From: Alphaproteobacteria bacterium
GTDB taxonomy: Bacteria; Pseudomonadota; Alphaproteobacteria; MPNO01
DNA length: 64,000 bases
Direction: 5' to 3'
Assembly (NCBI GenBank): GCA_965248835.1
Contig: CBDFLJ010000001.1
Location: forward strand, 672,001 to 736,000
Under the pieces are notes generated by a model. The model saw only the letters and a list, made by a program, of their open reading frames with translations, was not told the DNA's origin and did no database searches. The first letter of the stretch is position 1, and the number at the start of each line of letters is the position of its first letter. A program made the position numbers and the translations under genes. Below, one piece after another: positions 1 through 64,000 of the stretch.

Positions 1-9
1 GAGACGCCG

Positions 10-1146
10 ATGAGCGTACCCCAGGACGCAGCCTTGCGGCGGACCCCGCTCAATGGGCTCCATCGCGCGCTCGGTGCCAAGATGGTGCCGTTCGCAGGCT
101 ACGAGATGCCGGTTCAGTACCCGGCCGGAATCCTCCGGGAGCATCTGCATACCCGGACGGCGGTCTCGCTGTTTGACGTCTCGCACATGGGCCAGATCAC
201 GCTCGGCGGGCCGGCGCGCGTCCCGGCCATCGAGGCGCTGGTGCCGGCCGATATCGAGGGGCTGGCGCCGGGTCGGATGCGCTACACGATGCTGACCAAC
301 GAGGCCGGCGGCATCATCGACGATCTGATCATCACCAATGTCGGCGACTACCTGTTTGTCGTCGCCAACGCCGCCCGCAAGGCCGAAGACATCGCCCATA
401 TCGCCTCCGCCCTGCCGGCCGGCTGCGCGCTCAATGAGCTTGCCGACCGGGCGCTGATCGCCCTGCAGGGTCCCCGCGCGGCCGAGGCGATCGCCGCGGT
501 CGCGCCTGAGGCCGCCGGGCTTGATTTCATGTCCGCCGCGCCGTTCGTGGTCGACGGCGTGCGGCTTGCGATCACGCGCTCGGGCTATACCGGCGAGGAC
601 GGATTCGAGATCTCGGTCCCGGCCGAAGACGCGGAAAAGATCGCCCACATCCTGCTCGAGGCGCCCGGCGTCGCCCCGGCCGGTCTGGGCGCGCGCGACA
701 CGCTGCGGCTGGAGGCCGGGCTCTGCCTCTATGGCCAGGACATCGGACCGGAGACCACTCCTGTCGAGGCCGGGCTTGCCTGGACCATTGCTCGGCGCCG
801 GCGGGAACAGAGAGGATTCCCGGGCGCGGACGTCATCACGGACCAGCTCGCCGCCGGGCCGCCGCGCCGGCGGATGGGGATCCTGCCCGACGGCGGTGCG
901 CCGGCACGCGGCCATACCGAGGTCCGGGACGCCGCCGGAATGCGGATCGGCGAAATCACCAGCGGCGGCTTCGGGCCCAGCCTCGGCGGCCCCGTCGCCA
1001 TGGGTTATATCGCCTCCGAGGCCGCGCGCGAGGGCGCACCGGTGCAGGTCGTCGTCCGCGGCAGGCCGCGGCCCGCGCGGCTGGCGAGACTGCCCTTCAT
1101 TCCGCACCGCTACGCAAAGCGCCAAGGAGGCTCCGCCAATGGCTGA
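10..1146 (+). CDS. gcvT: glycine cleavage system aminomethyltransferase T
   Basis: Motifs FAGYEMPVQY, LFDVSHMGQ, RSGYTGEDGFEI, GLGARDTLRLEAG; first gene of gcv cluster. Confidence 0.97.
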   Translation: MSVPQDAALRRTPLNGLHRALGAKMVPFAGYEMPVQYPAGILREHLHTRTAVSLFDVSHMGQITLGGPARVPAIEALVPADIEGLAPGRMRYTMLTNEAGGIIDDLIITNVGDYLFVVANAARKAEDIAHIASALPAGCALNELADRALIALQGPRAAEAIAAVAPEAAGLDFMSAAPFVVDGVRLAITRSGYTGEDGFEISVPAEDAEKIAHILLEAPGVAPAGLGARDTLRLEAGLCLYGQDIGPETTPVEAGLAWTIARRRREQRGFPGADVITDQLAAGPPRRRMGILPDGGAPARGHTEVRDAAGMRIGEITSGGFGPSLGGPVAMGYIASEAAREGAPVQVVVRGRPRPARLARLPFIPHRYAKRQGGSANG

Positions 1147-1513
1147 TCTCAGATACAGCGAAGATCACGAGTGGGTGCTCGTCGACGGCGACATCGCCGC
1201 CATCGGCATCAGCGACTATGCCCAGGAACAGTTGGGCGACGTGGTCTTCGTGGAGCTGCCGGAGCCCGGCAAAGCGGTCGCCAAGGGCGAGGAGGCCGCC
1301 GTCGTCGAATCGGTGAAGGCGGCGAGCGAGGTCTTCACCCCGGTCACCGGCGAAGTCGTGGCGGTCAACGGGCTGCTGGCCGAAGATCCCGGTTTGGTCA
1401 ACCGCGCGCCGACCTCCGAAGGCTGGTTCCTCAAGGTCCGCATGTCCAACCCGGGCGAGGTCGAGGGGCTAATGGACGCCGCCGCATACCAGACCTATAT
1501 CGGCACGCTCTAG
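1139..1513 (+). CDS. gcvH: glycine cleavage system H protein (124 aa)
   Basis: ATG at 1139 after AAGGAGG; [26 protein letters not shown], lipoyl-Lys motif VESVKAASE; C-terminal part of ORF 521..1513. Confidence 0.97.
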
Positions 1514-1535
1514 CGACGGCGGCGGGGAAACCGGT

Positions 1536-2879
1536 ATGCGCTATCTGCCGCTCACCGAAACCGACCGACGCGCCATGCTGTCGAGGATCGGCGCCACCGC
1601 AATCGATGACCTGTTCGGCGATGTGCCGCCCGCGGCCCGCGCGCCGGATTTCGACCTGCCCGAGCACGCGGGCGAGCTGGAGGTCGAGCGCGCGTTGGGC
1701 GCGCTTGCCGCGCGCAACGTGCCGGCCGGCTCGGTCCCGTTCTTCCTCGGCGCCGGGGCTTATCGCCATCATGTCCCCGCGAGCGTCGATGCGCTGATCC
1801 AGCGCGGCGAGTTCCTGACCTCCTATACGCCCTATCAGCCGGAGTTCTCGCAAGGCACGCTGCAGGCCCTGTTCGAGTTCCAGACCCAGGTCGCACTGAT
1901 CACCGGGCTCGATGTGGCAAACGCCTCGATGTATGACGGGGCTACGTCCTGCCTGGAGGCCGCGAGCCTGGCCACGCGGGTGACCGGGCGGTCCCGTGTC
2001 GTGCTTTCGGGCGGGCTCCATCCGCATTACCGCGCCGTCATCGAGACCGGCTTCGTTTTCCAGCCGGTCGATGTCGAGGCGCTTCCGTTCGACTATGACG
2101 GCATCGAGACGCCCGATGCCGCGATCGACGACAGCACCGCCTGCGTCGTGGTCCAGTATCCGGACTTCTTCGGCCGGCTGCGAGACCTCAGCGCGCTCGC
2201 CGGGGCCTGCCATCAGGCGGGGGCGCTGCTGGTGGTCGCGGTCACCGAAGCGGTCGCGCTCGGCCTGGTGCGTGCGCCGGGCGAGATGGGCGCCGATGTC
2301 GTCGCCGCCGAGGGCAAGTCGCTGGGCAACCCGCTGAGCTTCGGCGGGCCCTATGTCGGGTTGTTCGCCTGCCGCGAGAAGTTCGTCCGGCAGATGCCGG
2401 GCCGGCTCGCCGGCGAGGCACTGGATGCCGACGGCAACCGGGGCTGGGTGCTGACGCTGGCAACCCGCGAGCAGCACATCAGGCGCGAGAAAGCGACCAG
2501 CAACATCTGCACCAATTCCGGCCTGTGCGCGCTGGCGTTTTCGATCCATCTGAGTCTCTTGGGGGAAGAAGGCTTTTCGCAGCTTGCCCGGCTCAACCAC
2601 GCCGTCGCGGTCCAGCTTGCCGAGCGGCTCGACCGCCTCGACGGTGCGGCGGTGGTCAATCGGTCTTTTTTCAACGAGTTCACCCTCCGGCTCGACCGGC
2701 CGGCCGAGCCTGTGGTCGAGGCGCTGGCCGGGCGCGGGGTGCTGGGCGGGGTGCCGGTCTCGCGCCTGCTGCCCGATGAGGACGAAGCGGTCCCGTTGCT
2801 GCTGGTGGCCGCGACCGAGACCGCGACCGAGGCCGACATGGCGGCCTTCGAAGAGGCTCTGAGGAAGGTGCTGCGATGA
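1536..2879 (+). CDS. gcvPA: glycine dehydrogenase subunit 1
   Basis: MRYLP start, [48 protein letters not shown]. Confidence 0.96.
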
Positions 2880-4396
2880 CCGGGCCGAGCCACCACGGGC
2901 TTCACTTCGAGGAGCCGCTGATCTTCGAGCAGGATGCGCTGGGGCGCTGCGGCGTCGATCTCCCCGAGCCGCCGACGGTCGCCGACAGGCTGGGCGGGCT
3001 CGGCCGGACCGGGGCGATCGGCCTGCCGGGCCTTTCCGAGCCGCAGGTCGTGCGCCATTACACCCGGATCAGCCAGAAGAACTACTGCATCGACAGCGGC
3101 CTCTATCCGCTGGGCTCGTGCACGATGAAACACAACCCCCGGCTCAACGAGAAGATGGCCCGCCTGGCCGGTCTTGCGGACATCCACCCACTGCAGCCGG
3201 TCTCCACCGTTCAGGGCGCGCTGGCGCTGATGCACCGGCTGACGGAATGGCTGAGGCAGCTCACCGGACTTCCCGCCATCGCCCTGTCACCGGCGGCGGG
3301 CGCCCACGGCGAATCGACGGGGCTGATGACCATCAGGGCGGCGCTGGAGGCCGGCGGTGCGGCGCGCCGCCGCGTGCTGGTGCCCGATTCCGCGCATGGC
3401 ACCAACCCGGCGAGCGCGGCGATGTGCGGCTACCAGGTCGCGTCCGTGCCGCTGAACGACCGCGGCCGGGTCGATCTCGCCGCGCTGCGCGCAGCCCTCG
3501 ACGAGGACGTCGCCGCGTTCATGCTCACCAATCCCAATACCTGCGGCCTGTTCGAGGACGAGATCCTGGAGCAGGCCGAGGCGGTCCACCGGGCCGGCGC
3601 CTACTTCTATTGCGACGGCGCGAACTTCAACGCCATCGTCGGGCGCGTCCGGCCGGCCGACCTCGGCATCGACTGCATGCACCTCAACCTGCACAAGACC
3701 TTTTCCACCCCGCACGGCGGCGGCGGGCCGGGCAGCGGGCCGGTCGCGCTGTCGGCGGCACTGGCCCGATTCGCGCCGGTGCCCTACGTAATCGAGGGTC
3801 CCGACGGCTTCACGCTGGTCGAGACCGAGAGCCAGAGCGCAACCGATGCCCGGCCGTTCGGCCGGATGAAAGGCTTCCACGGCCAGATGGGGATGTTCGT
3901 CCGGGCGCTCGCCTACATGATGAGCCACGGAATCGACGGGCTGCGTCAGGCTTCTTCGGATGCGGTGCTCAACGCGAACTATGTCCAGGCCAGCCTGGCC
4001 GATGTCATGAGCCCGGCCTATGACGGCCCGTGCATGCACGAGACCCTGTTTGACGACAGCTTCCTCAAGGGCACCGGGGTGACCACGCTCGACTTCTCCA
4101 AGGCGATGATCGATGCCGGTTACCATCCGGCGACCATCTACTTCCCGCTGGTCGTCCACGGCGCGCTGCTGGTCGAGCCGACGGAGACCGAGAGCAGGCA
4201 GAGCCTCGATCATTTCATCGCCACGGTCCGCGCCCTGGCCGAGCGCGCCAGGTCCGGCGATGCCGCACCGTTCCACGCCGCACCACAGGATGCGCCGCGG
4301 CGCCGCTTCGACGAGACCGAGGCCGCGCGGCATCCGAAACTGCGCTGGCGGCCCGAGACGGTCCCCGGTCAGGCCGCCGAACCGACGTTCAGTTGA
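2876..4396 (+). CDS. gcvPB: glycine dehydrogenase subunit 2
   Basis: [27 protein letters not shown]-Lys motif [18 protein letters not shown]; ATGA overlap with gcvPA. Confidence 0.96.
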
Positions 4397-4871
4397 GCTG
4401 GTAAGGGAGTTCGGCCACCGCCTCGTCGATCAGCGCGCCGGCGCGGTCCTGACCGAGCCGATCGGCGATAACCCGGCCGGCCGCCGCGATCGCGACATCG
4501 ATGGCGACGTTGCGGACCTCGCGGACGGCGTCGTCCTCGGCCTGGGCGATCTTCTCGCGGGCCAGCGTCTCGCGGCGGTCGAGCACCCGGTCGAGGTTGG
4601 CGCCTGCCTCGGCGGTGACGCGCTCGGCCTCCGCGCGGGCCTGCTCGATCGTCAGCTCGGCCTCGCGCGCCGCATCGCGCTGCTTGCGCTGGTACTCGGC
4701 GAGCAGATGCTGGGCTTCCTCGCGCAAGGTGCGCGTGTCATCGAGCGCGGCCCTGATCCGGTCGCTGCGTGCATCGAGCGCGGAGGTCATCGCGCGCCCC
4801 ACCGGCCGCACGATGCCGACCACTAGGATGACGAAGCCGACCGCGACCCAGAATTCCGGGGTCTCGAACAT
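4389..4871 (-). CDS. atpF: F0F1 ATP synthase subunit b
   Basis: MFETPEFWVAVGF N-terminal TM helix then coiled coil; start overlaps the b' stop. Confidence 0.92.
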   Translation of the reverse strand: MFETPEFWVAVGFVILVVGIVRPVGRAMTSALDARSDRIRAALDDTRTLREEAQHLLAEYQRKQRDAAREAELTIEQARAEAERVTAEAGANLDRVLDRRETLAREKIAQAEDDAVREVRNVAIDVAIAAAGRVIADRLGQDRAGALIDEAVAELPYQLN

Positions 4872-5365
4872 CAGCGCCGCTCGGTGAGCGCGGCCGCGAC
4901 GCCCGCTTCGACCGCCTGGCGGTCGGGCGCCTGGCCGGTCAGGCGCGCAGCAGCCGCCTCGGCGATCTCGATAGCGATCGCCTCGACATTCTCCAGCGCC
5001 GCGGCGCGCGCAGCTTCGATCCTGCCTTCGCTGACCGCCGTTTCCTCGGCGATGCGCCGGCCGATCTCCTCGTGGCGCGCGGCCGCCCTGGCCGCGAAGG
5101 CGTCCGCACTCTCGCGCAGGATCGATTGGGCCTCGGCGCGGGTCCTGGCGGCGGCTTCCTCGTAGGCGGCGAGCACGCCGGCGGCCTCCTTCTTCAACGA
5201 CTCGGCCTTGTGCAGGTCGTCGTCCATCCGCTCCTGGCGCTGGGTCAGCACCTCGGTGATGCGCGGCAGCGCCGCGCGCCACAGGACCAGGTAGAGCAGG
5301 GCGAACGTGACCACCAGCCAGAAAGCCTGGCCGAGATAGGTGTCGATCTGTTCGAGCTGCGGCAT
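4871..5365 (-). CDS. atpF2: F0F1 ATP synthase subunit b'
   Basis: MPQL...QAFWLVVTFALLY...LPRI, typical alphaproteobacterial b'. Confidence 0.92.
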   Translation of the reverse strand: MPQLEQIDTYLGQAFWLVVTFALLYLVLWRAALPRITEVLTQRQERMDDDLHKAESLKKEAAGVLAAYEEAAARTRAEAQSILRESADAFAARAAARHEEIGRRIAEETAVSEGRIEAARAAALENVEAIAIEIAEAAAARLTGQAPDRQAVEAGVAAALTERR

Positions 5366-5397
5366 GGCGGCCCGCCGCGCCTAGAAGCTGCCGGCCA

Positions 5398-5622
5398 TCA
5401 GCCGAAGAGGATCACGAGGGCCACGACCAGCGCGAACAGCGCGATCGCCTCGACCAGCGCGAACCCGAGCATGGTCATCGGGAAGACATCGCCGCGTGCG
5501 GCCGGGTTGCGCGCGACCGCGGATATGAACGACGAGAAGATCGCCCCGATCCCCACGCCGGAGCCGACGACGCCGATGACCGCGAGGCCGGCGCCGATGA
5601 CCTTGGCTGCGTCTAGTTCCAT
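5398..5622 (-). CDS. atpE: F0F1 ATP synthase subunit c (74 aa)
   Basis: MELDAAKVIGAGLA...ARNP...GFALVEA with proton-binding Glu. Confidence 0.97.
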   Translation of the reverse strand: MELDAAKVIGAGLAVIGVVGSGVGIGAIFSSFISAVARNPAARGDVFPMTMLGFALVEAIALFALVVALVILFG

Positions 5623-5669
5623 TCTGTCCCCTCTTTCCGCAAGATGATGCCTTCGACGCCGGCGACCGC

Positions 5670-6407
5670 TCAGTGCAGGTGCAAGGCGTCGTTGATGTAA
5701 AGGCAGGTCAGGATCGCGAACACGTAAGCCTGCAGGAACGCGATCACCAGTTCGAGGCCACAGAGCGCGGCAACGAAGGCCAGCGGCAGGACCCCCAGCG
5801 CGCCGAGCGCCGGCACGAAGCCGGCGAAGACCTTCAACAGCGTGTGCCCGGCCAGCATGTTGGCGAACAGCCGGACCGACAGGCTGATCGGCCGCGACAG
5901 GTAGGAGATGATCTCGATCGGGATCAGGAGCGGCCACAGCGCAACCGAGACGCCGGGCGGCACGAAGAACGAGAAGAAATGGACGCCGTGCTTGATGAAG
6001 CCCAGGATCGTCACCCCGACGAAGACCACTGCCGCCAGCGCGAAGGTGACGATGATGTGGCTGGTGAAGGTGAAGCTGTAAGGGATCATCCCCAACAGGT
6101 TGCCGAACAGGACGAACATGAACAGCGTGAAGACAAACGGGAAATAGCGCCGCCCGTCGCCGCCGATGGTGTCGCGGATCAGGTTGACGATGAATTCGTA
6201 GCTGAGCTCCGCCATCGACTGCCAGCGACCGGGCACCAGCGCGCCCCGGCGCATGCCGAAAACCAGGAACAACGAGATCAGGACCAGCGCGATCACCATC
6301 ATCAGTGCGGAATTGGTGAACGACAGATCGGCGTCGCCGAGCCTGATCGGCACCAGTGTCTTGATCTCGAACTGGGACAGCGGGCCGTGATGCTCAGCGC
6401 TCGCCAC
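5670..6407 (-). CDS. atpB: F0F1 ATP synthase subunit a
   Basis: PLSQFEIK, RPISLSVRLFANMLAGH, LQAYVFAILTCLY; probable GTG start at 6407. Confidence 0.96.
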   Translation of the reverse strand: MASAEHHGPLSQFEIKTLVPIRLGDADLSFTNSALMMVIALVLISLFLVFGMRRGALVPGRWQSMAELSYEFIVNLIRDTIGGDGRRYFPFVFTLFMFVLFGNLLGMIPYSFTFTSHIIVTFALAAVVFVGVTILGFIKHGVHFFSFFVPPGVSVALWPLLIPIEIISYLSRPISLSVRLFANMLAGHTLLKVFAGFVPALGALGVLPLAFVAALCGLELVIAFLQAYVFAILTCLYINDALHLH

Positions 6408-6756
6408 GTTTTTTCGCCTCTTCCGCCTGCCGTCGGTCGGCGGCGTACCCGACACCTTGGCTCATGTTCGACATCACGCGATAGACATTCAGCATCCCCG
6501 CCGCCGCGCCGAGGACGAAAAAGACGATCAGCAACCACGGCGCGGTTCCGAGCCAGCCGTCGAGCAGCAGCCCGATCCCGACGCCCACCGCCAGCGCCGC
6601 GACCAGCTCGACACCGATCTTGAGAGCCTGGCTGAACCCCCTGCCGCGCTCGCGCGCTTCGGCCGCTGCCCGGTCCTCATCGGAATTATCGGCCCGTGCC
6701 CGCTTGAGCCGTGCATCCAGGTCCCGGAGGGATGGAGGAGGCTCGCGCTCGGCCAT
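6394..6756 (-). CDS. atpI: AtpZ/AtpI family ATP synthase accessory protein
   Basis: GVELVAALAVGVGIGLLLDGWLGTAPW...GMLNVYR; first gene of F0 operon. Confidence 0.9.
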   Translation of the reverse strand: MAEREPPPSLRDLDARLKRARADNSDEDRAAAEARERGRGFSQALKIGVELVAALAVGVGIGLLLDGWLGTAPWLLIVFFVLGAAAGMLNVYRVMSNMSQGVGYAADRRQAEEAKKRGER

Positions 6757-6832
6757 GGATCGACTGCGCTGGATACGTTGCGCCGTGGCGCCCGCGCCGC
6801 GGAACCGCAAGGCTCAAGGCGCAGGCGGGCGC

Positions 6833-6861
6833 ACGATACGGAGAGCCCCGCGGCCTGTCAA
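6833..6861 (-). promoter_or_regulatory. sigma70-type promoter of the F0 atp operon
   Basis: Minus strand reads TTGACA-17 nt-TATCGT, about 80 nt upstream of atpI. Confidence 0.75.
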
Positions 6862-6950
6862 GGACAATGCCCGACTCATCAACCCATTGAAATCACGAAT
6901 ATATTTTCGGCTCCGACGGTGCGGCAAAGCCGCGCATCACCGGCCCGCGC

Positions 6951-9900
6951 CTACGCCCGGTCGCGCAGCCGTTCGGCGGTCCCGAGGTCGACGGAAACGA
7001 GCTGGGAAACACCTTGCTCGGGCATGGTCACGCCGTAGAGCCGATCCATCCGCGCCATGGTCAGGCGGTGATGGGTGATCACCAGGAACCGTGTCTCGGT
7101 ATTGCCGGCGATCTCGCTCAAGAGATCGCAGAACCGGTCGACATTGTGATCGTCGAGCGCGGCATCGACCTCGTCGAGGACGCAGATCGGCGCCGGGTTG
7201 GTCAGAAAGACCGCAAACAGCAGCGAGATCGCCGACAACGCCTGCTCGCCGCCCGACATCAGCGACATCGTCTGCAGCCGCTTGCCCGGCGGGCTCGCCA
7301 TCACCTCGAGGCCGCACTCGAACGGGTCCTCGGCCTCGGTCAGTGCCAGCCGCGCGCTGCCGCCGTCGAACAGCCGCGTGAAAATCGTCCGGAAATGCCC
7401 GTCGATCGTCTCGAAGGCCCCCAGCAGCCGCTCGCGGCCCTCACGGTTGAGCCCGGCGATCCCCTGGCGCAGCTTGGCGATCGCGCCCACCAGGTCGTCG
7501 CGCTCCTCGTGCATCGCAGCAATCCGGGTGTCGAGCTCCGCCGCCTCGGTATCGGCGCGCAGGTTGACCGGACCCATGTTCTCGCGCTCGCGGAGATGGC
7601 GTTCCAGCCTGGCTTCCAGCGAGACGGCATCGGGGATCTCGGCGGTCTCGTCCAGGCCCGCGGCAGCGAGCGCGTCCTGCGGCGCGCAGCCCAGCCGCTC
7701 GCGCACCCGCTCGGCGACGGCCTCGATGGCCTGCTCCGCCTGGCCAAGCGCCGCCTCGCGGCGGACCCGCTCCTCGCGCTCCTCGGCGAGCCGCGCCTCG
7801 GCGGCGCGCAACGCGCGTGCACTCTGGTCGACCTGGGACTCGGCGTCGGCCAGGACGCCGGCGGCGCGGGTCCGGTCGGCCTCGGCCTCGGCGATCTCGC
7901 CCTCGATCGCGGCGCGCTTGCGCGCCAGGTCAGCCGGCCGGACGGCGAGCGATTCGCGCTCGGCGAGCGCGGTCTGGCGGCGTGAATCCAGGTCCTCGGC
8001 GTGCCGTGCCGCGTCTGCCGCGCGGCGGCGCCAGGACCCGATCTCGGCTTCGATCGCAGCGATCCGCCGCCGGCGTGCCTCGGCTTCGGCGACGTGGCGC
8101 TGATAGTCCTGGCGAGCCGCGTCGGCCTGCTCGCGCGACCGGGCCAGCCGGCTCCGCGCGGCGGCGAGCCCTTCGCCGGCGGCGGCGGGGTCCGGCAAGG
8201 CCGCGCGCTCCTTCCGCCCGGCAGCGAGCTGGGCATCGGCCGCTTCCAACTCGGCGTCGATCGCAGCCACCGCCTCGTCGTTCGACCGCTGATGCGCGCG
8301 CGCGGCCGCGAGACGGGACCGGAGATCGGATTCCGTCGTCTTGGCGCCGCTCAACGCCGCCTCGGCCAGGCGCAGCGCGTCGCGGGCGGCCCGGTCGGCA
8401 GCCACCGCATCGGCCAGCGCCCGGCCCGTCGTCTTTACCCGCGCGCCGGCCGCAGCAAGGTCCTCTTCGAGGCCGGTCAGGCAGGCGCGCAACGCGCCCA
8501 GGCGGTTGCGCTGGGCCATTCTGGTCGCGGCGGTCGTCGGCGTGCCCGCGGCGATGCGATACCCGTCCCAGCGCCACAGCGCGCCGGAGCGGGCAACCAG
8601 GCGCTGACCCTGGGCGATGCGGCCCACCAGCGCCTGGGCTGCCGCCTCGTCCTCGACCAGACCGATCTGGGCCAGCCGGCGCCGCAGCGCCGGCGGGGCC
8701 TCGACGACCTCGGACAGGGCGCGCGTGCCGGCGGGCAAGGCCGGCGCGTGCGCGTCCGGGCCGAGGTCGTGCCAATGGACGGGCGCAGCCGCATCCCCCG
8801 GCGCCAGGAGGTCGTCTCCAAGCGCGGTGCCAAGGGCAATCTCGTATCCCGGGCTCACCTTGACCACGTCGATCATCGGCGGCCAGAGGCCCGGCTCGCC
8901 GACCTCCAGCAGGGCTGCCAGCGCCGCGGTCTCGGCCTTGGCCCTGTCGGCGTCGGTCTCGGCGACGCGGAAGGCTTCGCGGGCAACGGCGGCGGCGTCC
9001 TCGGCGATGGCCCTGGCGTTCTCGGCCGCGGCCAGCGCCGCCTGTGCGGCTTGGAGTCGGTCGCCGGCCTCGGCGGTTTCCGCCCCGGCCGCGTCGAAGG
9101 CAGCCTCGAGCTCATCGACCGAGGACTGATCGGCCTGCGCTCCGAGCAGGTCGTCGCGCCGGGCGCTGTGCCGCACGCGCTGGGCTTCCAAAGCCTGCAG
9201 CCGGCGGTCGAGTTCGGTCCGGCGCGAGTCGATCTCGGCCAGCGCGCGCACTGCCTCGGCATGCTCCTCTTCGGCGGCAAGCACCGTCCGGTCGCACCCG
9301 GCGAGCCGTTCGGACAGCGTCTCGGCCGCCGCGGCGAGGTTGGCCTCCAGATCGCACAATTCGGTCTGCTCGGTGTCGAGCCGCGCAAGCGCCTCGTCCG
9401 CATCGGAGCGGCGGGTCCGCTCGCGCGCGAGGTCGCCATCGAGCTGTTCCAGCCGGTCGGCGAGCGCGGCCCGTGCTTCTTCGATCCTCCGGTTCTCCGC
9501 GTCGATCGCCTCGCGCGCCACCAGGAGGCGCTGAAGGGCCGCCGCCGCCTCGGCCTCCGCGCCGCGCAGACCCGGAAGCGCCGCGGCGCGGCTTTCCTGG
9601 TCGACCGTGGCGCGGGCGACCAGCCTGGTCGTCTCGGCAACCGTGTCCTCGGCCTCTGCAAGCGCCGCGCGGGCACCGGCCATGGCCTCGGTCGCCTCGC
9701 GCCAGCGGCGGTGGAACAGCATCGCCTCGGCGCGGCGGATATGGTCGCTGAGGTTCCGGTAGCGGCTGGCCTGCCGTGCCTGGCGCTTGAGTGCGCGGTG
9801 CTGGTCCTCCAGCGTGCCGATGACGTCGTCGAGCCGTTCGAGATTGGTCCCCGCGGCGTGCAGGCGCAGTTCCGCCTCGTGGCGCCTGGCGTGAAGCCCG

Positions 9901-10412
9901 GTGATTCCGGCCGCCTCCTCCAACACGCGGCGGCGCTCGGCCGGCTTGGCGTTGATCAGCTCGCCGATCCGCCCCTGGCTTACGATCGCGGTGGAGCGCG
10001 CGCCGGTGGAGGTATCGGCGAACAGCGTCTGGACGTCGCGCGCGCGCGCATCGCGCCCGTTGACCCGGAACAGCGACCCGCTGCCGCGCTCGATGCGGCG
10101 GCTCACGTCGATCTCGGCGCCCTGGTTATACGACGACGGCGCCGAGCGGTCGGCGTTGTCGATGCTGAGCAGGACCTCGGCGATGTTGCGCGGCGGCCGG
10201 TCGCTGGTGCCGGCGAAGATGACATCGTCCATCTCGCTGCCGCGCATCTGGGTGGGGGCGGCCTCGCCCATCACCCATCGCAGCGCCTCCACGATGTTCG
10301 ACTTGCCGCACCCGTTCGGGCCGACGATCCCGGTGAGCCCGGGATCGACGTGGATATCCGTCGGATCGACGAAAGACTTGAACCCGCTCAGGCGCAGCCG
10401 TGTGAAGTGCAA
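6951..10412 (-). CDS. smc: chromosome segregation protein SMC
   Basis: FKSF, Walker A GPNGCGKSN, long coiled coils, signature MSGGEQ, Walker B VLDEVDAALD, ITH; TTG start. Confidence 0.97.
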   Translation of the reverse strand: MHFTRLRLSGFKSFVDPTDIHVDPGLTGIVGPNGCGKSNIVEALRWVMGEAAPTQMRGSEMDDVIFAGTSDRPPRNIAEVLLSIDNADRSAPSSYNQGAEIDVSRRIERGSGSLFRVNGRDARARDVQTLFADTSTGARSTAIVSQGRIGELINAKPAERRRVLEEAAGITGLHARRHEAELRLHAAGTNLERLDDVIGTLEDQHRALKRQARQASRYRNLSDHIRRAEAMLFHRRWREATEAMAGARAALAEAEDTVAETTRLVARATVDQESRAAALPGLRGAEAEAAAALQRLLVAREAIDAENRRIEEARAALADRLEQLDGDLARERTRRSDADEALARLDTEQTELCDLEANLAAAAETLSERLAGCDRTVLAAEEEHAEAVRALAEIDSRRTELDRRLQALEAQRVRHSARRDDLLGAQADQSSVDELEAAFDAAGAETAEAGDRLQAAQAALAAAENARAIAEDAAAVAREAFRVAETDADRAKAETAALAALLEVGEPGLWPPMIDVVKVSPGYEIALGTALGDDLLAPGDAAAPVHWHDLGPDAHAPALPAGTRALSEVVEAPPALRRRLAQIGLVEDEAAAQALVGRIAQGQRLVARSGALWRWDGYRIAAGTPTTAATRMAQRNRLGALRACLTGLEEDLAAAGARVKTTGRALADAVAADRAARDALRLAEAALSGAKTTESDLRSRLAAARAHQRSNDEAVAAIDAELEAADAQLAAGRKERAALPDPAAAGEGLAAARSRLARSREQADAARQDYQRHVAEAEARRRRIAAIEAEIGSWRRRAADAARHAEDLDSRRQTALAERESLAVRPADLARKRAAIEGEIAEAEADRTRAAGVLADAESQVDQSARALRAAEARLAEEREERVRREAALGQAEQAIEAVAERVRERLGCAPQDALAAAGLDETAEIPDAVSLEARLERHLRERENMGPVNLRADTEAAELDTRIAAMHEERDDLVGAIAKLRQGIAGLNREGRERLLGAFETIDGHFRTIFTRLFDGGSARLALTEAEDPFECGLEVMASPPGKRLQTMSLMSGGEQALSAISLLFAVFLTNPAPICVLDEVDAALDDHNVDRFCDLLSEIAGNTETRFLVITHHRLTMARMDRLYGVTMPEQGVSQLVSVDLGTAERLRDRA

Positions 10413-10427
10413 GGCGCTCTATACCCT

Positions 10428-11102
10428 CTAGTCCTTGGACAGGATCGGCTCTATGACCGCGCGCACCTGGGCGAAATTCAGCCCGCCATTGTACTTGCGG
10501 CCGTCGATGATCAGTGTCGGCGTGGAGCTGATCTTGTAATCGCGCCCGCCGGCAAGCCGCTGCTCGAGCACGAAGCGCTGGACGGACTCGTCTTTGAGGC
10601 ACGCATCGAATCGCGCCTGCGACATGCCGCCCAGACGGGCGATCCGGCCGAGTGCCTGAACCGGGTCGCGCGCCTCCGACCAGCGGCTCTGGTCCTTGAA
10701 CAGGATGTCGATGAAGCCGAAATAGCGCTCGGGCCCGGCGCAGCGCGCCAGCATCGAGCCGGCCAGCGCCAGCCGGTCGAGCGGGAAGTCGCGGTAGATC
10801 AGCCGCGCCTTGCCGGTCTCGATATAGGCCTTTTTGATCTTCGGCAGCACCTGGCCGTGGAACTCCGCGCAGTGCGAACAGGTGAGCGAGGCGTATTCGA
10901 CGATGGTCACCGGCGCGTCGGCGTTGCCCAGAATCATGTCGGTGTCGACGACCGGGACCGCATCGAACCTGTCGTCCGGCTCGGGAGCGGTGCTCTGGGC
11001 GAGCACGCTCGCACTCAAGACCATTGCCGTGCAGAGCCCGGCAATAGCATAGGTGATCGACCGCGCGTGAGGCTTCAAGATGTTCCACATTACCCGTTCC
11101 AC
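10428..11102 (-). CDS. DsbA family thioredoxin-like protein
   Basis: Signal-like N-terminus; GNADAPVTIVEYASLTCSHC (CxxC), RDFPLD, STPT; start uncertain. Confidence 0.9.
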   Translation of the reverse strand: MERVMWNILKPHARSITYAIAGLCTAMVLSASVLAQSTAPEPDDRFDAVPVVDTDMILGNADAPVTIVEYASLTCSHCAEFHGQVLPKIKKAYIETGKARLIYRDFPLDRLALAGSMLARCAGPERYFGFIDILFKDQSRWSEARDPVQALGRIARLGGMSQARFDACLKDESVQRFVLEQRLAGGRDYKISSTPTLIIDGRKYNGGLNFAQVRAVIEPILSKD

Positions 11103-11173
11103 CCTACAACATATAGACGATTCAACGTGTCACCGTCCAGCAACCCGTAAGCCCGATTGTTGCCGTGACCCGG

Positions 11174-11650
11174 CTAACGGCCGGGCCGCGCATCCGAATC
11201 GGCCCGAATGGTTCGTTCGAGCCGACGAAGGGCGGCTCGCAGCCCCCGATCCTCGATCTCGACGATCGACGCCTGCGGCGGCGCCCGGTCCGGCCCCGCG
11301 CCGTCGGCGGGTGTGCCGTCTTCCTGGCGCCCAGGATGCGCCTCGACCGGGGCCTGGTGCAACGCCAGACCCTGCAGCGCCGCGTACCCGTAATAGGCGT
11401 TGAGGCGCTCGATCACCAGCGGCGCGATATGCTGAAGCTCGACCGCGAAAGGCCCGTCGACCTTGATGTGCAGGGTTCCGCGCGTCCGCTCCTTGCGTGG
11501 AAAGACGACCTTGAGCGGCACGGTCCTGCGGGCAAGCTCGGCACCGACGATAGATGGCCATTGGGTGACCAGCGCCGGCTCGCTGAAGCCGCGGCGCCAA
11601 AAGGCCTGGCGGACCATCTTCGAGACCATGGCGTTCAATGCGGCGGCCAA
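11174..11650 (-). CDS. DUF721/DciA family protein
   Basis: RRGF...QWPSIVG...ELQH...IERLNAYYGY; usual position between dsbA and mutY. Confidence 0.85.
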   Translation of the reverse strand: MAAALNAMVSKMVRQAFWRRGFSEPALVTQWPSIVGAELARRTVPLKVVFPRKERTRGTLHIKVDGPFAVELQHIAPLVIERLNAYYGYAALQGLALHQAPVEAHPGRQEDGTPADGAGPDRAPPQASIVEIEDRGLRAALRRLERTIRADSDARPGR

Positions 11651-11741
11651 CCCAGGCTCCGTCCTCGCCGTGCGGTTGACATGGTATTCTGGGGCCGCGC
11701 GCGAGACAACGAACCGGTGATTCGCCGATGGGAAGGGTTGG

Positions 11742-13957
<2,216 letters not shown>

Positions 13958-13989
13958 TTCATCCGGCCGGGTTTTCCCAGATATTGGGT

Positions 13990-14604
13990 TCAGTCCGGCC
14001 CTGACCGCAAGATCTTGCGGATCGGCGCGAAGGTCCGCCGGTGATGCGGAGTGATGCCCTGGCGGTCGAGCCCGTCTTTGTGCTCGGGCGTGCCGTAGCC
14101 GGCGTTGCGCTCCCAGCCGAAGCCGGGGTAGCGGGCGGCGAGCCGGGCCATGATCCGATCGCGGGTGACCTTGGCGACGATCGAAGCCGCGGCGATAGAC
14201 AGCGAGCGGGCATCGCCGCCGATGACGGGCTCGGCACGGCAGGCGAGCGCGGGCACCCGGTTGCCGTCGACCAGGGCGAGCGTGGGTGCAACGGGCAATG
14301 CCTCCACCGCGCGCGCCATCGCCTTGAAGGTCGCCTGGAGGATGTTGCGGCGCTCGATCTCGGCAACGCTCGCGGCACCGATCCCGATCGCGGCGTGGCG
14401 GCACAGCCCGTCGAAGAGCGCACGCCGCCTGGTGGCGCTCAATCGCTTGGAATCGTCGAGCCCGTCGGCGAGCGCGGCCGGCAGCCTGTCGGGGTCGAGC
14501 ACCACGGCGGCGGCGACCACCGGGCCCGCCCACGGGCCGCGGCCGGCCTCGTCGATACCGGCCACCACTCCGGAGCGGTCGCGCTCGATCGAGAAGTCAG
14601 GCAT
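13990..14604 (-). CDS. rnhB: ribonuclease HII
   Basis: GIDEAGRGPWAGPVVAAA, DDSK, LVDGN, SIAAASIVAKVTRD, HRRTF. Confidence 0.97.
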   Translation of the reverse strand: MPDFSIERDRSGVVAGIDEAGRGPWAGPVVAAAVVLDPDRLPAALADGLDDSKRLSATRRRALFDGLCRHAAIGIGAASVAEIERRNILQATFKAMARAVEALPVAPTLALVDGNRVPALACRAEPVIGGDARSLSIAAASIVAKVTRDRIMARLAARYPGFGWERNAGYGTPEHKDGLDRQGITPHHRRTFAPIRKILRSGPD

Positions 14605-14798
14605 CGGCGGGACCGGGGCCCGGCAGCCGCTCCGGACGGTCCTCGATCACGGTCCGGCGCGCGGTCCTGAACGGCGTGGCCAGCAGCGGCATCAGCGGCA
14701 CCGTGGCGAGATTGTCGGTTATGAACGCGCGATCGACCGGAAGAATACCATCACCGGGAGGCTCCGGGTCGGCCGCGCTGATTCGATGAGATCGCGCG

Positions 14799-15878
14799 TC
14801 AAAAAAGCGCCATCTGGTCGCCGCGACGCTGCGGCCTGCGGAACGAGGCGGTGTCGAGCCTGGGACGCTTCTCGCCGAAGCCGATCCGCTTGCAGGCGAG
14901 CTCGAAGCGTTTCTGAAGCAAGTCCGCAAACGGTCCGGTGCCGCGCATCCGCCGGCCGAAGGACGAGTCGTAGAGCTTGCCGCCGCGCGACTGCTTTATC
15001 AGGCTGAGCACTCGCGCGGCACGCGCGGGCCGGTGGGTCTGCAGCCACTCGGTAAACAGGTCGGCGATCTCCAGCGGCAGCCGCAGCAGGATGTAGGAAG
15101 CGAACCCGGCGCCTGCCTCACGGCCGGCAGCCAGGATCTCCTCCAACTCCGAATCCGTCAGACCCGGGATCATCGGGGCTGCCATCACTCCGGTCGGGAT
15201 CCCCGCCCCGCTCAACCGCCGCAGCGTCTCGACCCGGCGCATCGGCGTCGGCGCACGGGGCTCCAACGTCCGGGCGATCTCCCGGTCGAGTGTGGTCACC
15301 GACACGCAGACCTGAGCCAGACCGCGCGCGGCCATGCGCTCCAATATGTCGATGTCGCGCACCACGAGCGCCGACTTGGTGACGATGCTCACCGGGTGGT
15401 TGCAGGCATCGAGCACCTCGAGGATCGACCGGGTGATGCGATACTCCTTCTCGATCGGCTGGTAGGGATCGGTGTTGGTGCCCATCGCCATCACCGCGCA
15501 CGCGTATTTCGGATCGTGCAGCGCGTCTTCGAGCAGCCGCGCCGCATCGGGCTTGTAGAAGAGCCTGGTCTCGAAATCGAGCCCGGGGGACAGACCGAGG
15601 AAGGCATGGCTCGGCCGCGCGAAGCAGTAGATGCAACCGTGCTCGCAGCCGCGATAGGGGTTGATCGAGCGGTCGAACGGAACGTCGGGCGAGACGTTGC
15701 GCGCGATGATGCTGCGCGACCGGTCGACGCTCACCGTGGTGCGCAGAGGCGGCAGGTCTTCCTCGGCAAGCAGCCAGCCGTCGTCGACGGCCTCGCGCTG
15801 GTGCGCCTCGAACCGGCCGACCCGGTTGCTGACCGCGCCACGGCCTTTGCGGGCAAGCCCTGGCAGGGGCGTGTTCAT
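14799..15878 (-). CDS. PA0069 family radical SAM protein (spore photoproduct lyase-like, DNA-repair associated)
   Basis: GRGA, SINPYRGCEHGCIYCFARP (CxxxCxxC), NTDPYQP. Confidence 0.92.
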   Translation of the reverse strand: MNTPLPGLARKGRGAVSNRVGRFEAHQREAVDDGWLLAEEDLPPLRTTVSVDRSRSIIARNVSPDVPFDRSINPYRGCEHGCIYCFARPSHAFLGLSPGLDFETRLFYKPDAARLLEDALHDPKYACAVMAMGTNTDPYQPIEKEYRITRSILEVLDACNHPVSIVTKSALVVRDIDILERMAARGLAQVCVSVTTLDREIARTLEPRAPTPMRRVETLRRLSGAGIPTGVMAAPMIPGLTDSELEEILAAGREAGAGFASYILLRLPLEIADLFTEWLQTHRPARAARVLSLIKQSRGGKLYDSSFGRRMRGTGPFADLLQKRFELACKRIGFGEKRPRLDTASFRRPQRRGDQMALF

Positions 15879-15902
15879 GGCGTGAATATAGTCTTCTTTT
15901 TA

Positions 15903-15917
15903 GAACATATCAAGAAC
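15903..15917 (-). promoter_or_regulatory. alphaproteobacterial LexA (SOS) box
   Basis: GAAC-ATATCAA-GAAC (GTTC-N7-GTTC on minus strand), about 25 nt upstream of the radical SAM start. Confidence 0.85.
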
Positions 15918-16004
15918 AAAATGCCGTAGTCGGCGATCGAATTGGACAGCGGCCGGCGCGCGCGGCAGAAAGCCGAAGGACCGTTCGACCGAAAGGGCTG
16001 AGAA

Positions 16005-16682
16005 ATCCGGCTCAGCGTCATCATCCCGGCGCTCGATGCCGCCGCCACGCTCGCGGCAACGACCGGAGCGCTTGTCGACCCCTCGGGCGCGCCGGTCGAG
16101 GTAATCGTCGTCGACGGCGGCTCGGGCGATGACACCGCGGACGTGGCACGGCGCTGCGGCGCGCGCCTGATCGCCGCCCCGCCGGGCCGGGGCGGCCAGC
16201 TCCGCGCCGGCGCGCAAGCGGCCTCGGGCGATTGGCTGCTGTTCCTGCATGCCGATACGGTGCTTGATCCGGGATGGGCGGCGTGCGTGCGTGCGCATGT
16301 CGGTCGGGCCGATGCGCGCCGCCGCGCGGCGGTCTTCCGCTTCGCGCTGGACAGCGATGCGCCGGCCGCGCGCCGGCTGGAGGCGGTGGTCGCCTGGCGG
16401 ACCCGCCGGCTCGGCCTGCCGTACGGCGATCAGGGCCTGCTGATCTCGCGCGCGCTCTACGAGGAGATCGGCGGGTTCCGCCCGCTGGTGCTGATGGAAG
16501 ACGTCGACATCATCAGGCGCATCGGCCGGCGGCGGCTCGACCTGCTGGAGGCGCGCGCGGTGACCTCGGCGGTGCGCTACCGGCGGTCGGGGTATTTCCG
16601 GCGGCCGGCCCGCAACCTGTTCTGCCTGAGCCTCTACTTCCTGGGCCTGCCGCCGCGCCTGATCGCCGGGCTCTACCGGTGA
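16005..16682 (+). CDS. TIGR04283-type GT2 glycosyltransferase
   Basis: [44 protein letters not shown]; the conserved N-terminus begins at an ATC (16005), and the first canonical start is GTG 16143. Confidence 0.85.
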
Positions 16683-17284
16683 GCCGCCGCCGCGCCCCGG
16701 TGGTCTATGTCTTCGCCCGCGCGCCGGCCCTCGGCGCCGTCAAGACCCGTCTTGCCGCGGGCATCGGCGCGGTCCCGGCGCTCGCGTTCCACCGGCAGAG
16801 CACGCAGGCGCTGCTCCGCCGGATCGGCGCGGACCGGCGGTGGCGCACTGTGCTCGCACTCACGCCGCACACCGCGCTGCGCTCGCCCGGCCGATGGCCG
16901 GGCTCCCCGCCGTGCATCGACCAGGGCACCGGCGATCTGGGCCGGCGCATGGCCCGGGTGCTGGACGCCGACCGGAGGGTGCCGGCGCTGCTCATCGGCA
17001 GCGACATTCCCGACATCGCAACGGGGCACATCGCGCGCGCGTTCGCGGCCCTCGGCGAGGCCGATCTGGTGTTCGGGCCGGCGCGCGACGGCGGCTACTG
17101 GCTGGTCGGCCGGCGCCCGGGCGTGGCGCTTGGCGGGCTGTTCGAGAGCGTGCGCTGGTCGAGCCCGCACGCCTTGGCCGACACACAGGCCAACATCCCC
17201 TCCCACCGCAGGGCGGTGCTGCTCGAGATGCTGGAGGATATCGACGACGCGGCCGCTTACGCCCGGTGGCGCGCGCGGCGTTAG
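16679..17284 (+). CDS. TIGR04282/DUF2064 family glycosyltransferase-like protein
   Basis: [42 protein letters not shown]; GTGA overlap with upstream gene. Confidence 0.88.
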
Positions 17285-17303
17285 GGTATGCCGTGGACGC
17301 GCC

Positions 17304-17838
17304 CTAACCCCGTGGGGCCGCCAGATGCTCCTGCAGCCGCGGCATCAGCTCGACGAAGTTGCACGGCTTGTGGCGGATGTCGAGCTGTTGGACCAGGATC
17401 TCGTCCCAGGCATCCCGGCACGCGCCGGTCGAGCCTGGCAGGGCGAACAGGTAGGTGCCGCCGGCCACGCCCGCGGTCGCGCGCGACTGGATGGTCGAGG
17501 TGCCGATCTTGGCGAAGCTGACCATCCGGAAGGTCTCGCCGAAGCCGGCAATCTCCTTGTCGTAGACGGCATGGAACGCTTCGGGGGTGATGTCGCGGCC
17601 GGTAACCCCGGTCCCGCCGGTCGAGATCACCGCATCGATCTCGGGATCTGCGATCCAGGCCCGGAGTTGGGCTTCGATCGCCGCTTGGTCGTCGCGCACG
17701 ATGGTCTTGGCGCCCACCCGGTGGCCCGCCTTCTCGATCCGCTCGACAAGGACCGCGCCGGACCTGTCATCGGCCTCGGTCCTGGTATCGGAGACCGTCA
17801 GGACCGCGATATTGATCGGAGCGAAGGCGACCGACTCG

Positions 17839-17852
<14 letters not shown>
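17304..17852 (-). CDS. moaB: molybdenum cofactor biosynthesis protein B
   Basis: IAVLTVSDTR, TGGTGVTGRDITPEA, QSRA, LPGSTGAC, PCNFVE. Confidence 0.95.
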
Positions 17853-19695
<1,843 letters not shown>

Positions 19696-19743
19696 CGCGG
19701 TTCCTCTAGCGACCGTTAGCGCATCCTGTCATCGAGGAGCCCA

Positions 19744-20529
19744 TTACAGCGGCTCCACGGTCTCGTTCAGGCGCTTGCTGATAGCGAGGAGGTCTTGCCA
19801 GGCTTCCCGTTTCTGGCCCGGCTGCCGCAACAGATAGGCGGGATGCAGAACGGCGCACAGGGGAACCGGATCCGCCAGGCCGGGCACATTATGGCTGAAC
19901 CAGCGGCCGCGGAGCCGCATGATGCCGTCGCGCGTGTCGAGCAAGGCTTTCGCCGCAGTGCCGCCCACCGCGACGAGGATCCGCGGCCGGGCCAGCGCGA
20001 TATGCCTTTCCAGGAACGGCAAACACACCGCGATCTCCGAATCTGTCGGGTTGCGGTTGCCCGGCGGCCGCCACGGCAGGATGTTGGTGATGTAGGCTTG
20101 GCTGCGGTCCATCCCGATCGCGGCCAGCATGCGGTCCAGCAGCCGCCCGGCCGGTCCGACGAACGGAAGCCCGCGGCGGTCCTCCTCGGCGCCCGGCGCC
20201 TCGCCGATGAACATCAGCGGCGCGCCGGGTGCGCCGTCCGCGAAGACGAAATTGGTCGCCGTCTCCTTGAGCGGGCAGCCGTCGAAGGCCTGGAACGCCG
20301 CGCGAAGTTCCTCGATGCTGCCGGCCGCGTCTGCGGTCTGGCGTGCGCCCGCCGGCGCCCCTTGGCCGTTCGGCGAGGCCGGTTTGGCGGGCGCAGGCGG
20401 CCGGTCCGGAAGCGCGCGGCCCGACGCGGCCACGGCAAACCTGTCGACCGGCGCTATGGCGATCGCCTCGTCCGCACCGGCCTCCATCTGCCAAACAAGC
20501 AACGCTTTCAAACCTTCCCCGGCGGTCAT
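19744..20529 (-). CDS. uracil-DNA glycosylase, family 4
   Basis: [30 protein letters not shown]. Confidence 0.93.
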
Positions 20530-20616
20530 GGGCCGAACCTAGCATGGCCGGCTACGCTACAAAACCTGTCATTCGATATGCTATAGCTCCGGCGGCGCGT
20601 GGATACGAGGTGGGCG

Positions 20617-22251
20617 GTGGAACGCGACTCCATGGCATTCGACGTCGTCGTGGTCGGTGCCGGCCCTGCCGGGCTGACGACGGCGATCCGTCTCAAGCAG
20701 CTTGCGGCCGAGCACGACCGGGAGATCGGCGTGTGCGTGCTCGAGAAGGGCTCCGAGGTCGGCGCCCACATCCTGTCCGGCGCCGTGCTCGAACCGCGCG
20801 CGCTGCTCGAGCTGTTCCCCGACGCGATCGACAAGGGCGCGCCCTTGCGCACGCCGGTCACCGAAGACCGGTTCGTCCTGCTGACCGGATCTATGTCCAT
20901 CCCGCTTCCGACCCCGCCGCAGATGCGCAATCACGGCAACTACATCATCAGCCTGGGCAATCTGTGCCGCTGGCTGGCCGCCGAAGCCGAGGCGCTGGGC
21001 GTGGAAATCTACCCGGGGTTCGCGGCCGCCGAGGTGCTCTACCACGAGGACGGACGGGTCAAGGGCGTGGCGACCGGGGACATGGGCATCGGCAGCGACG
21101 GGCAGCCCACCGCCAATCACCAGCCGGGCATGGAGCTGCACGCCACGCAGACGGTTTTCGCCGAGGGCTGCCGCGGCTCGCTCGGCAAGCAGCTCATGTC
21201 CCGTTTCGGGCTCCACAAGGCGGCCGATCCCCAGACCTACGCCATCGGGATCAAGGAGCTGTGGGAGGTCGATCCGGCCAAGCACCGGCCCGGCCGGGCC
21301 ACCCATACGATCGGCTGGCCGCTGGCCGGGGATACCTATGGCGGCTCCTTCCTCTACCATCTGGAGGACAATCAGGTCGCGGTCGGCTTTGTCATCGGGC
21401 TCGACTATCCGAACCCGCACCTGTCACCCTACGAGGAATTCCAGCGCTTCAAGTCCCACCCTTCGATCCGGCCCATTTTCGTGGGCGGTCGGCGGGTCGC
21501 CTACGGCGCGCGCGCGCTGAACGAAGGCGGTTTCCAGTCGATCCCCAAACTGGCTTTCCCCGGCGGCGTGCTGGTCGGCTGCGAGGCGGGGTTCATGAAC
21601 GTTCCCAAGATCAAGGGGACCCATACCGCGATGAAGAGCGGCATTCTGGCCGCCGAGGCGCTGTTCGAGGCGCTCGGTGCGGCAAGCCCGCCGGCCGAGG
21701 TCGATACCTACGAGGTGGCGCTGCGCGCAAGCTGGGTGTGGGACGAGCTCAAGGCGGTGCGCAACATCCGTCCGGCATTCCGGTTCGGGTTCTGGGCGGG
21801 GATCGCCTATTCGGCGATCGACACCTACCTGTTGCGCGGCCGCGCGCCCTGGACCATGGGCCATCGCAACGACCATGACAGCCTCAGGAAGGCAAAGGAC
21901 GCGCCGCGGATCGCCTACCCCAAGCCCGACGGCGAGGTGACGTTCGACCGGCTGTCATCGGTGTTCATCTCCAACACCAACCACGAGGAAAATCAGCCCG
22001 CGCACCTCAAGCTGACCGATCCCTCGCTGCCGGTCGCGGTCAACCTGGCCGAGTACGACGCGCCTGAACAGCGGTACTGCCCGGCCGGCGTATACGAGAT
22101 CGTCCGCGAGGACGACGGATCGTGCCCGCGCTTGCAGATCAACGCCCAGAACTGTGTCCACTGCAAGACCTGCGACATCAAGGATCCACGCCAGAACATA
22201 GAGTGGGTGGTGCCCGAGGGCGGCGGCGGGCCGAACTATCCGAATATGTAA
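20617..22251 (+). CDS. electron transfer flavoprotein-ubiquinone oxidoreductase
   Basis: GAGPAG FAD motif, [15 protein letters not shown]-terminal CPAGVYE / [13 protein letters not shown]; GTG at 20617 after GAGG (ORF opens at 20599). Confidence 0.96.
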
Positions 22252-22425
22252 GGGCGCTGGACCCGCCGGGCCGAACGAGTCATTTTTGACCGATGCGAGC
22301 CGATATATGCGCAAGCGCCTGGTGCGGCTTGGCTTCACGCCCCGGGGTCGCGCCCCGGGGATCGGTGGAGACGGATCGGGCGGGCGGGCGGGTCAGCGCC
22401 CCAACCGTCGGCCAGACGGACCGAG

Positions 22426-24243
22426 GTGTTTGAATTGACCTTCCTGCGGGACACCGGACCGCGGAAATGGCGGCGGCCGCTGGCCATCGGGACGGGCGTC
22501 GTGCTGACGGTCGGCGCCGCGGGCGTGCCGCTGATCTCCTGCGCCCAGGCGCCGGCGCCGGTGCAGCTCCAGACCGCGGCGGTGGACCAGCCGAATTCGG
22601 TCCCGATCAGGGTCGGCTACGAGGTCGGCGCCTCTCCGGTCGGCAACTACCTTGCCGGACGGTTCGCCCAGAAGAGCCGGGATTTCGCCACCGCGGCCCG
22701 GCTGTTGTCGAGCGTGCTCAGATCGGATCCGGGGAACCCGGACCTGCTCCGCCGGGCTTTCTTCGCCAATCTCGCCGGCGGCCAAGTCGCCGCCGCCCGC
22801 CGGCTGGCGCGGCGGATCAAGGCGTCCGGGGAAGCCTCGCCGCTGGCCGATCTGGTCCTTGTCGTCGGCAAGCTGCGCGAGGGCGCCTTCGACCAGGCCG
22901 AACGGATGCTCGGCGCGGTCGGCACCGGCGGGCTCAACGCCTTCATGGTTCCGCTGCTCTCGGCGTGGGCCCAGGCGGGCCAGGGCCGCTTCGACGACGC
23001 GCTGAGGACGCTGACCAAGGCGAAGGAGGGCACCGGCCTCGCGGTCATGGGCGATTTTCATGCCGCTCTGATTCTCGATCTCGCCGGACGCACCGACGAG
23101 GCGGAGAAGCGCTATCTCGCCGCCGTCAACGGTGCGCAGCAGCAGACGGTCCGGCTGGTCGAGGCCATCGGCTCGTTCTACGAGCGCACCGGCCGTCGGG
23201 GCGAAGCGGAGAAGCGCTACCGTGCCTTTATCGCCCAGCACAACGAGTCGCCCCTGCTCGCGCATGCGCTCAAGCGCCTCGCGGCGGGCGATGTGCCCGG
23301 GCACATCGTCGCTGACGCAAGACAAGGCGCCGCAGAGATCTTCTTCAACATCTCAGGGATGCCGCTCCGGGAGAATTCAATCGACATCGCGATGATCTAC
23401 GGCCGCTTGGCCCTCGACCTGCGGCCGCGTTTCCCGCTGGCCAGGGTTCTGGTCGGCCGGATGCTCGAAGCGATCGGCAGAGCCGAGGAAGCGATCGCGG
23501 TCTATGCCGGTGTTGACAAGGCCTCGCCGCTGTGGTGGTCGGCCCGGTTGCGGCGCGCCGGCGGGCTGGAGGTGCTGGGCCGCCAGGAAGAGGCCATCGC
23601 CCAGCTTCGTCAGATGGCCGCGGAGCGCAAGCAGCGCTCGGACGCGCTGACCACTCTCGGCAACATCCTGCGTGCGGCCAAGCGGTTCAAGGAAGCGGTG
23701 GTCGCTTATGATGCCGCGATCAAGCGGGTCGGGCCGTTGGAGCGGCGCCACTGGACGCTGCTCTATTCGCGCGGCATCGCCCTGGAGCGCTCCGACCGGT
23801 GGCAGCGCGCGGAGGCCGATCTCATCGCCGCGCTCAAGCTCAACCCCGACCAGCCCTACGTTCTCAACTATCTCGGCTATTCCTGGGTGGATCGGGGGAT
23901 CAAGCTGGGCCGTGCACGGCGGATGATCGAGCGCGCGGTCGAGCTGCGGCCCAATGACGGCTACATCGTCGATAGTCTGGGCTGGGCGCTCTACCGGATC
24001 AACGAGTTCGGCGGCGCGGTTACCCATCTGGAGCGCGCGGTCGAGCTGCGGCCCGAGGATCCGACGATCAACGATCATCTGGGCGATGCCTATTGGAGGG
24101 TCGGGCGCCACGTCGAGGCGCGGTTCCAATGGCGCCGCTCACTGAGCCTCGATCCCGAGCCGGAGCAGGTCGCCAAGATCCGGCAGAAAATCGAAGACGG
24201 CCTGACGGCGGCCGAGGCCGAGGCCGCCGAAAAAGCGCCCTGA
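22426..24243 (+). CDS. TPR repeat protein (conserved, upstream of ispE)
   Basis: C-terminal LNYLGYSW, GYIVDSLGW, DHLGDAYWRVGR..EARFQW. Confidence 0.9.
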   Translation: MFELTFLRDTGPRKWRRPLAIGTGVVLTVGAAGVPLISCAQAPAPVQLQTAAVDQPNSVPIRVGYEVGASPVGNYLAGRFAQKSRDFATAARLLSSVLRSDPGNPDLLRRAFFANLAGGQVAAARRLARRIKASGEASPLADLVLVVGKLREGAFDQAERMLGAVGTGGLNAFMVPLLSAWAQAGQGRFDDALRTLTKAKEGTGLAVMGDFHAALILDLAGRTDEAEKRYLAAVNGAQQQTVRLVEAIGSFYERTGRRGEAEKRYRAFIAQHNESPLLAHALKRLAAGDVPGHIVADARQGAAEIFFNISGMPLRENSIDIAMIYGRLALDLRPRFPLARVLVGRMLEAIGRAEEAIAVYAGVDKASPLWWSARLRRAGGLEVLGRQEEAIAQLRQMAAERKQRSDALTTLGNILRAAKRFKEAVVAYDAAIKRVGPLERRHWTLLYSRGIALERSDRWQRAEADLIAALKLNPDQPYVLNYLGYSWVDRGIKLGRARRMIERAVELRPNDGYIVDSLGWALYRINEFGGAVTHLERAVELRPEDPTINDHLGDAYWRVGRHVEARFQWRRSLSLDPEPEQVAKIRQKIEDGLTAAEAEAAEKAP

Positions 24244-24249
24244 AGCGCC

Positions 24250-25182
24250 GTGGTCGGAGCCGCAAGGCCGCCTGGTTACCGCGTCCAGGCCGCGGCAAAG
24301 GTAAACCTCACCCTCAACGTCGTCGGCCGTCGCGATGACGGCTATCACCTGATCAACGGGCTGGTCGTCTTCGCGGGCATCGGCGACGTGCTTGAGGTGG
24401 AACCGGCGGAACGCTTCGGGCTGGAGATCGATGGCCCGTTCGGCGAAGCGGTGGCCGCGGGCGGGGACAATCTGGTCGCGCGCGCCGCCCACGGTTTCGC
24501 CGCGCTTGCCGGCCGGGAACCGGCAGTACGGATCACGCTGCGCAAGAACCTGCCGGTGGCTGCCGGCATCGGCGGCGGGTCGGCCGATGCAGGGGCGACA
24601 TTACGGGCCTTGGCAGCGCTTTGGCAGCCCGCGCTCGACCGCTCGGACCTGGAAGAGCTGGCCCTGTCCCTGGGCGCGGATGTGCCGGTGTGCCTTCTCG
24701 CGCGGCCGGCCTACATGTCCGGCATCGGTGAGGTGATCGCCTGCGCGCCGGATTTGCCCGCAGCGCATCTGGTGTTGGTCAACCCGGGCGTGCAACTGTC
24801 GACGGCCACCGTCTTCGCCGGCACGGCGGGCCATTATTCCGCGCCGCGGCAGCGGCTTTCCGGGGCACCTGGCGATGCCGCCGCGCTGGCCGACTGGCTG
24901 CGGGCGGGCGGCAACGACCTGACCCGGGCCGCGTGCGTGCTGGAGCCGCGCATCGCGGTGGCGATCGCGCGGATCGCGGCCGCGCGGGGCTGCTTGCTGG
25001 AACGGATGTCGGGCAGCGGTCCGACCTGCTTCGGCCTGTTCGCCACCGCCGCCGCTGCGCGCCGGGCGGCCCTGGAGATCGCCGCGGAGAATGCCGCCTG
25101 GTGGGTGCGCGCGGCGCCGGTCCTCGCCGAGGCGCCACCGGTCCGCCGGCTCACCCCGGCCCGGCGCCGAAGGTCTCCGTGA
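24250..25182 (+). CDS. ispE: 4-diphosphocytidyl-2-C-methyl-D-erythritol kinase
   Basis: AKVNLTL, DGYH, KNLPVAAGIGGGSADA, LGADVP, MSGSG. Confidence 0.95.
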   Translation: MVGAARPPGYRVQAAAKVNLTLNVVGRRDDGYHLINGLVVFAGIGDVLEVEPAERFGLEIDGPFGEAVAAGGDNLVARAAHGFAALAGREPAVRITLRKNLPVAAGIGGGSADAGATLRALAALWQPALDRSDLEELALSLGADVPVCLLARPAYMSGIGEVIACAPDLPAAHLVLVNPGVQLSTATVFAGTAGHYSAPRQRLSGAPGDAAALADWLRAGGNDLTRAACVLEPRIAVAIARIAAARGCLLERMSGSGPTCFGLFATAAAARRAALEIAAENAAWWVRAAPVLAEAPPVRRLTPARRRRSP

Positions 25183-25231
25183 TCGCTGCTGCAAGCCGGG
25201 GCGTTGCCGTTCACCGCTTCGATGCCCGCGG

Positions 25232-25260
25232 TTGCGGGGGTGACCGATTGAACCTATGTT
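25232..25260 (+). promoter_or_regulatory. putative tRNA promoter
   Basis: TTGCGG-17 nt-TATGTT followed by GC-rich discriminator CCCGCCGGCC. Confidence 0.5.
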
Positions 25261-25270
25261 CCCGCCGGCC

Positions 25271-25322
25271 GGAGCATGTTCCATTCCGATGGAGCCGGTC
25301 CGGCTTGTCCGGGACATGCTCC
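25271..25322. repeat. imperfect inverted repeat in tRNA leader
   Basis: GGAGCATGTTCC ... GGGACATGCTCC, 12-bp stem with one G-U pair. Confidence 0.7.
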
Positions 25323-25328
25323 AGGCAT

Positions 25329-25402
25329 TGGGGCGTAGCCAAGTGGTAAGGCAACGGGTTTTGATCCCGTGATCCCAGGTTCGAATCCTGGCGCCCCAGC
25401 CA
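25329..25402 (+). tRNA. tRNA-Gln (anticodon TTG), CCA encoded
   Basis: Acceptor TGGGGCG/CGCCCCA, D-arm GCCAAGTGGTAAGGC, anticodon arm ACGGG-TTTTGAT-CCCGT, T-loop GGTTCGAATCC, 3' GCCA. Confidence 0.98.
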
Positions 25403-25428
25403 GGCGAGGCGGCGGACGGACGTGCGCG

Positions 25429-25653
25429 ATGCCCGAGACCCTCGATGCAACGGGGTTGAGATGCCCTCTGCCCGTGCTGCGTGCGCGCAAGGCGATCAGA
25501 GTGGTCGAGGCCGGCGGAACGCTGGTCGTGCTGGCGACCGACCCGGCGGCCGTCGACGACTTCCGCGCCTTCTGCGCGGAAGCCGGGCATGGCTTCGTCG
25601 AATGGTCGCGCAACGGCGAGGTCTTCCGCATCACCGTCCGCAAGGCGGGCTGA
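25429..25653 (+). CDS. TusA/SirA family sulfur carrier
   Basis: LDATGLRCPLP (CPxP), ATDP, DFRAFC; 74 aa. Confidence 0.92.
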   Translation: MPETLDATGLRCPLPVLRARKAIRVVEAGGTLVVLATDPAAVDDFRAFCAEAGHGFVEWSRNGEVFRITVRKAG

Positions 25654-25736
25654 CGGCGACCCCGTCGGGGACGCGTGGACGGCCCGTCTTTCGTCAGCAA
25701 TAATCGCGCGCAGCGGCGAGGATCGGAGGGACGACG

Positions 25737-26825
25737 ATGGATTTCGGGTATTTCACGCTGAGCGACAACCATTACCGGAACAACCAGCGCACGGCGAACC
25801 AGTACATCCAGGACATAACCGAGGAGGCGATCTACGCCGAGCAGGTCGGGATGCATTCGGCGTGGATCGGCGAGCATCATTTCTCGACCTTGGGCTGCCT
25901 GTCCTGCCCGGACATCGTCCTGGGCTACGTCGCCGCGCGGACCGCCCACATCCGCCTCGCGCCGGCCGTCAACGTGCTGCCGCTGCACCACCCGATCCGT
26001 GTCGCCGAGCAATGGGCGACGCTCGACCTGCTGAGCGGCGGCCGGGTCGATTTCGCGACCGGGCGCGGCTACGACAAGCGCGAATACCTGCCGTTCAAGG
26101 CGCCCTACGAGAACAACACCGAAGCCTTCGCCGAGGGGCTGGAAGTGCTGGGGCGGCTGTGGACCGAGGCCGAGCCGGTCACCCACAAGGGGACGTTCTA
26201 CGCGTTCGAGAACATCTCGATCACGCCCAAGCCGGTCCAGGTGCCGCTGCCGATCTACGTCGCCTGCTTCTCCAGGCCGTCGATCGAGCTGGCCGGCCGG
26301 CTGGGCCACAACGCGGTCGTCGCGCCGTTCGCCGCGGCGATGCAGTTCGGCGGGCTCGCGGAGATGGCCGAGATCTACCACGAGTCCTGCGCCAAGCACG
26401 GCAACAGCCCGGGGCGCCTGATCTGCAGCTACTTCACCCACCTCGTCGACGGTGCCGAAGAGGATCACGCCGCCCGGGTGAGCCAGGTGCGCTACTTCCA
26501 GGAATGCTGCATCGAAGCGTTGCCGCAGGACCTCAAGACCGCGCCGCCGACCTATGCCTATTTCGTCGACATGGTGAAGAATTTGAAGTCGATGAAGCCC
26601 GAGAACCTGACCGACAAGTCGGTGCTTGTGGGCAGCCCCGACGCGATCACTCAGACGCTAAAGTCGGTCGAGGCCGCCGGGTTCGACGAGGTCATCCTCT
26701 ATTTCAACGTCGGGCTCAAGGCGCACGGCCGGGTCAAGGAGGAGATGCAGCGCTTCATGGAGGAGGTCGCCCCGGCGTTCGACGGCGACCACCGCCGCGC
26801 GAGCGCCCGGGTGGCGGCCGAATAG
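25737..26825 (+). CDS. luciferase-like (LLM class) flavin-dependent oxidoreductase
   Basis: WIGEHHF, HPIRVAEQWATLDLLSGGRVDFATGRGY, PKPVQ. Confidence 0.92.
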   Translation: MDFGYFTLSDNHYRNNQRTANQYIQDITEEAIYAEQVGMHSAWIGEHHFSTLGCLSCPDIVLGYVAARTAHIRLAPAVNVLPLHHPIRVAEQWATLDLLSGGRVDFATGRGYDKREYLPFKAPYENNTEAFAEGLEVLGRLWTEAEPVTHKGTFYAFENISITPKPVQVPLPIYVACFSRPSIELAGRLGHNAVVAPFAAAMQFGGLAEMAEIYHESCAKHGNSPGRLICSYFTHLVDGAEEDHAARVSQVRYFQECCIEALPQDLKTAPPTYAYFVDMVKNLKSMKPENLTDKSVLVGSPDAITQTLKSVEAAGFDEVILYFNVGLKAHGRVKEEMQRFMEEVAPAFDGDHRRASARVAAE

Positions 26826-26828
26826 CGC

Positions 26829-28313
26829 TCAGGACGCCGCGCTCAGACGCAGCCCCTTGGCTACGCAGGCGCGCTCGGCAAGCTCGAACAGGCCCTGGAC
26901 GAGCAGCGCGAGCAGCGCGGCCGGCACCGCGCCCTCGAGGATCAGCCCGGTGTCATCGAGCCGGATCCCGGTGAGGATCGGCTGGCCGTAGCCGCCGGCG
27001 CCGATCAGCGCGCCGAGCGTCGCCGTGCCGACATTGATCACCGCGGAGGTCTTGATGCCGGCGAGGATCGCGCGCGCGGCGATCGGCAACTCGACCAGGC
27101 GCAGCTTGGCCGCTTGCCCGAGCCCCAGGGCATCGGCCGATTCGATCACCGACGGCGCTATGTCGTGGAACCCGGCATGGGTGTTGCGGACGATCGGCAG
27201 CAGGCTGTAGAGGAAAAGGGCCACGACCGCCGGCGGGCCGCCGATGCCCAGAAGCGGGATCATGAACACGAACAGCGCAAGCGACGGGATCGTCTGCACG
27301 ATGCCGGTCACCGCCAGGATCACCTGGCCGGTCCGCGGCCGGCGCGCGGCGTAGACCCCGAGCGGCACCGAGACCCCGATCGCGGCACCCAGCGAGACGG
27401 CGACCAGGGCCAGATGCTCCAGCGTGTTGCGGACCAGCCGGTCGATGATATTCGACCCGGCGCCGCTGGCCGCCAGGCCGAGCTTCGACGCCAGGAAGTC
27501 GGCCGCGACCACCGCTTCGGGTTCGCGGTCGAGCTTGACGCGCCTGTTGAGCCCGGCCATTGCAGTCTCGTCGATCAGCCCGGCCAGACGGGCGAAGGCG
27601 GCCGCCACATCGGGCGCCCGCGCCGCCAGATCCCGGCGGTGGACGATAACCGCCTTGTAGATCGGGAAATAGCCAAGGTCGTCGACGAGCAGCCTGAGGC
27701 GGTAATAGCTGATCTCGGCATCGGTGGTGTAGACGTCCATCGCATCGATGCTGCCAGCCTCGAGCCCGCGATAGGCCAGGTCGTGGTCGAGCCCGCGGAC
27801 CTCGGACTGCGGCAGGCGGTAGCGGGCCTTGAGCCCGGGCCAGCCGTCGTGGCGGTCCATGAACTCGTTGCCGAACCCGAACCGGAGTCCGGCGTGGCCG
27901 CGCAGATCCGAGATCCTTGAAATGCCCAGGCGGTCGGCGTGCTGGGGAGGCATGCCGATCGCATAGGTGTTGTTGAACCCCAGCGGTGCGCCCATGACGA
28001 TGCCCAGCGGCGCCAGCGCGCCCCGGATCGCATCCTCGCCGGCGAGGCCCCGCCCGGCCAGGATCTCCTGGCTCAGCGTGCCGGTATATTCGACATAGGC
28101 GTCGATATCGCCGCGCTTGAGCGCCTCCCACAACACGCGGGTGCCACCGAGTTCGCGGCGATGGTGCGCCTGCGCCCCTGCGCCGGTCGCGAGCTGGACC
28201 AGCATCTCGCCCAGGATCACCGACTCGGTGAATTTTTTCGAGCCGATGCGGATGTCCTGGCCCAGCGCCGCGGTGCTTGCGAACACCAGGACGGCGAGCA
28301 GGAGCCTCAGCAT
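26829..28313 (-). CDS. glycine betaine/choline-type ABC transporter, fused substrate-binding protein and permease
   Basis: Signal peptide, GSKKFTES, EYTGT, FNNTYA; C-terminal TIPSLAL, LYSLLPIVRNT, GAGGYG. Confidence 0.92.
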   Translation of the reverse strand: MLRLLLAVLVFASTAALGQDIRIGSKKFTESVILGEMLVQLATGAGAQAHHRRELGGTRVLWEALKRGDIDAYVEYTGTLSQEILAGRGLAGEDAIRGALAPLGIVMGAPLGFNNTYAIGMPPQHADRLGISRISDLRGHAGLRFGFGNEFMDRHDGWPGLKARYRLPQSEVRGLDHDLAYRGLEAGSIDAMDVYTTDAEISYYRLRLLVDDLGYFPIYKAVIVHRRDLAARAPDVAAAFARLAGLIDETAMAGLNRRVKLDREPEAVVAADFLASKLGLAASGAGSNIIDRLVRNTLEHLALVAVSLGAAIGVSVPLGVYAARRPRTGQVILAVTGIVQTIPSLALFVFMIPLLGIGGPPAVVALFLYSLLPIVRNTHAGFHDIAPSVIESADALGLGQAAKLRLVELPIAARAILAGIKTSAVINVGTATLGALIGAGGYGQPILTGIRLDDTGLILEGAVPAALLALLVQGLFELAERACVAKGLRLSAAS

Positions 28314-29059
28314 CGCCGGTCCTCCAGCGCCTGGATCAGCCCGCGCTGGGCGGTCACGAAACGCTCGACGAAGGGCTCGGCCGGGGTGCCGATCAACGCC
28401 TCGATCGTTCCCTGCTGGACGATCCGACCCTCACGCAGCAGCACGATGCGGTCGCCGAAATAGCCGGCCTCGCCGATGTCGTGCGTGACCAGGACGACGG
28501 TCTTGGCAAGCCGGCGGAAGATCTCGCGCAGCTCGGCCTGCAGGTCGTAGCGGATCATCGGATCCAGCGCGCCCAGCGGCTCATCCAGCAGCAGCACGTC
28601 GGGGTCCAGCATCAGCGCGCGCATCAGGCTCACCCGCTGGCGCTGGCCGCCCGAAAGCTGCGCCGGAAACCGATCGAGCCCGTCGACCGGGAACGCGGTG
28701 AGCGCGCTCAGCGCCATCAGCCGGTCCTGGATGCGCCCGGCAGGCCAGCCGACGTGCCGCGCCATCAGGCACACGTTGCCGCGCGCGGTCAGATGGGGAA
28801 ACAGGCCGCCGTCCTGGATGACGTAGCCCATGCGCCGGCGCAGCGCGGACGCGTTTTCCGGCCCGACCCGCTGACCGGCGAACCGGACCTCGCCCTGATC
28901 GGCGCGCACCAGCCCGATCATCAGCCGCAGCAGGGTCGACTTGCCGCAGCCCGACGGCCCGATCAGGACCGTCGTGGCGCCGACATCGATCTCCAGATCG
29001 ACGGGGCCGAGCACCCGCGCGCCGGAGAACGTTTTTTCCACCCCGCTCAGCGTGAACAT
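28307..29059 (-). CDS. osmoprotectant ABC transporter ATP-binding subunit
   Basis: GPSGCGKST, LSGGQRQRV, LLDEP, VTHD. Confidence 0.94.
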   Translation of the reverse strand: MFTLSGVEKTFSGARVLGPVDLEIDVGATTVLIGPSGCGKSTLLRLMIGLVRADQGEVRFAGQRVGPENASALRRRMGYVIQDGGLFPHLTARGNVCLMARHVGWPAGRIQDRLMALSALTAFPVDGLDRFPAQLSGGQRQRVSLMRALMLDPDVLLLDEPLGALDPMIRYDLQAELREIFRRLAKTVVLVTHDIGEAGYFGDRIVLLREGRIVQQGTIEALIGTPAEPFVERFVTAQRGLIQALEDRRC

Positions 29060-29072
29060 GGCGCGTCCCCGA

Positions 29073-30053
29073 TCAGCTATCCCACGTCGTGTCGTGGAAC
29101 AGGCTGTCGACGCTGACCGGCGCTTCGATCAGGCGCTGGTCGTGGGCGTAGGAGATGAACCGTTCGAGGTTCGCGCGGTTGGCGGCGATGCCCGACGGCC
29201 AGGGGTCCGGCCCCATGGCAGCGACCTGGTCCTCGAAGTCGTTGCGGGCGAATGCGAGGCTCGCATAGCCCGGATCCTCGTAGAACGCCCGTGCCTGGGT
29301 CTTGGCGTCCTCCCACATATCCATCAGTGCGCGGGCGAGCCAGGGATGTTGCTCGATCAGCGCACGCCTGAACGCGAACAGGTGCATGATCGGGTAGTAG
29401 CCGTGTTTGGCGTAATAGGCCATCGCCTCGGCGCGGCGGTCGGGGAACAGCGTGCGCACCCGGTCCCCGGCCTCCAGCACGGAAGGCGGCGGGTGGGGAT
29501 GGATCATCGCATCGGCCGCGCCCTCGACGAGCATCCGGCCGACATCGACGTCCGGTCCGACGCGCTCGACCTCCAGGCCCCTGTCGTCGGCCAGCGGCAG
29601 GGCCTCCTCGGAGCTGACGATCCAGCGGATCCTGTCCCACGCTACGCCGTATTCGAACTTCAAATCGCCCAGCGCCAGCACCGACATCGTGGTCTGGAAG
29701 GTCCGCACGATGACCCGTCTGCCGATCAGGTCGGCGGGTTTGTCGATGCCGGAAGCCGCGTTGACGAAAATATGGTTCTGCGAGAACAGCCGACGCGGGA
29801 AGACCGGGATGCCGACGAATGGCGCGCCGCGGCTGACGGCCATGATGTGCGAGCACAGCGAGGTCTCGGCGATGTCGAACTCGCCATCCCGGAGGAACCG
29901 GCGGTGGCGGTCGATGCCGTCACGCCGCGGCGGCGCCATGCCGACCTCCAGCGGCCGCAGCCGCAGGCCCTCGGGCGGGCTGAGCGTGCCCATGAAGAAC
30001 GGCACGTGCCGATCGTAGCGTTCGAGCGCGATCGAGAGGTCGAGATCTGCCAT
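29073..30053 (-). CDS. 4,5-dihydroxyphthalate decarboxylase (PhtD)-like / PBP-fold protein
   Basis: YDRH, EFDIAETS, IPVFPRRLF, YPIMH, DPWPSGI..NR..LE; no signal peptide. Confidence 0.7.
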   Translation of the reverse strand: MADLDLSIALERYDRHVPFFMGTLSPPEGLRLRPLEVGMAPPRRDGIDRHRRFLRDGEFDIAETSLCSHIMAVSRGAPFVGIPVFPRRLFSQNHIFVNAASGIDKPADLIGRRVIVRTFQTTMSVLALGDLKFEYGVAWDRIRWIVSSEEALPLADDRGLEVERVGPDVDVGRMLVEGAADAMIHPHPPPSVLEAGDRVRTLFPDRRAEAMAYYAKHGYYPIMHLFAFRRALIEQHPWLARALMDMWEDAKTQARAFYEDPGYASLAFARNDFEDQVAAMGPDPWPSGIAANRANLERFISYAHDQRLIEAPVSVDSLFHDTTWDS

Positions 30054-30089
30054 CGCTTGTTCCCCCCGCAGGTCCGGTCCGGTTGCCGA

Positions 30090-31268
30090 TTATCGCTGCC
30101 GTGCGAGGAAGACGATACCGATCGTGAGCACGCTGAACAGGGCGGCGATCCAGAAGACGCCTTCCGGCGCGCCGCGGTCCATCACCCAGCCGTAGAGGAT
30201 CGGCGCGGTTCCCATGCCGACGTTGAACCCGGTGGTGACGAAGCCGAACACCGCCCCGGTCGCGCCCGCCGGGACGTGGCTGCGCAACAGGATATCGCGG
30301 CTGGGATTGACCACGCCGCGGAAGATCCCGGCGATCAAGAACGCGATCACCACGACCCAGAAGGCGATCGCGCCGGTTGCGATCGCCATCAGCAGCAAGG
30401 CGACGATGGCGTAGCTGATGCCGAGCACGGCATCATGGCGGCCCCAGCGGTCGGCGACGAACCCGCCCGCGGCGACGCCGAGGCCGATGAAGACGTAATA
30501 GACAGTCAGCACCCCGCCGGCGAGCTCCTGGCCCACGTCGTACAGGTCGATGAAGGCGACGATCGAGAACGCGCTCAGACCGGAGCCGGCCGCCGCCGAG
30601 AGGACGTAGAATCCGAAAAAGGCAAGGATCGTCGGATTGACGATGATGCCGAGGTCGATCTTCGGCCGTCTGGTCTCGCCCGGCCGGTCGTCGCGGAGCG
30701 CGCCCAGGACCGGCAACATCATCGCGGCGAGCGCGATGCCTGCCATCCCGGCCACAACCAGTGCCGTTCGCCAGTCCCAAATGCCGGCCAGGAACAGCAG
30801 CGTCACCGGTGCCGCGGCGAAGCCCAGCGATCCGCTCAGCGAATGGGCGCTGAACGCGCGGCCCATGCGGCTTTCGGTGATCGAGGACGACAGAATCGCG
30901 AAATCGGCCGGATGGAAAACGCTGTTGCCGACCCCGGCGAGGACCAGCGCCGCAACGATCTGCCAATAGGACTCGGCCGCACCGACGGCGACGAACGCCA
31001 GGCCGTTGAGGAACAGTCCGGCGACCAGCACCCAACGCGCGCCGATGCGGTCGACCAGGAAGCCCACCGGTGTCTGCAGGCACGCGGTCGCGATGTTGTA
31101 GGCCGCCACGGCCGCGCCCAGCGCGGTGAAGCTCACCTCGATATCGGCGCGGATCAGGTGGAACAGCGGCGGCAGGGCGAGCTGGTAGAAATGGCTCAGG
31201 AAATGGCCGGGGCAGACCAGCCCCAGCGTCCGGATGTCGCTGCCGAGCGCCTTTGAGGTGGCGACCAT
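30090..31268 (-). CDS. MFS transporter (Fsr-like)
   Basis: HFLSHFY, GFLVDRIGAR, GNSVFHP; multiple TM segments. Confidence 0.92.
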   Translation of the reverse strand: MVATSKALGSDIRTLGLVCPGHFLSHFYQLALPPLFHLIRADIEVSFTALGAAVAAYNIATACLQTPVGFLVDRIGARWVLVAGLFLNGLAFVAVGAAESYWQIVAALVLAGVGNSVFHPADFAILSSSITESRMGRAFSAHSLSGSLGFAAAPVTLLFLAGIWDWRTALVVAGMAGIALAAMMLPVLGALRDDRPGETRRPKIDLGIIVNPTILAFFGFYVLSAAAGSGLSAFSIVAFIDLYDVGQELAGGVLTVYYVFIGLGVAAGGFVADRWGRHDAVLGISYAIVALLLMAIATGAIAFWVVVIAFLIAGIFRGVVNPSRDILLRSHVPAGATGAVFGFVTTGFNVGMGTAPILYGWVMDRGAPEGVFWIAALFSVLTIGIVFLARQR

Positions 31269-31296
31269 GACCGGCTCCCGCGACGGCGGGCCGGGG

Positions 31297-31458
31297 CTAG
31301 CGCCTGCGGCAGGTCACAACCGCAAGCCCGACGGCCAGCGCGACCGCAAGGCCCGCCCAGGCCTCGGTTCCGGTGACGCCTTCGTGATGGGCCGCGGCCA
31401 GGCCCGGCGCGAATGTCGCCACGGCGGCAATGAGCGGGATCGGGAAACGCTTCGTCAT
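31297..31458 (-). CDS. 53-aa small exported/membrane protein (below ORF-track cutoff)
   Basis: MTKRFPIPLIAAVATFAPGLAAAHHEGVTGTEAWAGLAVALAVGLAVVTCRRR; fills the gap between co-oriented genes. Confidence 0.65.
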   Translation of the reverse strand: MTKRFPIPLIAAVATFAPGLAAAHHEGVTGTEAWAGLAVALAVGLAVVTCRRR

Positions 31459-31494
31459 TCGCACTTTCGACACCTTGGGTTGGATGATTTCGCT

Positions 31495-33051
31495 CTAACG
31501 GCCGAGATGGGCTGCCGCGCTCGCATCGGCGCTCGCATCGGGCGTGGAAAAGAGCAGCGACTTGATGATCAGCGGGACCACCTCGGTCGGGTGGATCATC
31601 GCGCCGATGTCGACATAGTCGAGGTCCTTGAGCTGGACCCCATCGACGGAAACGATGTCGACGCCGATGGCGAGTTCGTCCTTGAGGATGTGGCCGATCG
31701 TCCCGCCGGCATCGCCTTCCATCATCAGCACGACGGGACGGCGGTTGCCGATCACCCGGGCCAGCCCGGTGCGGATTCCGCTCGCCAGGTGGTGCAGCCG
31801 AGCATGGAGAGGCAGCCCGGCCCACTTGAAGGCAAGCGCGACGTTGGTGTCTTCGGGCTGGATGTCGTTGCGCGCCAGCGCGGCGGCGATCTCGGCTGCG
31901 ACCGCCGCCGGGTCGATGTCGCCGGAAAGATCGGTCCGGATGCGCACCACCGGCACGTTGCGCAGCGGCAGCACGTCCTCGCTTGAGACCATGATCGTGT
32001 TGCCCGAGACCTGGACCGAGAACTGCGAGGCGCCGACGACCGTCGCCCGGATGCCCTGGCCTGGATCGTAGACCGGATAGGGGATGCGCTTGTCGGTGAG
32101 CGCGTGGTGGAGATGATGGGCAAGCGCCTTGCCGAGGTCGCCGTGGGGGGCGGCCTCGCGCTCATAGATATATTCCGAGACCCCGCCGGAGAAGGCGATG
32201 ACCTCGGGCCTGATCCCGTTCTCCAGCGGCGGGGTGACCATGAGCGCACCGGCGAGATCGTCGGGCTCTTCCTGGCGGATGAAGCCGACCAGCACGTCGA
32301 CCATGCGCAAGACCAGCGCACGCCGGTCCTGCGGGCTCAGCTTGCCGCCCGGCGCAAGCTCCAGACCCGCATCGCGCGCGACCTCGACCGCCGGGCCCTC
32401 GATGCGCACCAACCTGTCATCGTCGTCGAACGCGACCAGGCGGCCGCCGATCGCGAACGCCGCCGTGGAGACGATCTCGCCGTTCCGGCACAGCGCGAGC
32501 TTGGTCGTTCCGCCGCCGACATCGACGTTGAGGAAGACCTTGCCCTCGGACCGGGACAGCTTGACCGCGCCCGAGCCGTGGGCGGCCATCACGGCCTCCA
32601 GGTTATGGCCGGCCGAGGCGCAGACGAACTTCCCGGTCTCCTCGGCAAACAGATCGGCTATCGCGCGCGCGTTGACCCGCTTGAGCGCCTCGCCGGTGAG
32701 GATCACCGCGCCGCTGTCGATGTCGGCGGGCGTGAGCGCCGCCTTCTCGAAGGCATCGGCGAAAAAGCCCTTCAGCGCCCCGGCGTCGATGGTGTAGTCG
32801 GGCCTGTAGGGCGTCAGCAGGATCGGCGAGCGCCACAGGATTTCCCGGTCGACCACCACGAAGCGGCTGGACAGCGCCTCGGACAACCGCTGCAGGTGGA
32901 CCCGGGCGAACATCAGGTGCGAGGTCGAGGACCCGACATCGACGCCGACGGTGGTCAGCTCGACATTGTCGGCCCGCCAGATCGTGTCCCTGATGAACTC
33001 GGCCTCACGCTCCGAAGCCGGGTGAAAATGTGCGTAATCGAGCTCGTGCAT
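31495..33051 (-). CDS. EutA-like ASKHA-fold ATPase (ethanolamine ammonia-lyase reactivase family)
   Basis: VGVDVGSSTSH, GAVILTGE, FVCASAG..LEA..AAHGSG, NVDVGGGTT, FSGGV, IRATVVGA; ATG at 33051. Confidence 0.85.
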   Translation of the reverse strand: MHELDYAHFHPASEREAEFIRDTIWRADNVELTTVGVDVGSSTSHLMFARVHLQRLSEALSSRFVVVDREILWRSPILLTPYRPDYTIDAGALKGFFADAFEKAALTPADIDSGAVILTGEALKRVNARAIADLFAEETGKFVCASAGHNLEAVMAAHGSGAVKLSRSEGKVFLNVDVGGGTTKLALCRNGEIVSTAAFAIGGRLVAFDDDDRLVRIEGPAVEVARDAGLELAPGGKLSPQDRRALVLRMVDVLVGFIRQEEPDDLAGALMVTPPLENGIRPEVIAFSGGVSEYIYEREAAPHGDLGKALAHHLHHALTDKRIPYPVYDPGQGIRATVVGASQFSVQVSGNTIMVSSEDVLPLRNVPVVRIRTDLSGDIDPAAVAAEIAAALARNDIQPEDTNVALAFKWAGLPLHARLHHLASGIRTGLARVIGNRRPVVLMMEGDAGGTIGHILKDELAIGVDIVSVDGVQLKDLDYVDIGAMIHPTEVVPLIIKSLLFSTPDASADASAAAHLGR

Positions 33052-33074
33052 CGACCTGATGGTTCTCTGCCGGC

Positions 33075-34199
33075 CTACTCGGCGGCCAGATACCGGGTTT
33101 CGTCGATCAGGTTGCCCATGCGCGACTCGACACCGTTCCTGGCAAGCGACTCGAGGAACAGCTTGTGGACCCTGGGGTCCTGGTCCTTGTATTCGATCTG
33201 GTCGCCGCCGTTCTTGACGTCGACATCGCCGCCGGCGAACAGACGCCGCTTGGACTCGGTCAGCGGATAGCGCAACGAGCCGAAGGCCACCGGGAAGTAC
33301 CGGGCCGGGCCGGCGGATGCGTTGAAATGCTGGTGGAACATCATATCGGCCGGCGCGAACACCACGCCGTGCTTCCACGGGTAGTGCATCATCTCCTCGT
33401 CGCCTTCCCACCAGCACAGCGAATAGCCCTCGCCGGTCACCCAGTAGACATGGAAGTCCGGTCCGTGGCGGTGCGCCTTCTTGTAGGTGCCGGCCGGCAT
33501 CTCCGAGCAGTGGGCGTGCATGGTGCCCTCGGCCAGGATGAACATGATGTTGGAGCTGCCCTCGCCGCGCTCGGGCCATTCGCGCAGCTCGAACTTGGAG
33601 ACGTCGGGGACGAAGTTGGTCTCCCACATGTGCTTGCCCGGCCGCTTGGCGACGAAATCGCCCTCGCCCGCGAAGTGGTTCGCTCCGCCCTCGCGCTCGG
33701 GGAAGCGGCACGGGTTGTCGAAGATGAACGCCTCGTTGTGGAAGCAGTTCATCATCAGCGGCGCCGACGTCGAGGCCGCGAGCTTGGCGTTCTCGGTGCC
33801 CGATCCGTTGAAGTGGCGGTACTTGCAGTTCAGCGGCAGGGCGAAGACGGACTTGGGCCCCCATTCGAAGCTGTGAGTCCGGCCGTCGGCGGTCTCCACC
33901 GTGGTGCTGCCGCGGCCCGACAGGACGTAGATGACCTCTTCGAACAGGTGCTGCTGCGGCTCGGTGGCCTGGCCTGGCAGGAGCTCGAGCAGGAACACCG
34001 ACATGAAGTCGCCGCGGCCCTTCAGGTGGACGAAGGCGGCGTTGCAGCCGTAGCGCGGCCACGGCGCGGTCGCGACATCGAAAAGGTCGACGCAGAACTC
34101 CTCGGCAATCGGCGGGCCTTCCTTCCCGCACCACAGAAGGTAGGTGTCCTCGAGGAACCCCTGGCCGGTGATGTCCCGGTCGTTCTCGTAGATCGCCAT
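33075..34199 (-). CDS. bicupin protein
   Basis: QHLFEEVIYVLSGRG (cupin 1) and KAHRHGP...GEGYS...FHQHFN (cupin 2 with His ligands); GGAGG before ATG 34199. Confidence 0.85.
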   Translation of the reverse strand: MAIYENDRDITGQGFLEDTYLLWCGKEGPPIAEEFCVDLFDVATAPWPRYGCNAAFVHLKGRGDFMSVFLLELLPGQATEPQQHLFEEVIYVLSGRGSTTVETADGRTHSFEWGPKSVFALPLNCKYRHFNGSGTENAKLAASTSAPLMMNCFHNEAFIFDNPCRFPEREGGANHFAGEGDFVAKRPGKHMWETNFVPDVSKFELREWPERGEGSSNIMFILAEGTMHAHCSEMPAGTYKKAHRHGPDFHVYWVTGEGYSLCWWEGDEEMMHYPWKHGVVFAPADMMFHQHFNASAGPARYFPVAFGSLRYPLTESKRRLFAGGDVDVKNGGDQIEYKDQDPRVHKLFLESLARNGVESRMGNLIDETRYLAAE

Positions 34200-34430
34200 G
34201 CCGTCAGCCTCCATCATCGCCCGCGGCGGCACCGGCGGGCCACGCGCGAGTCTATCGCGGCGCCAGGCTGCCCCGAAGGATTTATTGCCGTTAAGTGGCA
34301 GAGCGGATTGCTATGGCAGCCGGGTCATCGCCGGGGCCGGCCGCAATCCTGGTCGCCGCCCACCCGTCGCGTCGCGCGGCGCCAGCGCCTAATATCGCGC
34401 TCAACGAGGCCGCATCTAAGGGGGTAAGGC

Positions 34431-36131
34431 GTGCGCTACGACTACATCATCGTCGGCGGCGGCTCGGCGGGCTGCGTGCTGGCCAATCGGCTGTCGTCGC
34501 GGCCGGGCAGGTCGGTGCTGCTGATCGAGGCCGGGATGGACACCCCGCCCGATCGGGTGCCCCAGGACATCCTGGATTCCTATCCGTTGGTCGCATATTT
34601 CAATCCCACATTCCAGTGGACCGACCTGCGGGTGCATTTGCACGCGATCTCCCACAACGCGCCGCGCACCGCGCCGGAACGGCGCTACGAGCAGGCCCGC
34701 GTGATGGGCGGCGGGTCCTCGATCAACGCCCAGCTCGCCAACCGCGGCGCGCCGGCCGACTACGACAACTGGGAGTCGATGGGTGCCACGGGCTGGAACT
34801 GGCAGGGCGTGCTGCCCTATTTCAGGAAGCTCGAGCGCGACATGGACTTCGACGGCCCGCTGCACGGCAAGGACGGACCGCTGCCGATCCGCCGTATCCT
34901 GCCCGATGTCTGGCCGGGCTATGCCGCCGCCGCCGCCAAGGCGTTCGCCGCGCAGGGCCATGCCTACCGCGAGGATCAGAACGGCCCCTTCGAGGACGGT
35001 TATTTCCCGATCACCATCTCCAATCTCTACGACCGCCGGGTCTCCGCCGCGATCGCCTATCTCGACAACGCGACGCGCGCGCGCGCCAACCTGCGCCTGC
35101 TTGCGGAGCGCCAGGTCCAGAAGGTGCTGTTCGAGGGAACCCAAGCGGTGGGCGTCCAGGTCTCCGCGCCCGACGGCAGCGCCGGCGAGCGGATCGAAGG
35201 CTCGGAGATCATCCTGAGCGCGGGTGCGATCCATTCCCCTGCAATGCTCATGCGCTCGGGCGTCGGGCCGGCCGCCCATCTGGCCGAGCACGGACTCGAC
35301 GTGGTCGCCGACGTCCCGGCGGTCGGCCAGAACCTGGGCGAGCACCCCGCGACCGGGGTGTCGGCCTATATCGACGAGGCGGCCCGGATGCCGGCAATCC
35401 AACGCCGGCACATCCATGTCGCGCTGCGCTACTCCTCGGGCTTCGAGGATTGTCCGCAGGGCGACATGTACATGGCTGCGGTCGGGAAATCCGCCTGGCA
35501 TCCGATCGGTTGGCGGCTGGGCTCGTTCCTGCTCTGGGTAAACCGGTCCTATTCGCGCGGCCAAGTGCGGCTCGCCTCCGCCGACTGGCGCGCCGAGCCG
35601 TATGTCGCGTTCAACCTCCTGTCCGACCGGCGCGACCTGGAGCGGCTGAAGATGGGGCTGCGCAAGATGGCGGGCCTGTTCGAGACCGGGCCCATGAAAG
35701 CCATCGCGCACGACCCCTTTCCGTCGAGCTACTCGGAGCGGGTGAGGAGTGTCGGCGTGGTCAACCGGGCGAACTACATCAAGACCGGAATCGCGGCCAG
35801 GCTGATGGATTCATCGGCGGTGATCCGCCGCTACATGATCCGCAACCTGCTGACCGACGGCGAGGATCTCGCCGCTCTGGCGGCCAGCGACGACGTGTTG
35901 GAGGACTATCTCCGCCGCGCGGTCCACGGCACATGGCATGCCTCCTGCACCGCGCGCATGGGCCGCGGCGAAGATCCGTCCGCGGCCACCGACCCGGCCG
36001 GCCGGGTCCGCGGCACCGCGAGCCTGCGGGTGGTCGACGCCTCGGTGATGCCGGCGACGCCGTGTGCCAACACCAACATCCCGACCATCATGATCGCCGA
36101 GAAGATGGCCGAGGCGATTCTGACGGTATAG
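34431..36131 (+). CDS. GMC family oxidoreductase
   Basis: GGGSAGC, GGGSSIN, VGQNL, WHASCTARMG, VVDASVMP, ANTNIPTIMIAEK. Confidence 0.94.
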   Translation: MRYDYIIVGGGSAGCVLANRLSSRPGRSVLLIEAGMDTPPDRVPQDILDSYPLVAYFNPTFQWTDLRVHLHAISHNAPRTAPERRYEQARVMGGGSSINAQLANRGAPADYDNWESMGATGWNWQGVLPYFRKLERDMDFDGPLHGKDGPLPIRRILPDVWPGYAAAAAKAFAAQGHAYREDQNGPFEDGYFPITISNLYDRRVSAAIAYLDNATRARANLRLLAERQVQKVLFEGTQAVGVQVSAPDGSAGERIEGSEIILSAGAIHSPAMLMRSGVGPAAHLAEHGLDVVADVPAVGQNLGEHPATGVSAYIDEAARMPAIQRRHIHVALRYSSGFEDCPQGDMYMAAVGKSAWHPIGWRLGSFLLWVNRSYSRGQVRLASADWRAEPYVAFNLLSDRRDLERLKMGLRKMAGLFETGPMKAIAHDPFPSSYSERVRSVGVVNRANYIKTGIAARLMDSSAVIRRYMIRNLLTDGEDLAALAASDDVLEDYLRRAVHGTWHASCTARMGRGEDPSAATDPAGRVRGTASLRVVDASVMPATPCANTNIPTIMIAEKMAEAILTV

Positions 36132-36209
36132 AGAGCAGGGACGGCCGCTTGTGATCGGCGCGTCGCCGGTGCTACCGTCCGCGCCGCGCCGGTTGGATGG
36201 GGTCGGGTG

Positions 36210-37820
36210 ATGGCAGCCAATTTTCGGGATCTCCTCGAGGACCTTCGGGCCGCCGGGCAACTCGTCGAAGTGGCCCGCCCGGTGGACATCCGCCATATCG
36301 CGGCGCTGGTCGACCAATCCGACAAGGCCCTGCTGTTCACCAACGTGAACGGCTACGACATGCCGGTGGTCTCGGGCGTGATCAACGACCGCGACCGGCT
36401 GGCGATCGCGATGGGCTGCGATTTCGGGGCAATCGAGGGGCGGGTGCGCGACGGGCTCGACAGGCCGATCGCACCGCGCACGGTCAATTCGGGGCCGGCG
36501 CGCGAGGTGATGGTCGAGGGCGATGCGGTCGATCTCTACGGATTGCCGATCCCCCTGTTCTCCGTGCTCGACGGCGGGCCGATGATCACCGCGGGCGTGA
36601 CCCTGGCGCGCGATCCGGACGGCGAGCACGGGCTGAATGCCGGGGTCTACCGCTTCCTGGTCAAGGAGCGCGCGCTGACCGGCATCGACATCGTTACCCC
36701 CAACAACCTCAGGCGGTTCGCCGAGAAAGCGTTCGCGCGGGGCGCGCCGCTGCCGATCTCGATCAATATCGGCACCCACCCGATCGAGGTGATCGCGGCG
36801 ACCTACAAGGCGCCCATCGGCACCAGCGAGGTCGCGATCGCCGGCGGGATGCGGGGCGAGGGGCTGGCGTTGACCCCCTGCAAGACGGTCGACATCGACT
36901 GCATCGCCGATGCCGAGATCGTGCTCGAGGCGGAGATCCTGCCCACCGGCTGGACCCGGCCGGAAGGGCGGTTCGGCGAGTTCACCCGGCTGATGGGCGG
37001 GCTGCACTGGAACCCGCTGGTCCGCATCACCGCGATCTCGATGCGCAAGCAGGCGGTCTACTACGCGCTGCACATGCCGTGGGAGAACATCTGGCCGTCG
37101 GGGCCGATCTACGAGGCCGCGGTCAGGCGGGTGTGCCACGAGGCCGGCGTCCAAGTCACCGCTGTCAACATTACGCCCGGCGGATGCTGCCACTGGCACG
37201 CGGTGATCGCGATCAAGCCGCACCCGGGCGACGGCAAGAACACGATCGCCGCCGCGCTCTCGGTCGCCGACATGAAGCACGTCACCGTGGTCGAGGACGA
37301 TATCGACGTCTTCGATGCGGTGGACGTCGAATGGGCGGTGGCAACCCGCGTCCAGGCCGACCGGGACGTCCTGATCCTTTCCAACGCCCGCTCCAAGCCG
37401 CTCGATCCGAGCCTCCGGATCGAGCCCGGCAAGGTGCCGACCACCGCCAAGATGGGCATCGATGCGACGATCGCCGACGATGTGCCGCGCGAGCGGTTTC
37501 ACCGGATTTCCTACGCCTATGCCGATCAGGTGCGGATCGGCGATTACCTGGGCGGCGCCAACGGGGCCGAGGCGCCGGCGCTCCAGGCGATCGATCCGGC
37601 CGATCTCGGGGCGCGGATCAAGGCGGACATCGAGGCGGCGCCGGCCTATTTCGCCGAGCTCGCCGAGCGTTATGCCGCCCACGGATTCCAGGCCGTTGCC
37701 CGTGCGTTGGGCGATCTGCATGCGGCCGATGTCCTGTGGCAGGACGCCGAGGGCCGGCATTGCCTGAAGGACTCATCGTTTGCCGCCGTGCCGCCGGCAG
37801 CGAAACGGACGGGTTCGTGA
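36210..37820 (+). CDS. UbiD family (prFMN-dependent) decarboxylase with C-terminal extension
   Basis: DGGPMITAG, NAGVYR, EGRFGEF, VEDDIDVFD...WAVATR, LDPS, KMGIDAT. Confidence 0.92.
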   Translation: MAANFRDLLEDLRAAGQLVEVARPVDIRHIAALVDQSDKALLFTNVNGYDMPVVSGVINDRDRLAIAMGCDFGAIEGRVRDGLDRPIAPRTVNSGPAREVMVEGDAVDLYGLPIPLFSVLDGGPMITAGVTLARDPDGEHGLNAGVYRFLVKERALTGIDIVTPNNLRRFAEKAFARGAPLPISINIGTHPIEVIAATYKAPIGTSEVAIAGGMRGEGLALTPCKTVDIDCIADAEIVLEAEILPTGWTRPEGRFGEFTRLMGGLHWNPLVRITAISMRKQAVYYALHMPWENIWPSGPIYEAAVRRVCHEAGVQVTAVNITPGGCCHWHAVIAIKPHPGDGKNTIAAALSVADMKHVTVVEDDIDVFDAVDVEWAVATRVQADRDVLILSNARSKPLDPSLRIEPGKVPTTAKMGIDATIADDVPRERFHRISYAYADQVRIGDYLGGANGAEAPALQAIDPADLGARIKADIEAAPAYFAELAERYAAHGFQAVARALGDLHAADVLWQDAEGRHCLKDSSFAAVPPAAKRTGS

Positions 37821-37851
37821 GCCCGTCTGTCGCCGCGCCGGACCCGGCGGC

Positions 37852-38367
37852 TCAGGAGTCGTAGCGGATCAGCGTATCGACGGGCACGTCGAGCCGCCGT
37901 CGCCCGCCGAGGAAGGCGAGTTCGATGATGCAGGCCGCTCCTTGGACATCGGCGCCGACGCCGCGCAGGAGTTCGATTGCCGCCGCCATCGTGCCGCCGG
38001 TCGCCAGCAGGTCGTCGACGACCACGACACGCTGGCCGGGCGTGATCGCGTCGGCCTGGATCTCGACCGTATCGGTGCCGTATTCAAGGTCGTATTCATA
38101 GGCGATGGTCTCGCCCGGCAGCTTGTCCTTCTTGCGGACCATGGTGAAGCCGAGCCCGAGACGCAGCGCCAAGGGCGCCGCCACCAGGAAACCGCGGGAC
38201 TCGATTCCGATGAGCCGTTCGGGCCCGTGCCGGGCGACGGCGTCGGCCATTCCGGTGACCGCGCTCTGCCATGCCTGGGCGTGCTGCAAGAGCGTCGAGA
38301 TGTCGTAGAACAGGATGCCCGGCTTGGGAAAATCGGGGACCTGTCGGATATGCTGCTTCAAATCCAC
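37852..38367 (-). CDS. apt: adenine phosphoribosyltransferase
   Basis: [37 protein letters not shown]; GTG start 38367 (ORF opens at 38406). Confidence 0.96.
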
Positions 38368-38461
38368 CGTGAATCCAGCGGTTGCCGGTCCCGTGTTCGT
38401 GGCCATCCTAGCCGCCGCGACCGCCTTGCGCTACCGATCGGCACGGGGTTCACTCGCCGGC

Positions 38462-39319
38462 ATGGCAACGGTCCTCCCCCTTTGGATCGCGGTGATGCTC
38501 CTCGGCAGCTCGGCAGCGGCCGCGGGATTCCGCGCGCCGGAGACCGTACCCGTCGCGGCCGGGCCCTATGTCGCGGGCTCGGACCGCGCGGAGCGCGAGG
38601 CCGCCTATCGGCTGGACGAGGAGGCCTACGGCCATTCGATCACCCGCCGCGACCGGTGGTACGAGAACGAGCCGGCGCGGCAGACCCGGACCCTCTCCGG
38701 TTTCCAGATCATGCGCACGCCGGTCACCAACGTCCAGTACGCGGTTTTCCTCGCCGAGACCGGACACCGCGCGCCCGACGTGGAAGCCGGGACCTGGGCG
38801 GGCTACCGGCTGATCCACCCCTATGCGCGCACCAGGCGCCACGCCTGGAAGAACGGACGCCCGCCGCCCGGGCGCGGCCGTCATCCGGTGGTGATGGTCT
38901 CCCACGGCGATGCGTCGGCCTATACCGCCTGGCTCGGCCGCAAGACCGGGATCGCCTGGCGCCTGCCCAGCGAGGCGCAATGGGAAAAGGCCGCGCGCGG
39001 CGCGGACGGCCGGATGTTCCCCTGGGGCGCAAGCTTCGATCCCGGCGTGCTCAACAGCGCCGATGCCGGCCCTTTCGATACCGTCCCGGTCGATCGGAAC
39101 GTCGCGGGGGCGAGCACCTACGGGATGCTGGACGCGGCAGGGCAGGTCTTCGAATGGACCGCCACGCCGGGCCGGTCCGGGCGGTTCGTCGTCAAGGGCG
39201 GGTCGTGGGACGACAAGGGTTGTGGCGTCTGCCGCCCGGCCGCCCGCCATACCTGCCCTGCTGCCATCAAGCACATCCTGATCGGCTTCCGCCTGGTAAG
39301 CGGCCCGGATGAGCAATAA
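38462..39319 (+). CDS. FGE-sulfatase (SUMF1) domain exported protein
   Basis: Signal peptide; PVTN.QY, HPVV.VS, RLPSEAQWEKAARG, FPWG, G.V.EW, KGGSW, GFR. Confidence 0.88.
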   Translation: MATVLPLWIAVMLLGSSAAAAGFRAPETVPVAAGPYVAGSDRAEREAAYRLDEEAYGHSITRRDRWYENEPARQTRTLSGFQIMRTPVTNVQYAVFLAETGHRAPDVEAGTWAGYRLIHPYARTRRHAWKNGRPPPGRGRHPVVMVSHGDASAYTAWLGRKTGIAWRLPSEAQWEKAARGADGRMFPWGASFDPGVLNSADAGPFDTVPVDRNVAGASTYGMLDAAGQVFEWTATPGRSGRFVVKGGSWDDKGCGVCRPAARHTCPAAIKHILIGFRLVSGPDEQ

Positions 39320-40031
39320 CCCGCCCAAGGCCTTCGTCCTGGTCCACGGCACATCCCATGGCGGCTGGTGCTGGGCCCGCGTCGCCCGCCTGCTGCGCGC
39401 GCAGGGCCACGACGTGTTCGCGCCGACCTTGACCGGTGTCGGCGAGCGGTCCCACCTTTTGCGCCCCGGGATCGATCTCGATACCCACATCACCGATGTG
39501 GTCAATGTCATCAGGTGGGAACGGCTCCAGGACGTGGTGCTGTGCGGCCATTCCTACGGCGGCTGGGTGATCTCGGGAGTCGTCGAGCAGGTGCCCGAGC
39601 GCATCGGATCGATCGTCTACGTCGATGCGTTCCTGCCCGAGGACGGCCAGCGCGGAATCGACCTGCAATCGCCGGAGAGCAGCGCCGAGGTGCTGGACGC
39701 CGCGGAAAAGGGCGAGACGGCGCGCCCGGCGCACTCGGCCGCGCGCTACGGGCTCAACCGGGCGGACCTTGCCTGGGTCGATCCGCTGCTTACGCCCCAG
39801 CCGGTCGGCGTGTCGCTGCAGCCCATCCGGCTTACCGGTGCGCGCGAGCGCGTGGCGAGGAAGGCTTACGTGCTCGCAACGGGCTATGCCGAAGCGAACC
39901 CCCGGTTCGCCGAGGCCTACAGGAGGCTCAAGCCCGACCCGACCTGGCGCCTGTTCGAGGCCCCCTGCGGCCACGAGGTGATGCTCGACATGCCGGATCT
40001 GGTGGCCGAGATCCTGCTGGACGTCGCCTGA
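39309..40031 (+). CDS. alpha/beta hydrolase (esterase)
   Basis: LVHGTSHGGWCW, GHSYGG nucleophile elbow, GHEVM. Confidence 0.92.
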   Translation: MSNNPPKAFVLVHGTSHGGWCWARVARLLRAQGHDVFAPTLTGVGERSHLLRPGIDLDTHITDVVNVIRWERLQDVVLCGHSYGGWVISGVVEQVPERIGSIVYVDAFLPEDGQRGIDLQSPESSAEVLDAAEKGETARPAHSAARYGLNRADLAWVDPLLTPQPVGVSLQPIRLTGARERVARKAYVLATGYAEANPRFAEAYRRLKPDPTWRLFEAPCGHEVMLDMPDLVAEILLDVA

Positions 40032-40074
40032 CCGGGGTGCGGGCCGGACCGGACCGAGCCGGCTGGAACAGGCC

Positions 40075-40830
40075 TCAATGCATCGCCGCGCCGCCGTCTA
40101 CCACCAGGGTCTGGCCGGTGACGAAGTCGCTGTCGGGCGAGCACAGGTAGATCATCGCGCCCAGCAGGTCTTCGGGTACCTCCTCACGCTTGATCGCGCG
40201 GCTTGCGAGGTTGACCGCCTTGTTGCCCGCGAACTGATCGCTGGCCGCTATCGCTTCGCTCATCGTCAGGCCGGGCGCGATGCAGTTCACGCAGATTCCG
40301 TGATCGCCGACCTCGCGGGCGAGCGCGCGGGTGAGCGCGATGACCGCGCCCTTGGAGCTGACATAATGCAGCATCCGAGGCGTTCCCTTGAACACCGTGC
40401 CCGATGAGATGTTGACGATCTTGCCGTAGCCGGCCGCCCGCATATGCGGCACCACGGCCTTGGCGAAGGAGAACGTGCCGCGGGTGTTGACCCGCATCAC
40501 CGAATCCCATTCCGCCTCGTCGATGTCGAGGAACGAGCCGTGGTCGAAATCGACCACCCGGGCGGCGTTGTTGACCAGGATATCGATCCGCCCGAAGGCT
40601 TCCATGGTCGCGGCGACCGCGGCCGCGATCTGACCGGTATCGGTAACGTCGCACGCGAACCCCAACGCCCGCCCGCCGGCATCGGTGATCGATGCCACGG
40701 TGGCGGCGGTATCGAGCACATCGGCGGCGGCAACCGCCGCTCCTTCGCCAGCCAGCGCGTTTGCGTAGGCGGCACCCAGGCCGCGCCCCCCGCCGGTTAC
40801 GATCGCAACCCGTCCGTCCAGTCGACCCAT
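40075..40830 (-). CDS. SDR family oxidoreductase
   Basis: TGGGRGLG, NNA, YVSSKG, PG, VTGQ..VDGG. Confidence 0.94.
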   Translation of the reverse strand: MGRLDGRVAIVTGGGRGLGAAYANALAGEGAAVAAADVLDTAATVASITDAGGRALGFACDVTDTGQIAAAVAATMEAFGRIDILVNNAARVVDFDHGSFLDIDEAEWDSVMRVNTRGTFSFAKAVVPHMRAAGYGKIVNISSGTVFKGTPRMLHYVSSKGAVIALTRALAREVGDHGICVNCIAPGLTMSEAIAASDQFAGNKAVNLASRAIKREEVPEDLLGAMIYLCSPDSDFVTGQTLVVDGGAAMH

Positions 40831-40957
40831 CGCGCGCTTCCTCCGCTTGAGACCCGTTGGCCGGTGAGAATAGCCGGGCACCTGGATGCTTCTCAATGCC
40901 TGCGGTTTGGCGATACTGTGGGGCCGGACAGGATGCGACGTTCCGATGGAGGTCCAG

Positions 40958-41779
40958 ATGGCGGGCAGCCTGAGCGCGGCCGAAGTGGCCCATTTCCGCG
41001 ACCAGGGATATCTCTATCCCAAGCGCGCGATCCCGGGCGAGAAAGCCGACGAATACCGCCGCCTGCTCGATCACTACGAGACCGTGCTGGGGACCGAGCC
41101 GCAGACCTATCTGAAGATCAAGGCCCACGTGGCCGCGCCCTGGATCGTTGATCTGGCGTGCAGCGCAGCGATTCTGGATGCGGTCGAATCGCTGCTTGGG
41201 CCGGACATCCTGCTTTTCGGCACTTCGCTGTTCGCCAAGAAAGGCAACGATCCGCGCTTCGTTTCCTGGCACCAGGATTCGGCCTATTACGGGCTCGACC
41301 CGCACGAGGAGGTGACGGCGTGGGTGGCGTTGACCCCTTCGACGCGCGAGAACGGCTGCATGCGGGTGATGCCGGGCTCCCACAACGGCCCCGACCTGGT
41401 CCATGAGGAGACCTACGATCCCGAGAACCTGCTCGCCCGCGGCCAGTCGATCCACGGCCTGGACGACGACGAGGCGGTCTATATGGAGCTCCAGGCCGGC
41501 GAGTTCTCGATTCACCACGAGCGGACCGCGCACGGCTCGCTGGCCAACCAATCCGATCGGCCCCGCGTCGGCGTGGCCTATTTCTACATGCCGGCCCATG
41601 TGCGCTCGACGATCGGCCGGCGCAGCGCGCTCCTGGTCCGCGGCACCGACCGCCACGGCCACTGGGACCGAGACCCCCTGCCCAAGGAGGATCTCGACCC
41701 CGTCTGCATGGATTTCCTCAAGGACATGTGGGCCCGCTACCAGTCGCGCGACGTCGCCCAGGCCGCGGCGGACGATTAG
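40958..41779 (+). CDS. phytanoyl-CoA dioxygenase (PhyH) family Fe(II)/2OG enzyme
   Basis: WHQD (HxD), TAWVAL, ENGCM..PGSH, HGS..N...R; GGAGG before ATG 40958. Confidence 0.92.
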   Translation: MAGSLSAAEVAHFRDQGYLYPKRAIPGEKADEYRRLLDHYETVLGTEPQTYLKIKAHVAAPWIVDLACSAAILDAVESLLGPDILLFGTSLFAKKGNDPRFVSWHQDSAYYGLDPHEEVTAWVALTPSTRENGCMRVMPGSHNGPDLVHEETYDPENLLARGQSIHGLDDDEAVYMELQAGEFSIHHERTAHGSLANQSDRPRVGVAYFYMPAHVRSTIGRRSALLVRGTDRHGHWDRDPLPKEDLDPVCMDFLKDMWARYQSRDVAQAAADD

Positions 41780-41840
41780 CGACGGCTGATCTCCTGCAAG
41801 ATCCGGCCGCACAAGGCCGAAGTGCCGTCTTGGAGTCGCT

Positions 41841-43073
41841 ATGAGCACAGCCGCCGCACGCCGCCGCCGCGAGGCCTTGATCTCCTATATGAGGGTGCGG
41901 AATTTTCGTGCGCTGCGAGATGTCGAATTCAAGGACCTGACGCCGCTAACAGCGCTCCTCGGGCCGAACGGGAGCGGCAAGTCGACGGTAATCGACGTTT
42001 TTGCCTTTCTTTCGGAATGCTTTGAGCTCGGCTTGCGGCGTGCCTGGGACAAGCGCGGGAGAGCCAAGGAGCTGAAGACGCGGGGCGCGGACGGCCCCGT
42101 ATCGATCGAGATCAAATACCGGGAGAAAGATTATCCCCTGATCACCTACTACCTGGCCGTCGATGAGCACGAAGGATCGCCGGTGGTCGTCGAGGAGTGG
42201 CTGCGCTGGAAGCGGGGCAGCTACGGCCGACCGTTCAAATTTCTCGAATACCGCGAAGGCCGCGGTGAAACCATTAGCGGAGAGCTGCCGGATGCCGACG
42301 ACCGGCGTATGCAGGTCCCGCTGAAGTCCGCTGATCTGTTGGCGGTCAACGCCCTGGGGCAGTTTGCGGACCATCCTCGGGTGGCAGCGCTGCGCGAGTT
42401 CATTACGGGCTGGTACGTGTCGTATCTGTCGGCCGAAAGCGCACGCGGTCAGCCCGAAGCCGGCCCGCAGGAGCGGTTGACGAGGACCGGCGACAATCTT
42501 GCGAACGTGGTCCAATACCTCGCAGAGTCGCACCCGGATCGATTGAATCTCATGTTCGAGGTCCTGCGTCGGCGCGTGCCCCGCATCGAACGCGTGTTAG
42601 CGGACACCATGCCGGACGGTCGGCTTCTCCTGCAGATCAAAGACGCGCCGTTCAACCACCCGGTGCTGGCGCGGTTCGCCTCGGATGGAACGCTGAAAAT
42701 GCTCGCCTATCTCGTGCTGCTGCACGATCCCGAACCGCCGCGGTTCATCGGCATCGAAGAGCCCGAAAATTTCCTCCACCCGCGCTTGCTGCCGGAGCTG
42801 GCGGAAGAATGCCGGGCAGCGAGTAAGCGCACGCAATTTCTTGTGACCACGCACTCCCCGTTTTTTTTGAATGCGCTGCGCGCCAATGAGGTGCGTGTGC
42901 TTTGGCGCGATGAACGTGGCTACACACAGGCGACGCGCCCGAGCAACATCCCAGGCGTCGATGAATTTTTGCAGCATGGCGCGCTGCTCGGCGATTTGTG
43001 GATGGAGGGCCAACTCGGGGTTGGCGATCCATTGGTAAACCAAGGTGCCGCCTCGCAGCCGATGGTTCGCTGA
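41841..43073 (+). CDS. AAA_21-type (ABC-class) ATPase
   Basis: [18 protein letters not shown] signature, IEEPEN.LHP Walker B/D-loop, TTHSP; no TM partner. Confidence 0.9.
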
Positions 43074-43078
43074 GGGCG

Positions 43079-43696
43079 ATGCCGGCACATCACTTGGTGT
43101 TTCTGGTGGAAGATGCCTCGACGGAGGCTCTGCTGCGCGGCCTGTTGACGCGCTTGCTTCCGGAAGGCTGCACGTTCGAAGTTCATCCATTCCAGGGCAA
43201 GCCCGATCTTCTGCGAAAACTGGAAGACCGGCTCAGCGGCTATTCAAGCTGGCTGCCGGAGGACTGGCGCGTAATCGTTGTCATCGACCGGGACGACGAT
43301 GATTGTCGATCGCTCAAGGGACGGCTCGAGGCCATCGCCGCGCGCGCCGGGTTGCGGACGCGGGCGGTCGCGGACGGGCGCTGCTGGCAATTGGCCAACC
43401 GAATCGCCATCGAAGAGCTGGAGGCGTGGTATTTCGGGGACTGGCAAGCGGTCCGGAACGTCTACACGCGCGTTCCCCAATCGATCCCAAATCGGGCCAG
43501 ATTTCGCGACCCCGATGCCGTATCGGGCGGGACGTGGGAAGCGTTCGAAAAAATTCTCAACACAAGCCGCTATTTCACCACCGGCCTTCGAAAAGTGGAG
43601 GCGGCCCGTGCCATTGGGGCCGAACTGGACCCGGACCGCAGCCGGTCGCGCAGCTTTCGGTGTTTCTGCGAGGCGGTCGCCGAGGCGACCGGGTGA
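43079..43696 (+). CDS. DUF4276 family (TOPRIM-like) protein
   Basis: FLVED.S, FQGK..L, VIDRDDDDC (DxD), IAIEELEAWYFGD, SRSF. Confidence 0.82.
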   Translation: MPAHHLVFLVEDASTEALLRGLLTRLLPEGCTFEVHPFQGKPDLLRKLEDRLSGYSSWLPEDWRVIVVIDRDDDDCRSLKGRLEAIAARAGLRTRAVADGRCWQLANRIAIEELEAWYFGDWQAVRNVYTRVPQSIPNRARFRDPDAVSGGTWEAFEKILNTSRYFTTGLRKVEAARAIGAELDPDRSRSRSFRCFCEAVAEATG

Positions 43697-43753
43697 GACG
43701 ATCGGGCTGCGCCGACGATGGAGGCCGGCGCGGCACCGACCGGGTCCGGGTCG

Positions 43754-44080
43754 CTATTCCCCGCCCTCGAGCTCGTCGATGATCATGCCGTTGAGGACGG
43801 CAAGCTTGGTGGCGTCGTCGTCCGGCGACAGGTCCTGCATGCGCTCCATGTACGCGCGGATCTTCGCCTTGAGCGCATCGGCCTCGGTCACGCTCAGAGG
43901 CCGCTCGAAATAATGCGCCGCGAAGCGCTGGGCGATCATGCCGAGCGCGAACAGGAACGCGGCGTGGTCGCGGTCGACCGCCGCGCGGTCGAGGCAGGCC
44001 CGGGCGAACTGCTCGTAGGCGCCGACGCCGGAGCCCGCCGCTTCCAGCGCCTCGAGCAAATCCAGATACATCGCGGACAT
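43754..44080 (-). CDS. hypothetical helical protein (108 aa), last gene of the pyr-like operon
   Basis: ATG 2 nt after the pyrE stop; protein-like composition; no motif recognised. Confidence 0.7.
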   Translation of the reverse strand: MSAMYLDLLEALEAAGSGVGAYEQFARACLDRAAVDRDHAAFLFALGMIAQRFAAHYFERPLSVTEADALKAKIRAYMERMQDLSPDDDATKLAVLNGMIIDELEGGE

Positions 44081-44082
44081 CC

Positions 44083-44784
44083 TTACGGGTTCGGTGCGAT
44101 CTCGGCGGCGCCGCCATGGGCCGCCGACCACGCCACGGGATCGTTCATGAAACGCTCGACCTCATCGAGCGTCGCGCTGTCGAAATAGTCATTCTTCTTG
44201 CACACCGCCAGCACGTCCCACCAGGTCGCGAGCGAAAGCATGGTCATGTCCATGCGCGCCAGAAGCTCCTTGGTCTGCGGGAAGATGTCGTAGTGGAAGA
44301 TCACGAAGGTGTGCGAGACGATCGCGCCGGCATCGCGCAGCGCCTGGCAAAACTTGATCTTGCTCTGGCCGTCGGTGGTCAGGTCCTCGACCAGCAGGAT
44401 CCTGAGACCCGGGGCGAAATCACCCTCGATCTGGGCGTCGCGCCCGAAGCCCTTGGCGGCCTTGCGCACATACTGCATCGGCAGCATCAGCCGGTCGGCG
44501 AGCCAGGCGGCGAACGGGATGCCCGCGGTCTCGCCGCCGGCGATCGTATCGATGGTCTCGAAGCCGACCTCGCGGACGATCATCGAGGCGGCGAAATCCA
44601 TCAGCGTCTGGCGGACCCGGGGAAACGAGATCAGCCTGCGGCAATCGATATAGACCGGGCTCGCCCAGCCCGAGGTAAACCGGAAAGGCTCATCGGCGCG
44701 GAACCGGACCGCCTCGACCTCGATAAGCATGCGCGCGGTCATCTCCGAGACCAGCGCCTTGTCGGGAAAGGCCGTCGGCAGCAT
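44083..44784 (-). CDS. pyrE: orotate phosphoribosyltransferase
   Basis: [38 protein letters not shown]. Confidence 0.93.
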
Positions 44785-44834
44785 TCAAACCTCCCAGGTC
44801 GTTGTCCCGCCCCTCGCGAACCCGACCCGTCGGG

Positions 44835-45887
44835 TCACCGCAGGCCCGAAGCCACCCGCCAGCGCGGCGCCGTCGGCGGGGCGAAGACGCGCACGACATC
44901 CTCGCCGACCGAAACCGTGTCGAGGGATCGGCCGGAGCCTACAGATTTTTCCAGCACGATGGAGTCCGAATTGCGCTGTTTTCCGTAGAAGGCTGCACCG
45001 GAAATCGACACGAAGGTCTCCAGCATGTCCAGCGCGCCGTCCTCTTCGAACACCTGGGCCACGCATTCCAAGGCATTGGGCGCATTGAAGATCCCGGCGC
45101 AGCCGCAGTCGGTCTCTTTGTCCGCGCGCGGGTGCGGCGCGGAATCGGTACCCAGGAAAAACCGCGAATCGCCCGAGGTCGCAGCCGCGCGCAGGGCCAG
45201 GCGGTGCTCCTCCCGCTTGGCGACCGGCAGGCAGTACATGTGCGGCCGCAGCCCGCCCTGGAACAGCGCATTGCGGTTGATCATCAGGTGGTGCGGCGTG
45301 ATGGTGGCCGCGAGCCCTTCGGCCGCGTCCTTGACGTAGTCGATGGCTTGGCGCGTGGTCGCGTGTTCCAGCACGACCCGCAGCCCCGGAAAGCGCCGCC
45401 GCACCGGCTCGAGCACGGTCTCGACATAGACGGCCTCGCGGTCGAACACGTCGACCGCAGGATCCACAACCTCGCCATGGACCAGGAGCGGCACGCCGAT
45501 CCGCTCCATGGTCTCGAGCACGGCGTGGACCTTCTCCATCGCGCTCACGCCGTGCTCGGAATTGGTGGTCGCGCCCGCCGGGTAGAGCTTCACGGCATGG
45601 AACAGCCCGGCGGCGAAGCCCTCGGCGATGTCGGCCGGATCCGCGCTGTCGGTGAGGTAGGCGGTCATCAGCGGCTCGAAGGGATGACCCTCGGGGAGGA
45701 CCGCGCGGATCCGCCCGAGATAGGCGCGGGCTTCGGCCGGCGTGCGCACGGGCGGGTCGAGGTTCGGCATCACGATCGCCCGTCCGTAGACGGCGGCGGA
45801 ATAGGGCAGGATCGCCCGCAGCATCGCGCCGTCGCGCAGATGCAGATGCCAGTCATCGGGTCGGATGAGGCTCAGGCGCTCGGTCAT
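44835..45887 (-). CDS. pyrC: dihydroorotase (E. coli-type)
   Basis: PDDWHLHLRDG, MPNL, KLYPAGATTNS, HGE, CLPVAK, GTDSAPH; ATGA coupling to upstream gene. Confidence 0.96.
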   Translation of the reverse strand: MTERLSLIRPDDWHLHLRDGAMLRAILPYSAAVYGRAIVMPNLDPPVRTPAEARAYLGRIRAVLPEGHPFEPLMTAYLTDSADPADIAEGFAAGLFHAVKLYPAGATTNSEHGVSAMEKVHAVLETMERIGVPLLVHGEVVDPAVDVFDREAVYVETVLEPVRRRFPGLRVVLEHATTRQAIDYVKDAAEGLAATITPHHLMINRNALFQGGLRPHMYCLPVAKREEHRLALRAAATSGDSRFFLGTDSAPHPRADKETDCGCAGIFNAPNALECVAQVFEEDGALDMLETFVSISGAAFYGKQRNSDSIVLEKSVGSGRSLDTVSVGEDVVRVFAPPTAPRWRVASGLR

Positions 45888-47131
45888 TGCGGCGGGTCCA
45901 TCAGCGTGTGATAGAGCAGGTCGCATCCCTTCATGAAGTCCTCGATATCCATCGCCTCGCGCGGGTTGTGCGAGCCGTTTTCGTTGCGGATGAAGATCAT
46001 CGCCGCCGGGATCCCGGCGGCGGCGAACAGCACCGCGTCATGTCCGGCGCCGCTGGCGACCGTCTGCGTCGGCAGGCCGAGCGCGCCCGAATGGCGCAGC
46101 AGGCACGCGGTCCAGGCCCGGTCCATTCGGGCCGGCGCGGAATCGATCCGCCGGTCGAAGGAGAACCCGACGCCGCGGTCCGCACCGATCCGCGCACATT
46201 CGTCATGGAGCAGCGCGTAGAAGGAGTCCAGTGTCTGTTCGCTCTGGCTCCTCGCCTCGAAACTGAATGAGACCTCGCCCGGGATGCGCGACATCGAATG
46301 GGCCTGTGCGTCGGTCTCGATGATGCCGGTGGTGACCACCAGATCCTCGCCGGCCTCCACGCGGCCGCGCCAGTGATCGTCCAGGGCGGTGATCAGCCGG
46401 GCGGCGGCGAAGACCGCATCGCGCCTCTGCTCGCGCGGCACCGCACCGGAATGCCCGGCCTCGCCGGTGCAGTCGATCCGCCGGTGGCGGATGTTGCCGC
46501 GGATGCCGGTGACCACCGCGGTCGGCGCGCCGGCGGCAACCAGCACCGGGCCCTGCTCGATGTGAAGCTCGATATAGCCGGCGACCTCGGCAGGGTCGAT
46601 CAGCGGCGTTCCGGTCTCGATCAGATCCATCCGCGCGCCGGCGCGGGCCATCGCCTGGCCCAGGGTGCCGGTGTCGTCGCGGTGCCGGGCGGCCAAATCT
46701 TCCGGCGCGAGCTTGCCGAAAAGCGCGCTGGAGCCGGCATAGGCTTTGCCGTACCAGGCGCTTTCCTCACCTCTGAGCGCGATGGTCTTGACGTTGCGCG
46801 CGGGCCGGACGCCTTCGGTCTGCATCCGGATCATTGCCGCCAGCCCGGCGACGACGCCCGCCGCACCGTCGTAGTTGCCGCCCTCGGGCACCGAGTCCAG
46901 GTGCGATCCGCAGGCGATATAGGGTCTATCCTCGGACCGGCCAGGCAACGAGACCACCAGGTTGGCCGCGCCATCGATCGCGGTCTCGAGCCCGTGACGG
47001 TGGGCGACCTCGCGCACCAGAGCGACCGCCTTGTCCTCGCCGCGGCCGTAACTCTCCCGCGTCACCCCGAGCCGGCCCCTGGTCGCGGTACGGAGATCGC
47101 GGAACAGCGCTTCGGCGATCCCGCGGATCAT
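45884..47131 (-). CDS. M20 family N-carbamoyl amidohydrolase (hydantoinase/carbamoylase family)
   Basis: GSHLDSVP.GGNYDG, EES, ELHIEQGP, HSG, SGAGHDA, SHNP.E; ATGA coupling to pyrD. Confidence 0.9.
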   Translation of the reverse strand: MIRGIAEALFRDLRTATRGRLGVTRESYGRGEDKAVALVREVAHRHGLETAIDGAANLVVSLPGRSEDRPYIACGSHLDSVPEGGNYDGAAGVVAGLAAMIRMQTEGVRPARNVKTIALRGEESAWYGKAYAGSSALFGKLAPEDLAARHRDDTGTLGQAMARAGARMDLIETGTPLIDPAEVAGYIELHIEQGPVLVAAGAPTAVVTGIRGNIRHRRIDCTGEAGHSGAVPREQRRDAVFAAARLITALDDHWRGRVEAGEDLVVTTGIIETDAQAHSMSRIPGEVSFSFEARSQSEQTLDSFYALLHDECARIGADRGVGFSFDRRIDSAPARMDRAWTACLLRHSGALGLPTQTVASGAGHDAVLFAAAGIPAAMIFIRNENGSHNPREAMDIEDFMKGCDLLYHTLMDPPQ

Positions 47132-48075
47132 CCCAGCGGGTCCACCCATTCCAGGTCGGACTCGTCGACCTCCTCGATCCGCAGATCCCCGACCAGATCG
47201 GCGATGCGGCCGACCTCGTGCCGGATGCAGTACTGCTCGATCCCTTCCAGCACGGAGACCATCGCGGTCGGATGCAGGAAGGTCGCCGTGCCCACCTGGA
47301 CCGCGCTCGCGCCGGCCAGGATGTATTCCAGGGCGTCCTCGGCGGTCACGATCCCGCCACAGCCGACAACCGGGATGCCGACCGCGCGGTAGCACTGATA
47401 GACCATGCGCACGATGACCGGGCGGATGGCCGGGCCTGAGAGCCCGCCGGTCACGCTGCCCAGCCGCGGCCGCCGCGCCTCGACGTCGACGGCCATCGCG
47501 AGGAAGGTATTGGCCACGACCAGCGCGTCGGCCCCGGCCCCCTCGGCCGCCTTGCCGATGTCGGCGACCGCAGCGGTATTCGGGCTGAGCTTGACCCACA
47601 AAGGCAGATCGGTCGCCTTGCGCATGGCCGCCACCGCGCGCTCGGTCGCATCGATCTCCATGGCGAACGCCCTGCCGTCCTCCTCGAGGTTGGGGCAGGA
47701 GATGTTCGCCTCGATGGCGGCGACGCCCGGCACGCTGACCTCCGCTGCGAGGCTGCCGAACGCCTCGACCGTGGGTGCGGAGATGCTGGCGACCAGGGGC
47801 GGGGAGAACCGAGCATAGGTCGGCACGGTCGTGCCATGAAAATACGCCAGCCCCTTGCACGGGATGCCGATCGAATTGAGCATGCCCTCGGGCGTCTCGC
47901 AGACCCGCGGGACCGGGTTGCCGATGCGCAGCTCGCGCGTGATGGTCTTGATCACCATCGCGCCCAGCCGGTCGAGATCGATCACTTTGTCCAGCCCCTC
48001 GGCGAAGCAGCCCGAGGCCGGCATCACCGGGTTGGCCAGCGCCAGCCCGCCGATATCGACCCGCAGATCTACCAC
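47128..48075 (-). CDS. pyrD: dihydroorotate dehydrogenase family 1B catalytic subunit
   Basis: NPVMPASG, KT, GNP.PR, NSIG, catalytic EANISCPN, KLSPN, GGLSG, GASAVQVGT. Confidence 0.88.
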   Translation of the reverse strand: MVDLRVDIGGLALANPVMPASGCFAEGLDKVIDLDRLGAMVIKTITRELRIGNPVPRVCETPEGMLNSIGIPCKGLAYFHGTTVPTYARFSPPLVASISAPTVEAFGSLAAEVSVPGVAAIEANISCPNLEEDGRAFAMEIDATERAVAAMRKATDLPLWVKLSPNTAAVADIGKAAEGAGADALVVANTFLAMAVDVEARRPRLGSVTGGLSGPAIRPVIVRMVYQCYRAVGIPVVGCGGIVTAEDALEYILAGASAVQVGTATFLHPTAMVSVLEGIEQYCIRHEVGRIADLVGDLRIEEVDESDLEWVDPLG

Positions 48076-48917
48076 GATACCGCTTCCTGCAGATCGAACA
48101 CCGGGCCGTCCCAGCACACCCGGCGATGGACCACCGCGCCGCGCACCCGGAACTCGCTCACGCAGCAGAAGCACATTCCCAGACCGCAGGCCATCTGCTG
48201 TTCCACCGCGACCTGTCCCGGGATGCCGTGCTCCTGGCCCAGCCGCTGCAGCAGCAGGAGCAGCCGGTTGGAGCCGCAGGTGAAGAAGGCATCAGCTTCG
48301 CCGCGGCCGATCAGCCCGCGGATCAGCCGCTCGATCCGGCCGGGCCCGCTGGTCCCTTCCGTATCGGTGACGCCGATCACCCGCGCGCCGATGGCTTCGA
48401 ACCGGTCGAGCGACATCAGCACCGCCGGCGTCCGGGCGCTCAGGATCGCAGTCACGCCGATGCCGTGGGCTGCCGCCAGCTCCGCCAGGGGTGCCAGGGT
48501 CGCAAGCCCGACGCCGCGGCCGAGGACGACGATGTTCCGCCATTGCGGATCCAACGTGAACCCGACGCCCAGCGGACCCAGCATGTCCAGCCGGTCACCG
48601 GCCTCCAGCGCGGCCAGGCCGCGCGTGCCGGCGCCATGGATCTTGTAGAGGAACTCGATCCGGCCCGCCGCCGCGTCGGTCCGGTAGACGCTCATCGGCC
48701 GGCGGAAGAACGGCGCGTTGGGGCCGCCGCCCGGACACAGGAGGTGGAAGAACTGGCCGGCTTCGACCGCGGTCTGTGCCGCGTCGGCCTCCAGCACGAT
48801 GTGCAGGTATTCGGCATTGACGGCGAGATTGGACAGCACCGCACAAGCCCGCTCGACGGCGGGCTTGCAGGGAACGGCATCGTCAGGGGCCCGGTGCGCC
48901 CCATCGGGCTCGATCAT
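48069..48917 (-). CDS. pyrK: dihydroorotate dehydrogenase electron transfer subunit
   Basis: GQF, RRPMS, GPLG, GRGVG, 2Fe-2S motif MACGLGMCFCC...C.DGPVF. Confidence 0.9.
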   Translation of the reverse strand: MIEPDGAHRAPDDAVPCKPAVERACAVLSNLAVNAEYLHIVLEADAAQTAVEAGQFFHLLCPGGGPNAPFFRRPMSVYRTDAAAGRIEFLYKIHGAGTRGLAALEAGDRLDMLGPLGVGFTLDPQWRNIVVLGRGVGLATLAPLAELAAAHGIGVTAILSARTPAVLMSLDRFEAIGARVIGVTDTEGTSGPGRIERLIRGLIGRGEADAFFTCGSNRLLLLLQRLGQEHGIPGQVAVEQQMACGLGMCFCCVSEFRVRGAVVHRRVCWDGPVFDLQEAVSW

Positions 48918-49039
48918 CGCTCTGGCTGCGCGGCCTCAAAGGGCGATGCTAGCCGGGCTCACCTTGCATCACAAGGCGTCAGGCGGGATTGCACCGGAGT
49001 GGACCGTCTGCTTTGTTCTGCCGGCAAGGGGGCCGCGCG

Positions 49040-49903
49040 ATGGACACGATCAAGCTGGGAGGGCTGGAGATCGCCCGCGTGCTGGAAGACGACAAGCCGA
49101 TCTTCTCGCCGTGGACGATGTATCCGGACTCGAGCCCGGCCGATCTTGAGCGCCAGCGCGATTGGCTGATGCCGCGGTTCTACGACGAGGACCAGGCGCT
49201 GCTCCGGACGAGCATGCACTCCTACGTCCTGCGCACCGACGACCACACCATCCTGATCGACACCTGCGTGGGCAACGACAAGCCGGACCGGCGGCGCGCG
49301 TATTGGCGCGAAGGCAACTGGCCCTATCTCGAGAACCTCGCCGCGGCCGGCTACGCGCCCGAGGATATCGACCTGGTGCTGCTCACCCATCTTCACGTCG
49401 ATCATGTGGGCTGGAACACGCGGCTGGTCGATGGACGCTGGGAGCCGACCTTTCCCAACGCGCGCTACGTGTTCAGCGAGATCGATCTGGGCTCGCTCAA
49501 GGCCAAGCACGCGTCCGGCGAGGGGCAATACGTCCACGTCTTCGAGGACAGCGTCAAGCCGATCCTCGATGCCGGGCTGGCCGATCCCGTCGGCACCGAC
49601 CACGTCGTCGAGGACGGCATCCGGTTCGAGCCGGCGCCGGGTCACACGCCGGGCCAGGTCAGCATCCGCATCGCGTCCAAGGGTGCGGAGGCCCTGGTGA
49701 CGGGCGATGTCTTCCACCACCCTGTCCAGGCGGCCTACCCGAGCTGGAACAGCGCGGCCTGCGAGCACCAGCCGACCGCCAAGCAGACCCGCAGGGCGGT
49801 CTTCGAGGGTGTTGCCGACCGCAACGTTCTGGTGCTGCCTGCCCATTTCGAGCCGTGCCGGCTGCGCCGGTCCGAGAACGGCTTCCGCTTCGCCTTCGAT
49901 TGA
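49040..49903 (+). CDS. MBL-fold metallo-hydrolase
   Basis: THLHVDHVGWN (HxHxDH), GHTPG, GD..H, AHF. Confidence 0.92.
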   Translation: MDTIKLGGLEIARVLEDDKPIFSPWTMYPDSSPADLERQRDWLMPRFYDEDQALLRTSMHSYVLRTDDHTILIDTCVGNDKPDRRRAYWREGNWPYLENLAAAGYAPEDIDLVLLTHLHVDHVGWNTRLVDGRWEPTFPNARYVFSEIDLGSLKAKHASGEGQYVHVFEDSVKPILDAGLADPVGTDHVVEDGIRFEPAPGHTPGQVSIRIASKGAEALVTGDVFHHPVQAAYPSWNSAACEHQPTAKQTRRAVFEGVADRNVLVLPAHFEPCRLRRSENGFRFAFD

Positions 49904-49925
49904 GTGTCACGGAGAGGCCCGCGCC

Positions 49926-50993
49926 ATGTCGCAGCCCAACGTGTTCGTCTTTGCCGTCCCCGACGAGTTCGGCCAGACCGGGCAAGTCTTCGAGAATGCC
50001 GGCTGCGCGCTCGCCTGGGGCGATGAGAGCTGGCTGCACCCGGGCTGCGTCTATGAGGACGACATGGCGGCGCTTGCGGCCGAATCCTCGGCGATGACCG
50101 GCACCTCGGTGCGCAACGCGCCGATCAACCGGCGCATCATGGAGGGCGCGCAACGCCTGCGCATCATCGCCAAATGCACCGTCGGCACCGATGATGTCGA
50201 TGTCGATGCGGCGACCGATCTGGGCATCCTGGTCACCCACGCCCCGACGCTGTCCAACTGGGGCGGCGTCGCCGAGGGTGCGATGGCGATGATGCTCGCG
50301 GTGCTCAAGAAGAACCGGGAGAAAGACGCGCTGGTCAAATCCGGCGTCTGGCGCCACGAGTCGATGATGGGCACCTATCTCGGCCGGCGCGATGAAGACG
50401 GCTATCCCGGGATCACCATCGGCATCGTCGGCCTGGGCCGCATCGGCAGCCGCATGGCCGAGCTGCTCGCGCCGTGGCATGTCCGCATCCTGGCCTGCGA
50501 TCCCTATATCGAGGACGAGAAATTCATCCGCTATGGCGTCGAGAAGGTCGACATGGCAACCCTCCTGGCGGAATCCGACGTGGTCAGCCTGCACACGACG
50601 CTGACCCGGGAGACCAGGAGCTTTTTCGGGACCGAGCAGTTCAGGGCGATGAAGCCGACGGCCCTGTTCATGAACACCGCCCGCGGCGCGCTGGTCGACC
50701 AGGCCGCACTCGCCGAGGCGCTGGCCAATGATGAGATCGCCCAGGCCGCGATCGATGCCTTCATCGACGAACCGCTCGACGCGGACTCCCCGCTGCGCGG
50801 CTTCGGCGACCGGGTGCTGCTGTCGGCGCACAACATCTCGCACAACCGGGGAAGCGGGCTGGGGCCGGGGATCGCCTGGGCCACGCAATGCGTGCTGGCA
50901 GCCTTGCGCGGTGAAGTGCCCGATCACATCTTCAACCCCGAAGCGGTTCCCAGGTGGCGGGACCGGTTCGGCGGCAACGCGCTGATCGGCTGA
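49926..50993 (+). CDS. D-isomer-specific 2-hydroxyacid dehydrogenase
   Basis: GIVGLGRIG, NTARG, D.F..EP, SAH. Confidence 0.9.
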   Translation: MSQPNVFVFAVPDEFGQTGQVFENAGCALAWGDESWLHPGCVYEDDMAALAAESSAMTGTSVRNAPINRRIMEGAQRLRIIAKCTVGTDDVDVDAATDLGILVTHAPTLSNWGGVAEGAMAMMLAVLKKNREKDALVKSGVWRHESMMGTYLGRRDEDGYPGITIGIVGLGRIGSRMAELLAPWHVRILACDPYIEDEKFIRYGVEKVDMATLLAESDVVSLHTTLTRETRSFFGTEQFRAMKPTALFMNTARGALVDQAALAEALANDEIAQAAIDAFIDEPLDADSPLRGFGDRVLLSAHNISHNRGSGLGPGIAWATQCVLAALRGEVPDHIFNPEAVPRWRDRFGGNALIG

Positions 50994-51031
50994 TCCGCCG
51001 GCGTCCGGGCGGTCCAGGAGGGCGGCGAACG

Positions 51032-51838
51032 GTGCCGCGGTTCAGCGCCAATATTTCCATGCTGTTTGCCGAGCACGACCTGCTGGAGCGGCCCCGGCTT
51101 GCCCGCCAAGCCGGGTTCGGCGCCTTCGAGGTGCAGTTCCCCTACGACCTCCCCGCCGAGGTCTGGCGCGACGTCAAACACCGGGCCGGCCTGCCGATCG
51201 CGCTGTTCAACCTGCCGGCGGGCGACCTGGTCGACGGCGGGCAGGGGCTCGCCGGCGTGCCGGGCCGCGAAGGCGCCTTTCGCGAGGCGCTGGACCTTGC
51301 CGCGGCCTACGCCAAGCTTCTCAAACCGCGTGCGGTAAACGTCCTGGCCGGGACGCCCCGGGGTGAGCGCTCGCGCTGTTTGGAGATTTTCGCGGCGAAC
51401 CTGCGTCGCGCCGCGCAGGTGATGGAAGAGCTCGGCGTAGGCGTTGTAGTCGAGGCGATCAACGACCGCGACCGGCCGGGGTTCCTGGTCTCGACCATCG
51501 AAGAGGCCGTGGCCGCGATCGATCGGGCGGGCCATCCCAACCTGGCCGTCCAGGCGGACCTCTACCATATGCAGATCATGGAGGGAGACCTCACCCGTAC
51601 GCTCGAGCACCGCCTGGACCGCATCGGCCATATCCAGTTCGCCGACGTGCCGGCGCGCAACGAGCCGGGAACAGGAGAGATCAATTTCCCCTTCGTCTTC
51701 GCGGCCCTGGACCGGATCGGCTATGACGGCTGGGTCGGCGCGGAGTACCGGCCTTCGGGTCCGACCGAGACCACGCTCGGCTGGCTCGCGCCCTACCGCC
51801 GCAGCGGGACGCATTCGGTCGGATCCGAAAACGCTTAG
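51032..51838 (+). CDS. hydroxypyruvate isomerase (Hyi) family
   Basis: PRFSANISMLF, EAIN, DLYHMQ, HIQFAD.P.R.EPGTGEIN, GAEY.P. Confidence 0.92.
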   Translation: MPRFSANISMLFAEHDLLERPRLARQAGFGAFEVQFPYDLPAEVWRDVKHRAGLPIALFNLPAGDLVDGGQGLAGVPGREGAFREALDLAAAYAKLLKPRAVNVLAGTPRGERSRCLEIFAANLRRAAQVMEELGVGVVVEAINDRDRPGFLVSTIEEAVAAIDRAGHPNLAVQADLYHMQIMEGDLTRTLEHRLDRIGHIQFADVPARNEPGTGEINFPFVFAALDRIGYDGWVGAEYRPSGPTETTLGWLAPYRRSGTHSVGSENA

Positions 51839-52896
51839 CCCGGCGGGGTGCGCACGCGCGGCATCGCGACGCCCATCCGGTCGGCGTCCTCCCGCAAACG
51901 GTCCCAGGTCCCCGCGGGCAGAGGAATGCCGTCGCGGCGGCGCTCGGCCAGAACCCGGTCGCCGCGTTCGCCGGGGACCAGGATCTCGTCATGGCCTTCC
52001 GCACGGAGCAAGGTTTTCAAGGCGGCGATCAGCGCATCGACATCCTTGCGGTATCGCGCGGGATCGGAAAACGCCGCGATGTCGATCGCCAGCGCCAGCG
52101 CATTCTGGCTGTGCGCGGTCTCCTTGGCGGGCCCGATCGCGGGTGCGATCAGCGGGTTCCCGACCAGCAGGCCGGTCAGGCACTCGAACATCAAGGACAG
52201 CCCGGCCCCTTTCGGCCCGCCCATCGGCATCGGCAGCACGCCCTGCGCCGGGTCGGTGGTCGGCGTTCCCGACCGGTCGAGCGCCCAGCCGGGCTCGAGC
52301 GCCCGGCCGGAATCGCGCGCGAACATGAGCTTGCCCACCGAGGCGACTGCGGTTGCCATGTCGAGCATCAGCGGCGCGTGGTCCATCCCGGGTGCCGCAA
52401 TCGCGATCGGGCTGGTCGCCACGCCTGCAGCCCGCGCGCCGTGATAGGCCATGTTGGGCCGCGAGGTGCCGATCACCACGCCCAGCATGTCGGCCGCCGC
52501 CGCGCGCAGCGCGTAATGGCCGATCGCCGCCATATGGGTGATCCGGCGGACGAACGCAGCGCCGATCCCGCACGCCCGAGCCTTGTCAATCGCGATGTCC
52601 ATGGCGCGCGTCATGCCGACCGGCCCATAGGCCTGATCGGCATCGATCACCGCCGCCGCCGGCATGTCGGCGACGACCCTAATTTCGGGACGCGGATTAA
52701 ACTCGCCGGTTCGGATCCGGCGCAGATAGCCGGGCACGCGCAGCGCGCCGTGCGAATCCACGCCGCGCAGGTTGGCCCAGACCAGCACCTCGGCAATCAG
52801 CCGCGCATCGTCCCGGCTGGTCCCGGCCGCGACGAAAACGGCGGTGATGAACGCCTCCAGATCGCCGGCATCGACCCGTCGCGCTGCGCCGTCCAT
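51835..52896 (-). CDS. Ldh_2 family oxidoreductase
   Basis: RGVDSHG, H..AIG.Y, PIA, LDMAT, GGPKG.GL, PGE. Confidence 0.92.
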   Translation of the reverse strand: MDGAARRVDAGDLEAFITAVFVAAGTSRDDARLIAEVLVWANLRGVDSHGALRVPGYLRRIRTGEFNPRPEIRVVADMPAAAVIDADQAYGPVGMTRAMDIAIDKARACGIGAAFVRRITHMAAIGHYALRAAAADMLGVVIGTSRPNMAYHGARAAGVATSPIAIAAPGMDHAPLMLDMATAVASVGKLMFARDSGRALEPGWALDRSGTPTTDPAQGVLPMPMGGPKGAGLSLMFECLTGLLVGNPLIAPAIGPAKETAHSQNALALAIDIAAFSDPARYRKDVDALIAALKTLLRAEGHDEILVPGERGDRVLAERRRDGIPLPAGTWDRLREDADRMGVAMPRVRTPPG

Positions 52897-52909
52897 CGAG
52901 ACCCGGCGA

Positions 52910-54094
<1,185 letters not shown>

Positions 54095-54892
54095 TCAGCG
54101 CGCGGAAATGCCCTGGGCCTGCACCGCGCAAACCAGCCGCCAGAACGGCTCGGGGTCCTCGACGTGGGCGTTGTGACCGAGCCCCGGCAGGACGACCGCT
54201 TCGGGATCGAAGCCGCGCAGTTGCTCGACCGAGACCATCTGGTCGTGCTCGCCGCAGGACAGCACGATTCGCGCGCGTTGCTTGGCGATCGCGTAAATCT
54301 CCGGCATTTCGATCTCGGCGACAAGACCCGCCCGCATGTCGGCCGCCAGGCGAAACCGGCCGCCGTCCTCGGCGATCCCGCTCTCGGCAAGCGCCGAGCC
54401 GGGCGAGGCCAGCCCGGCCAGCCCCGAGACCTTGAGGAAACGCTCCGCGGCTTCGGCCCTGGTTTCGAACCAGCGCACCGGGGCCTTGATCACCCGCGCG
54501 ATCTGGTCGTGCTCGCCCTCGGCCCAGGCGGCCTTGACGCCCACGGTGACGACGTCGCTCACCGCGACGCCGAACCAGCCGGTCGCCAGCGTGATCCCGA
54601 CCAGCCCGCCCATCGAATGCCCGGCGACGATGACCCGGTCGGCATCGGCGACCAGGGCCGCCATGTCGGCGGCATGCACCGCGATGCCGTAGCGCGCGGC
54701 ATGGTCGGACCGCCCGTGGCCGCGCATGTCGGGGATGATCCAGTGCCCCGGCCAATCCCGCTCCAGATGCTCGCGCAGCCCATCCCAGACCGCGCCGGTG
54801 CCGGCCAGACCGTGGCACAGCAGCAGCGTCGGGCTTCCCGCGCCGCCCTCTTCGACATGAAGCGCGATGCCGCCCACGCGCCGCCGGCTCAT
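54095..54892 (-). CDS. alpha/beta hydrolase
   Basis: CHG, DMRGHGRS, GHSMGG, GHN; ATGA coupling to upstream crotonase. Confidence 0.9.
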   Translation of the reverse strand: MSRRRVGGIALHVEEGGAGSPTLLLCHGLAGTGAVWDGLREHLERDWPGHWIIPDMRGHGRSDHAARYGIAVHAADMAALVADADRVIVAGHSMGGLVGITLATGWFGVAVSDVVTVGVKAAWAEGEHDQIARVIKAPVRWFETRAEAAERFLKVSGLAGLASPGSALAESGIAEDGGRFRLAADMRAGLVAEIEMPEIYAIAKQRARIVLSCGEHDQMVSVEQLRGFDPEAVVLPGLGHNAHVEDPEPFWRLVCAVQAQGISAR

Positions 54893-55746
54893 CGGCCCTT
54901 GAACGCCGGCTTGCGCTTCTCGCGAAACGCGGCATTGCCTTCCTTTGCGTCCTCGGTGGTGATCAGCACCGACTGGCCGAGCCGCTCGATCAGTCGGCCG
55001 GTCTCGGTATCGACGTTCTGGCAGGCATTGATGACGTGCTTGGCCATGCCCAGGGCGAGCGGGGCGCGCTCGGCGAGCACGCGCGCGAAGGCCAGCGTGC
55101 CCGCGCGCAGTTCGGCGGCCGGATAGACCCGGTTGACCAGCCCGATCCGGTGGCCTTCCTCGGCGGAGACCGGCTGGGCGGTCATCATCAGCTCCTTGAC
55201 CCGGCCGATGCCGATCATCTGGATCATCCGCGAGGCCGCGCCGGAAGCCGGGATGACGCCGATATTGTTCTCGGTCAGCACGAAATCCGCGTTCCGGGCG
55301 GCGATCCGAAAATCGCAGCTCGCCGCGATCTCGACCCCGCCGCCGGCGCAGACGCCGTTCACCATTGCGATCACCGGCTTCTCCAGCGCCTCCAGATCGT
55401 CGAGCATCTCGTGGTTGGCCCGCACATAGGCCCGGTACTGCGGCGAGGGCAAGGCGTTCTCGTAGGCGAGGCCGTGGATGTCCCGGCCCGAGCAAAACCC
55501 GCGCCCGGCACCGGTGATGATCAGGACGCGGACCGCCTCGTCGAAGGCGACATCCCACAGCACCTGGCGGATCTCGCGGATCATCTGCTCGTCGAACGCG
55601 TTCAGACGCTCGGGCCGGTCGAGCGTCAGGAGCGCGATCCCGGGTTCGGGCACCTCATAGCGCACCGTCGCGCTTTCGTCGGACCGGTCCAGGAACCCGG
55701 CCGGTCTGCCTTCGGGGGTAAGCCTGACAGTCGGTGCCTTCATCAT
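54889..55746 (-). CDS. enoyl-CoA hydratase/isomerase family
   Basis: RPERLNA, FCSGRD, GGGVE, CDFR, EG..AF.EKR.P.F. Confidence 0.93.
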   Translation of the reverse strand: MMKAPTVRLTPEGRPAGFLDRSDESATVRYEVPEPGIALLTLDRPERLNAFDEQMIREIRQVLWDVAFDEAVRVLIITGAGRGFCSGRDIHGLAYENALPSPQYRAYVRANHEMLDDLEALEKPVIAMVNGVCAGGGVEIAASCDFRIAARNADFVLTENNIGVIPASGAASRMIQMIGIGRVKELMMTAQPVSAEEGHRIGLVNRVYPAAELRAGTLAFARVLAERAPLALGMAKHVINACQNVDTETGRLIERLGQSVLITTEDAKEGNAAFREKRKPAFKGR

Positions 55747-55908
55747 CCCTCGCGCGCGGCTCGACGGCGGTCATTGTGCGGTTTATCGCCGAGCGAGAGC
55801 AATCCGCCCGGCGGCCTTTTCTTTTGACGCTCATCGGGATATGAGAGCCCATCGCATGCGGCGGCGGACGGGGCGCGACCCCGGGGGCAGGAGGAACGGA
55901 CAACCAGG

Positions 55909-56844
55909 ATGGCGATCGGTGGGATCGGTCCGGTCTGTGTGCGCGCGATGCTGGTCGTTGTGCTGTGCGCGCCGTTGTTCGCGGGTTGCGGCGAAAGTCC
56001 GAGCGAGATCCTCGCCCGCGAAAAGCTGCGCGTGGGCGCAAAGATCACCGGGCTGGGCGGGATGATCGACGCCGGCAGGCTGCCCAACACCCGGATCATC
56101 AAGACATATGCCGGCGTGATCGGCGCCGAACGGCCGCAGCTTGCCAAGCTGGTGGGCGAGCTGCGCAAGGAGGCGACGACCCAGGGCCTCAACTTCACCA
56201 ACCTCGGCACCAGGCTCAAGGCGGTCAAAGCCACGCCGCGCGGCAAGCAGGAGACCGACCGGGCGCTCGATGCGATCGTCCGCATCGAAGCCGCCGCCGA
56301 TCCGGTGGTGTTCAACGACTCCCTGGTCGATGTGCTCAACGTGCTGGCCGATCTGTCCGGCGGCAAGCTCGCCCGTATGGAGGGGGCCGCGCGCGAGAGG
56401 CCGGCCGCTCAAGGGGCCGGCAGCCATCTGGTAGGCAACCCGACCTATGGACGTTGGCAGCGCGACAACACCGGGCGCAGCTTCTGGGAATGGTACGGCG
56501 CCTACGCGCTGTTTCGCGATGTTTTCTGGCGGCCGGGGCGGTACCACTACAACGACTGGTACCCGCGCCGCGGCTGGAGCTATTACGGCGATGTCGGCCG
56601 CAACTATTACGGCACCCGGACCGACCAGCGCCGTTGGGGCGAGGCGACGCGGCGCCACCCCAACGTGCCGCGCAAGACCTACCGCAACCTGCGCAGCGAG
56701 CGGCGGCTTTCGACCTACGGCCGCTCCGATACCCGCACCGCCGCGAAGACCACGCGCCGCGCCTCGTCCTATTCGGGCTATGGCTCGTCGGTGCGCGGCA
56801 CCAGCTCCGGCGGGTCGCGCTTCGGCGGGCGGCGCGGCAAATGA
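55909..56844 (+). CDS. putative lipoprotein with aromatic-rich domain and Arg/Ser/Gly-rich tail
   Basis: Lipobox LFAG|C; LVGNP.YG.W...SFWEWYG; C-terminus GSSVRGTSSGGSRFGGRRGK. Confidence 0.85.
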   Translation: MAIGGIGPVCVRAMLVVVLCAPLFAGCGESPSEILAREKLRVGAKITGLGGMIDAGRLPNTRIIKTYAGVIGAERPQLAKLVGELRKEATTQGLNFTNLGTRLKAVKATPRGKQETDRALDAIVRIEAAADPVVFNDSLVDVLNVLADLSGGKLARMEGAARERPAAQGAGSHLVGNPTYGRWQRDNTGRSFWEWYGAYALFRDVFWRPGRYHYNDWYPRRGWSYYGDVGRNYYGTRTDQRRWGEATRRHPNVPRKTYRNLRSERRLSTYGRSDTRTAAKTTRRASSYSGYGSSVRGTSSGGSRFGGRRGK

Positions 56845-56867
56845 TCCGATGAGGGGAGCGTCCTGAC

Positions 56868-57761
56868 ATGGTGAGCGCCGATTTCTCCGGGCCGACGCTG
56901 GTCATGCTGGCCTTGGGGGTGGTGATCGTCTTCGCGGTCCTGTTCAGCGTGCGGCTGCTCTATGGCGCGGCCGCCGGGCTCGATACCACCAGCGAGCTTG
57001 CCGGCAAGGACAATTTCGCCTTTGGCATCGGCCTTGCCGGGATGACGCTGGGCGTGGCGATCATGCTGACCGGGGTTGCCGAGGGCGGATATGCCGCCAG
57101 CATCGGCGAGGAAGTCTCGGCCCTGGTCATCTACGCCGCACTCGGGCTGGTGTTGATGTGGCTGACCCGGTTGATCTTCGACCGCGTGTCGATTCCCGCG
57201 TTCTCGGTCAAGGCCGAGATCCAGAACGGCAACGTCCCGATCGCGATCGTCGAAGCGGGCAACGTGCTGGCAACCGCGGTGATGGTCAGTGCCGTCATGC
57301 GGTGGTCCGAAGGATCGCTCGCCGCGGCCCTGACCGCGGTCTTGGCGGGCTATGTGGTCACCCAGGTGATCCTCACCGCCACCACCTATTACCGGGTCTG
57401 GCTGTTCGGGTTGCGCAACGCCGGCAAGCGGTTCCAGAACGTCGTCCAGGAGGGCAATACCGCACTGGCGCTCCGGTTCGCCGGCTTCCAGATGGGGGTG
57501 GCGCTGGCGGTGACCGCCGCGGCCCAGGTCGTCGTCTATGACCCGGCCGGCGATCCGATCGTCCAGGCGCTGATCTGGGGGGCGTGCTCTTTGGTCCTGG
57601 CTGCGGTCCTGATCGTGCTCAGCCTGCTCGCAGAGCGCTTCGTGCTGCGCAGCATCGACGTGTCCGAAGAGGTCGACCGCCAGAGCAATATCGGCGTCGC
57701 GCTGACCGAGGTCGCGGTCTATGCCGGGATCGGGCTGGTGTTCAACGGGCTGCTGGCCTGA
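56868..57761 (+). CDS. DUF350 (YjfL-like) membrane protein with tandem domains
   Basis: Repeated units ELAGKDNFAFGI / EIQNGNVPIAI / VQEGNTALAL / EVDRQSNIGVAL between TM helices. Confidence 0.85.
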   Translation: MVSADFSGPTLVMLALGVVIVFAVLFSVRLLYGAAAGLDTTSELAGKDNFAFGIGLAGMTLGVAIMLTGVAEGGYAASIGEEVSALVIYAALGLVLMWLTRLIFDRVSIPAFSVKAEIQNGNVPIAIVEAGNVLATAVMVSAVMRWSEGSLAAALTAVLAGYVVTQVILTATTYYRVWLFGLRNAGKRFQNVVQEGNTALALRFAGFQMGVALAVTAAAQVVVYDPAGDPIVQALIWGACSLVLAAVLIVLSLLAERFVLRSIDVSEEVDRQSNIGVALTEVAVYAGIGLVFNGLLA

Positions 57762-57784
57762 GCGCGCGCACCACCCGGGCGGCC

Positions 57785-59491
57785 GTGCGCAGCGCGGTCT
57801 TCGACGACATCGCGGTGATCGTGATGACCGGCGTTCTCGCCGGCTGCGGCCTGATCTACGAATACCTCCTGGCCAGCACCGCCGGGCGCATGCTGGGGGC
57901 GGTCGAAACGGTAATCTTCGCGATGATCGGGGTGATGATCGTCGCGATGGGGATCGGTGCGTTCCTGGCGCGGTTCGTGCCCGCGCCGTTCACCGGCTTC
58001 GCCTGGCTGGAGGCGATCATCGCGGTCTTCGGCGGCGCCTCGGTCCTGCTGCTGGGCGCGGTCACCGCCGCGGTCATCCTGCTGCCGCAGGCAATCGCGG
58101 CGACCTACGGCATGCCGCCCGACCTGGTCCCGCGCGGGTCCCTGGTCACGGTGCTGGATGCGGCAGCCGATATCGCGCCCTACGTCCTCGGAGCGCTGCT
58201 CGGCATCATGGTCGGCATGGAGATCCCGCTGCTCGCGCGGATCCGCCAGAGCTTCCACGCCGATGCGCTGATCCACAACACCGGCACGATCTACGGCGCG
58301 GATTATATCGGCGCCGGGATCGGGGCGGCGCTTTGGGTGGCGGTGATGCTGTCGATGGAGCCGGTGCGCGCGGCCTACCTCACCGCCGGCGTCAACCTCG
58401 TCGTCGGCGTCGGCTTTCTCGTCATCTACCGGCGGCGGGTCCGCCGGTTCGCGCTGGTGCTGCTGCTCCATGCGCTGGCCGGGGTGGGGCTGCTGGCGGT
58501 CGCCCAGGGCGGCACCGACTGGGCGCGGGCGATGGAGGACCTGCTCTACCGGGACACGGTGGTCTATTCCACCAACACCGGGCACCAGCGGATCGCGCTC
58601 ACCCGACGGGTGGTCCATGCCGGTACGCCGCCGGTCTGGAGCCTCTACCTCAACGGCCGGTTGCAGTTCGACTCCTCGGACGAGCACGTCTACCACGCCA
58701 TGCTGACCTATCCGGCGCTCGCCGCGGCGGCCCGGCGGCAGCGCATCCTGGTGATCGGCGGCGGCGACGGGCTTGCGGTGCGCGACATCCTGCGCTGGAA
58801 CCCGCGCGCGGTCGTCGTCCTCGACCTCGATCCCGACCTGGTCGACCTGTTCACCCGCCCGCGCTTCGTCGAAGGCGTATTCGTCAACCGCGCGCTGCTT
58901 GCGCTCAACGGCTTCGCCTTCCGCGATCCACGGGTCAGCGTCCGCTTCGGCGATGCCTTCATCGGCGTCGACGCCCTGCTGCGCGACGGCGAGAAATTCG
59001 ATTCGGTGATCGTCGATCTTCCCGATCCCAGCCACCCCGACCTCGCCCGGCTCTACAGCGTGCGCTTTTATCGGAAGCTCGGCCTGCTGCTGGCCGCCGA
59101 CGGGACGATGGCAATCCAGTCGACCTCGCCCTACTTCGCGCGCGCGGCCTTCCTCAGCATCGGCCGGACGGTCGAGGAAGCCGGCTTCGGCCAGGTCGAC
59201 CAGTATGGCCACAATGTCCCCAGCCTCGGCCAGTGGGGCTGGACGGTGGCAACCCGCCGGGGTCCGTCGGCGCGCGAACGGCTGCGCCGGCTCGATTCTC
59301 TTCCGGTCGATGACGGTTTCACCACCCGCGCGCTGCTGCTCGGGGCGTTCGCGTTTCCCAAGGGCTTTTTCGACGGAAGGGCGGACATCGCGCCGAGCCG
59401 GCTGGCCGATGCCGCGGTCTACCGCTATTACCGGCAAGGCTGGGAGCAGGCGACGGGCCTTTCCGCCGCGCCCGGCAAACAGAGGCCTTGA
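57785..59491 (+). CDS. membrane-anchored polyamine aminopropyltransferase (spermidine synthase-like)
   Basis: N-terminal TM region (CGLIYEY, GMEIPL, YGADYIG); catalytic LYLNGRLQF..DE..YH, LVIGGGDG, LDLD, VDLPDP, LYS..FY, QSTSP. Confidence 0.88.
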   Translation: MRSAVFDDIAVIVMTGVLAGCGLIYEYLLASTAGRMLGAVETVIFAMIGVMIVAMGIGAFLARFVPAPFTGFAWLEAIIAVFGGASVLLLGAVTAAVILLPQAIAATYGMPPDLVPRGSLVTVLDAAADIAPYVLGALLGIMVGMEIPLLARIRQSFHADALIHNTGTIYGADYIGAGIGAALWVAVMLSMEPVRAAYLTAGVNLVVGVGFLVIYRRRVRRFALVLLLHALAGVGLLAVAQGGTDWARAMEDLLYRDTVVYSTNTGHQRIALTRRVVHAGTPPVWSLYLNGRLQFDSSDEHVYHAMLTYPALAAAARRQRILVIGGGDGLAVRDILRWNPRAVVVLDLDPDLVDLFTRPRFVEGVFVNRALLALNGFAFRDPRVSVRFGDAFIGVDALLRDGEKFDSVIVDLPDPSHPDLARLYSVRFYRKLGLLLAADGTMAIQSTSPYFARAAFLSIGRTVEEAGFGQVDQYGHNVPSLGQWGWTVATRRGPSARERLRRLDSLPVDDGFTTRALLLGAFAFPKGFFDGRADIAPSRLADAAVYRYYRQGWEQATGLSAAPGKQRP

Positions 59492-59540
59492 AACCGCGCG
59501 CGGACGCCCCATATTGTGACAAGTCACGAGTGACAGTCAC
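59487..59540 (+). promoter_or_regulatory. sigma32 (RpoH)-type promoter followed by GTGAC/GTCAC operator array
   Basis: CTTGAA(59487)-14 nt-CCCCATAT(59507), then GTGAC-AA-GTCAC-GA-GTGAC-A-GTCAC (59516-59540). Confidence 0.7.
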
Positions 59541-59555
59541 GAAACGGAGGCTCTT

Positions 59556-60173
59556 TTGGCCGATGGACCGGCACGAAAGCCGCTCAGCCCCGCCGCCCGC
59601 AAACGCCGCCAGCGTGAGCGTCTGCAGGCCGCCGGGCTCGCCGCGGTCGAGGTCTGGGTGCCGCCGGAGCATCGCGGCGTCGTGCGCCGTTTCGAACGGT
59701 TGCTGCGGCTGGGCATCGTCCCGCCGATGCCGACCGTCCGCGACATTGACCCCAAAGGAGACCGGACCATGGATCTGAACCTGCTGCGTGAAACGCTGGA
59801 CGAGTACACATCGGAGAACGGTTACACGTTCCAGACCAGCACGCCGGATGGCGAGGCCGGCCTGGAGGTCATCGTCGAGGATCGCGACGAATTCCCGATC
59901 CTGCTGTCGGCCGATGAAGAGCAGACGCTGTGCCTGACCTATCTGTGGGACGAGGCCCAGGTGAAGCCCGAAAAGCGCACCGAACTCTTGACCACCTTGC
60001 TGGAGATGAACGTGCCGCTGCCGCTGTCGTCCTTCGGCAAGGTCGCCGACCGCTACGTGATCTTCGGTGCGCTGGCCGCGACCGCTTCGACCGAGGACCT
60101 GGTGACCGAGATCGAGACCCTGAGCGACAACACCCTCGAGGCGCTCGAGGTCGTCGCCCCTTACCTGAACTAG
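59556..60173 (+). CDS. YjfI/DUF2170-like protein with N-terminal basic putative DNA-binding extension
   Basis: C-terminal Q.LC..YLW, N..LPLSSFG, YVIFGAL, EIETL.DN; N-terminal RKRRQRERLQAAGL..VEVWVP; second RBS and ATG at 59769. Confidence 0.85.
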   Translation: MADGPARKPLSPAARKRRQRERLQAAGLAAVEVWVPPEHRGVVRRFERLLRLGIVPPMPTVRDIDPKGDRTMDLNLLRETLDEYTSENGYTFQTSTPDGEAGLEVIVEDRDEFPILLSADEEQTLCLTYLWDEAQVKPEKRTELLTTLLEMNVPLPLSSFGKVADRYVIFGALAATASTEDLVTEIETLSDNTLEALEVVAPYLN

Positions 60174-60195
60174 CCCAAAGCGTGGAGGAAGAACG

Positions 60196-60888
60196 ATGGC
60201 GATTTTGGCAAAGCTTTTCACCGCGATGCGCGGTGCGGCGACCGAGACCGGCGAAGCGGTCGTCGACCACCAGGCGCTGCGGATTCTGGATCAGGAAATG
60301 CGCGACGCGGACAAGGAGCTGGGCGAGGCGAAATCCCAGCTCACCGAGGTGATGGCCCAGAAGCGCGGCGTCGAGCGCGAGGTCGAGAAGCTGCGCGGCC
60401 AGATCTCCGAGCACGAGGACTACGCGATGAAGGCGCTGGATAAGGGCGATGAGAGCCTGGCCGGTGACGTCGCCGAGCGCATCGCCCAGTTCGAGGAGGA
60501 GCTCAACCTGCAGGAGCAGGCGCTCGCCCAGTACGATGCCGGGGTCAACCAGCTCAAGCGCAGCATCAAGGCGACCGAGCGCAACATCGCCGCGATGCGC
60601 CGCCAGGTCAGCATGGTCAAGGCGACCGAGCGGGTCCAGAAGGCGAGCGCGGCCGCCGGCGCACGGTTCTCCGGCAGCAACACCGCGATCTCCTCGGCCA
60701 CCGAGTCGCTGGAGCGCATCAAGAAGCGCCAGCAGCACCGCTCCGATCGCATGGAGGCGGCCAGCCAGCTCACCGCCGACACCGAGGGCGCGGACCTCGA
60801 CAAGCGGCTGCGCGATGCCGGGATCGTCAGTGCCGGCAAGTCGGGCGCCGAGGCGCTCGCGCGGATCCGCGCCAAGCGGGGCGGATGA
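60196..60888 (+). CDS. PspA/IM30 family protein (YjfJ-like)
   Basis: N-terminal amphipathic MAILAKLFTAMRG, DHQALRILDQEMRD, long coiled coil, ESLERIK, L..AGI. Confidence 0.93.
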   Translation: MAILAKLFTAMRGAATETGEAVVDHQALRILDQEMRDADKELGEAKSQLTEVMAQKRGVEREVEKLRGQISEHEDYAMKALDKGDESLAGDVAERIAQFEEELNLQEQALAQYDAGVNQLKRSIKATERNIAAMRRQVSMVKATERVQKASAAAGARFSGSNTAISSATESLERIKKRQQHRSDRMEAASQLTADTEGADLDKRLRDAGIVSAGKSGAEALARIRAKRGG

Positions 60889-61514
60889 TGTTCGGCCGGC
60901 TTTTCGGCGGGCGCGGCAAGGACGCGCCCGCGCCCGCCGCAAGCCATGCCTGCGACCTTGGCCCGGGCGGCTTCCTCAAGCTCGGTTTCGTCGCACCGGA
61001 GGGGCTCGCGCAAGCCGACCTCCAGGTCACCGGCGTCCATGCGGTGGACCTGGGCAGCGCGGTCCGCCGGGTGCTTGCGGTCGAAGCGATGACGCTCGGC
61101 CGTCTGGAGATGTGGCGCGGCGAGCGCGGCACCATCGCGCTTGCCAGACCGGTCGCGCGGCCGGATGTCGAGCGGCTGTTCGACCTCGATGCCTTCGCCC
61201 GGTTGTTCGACCCCGACGAGCCGGCGAACCTGGTGCTCGAGCGCATCGCCGAGCCCGCCGGCTTCGAGGGCTGGACCGCGCCGACCTACCGCCAGGAGGC
61301 CGCCCAGGAGGCCTATCTTCACGACGCCGACCCGGCGGCGGCCGCGATCGGCGCAACGCTCGAAGACGATGTCCGCACGTTCGATTTCTACCGGCTGGTC
61401 TCGGATCGGCGCGGCCACGCGCTGGAGGCCTGCGTCCATGACGGCGGGCGGACCGACGTGGCGCTGGTGGCGCTGTTGCCGGAGACGGTGGTCGAGGAGG
61501 TCTGGTCGGGCTAG
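60885..61514 (+). CDS. YjfK/DUF2491-like protein
   Basis: MFGRLFG amphipathic start; ATGA coupling to pspA-like gene; position matches yjfK; family call is mainly from context. Confidence 0.6.
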   Translation: MMFGRLFGGRGKDAPAPAASHACDLGPGGFLKLGFVAPEGLAQADLQVTGVHAVDLGSAVRRVLAVEAMTLGRLEMWRGERGTIALARPVARPDVERLFDLDAFARLFDPDEPANLVLERIAEPAGFEGWTAPTYRQEAAQEAYLHDADPAAAAIGATLEDDVRTFDFYRLVSDRRGHALEACVHDGGRTDVALVALLPETVVEEVWSG

Positions 61515-61548
61515 AGTCCGGTCCCGACAAGCTGAACCGGCCGGCACG

Positions 61549-62670
61549 GTGTTCGGAGTCCTACTCCGCGTCTTCCGCCGCCGATTGGCGGCCTCGCGCG
61601 GCTCGGATCTCGTCCGGGCGCGGCGCAACCTGCGCGCGCTGGGCCTTTACCTGGCTGCGGTCGGCGTCCTTCACGTCGTGGCGATGATGGTCTTCGAGGG
61701 GTTGAGCCTGGGCGAGGCCGCGTGGCTGACCGCGACCACGGCGACGACCGTCGGCTACGGCGATGCGGCCGCGGCCACCGAAGGGGGGCGCTGGTCGACG
61801 GTAATCCTGATCTATCTCGGCGGGATCTTCGCGCTCGGCAAGGGAGCCGGCGACTATTTCGACTACCGGGCGAGCCGGCGGGCGCTCAAGGAGCGCGGCC
61901 AATGGAGGTGGAACTTGCAGGATCATGTCCTGTTCATCAACGCGCCCTCCGCGGGTGCGGAGACCTATTTCGAGACCCTGCTGCGGCAGTTCCGCGCGAC
62001 CGGCTGGGGTGAGGACCGCGCGGTGCTGATTCTCTCCCCGGCCTGGCCGACAGGCCTGCCGGCGAGCCTGAGCGCGCTGGGGGTGGTTCATGTCGACGGC
62101 CGCGCCGAGACCACGGGCAGGCTGGATGCGGCCGATGCCCGCAGCGCCGCCGCGGTGGTGATCCTGGCCGCCGACGAGAAGGACCCGATCTCCGACGGGG
62201 TCGGCTTCGACATCGTCCACCGCCTGGTCGAGATGGGCGTGCGGGGCCCGATCATCGCCGAATGCGTCGACGATTTGAACCGCGAGCGGTTGCGCAGCGC
62301 CGGCGCCAACACGGTGACCCGGCCGATGCGCGGCTATCCGGAGATGATGGTCCGTGCGCTGGTCGCGCCGGGCTCGGAAGCGATCATCGAGAACCTGTTC
62401 ACCCGCCATGGCGATGAATGTGTCCGCTACGAGATCCCGGTCGCGGGCGTCACCTGGGGCGGGCTGGCGATTGCGCTGCTGCTCGACGGCGCCGGGACGG
62501 CGATCGGCTATGCCCGCGCAGGCGACGGCGCCATCGTGACCAACCCGCTGCCCGAGGAACAGGTCGACGCCTCGGCGCTTTATGTGATCGTCAAGGAAAA
62601 GCACGAGCGGTCCGTTGAGACCATCGCGCGCCTGGTCGCCGCCGCGGTCTCGGCACGGGCCGCCTCGTGA
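61549..62670 (+). CDS. 2TM potassium channel with RCK (TrkA-N-like) domain
   Basis: Two TM helices around the pore TTATTVGYGD; cytosolic Rossmann-like domain (IIAEC...R.RL..AGA); probable GTG start 61549. Confidence 0.9.
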   Translation: MFGVLLRVFRRRLAASRGSDLVRARRNLRALGLYLAAVGVLHVVAMMVFEGLSLGEAAWLTATTATTVGYGDAAAATEGGRWSTVILIYLGGIFALGKGAGDYFDYRASRRALKERGQWRWNLQDHVLFINAPSAGAETYFETLLRQFRATGWGEDRAVLILSPAWPTGLPASLSALGVVHVDGRAETTGRLDAADARSAAAVVILAADEKDPISDGVGFDIVHRLVEMGVRGPIIAECVDDLNRERLRSAGANTVTRPMRGYPEMMVRALVAPGSEAIIENLFTRHGDECVRYEIPVAGVTWGGLAIALLLDGAGTAIGYARAGDGAIVTNPLPEEQVDASALYVIVKEKHERSVETIARLVAAAVSARAAS

Positions 62671-63539
62671 AGATCGTCGTCACCGGGGGCTCGGGCAAGC
62701 TCGGCCATTGGATCGTCCGCGAGCTGGTCTCGGACGCGGGCGGCCAGGCTGCGCACGAGGTCCTGAACTTCGACCGCGCGCCCGACCCGCTGGGCTCGGA
62801 CACCCGGCTGCTCCGCGGCGACATCACCGATCTCGGCCAGGTCGTGGGCGCGCTCGCCGGTGCGGATGCGGTCATCCACGCCGCCGGCATCCCCACTCAT
62901 TCGGTGGCGCCGAACGAGGTGATCTTCGCGACCAACGCCGTGGGAACCTTCAACGTCCACGAGGCGGCCTGGCGGCTCGGCGTCACCCGTGTCGTCACGC
63001 TGAGCAGCGAGGCGGTGCTGGGCTGGGCACCGGGCGCACGGTCGCGCGAGTTCCTGCCGTCCTACCTGCCGATCGACGAGGACCACCCTTGCGGCGCCCA
63101 GGATGCCTATGGCCTGTCGAAGATCGCGGCCGAGGCGGTCGCGCGGTCGTATACCGCCAAGTGCGGCATGGAGACGGTGCTGATCCGCCCGCCCTGGATC
63201 GCCTCGCGGGAGGAGCTGCTGGAAGTCCGCCGCTGTGGCGGGCGCACGGCCACCGAATTCGGCCCCTGCCACTACATCGAAGTCCGCGACCTTGCGGCGG
63301 CACTGCGCAAGGCCGTCGAGCGGCCGATCCAGGGATGCCAGACGATGTTCGTCGGGGCCGGCGAGAGCACCGTCGCCGAGCCGCTGTCGGAACTCTACCC
63401 CCGCCTGCTGCCCGACATCGGCGACATGGCGGCGGGCCTGACGGGCACCGCGGCCTGGGTCAGCACCGCCCGCGCCCGCCGTGTGCTCGACTGGGCGCCG
63501 CGGCGATCCTGGCGCAACGACCCGCAGACATGGGTCTAG
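62667..63539 (+). CDS. NAD-dependent epimerase/dehydratase
   Basis: VTGGSGKLG, HAAG, N..GT.N, YGLSK; GTGA overlap with channel stop. Confidence 0.92.
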   Translation: MKIVVTGGSGKLGHWIVRELVSDAGGQAAHEVLNFDRAPDPLGSDTRLLRGDITDLGQVVGALAGADAVIHAAGIPTHSVAPNEVIFATNAVGTFNVHEAAWRLGVTRVVTLSSEAVLGWAPGARSREFLPSYLPIDEDHPCGAQDAYGLSKIAAEAVARSYTAKCGMETVLIRPPWIASREELLEVRRCGGRTATEFGPCHYIEVRDLAAALRKAVERPIQGCQTMFVGAGESTVAEPLSELYPRLLPDIGDMAAGLTGTAAWVSTARARRVLDWAPRRSWRNDPQTWV

Positions 63540-63575
63540 GACGGGTTGCGATCGCGCCGGGCCGACCGGAATTCG

Positions 63576-63992
63576 CTATGCGCTTGCGGCGTCCGCCGCG
63601 CCCGCGTAGCTGGTCAGGTCGATGTATTCGAGCATCGTGCCGTCGGGGTCGCGGAAATACGCACGCGGGCCGTTGACCACACCGCCCTGGCGGTCCTCCT
63701 CGAAGGTGATCTCGACGCCGTTCGCCCGCAGGTGGTCAAGCGCCGCCCCGTAGGCCGACGAATCGACCATGAAGGAATGATGGACGCCTTCATGGGTGTC
63801 GAGCACCGAGTTGATCGGCCCCTCGCGAGCAACCAGGATCAGGCACACCCCGCCGGCATCGAGGAAACACAACGCGTTGTTGGGGATGGTGAACAGGTGC
63901 TTGCAGCCGACGATGTCGGTGTAGAACGCGCGGCTTCGGTCAATGTCGGTGACCGGGATACTGAAATGGGCGACGCCCAGGATCTCGACCAT
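63576..63992 (-). CDS. VOC (glyoxalase) family protein
   Basis: HFSIPVTD..RS.AFY, HHSF, YFRDPDG..LE. Confidence 0.92.
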   Translation of the reverse strand: MVEILGVAHFSIPVTDIDRSRAFYTDIVGCKHLFTIPNNALCFLDAGGVCLILVAREGPINSVLDTHEGVHHSFMVDSSAYGAALDHLRANGVEITFEEDRQGGVVNGPRAYFRDPDGTMLEYIDLTSYAGAADAASA

Positions 63993-64000
63993 CCGCTCCC

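Follow-up and report, generated by a model that had tools for sequence, protein, structure and literature searches.

CesT/Tir(DUF2170)-PspA(YjfJ) operons form a described, functionally unsolved class. In the second group of these operons, as given in the available text of Ravi et al. 2024 (PMC11237479), a 7TM enzyme that resembles spermidine synthases is encoded together with a lipoprotein, a DUF350 protein with 8 TM segments, and a DUF4178-like protein rich in beta strands. For the aminopropylation of other substrates, the same text cites Li et al. 2019 (PMC11237479). Experimental evidence for negative operon control by the DUF2170 protein comes from Pseudomonas aeruginosa, in which the other Bac proteins build up in a bacA mutant; an interaction between BacA and BacB is cited as unpublished by those authors (PMC10948618, available text).

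The locus described here lies in a 64,000-nucleotide stretch of an alphaproteobacterial genome (the window), and by its gene families it is a member of the second group. The initial annotation had proposed a non-canonical envelope-stress module. That proposal holds for the link of PspA to the enzyme, DUF350, and the lipoprotein. It fails for the single unit and for the epimerase. The module is also not of an unknown kind, as the locus matches the operon class in the available text of Ravi et al. 2024 (PMC11237479).

Layout and conservation of the locus

All eight ORFs at 55909-63539 are confirmed as co-oriented on the + strand and tightly packed (Table 1), as annotated. The junctions are short: 23 nt (g1-g2), ~23 nt or, depending on the uncertain start of g3, an overlap (g2-g3), 64 nt (g3-g4), 22 nt (g4-g5), a 4-nt overlap (g5-g6), 34 nt (g6-g7), and a 4-nt overlap (g7-g8). 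The open frame of g3 extends back to 57584; past the g2 stop, its first standard start codon is GTG 57785. The motifs GGGDG (58757-58771), DLPDP (59015-59029), and TVGYGD (61747-61764) are present as claimed, and among the suggested profiles, DUF350, DUF2170, PF01564, PF04012, and PF07885 gave matches.

Table 1. Features of the locus, in window coordinates
Feature	Position	Strand	Basis
g1, lipoprotein, 311 aa	55909..56844	+	ORF; lipobox FAGC 55978-55989; Gly-Lys end 56836-56841
g2, tandem DUF350 membrane protein, 297 aa, ~8 TM	56868..57761	+	PF03994 112.4 bits, 2 stretches; hydropathy
g3, 7TM + spermidine-synthase-like aminopropyltransferase	57785..59491	+	NF002956 553 bits (cut-off 472); PF01564 89.4 bits
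Candidate sigma-70-like promoter TTGAAA-16-CATATT, upstream of g4	59488..59515	+	promoter-like site prediction
Tandem palindromes GTGACAAGTCAC + GTGACAGTCAC	59516..59540	.	candidate operator
g4, DUF2170 (CesT/Tir-like) with 72-aa N-terminal MazE/RHH-like extension	59556..60173	+	PF09938 100.3 bits
g5, YjfJ-type PspA/IM30, 230 aa	60196..60888	+	PF04012 145.9 bits
g6, beta-rich DUF4178/DUF2491-like protein, 209 aa	60885..61514	+	ORF; start overlaps g5 stop (ATGA)
g7, MthK-like 2TM K+ channel with C-terminal RCK-like domain, 373 aa	61549..62670	+	PF07885 36.3-37 bits
g8, SDR-type NAD epimerase/dehydratase	62667..63539	+	PF01370 88.3 bits

The conserved unit is seven genes (g1-g7), and the epimerase g8 is a local neighbor only. 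The annotated coupling of g8 to g7 is present at the translational level here, but membership of the system does not follow, because just two of the 10 related loci have an epimerase, L007 at full length and L006 as a fragment. In L005, L008, L011, and L012, the next large ORFs past the channel are on the opposite strand. Synteny of g1-g6 is retained in 9 of the 10 related loci, and distant Pseudomonadota share the gene order, with identities of 31-54%. From a phylum sample of 401 genomes, 34 DUF2170 loci were fetched outside the window's own genome, ten of which include the TM-enzyme. Of the sampled genomes, 43 had the TM-enzyme, 34 had DUF2170, and 17 had both, compared with ~3.6 expected under independence, an assumption that does not apply to related genomes. 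In other words, the co-occurrence check proposed in the initial annotation links the PspA dyad (DUF2170-PspA) across genomes to the TM-enzyme, DUF350, and the lipoprotein. DUF2170 was absent from 26 of the 43 TM-enzyme genomes, and thus the dyad is not needed by g1-g3 (module A, below).

The membrane enzyme and the lipoprotein

What does the membrane enzyme act on? It scores above the cut-off of NF002956 (PRK03612), whose title is that of a polyamine aminopropyltransferase equivalog, and its closest PDB match is 7xif (E 6.2e-22). It retains every motif of ordinary spermidine synthases, so it could still synthesize spermidine. The equivalog score, the intact catalytic motifs, and the sampled enzyme genomes without DUF2170 would fit a membrane-anchored housekeeping spermidine synthase whose PspA neighborhood is meaningless. 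This is very improbable. A canonical speD and speE already sit together on contig 2 of the same genome, the enzyme and DUF2170 share far more genomes than expected, and the lipoprotein-DUF350-enzyme-dyad order is kept across the divergence given above. Furthermore, Li and colleagues reportedly found that such fusions fail to complement an E. coli speE deletion. Given the separate speD-speE pair, g3 is probably not a bulk spermidine synthase. The initial annotation was correct that speD and a Gsp ligase are absent from the window; the genome carries the two on its second contig. In 5 of 10 group-2 genomes checked, speD adjoins the operon. The two stretches of g2 are the sole DUF350 matches of a profile search in the genome.

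Two results were unexpected. The first is the position of the catalytic domain of the enzyme, which is predicted to be extracytoplasmic from loop charges in 50 homologues. The second is the universal Lys end of the lipoprotein homologues. The tail of g1 is basic, rich in Ser, Arg, and Gly, and ends in Gly-Lys. A homologue search found Lys as the last residue in 118 of 118 clusters and GK in 117 of 118, with a lipobox within the first 70 aa in 96 of 118. The GK end was also present in 16/16 homologues from fetched loci and in the contig-truncated L007 copy. The Lys-ended lipoprotein is confined to the neighborhood of DUF350 and the TM-enzyme (17/17 loci where the contig permits the check). Pfam and NCBIfam searches placed g1 in no family, and its identification as DUF1190/YjfM was rejected by comparison with DUF1190. 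Thus, the lipobox and the basic G/S/R tail of the annotated lipoprotein stand, and its YjfM-like identity does not. Comparable Lys-ended tails were also seen near TM-enzymes, on DUF4178 fusion proteins of the inner membrane.

The invariant terminal Lys suggests a possible target of a membrane-bound polyamine-type enzyme. Alternatively, it could attach the lipoprotein to peptidoglycan as an envelope tether like Braun's lipoprotein (Lpp), with the enzyme acting on something else. The Lpp-peptidoglycan link runs via the C-terminal Lys of Lpp, and a Lys end shared by all homologues is consistent with such an attachment. Precedents in the available texts are the covalent tethering of Lpp to peptidoglycan and a Salmonella paralogue that ends in -RICK-COOH (PMC12681736, PMC13712963). 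However, g1 has no sequence similarity to Lpp, and its tail is long, disordered, and not a coiled coil. A general tether would need no link to DUF350/TM-enzyme loci, to which the lipoprotein is confined, and the similar tails on inner-membrane fusions also argue against this role, making it quite improbable. The preferred reading is that the enzyme of module A, which would depend on dcSAM, aminopropylates an acceptor that is most likely at the membrane or envelope, given the speD-speE pair elsewhere in the genome, and most likely not bulk putrescine.

The candidate promoter and the PspA genes

In the 8.2 kb from 55600 to 63800, the sole promoter-like site (shuffle mean 0.4) is in the g3-g4 gap and consists of two overlapping predictions with one common -35 hexamer. 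Its -35 and -10 hexamers are kept in 8 related loci. The palindromes had 2 matches in the window compared with 0.21 expected, a number reached by 1 of 100 shuffles. The whole genome (4.89 Mb) has 14 single palindrome sites, and the g3-g4 pair is the only adjacent one. The palindrome bases are invariant over 9 aligned sequences, and flanking bases vary. Promoter and palindromes are both invariant in 8 of the 10 relatives; the operator is missing from L012 and L013 although the genes are kept. A conserved sigma-70-like candidate promoter with tandem palindromes between the enzyme gene and DUF2170 appears to be novel.

Because of this conserved candidate promoter and operator, the locus is, at the level of sequence, two modules, A (g1-g3) and B (g4-g7). 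No terminator-like site above shuffle expectation was found between g3 and g4, so transcripts from module A may read through. The dyad and g6 were found without module A in L009 and in four sample loci, and all four of those sample genomes carry a full-length TM-enzyme (607-634 bits) on a different contig. Thus, the modules lie apart in other genomes yet still co-occur. The initial annotation had instead envisaged one co-regulated eight-gene unit, in which a free polyamine or an aminopropylated lipid stabilizes the membrane or gates the channel while PspA remodels it. Co-orientation and tight spacing favor such a unit. The conserved internal candidate promoter and operator, the separate contigs in 4/4 genomes checked, and the rarity of the epimerase (2/10 loci) argue against it, and a separate speD-speE already supplies spermidine. 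This reading is unlikely, and its single unit is given up in favor of two modules.

The first protein of module B, g4, matched the BacA crystal chain (PDB 8q8o, E 3.6e-9) and, over nearly its full length, the NCBIfam BacA model at 76 bits, which is under the cut-off. The N-terminal MazE/RHH-like extension appears to be new for a DUF2170 protein. Alone, it gave 20.4 bits on PF11455 (E 5e-4; cut-off 22 bits), and the pLDDT of its AF2 fold was only ~65. It has a conserved motif at 59598-59675, and its R20, G27, and W34 do not vary among 16 sequences. The N-terminal motif was conserved in frame in all 10 clade loci and also in another 8 DUF2170 loci. The extension did not align (hhalign probability 0.1%) with the small ORF family after g6 in other group-2 loci.

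The PspA, g5, is the only one in the genome and is 34% identical to YjfJ of E. coli (E 2e-37). It scored 29.1 bits on TIGR02977, the canonical PspA model, compared with a cut-off of 242.95, and a search over the whole genome found neither PspB nor PspC. The annotation of a non-canonical PspA module is borne out by these results. For g6, a Pfam search gave no match even at E<=10, and its AF2 model (pLDDT 88.7) matched no PDB fold. DUF4178 was matched by 3 of 41 distant g6 relatives, and hhalign gave 87.8% with the YjfK family across 68 N-terminal columns. The protein annotated as 'YjfK-like' is closer to DUF4178 than to DUF2491. PspA always adjoins g6 (15 loci). The suggested complex prediction, run for g6 and PspA with its own alignments and three chains, unlike the calibration set-up, scored 0.60 (runs 0.60, 0.59, 0.60), and the best of 3 controls, one with PspA replaced, scored 0.00. 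Contact agreement among the runs is 70% or more, with a partner pLDDT of 81 or higher. In the calibration, 116 of 157 solved complexes reached the mark for this score, as did 2 of 215 mismatched pairs. Scores of 0.60 or below were seen in only 18 of the 157 solved complexes, and the two passing mismatches both fell in this range. The predicted complex weakly supports a g6-PspA interaction.

Eight of the 10 related loci have the channel as the last gene of the unit, and the other 2 lack it. The channel appears to be novel in this position, as the available text of Ravi et al. (PMC11237479) names a channel only in the third group. A channel start at 61141 was rejected, and the actual start is the GTG at 61549. 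The TVGYGD filter and an alignment with MthK over the full length (1lnq, E 9e-7, 31.3 bits, residues 35-331 vs 27-305) uphold the annotated channel with RCK; its start was misplaced, and the RCK domain was under Pfam thresholds in the Pfam search. ORFs with the filter motif were present close to the dyad in 9 of the 13 loci of group 3 and in 2 of the 11 other loci of group 2. Both channels of the latter differ in architecture, and g7 has 23-25% full-length similarity to the group-3 channels. Thus, K+ channels recur beside such dyads across genomes, which agrees with the annotated link between channel and PspA.

Do polyamines gate this channel? Polyamines block eukaryotic inward-rectifier K+ channels, which is a precedent, and K+ channels sit beside dyads with two unrelated polyamine enzymes (9/13 ATP-grasp loci, 8/10 clade loci). 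Polyamine monitoring was also proposed in the available text of Ravi et al. (PMC11237479). However, 9 of 11 other group-2 loci are without a channel, and the RCK-like domain resembles that of Ca2+-gated MthK and has no known polyamine site. Gating remains part of the unlikely reading above.

The preferred two-module explanation starts from the observed gene families, synteny, promoter/operator footprint, and module co-occurrence. We infer its binding, regulatory, and catalytic steps, in module A as described above and in module B as follows. Module B would be driven by its own sigma-70-type promoter, with the two palindromes at that promoter. The MazE/RHH-like N-terminus of g4 probably binds the palindromes and represses module B. 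The chaperone-like domain of g4 probably holds PspA, and loss of PspA to damaged membrane would change expression, a step drawn by analogy with BacA and PspA-PspF. PspA would coat or remodel the inner membrane, and the translationally coupled DUF4178-like g6 would work together with it. The MthK-like channel may be a lineage-specific accessory that tunes K+ flux during the response, and the epimerase stands outside the system. As a whole (class membership, regulation, and roles), this explanation has a slightly better than even chance of being right.

Comparison with known systems

MthK (1lnq) resembles g7 in architecture, length, TVGYGD filter, and alignment over pore and RCK, but the match is weak, the RCK of g7 is sub-threshold in Pfam, and MthK is Ca2+-gated. 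The canonical phage-shock system, pspF-pspABCDE, shares the PspA/IM30 effector and likely the logic, in which PspA serves to restrain a regulator. It differs in having PspB and PspC, not found in the window's genome, and a PspA of the canonical model (29 bits here, cut-off 243). In place of PspF, an AAA+ sigma-54 activator, the candidate regulator here is a small DNA-binding-like extension on a chaperone-like protein.

P. aeruginosa bacABCDEF likewise begins with a DUF2170-PspA dyad (BacA = DUF2170, BacB = PspA-like). According to the available text, no spermidine synthase is in or near bac, whereas the window has the enzyme; the promoter proposed for bac is sigma-54, whereas the candidate here is sigma-70-like; and the bac phenotypes (biofilm, rhamnolipid) belong to a different organism (PMC10948618).

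E. coli yjfIJKLMC (NC_000913.3, 4410133-4414191) belongs to the third group, many non-E. coli versions of which carry an MthK-like channel. It has YjfI (DUF2170), YjfJ (PspA), and DUF350 in common with the window, a ~215-aa protein after YjfJ that shares an N-terminal FxxLFG region with g6, and a lipoprotein with a Ser/Gly/Arg tail. However, its enzyme is the ATP-grasp peptide-spermidine ligase YjfC, its DUF350 is single rather than tandem, and its lipoprotein is a DUF1190 protein that ends in GG or GS rather than GK. In the window's genome, a DUF1190-ligase pair is present separately, on contig 2.

The second group (example proteins AAN56744.1-AAN56747.1) shares the dyad, the 7TM-enzyme, the 8TM DUF350, the lipoprotein, and the DUF4178-type protein, in the same order as in the sampled loci. 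Compared with the available text (PMC11237479), the window's clade appends a K+ channel (8/10 clade loci), and the window is without the separate small last gene, termed an RHH factor in the paper. The window's DUF2170 instead carries the MazE/RHH-like N-terminal extension, and a candidate promoter and operator lie between the enzyme and the dyad.

Layout of the cluster and its operon class

The cluster consists of eight plus-strand ORFs (g1 to g8), which are co-oriented and tightly packed as the initial annotation had described. From g1 to g8, the junctions measure 23 nt, ~23 nt or an overlap (the start of g3 is uncertain), 64 nt, 22 nt, a 4-nt overlap, 34 nt, and a 4-nt overlap. The G+C content of the ORFs is 0.65-0.72, and the eight sit amid two metabolic gene blocks of opposite orientation. 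The enoyl-CoA hydratase and glyoxalase-fold genes of the flanks also adjoin the cluster in the closest relative (L006). The motifs that had been named (GGGDG, DLPDP, and TVGYGD) were all located in the sequence. The annotation is thus confirmed in what it observed; its interpretation, an envelope-stress module in which a polyamine or an aminopropylated product stabilizes the membrane or gates the channel, is partly supported.

Features of the cluster, its flanks, and comparison loci. Positions count within the window unless a fetched locus (L), a genome (G), or another contig of the window's genome (C2, contig 2) is named.
Feature	Position	Strand	Assignment
g1 lipoprotein	55909-56844	+	no Pfam or NCBIfam family
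g2 tandem DUF350 protein	56868-57761	+	Pfam
g3 TM-enzyme, 7TM + spermidine-synthase domain	likely start GTG 57785, stop 59491	+	NF002956; frame open from 57584
GGGDG motif of g3	58757-58771		
DLPDP motif of g3	59015-59029		
g4 DUF2170 protein	59556-60173	+	Pfam
g5 PspA_IM30	60196-60888	+	Pfam
g6	60885-61514	+	no family assigned
g7 K+ channel	true start GTG 61549, end 62670	+	Pfam and start revision
g8 SDR epimerase	62667-63539	+	Pfam
Upstream flank	51835-55746	-	Ldh_2, Zn-dependent alcohol dehydrogenase, alpha/beta hydrolase, enoyl-CoA hydratase
Downstream flank	63576-63992	-	glyoxalase-fold gene
speD-speE pair	C2:42272-43317		canonical
DUF1190 + GSP_synth pair	L087:6961-8700 (G000:C2:369961-371700)	-	PF06693, PF03738
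DUF2170 gene and TVGYGD-filter ORF	L073:9776-11861		
Small ORF after g6 homologue (example)	L067:7987-8310	-	conserved
ZnR-DUF4178 tail protein (example)	L110:10794-12392	-	

A g6 profile search of a species-representative genome collection returned 10 loci of close relatives (clade loci), all titled Alphaproteobacteria or Rhodospirillaceae MAGs. Synteny of g1-g6 is kept in nine of them, L009 carrying g4-g6 only, and the channel proper is present in eight. The epimerase, which had been counted as part of the system, occurs in only two of the ten, once as a fragment, and in four other relatives the next large ORFs found beyond the channel are convergent; it was therefore rejected as a member. 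In other words, the conserved unit is the cluster minus the epimerase.

To which class does this unit belong? The accessible text of Ravi et al. 2024 (PMC11237479) describes three operon groups around a dyad of genes for a CesT/Tir-like DUF2170 protein and a YjfJ-type PspA. In group 2, a spermidine-synthase-like domain is fused to an N-terminal 7TM domain; further members are an 8TM DUF350 protein, a beta-rich DUF4178 protein, a novel lipoprotein, and, in some operons, an RHH factor. Group 3 combines an ATP-grasp ligase with DUF1190, DUF2491, a 4TM DUF350 protein, and a K+ channel. The same text proposes that PspA monitors polyamine levels or the aminopropylation of other substrates. In the literature searched, no other work uses the terms 'DUF4178' and 'Ctha_1186'. 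The cluster under study combines the dyad with the 7TM-fused enzyme gene and the 8TM DUF350 gene of group 2. As regards the 'Ctha_1186 domain' lipoprotein of that group, g1 carries a lipobox, and in distant loci its homologues occupy the operon position that it has here. As regards the separate terminal RHH gene, which group 2 carries 'in some cases', no small ORF was found between g6 and the channel.

The class was tested in a 401-genome phylum sample, in which 34 genomes encode DUF2170. Of the 34 loci fetched outside the window's genome, 13 encode a YjfC-type ligase and 10 the TM-enzyme; 4 have just the dyad plus g6, 4 just the dyad, and 2 just DUF2170, and the remaining one is cut by a contig end. 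Proteins like g6 occur in 15 loci of the sample, none of which has the ligase, and YjfK occurs in 11/13 ligase loci but in no locus with the TM-enzyme. Within a published, functionally unsolved operon class, the locus is a lineage-specific variant, set apart by the channel, by the regulator-like extension that DUF2170 carries, and by an explicit predicted promoter with a candidate operator. Channel-bearing variants could already figure in the supplementary tables of Ravi et al.

Two modules, their predicted control, and the K+ channel

The 64-nt gap between g3 and g4 contains the only sigma-70-like site in 8.2 kb (TTGAAA-16-CATATT), followed directly by two palindromes, GTGACAAGTCAC and GTGACAGTCAC. 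The window has 2 matches to the palindrome against 0.21 expected, and among the 14 sites genome-wide (4.89 Mb) those in the g3-g4 gap form the sole adjacent pair. Both hexamers and both palindromes are invariant in 8/10 related loci, with flanks that vary; L012 and L013 have neither the hexamers nor the palindromes. No promoter-like site was found upstream of g1. A block upstream of g1 is common to the four closest sequences, in an alignment too shallow to interpret.

The conserved promoter-like site is one of three findings that bear on how the cluster is built. In 4/4 genomes whose locus holds the dyad and g6 alone, a full-length TM-enzyme is encoded on another contig. Within the 401-genome sample, the TM-enzyme is present in 43 genomes, DUF2170 in 34, and both in 17. 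Because of these findings, the locus appears to consist of two modules, g1-g3 and g4-g7, that have predicted independent promoters and are yet co-inherited. The initial annotation had held that its model would fall if the genes did not co-occur in other genomes, or if the two halves were independently regulated and never interacted. By this measure the findings cut both ways, since the halves have predicted promoters of their own and are yet inherited together. The locus supplies a defined promoter and a candidate operator with a candidate autoregulator, and the separable but co-inherited enzyme and PspA modules are a testable handle.

The DUF2170 domain of g4 scores 100.3 bits (cut-off 27) and matches PDB 8q8o with an E of 3.6e-9. 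Its AF2 model (pLDDT 78-89) has a helix at 74-82, four strands, a helix at 138-151, two strands, and a helix at 179-203. Ahead of the domain lies a 72-aa N-terminal extension, whose motif is in frame in 10/10 clade loci and in 8 other DUF2170 loci. Residues 1-72 alone score 20.4 bits against PF11455 (MazE-like/RHH), just under the cut-off of 22 (E 5e-4), and are modeled as helix-extended-helix (pLDDT ~65), followed by a disordered linker and the CesT-like domain. By eye, other loci with a g4-type extension carry different repeats ahead of the gene. Upstream of DUF2170 in L046, L047, L052, and L049-L051, the repeats or palindromes seen by eye differ, e.g. TTACATGT/ACATGTAA pairs and GTTACGCGTTAC. 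Such varied motifs fit operators that would co-vary with the DUF2170 N-terminal extension.

A small conserved ORF (99-121 aa) follows the g6 homologue in 11 group-2 or dyad+g6 loci (L058, L059, L062, L065-L071, and L075), with invariant features that include KRPRLT.SL and DY. The family has no Pfam family at cut-off and no PDB sequence match (best E 0.43), and hhalign finds it unrelated to the g4 N-terminus (probability 0.1%). This may be what Ravi et al. call the 'RHH' gene, its tandem-RHH look being apparent by eye only.

The relatives of g6 comprise 76 close and 241 more distant cluster representatives, each of ~210 aa. The protein has no match of its own to PF13785 (DUF4178) or PF10679 (DUF2491); among 41 distant relatives scanned, DUF4178 matched in 3, one above cut-off, and DUF2491 in none. 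Of its 30 nearest clusters in the Atlas, 11 fall in the DUF4178-bearing set and 14 in the DUF2491-bearing set (best 0.92). Likeness to the YjfK family (hhalign probability 87.8%, E 3.3e-6) is confined to 68 N-terminal columns. The AF2 model is beta-rich (pLDDT 88.7). Its fold has no Foldseek match in the PDB at E<=0.001 (best 1.3e-2) and none at Z>=5 in a wide VIA-align search (best 4.6), and the sequence profile found nothing in the PDB under E 1. By eye, the N-terminus (MMFGRLFG...) looks like that of the adjacent PspA (MAILAKLF...), likewise in homologues.

The initial annotation had called for structure prediction of PspA complexes. A prediction of three chains, the g4 domain and PspA with g6 as partner, scored 0.60 (runs 0.60, 0.59, and 0.60) against 0.00 for the best of three controls, including one with PspA replaced; contact agreement was at least 70% and partner pLDDT at least 81. 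In the calibration, from which this run differs in its three chains and its own alignments, 116 of the 157 solved complexes reached the mark, as did 2 of the 215 mismatched pairs; both of these mismatches, but only 18 of the 157, scored 0.60 or less. The model lends weak support to a predicted complex. A role of g6 as a channel-specific partner was rejected, because E. coli YjfK has no channel gene in its operon and in most group-2 loci g6 stands without a channel.

The pore of g7 matches PF07885 (37 bits; cut-off 22.5) and has the TVGYGD filter. Its RCK region stays under cut-off for TrkA_N (E 0.23) and Slo-like_RCK (E 0.06), and the protein aligns with MthK (1lnq) over pore and RCK (E 9e-7). 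ORFs with a K+ filter lie by the dyad in 9/13 ligase loci, 8/10 clade loci, and 2/11 other group-2 loci, as well as in one DUF2170-only locus. The two other group-2 channels are a 6TM-type protein of 271 aa and a 2TM protein of 157 aa, and g7 is 23-25% identical to the ligase-group channels over full length. That channels of different types have been recruited repeatedly argues for a real link to K+ flux, although gating by polyamines, as had been proposed, does not follow from it. This repeated recruitment of differing architectures is itself a testable handle. In L073, a DUF2170 gene with no detectable PspA neighbor lies ~1.1 kb from a TVGYGD-filter ORF of ~200-280 aa.

The polyamine enzyme and its candidate acceptor

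GGGDG is the dcSAM-binding motif and D-x-x-D-P the catalytic motif of aminopropyltransferases. The TM-enzyme (g3) scores 553 bits against the NF002956 equivalog (cut-off 472) and aligns with solved aminopropyltransferases (best 7xif, E 6.2e-22). A canonical speD-speE pair is present on contig 2, and in the other group-2 genomes speD lies next to the operon in 5/10 and somewhere in the genome in 7/10. Because of this genome context, dcSAM is clearly the predicted donor, and the TM-enzyme is unlikely to be a housekeeping spermidine synthase. Reportedly, in 2019 work by Li et al., 7TM-spermidine-synthase fusions fail to complement speE. The five loci where speD, the AdoMet decarboxylase gene (PF02675, 112-119 bits), directly adjoins the group-2 operon are L074, L075, L076, L062, and L071 (genomes G267, G041, G217, G073, and G237).

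What could the enzyme aminopropylate? One candidate is the lipoprotein g1, whose homologue clusters (n=118, 29-100% identity in alignment) end in Lys in 118/118 cases and in Gly-Lys in 117/118, with a lipobox in 96/118. Apart from this end, the family's tail is of low complexity (S 26%, R 17%, G 15%), and that of g1 is Ser/Gly/Arg-rich, as in DUF1190 proteins. Assignment of g1 to DUF1190 itself was rejected (BLASTP E 59; hhalign covers 27 columns, signal peptide and lipobox only), and the Atlas similarity of 0.76 is too weak for use. In the fetched loci, GK-ended ORFs lie beside tandem DUF350 and the TM-enzyme in 17/17 cases where the contig allows the check. Against Lys as the acceptor, 3/10 dyad-linked TM-enzyme loci of the sample have no GK lipoprotein.

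A similar tail recurs elsewhere. A Gly/Ser tail ending in Lys is encoded in 10/30 TM-enzyme loci with no nearby dyad and in 0/19 control loci, mostly on proteins of the form ZnR-DUF4178-ZnR-DUF4178-TM-tail that end in ...GGxHK. Such proteins join a g6-type domain and a Lys-ended, predicted extracytoplasmic tail in one polypeptide, and a tail of this kind after a TM helix leaves room for a Lys acceptor. DUF4178-type proteins occur in 16/30 of these loci, with 7 of the proteins ending in ...HK; against a Lys acceptor, others have acidic or other tails. The ...GGxHK proteins at L100, L101, L108, L109, L110, L112, and L114 have ~500-640 aa and a Cys-containing Gly/Ser tail. Related alphaproteobacterial proteins (L088-L092) have acidic tails.

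The topology of the enzyme bears on the same question. The number of K+R per loop alternates across 50 TM-enzyme homologues (1.76, 0.42, 1.80, 0.30, 3.00, 0.14, and 1.62), and the stretch of 25 residues that follows TM7 is net acidic. If TM7 is a true span, the positive-inside rule would put the catalytic domain in the periplasm; TM7 is, however, the segment of lowest hydrophobicity (mean 1.21). By eye, the membrane domain contains conserved acidic residues (YEYLL, GMEIPL, and GADYIG). We know of no periplasmic dcSAM-dependent enzyme.

One reading joins these points: a periplasmic catalytic domain would receive dcSAM via the acidic-lined membrane domain and would aminopropylate the invariant C-terminal Lys of the lipoprotein's disordered tail. 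We regard it as a long shot. Protein-lysine aminopropylation would then build a polyamine-like cationic end on an envelope protein, and the cytoplasmic PspA/DUF4178/DUF2170 module and the K+ channel might respond to the membrane, or protect it, as the modification proceeds. The YjfC/YgiC peptide-spermidine ligase systems, in which the DUF1190 tails end in Gly, may arrive at a chemically similar result by a different path. Should Lys prove to be the acceptor, both the protein modification and this use of dcSAM would be new; otherwise the locus is one more ordinary example of a known, unsolved operon class. The invariant C-terminal Lys, as a specific candidate acceptor or anchoring site, and the predicted outward-facing topology are new leads toward the enzyme's acceptor.

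Comparison with Psp, Yjf, and lipoprotein systems

Membrane repair depends centrally on PspA/Vipp1/ESCRT-III proteins, yet for the YjfJ branch and the polyamine-linked partners that go with it no function has been established. Within the accessible portions of the literature searched, the YjfJ branch appears only in comparative genomics (Ravi et al. 2024), in the P. aeruginosa bac work, and in one E. coli heat-evolution study. The accessible text of the last reports that yjfIJKL was switched on (PMC12492005), and that of the bac work that loss of BacA (DUF2170) raises other Bac proteins (PMC10948618). The PspA of the cluster (g5) matches PF04012 over residues 3-228 (145.9 bits; gathering cut-off 33.9) and sides with YjfJ (E. 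coli YjfJ, 34% identity, E 2e-37) rather than with canonical PspA (TIGR02977 29.1 bits, cut-off 242.95). It is the only PspA in its genome. The canonical Psp system has PspB and PspC as partners, whereas the window's genome (100% complete, 9.5% contamination) has 0 matches to PF06667 and PF04024.

The E. coli yjfIJKLMC operon (group 3) differs from the cluster in that it includes an ATP-grasp GspS-like ligase, whereas the cluster has none, and in that its lipoprotein is DUF1190, which g1 is not. The sole GspS-like ligase homologue in the window's genome is on contig 2 (PF03738, 496 bits; 50% identity to E. coli YjfC), as part of a DUF1190 + GSP_synth pair. In this pair, the DUF1190 lipoprotein gene (PF06693, 133.6 bits; tail ...TSRGGFGKSARGYGSVAG) lies directly upstream of the ligase gene, and the pair looks like the ygiBC type without a PspA dyad. 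With peptidoglycan tethers of the Braun lipoprotein type, the g1 family shares a C-terminal Lys on an exported lipoprotein.
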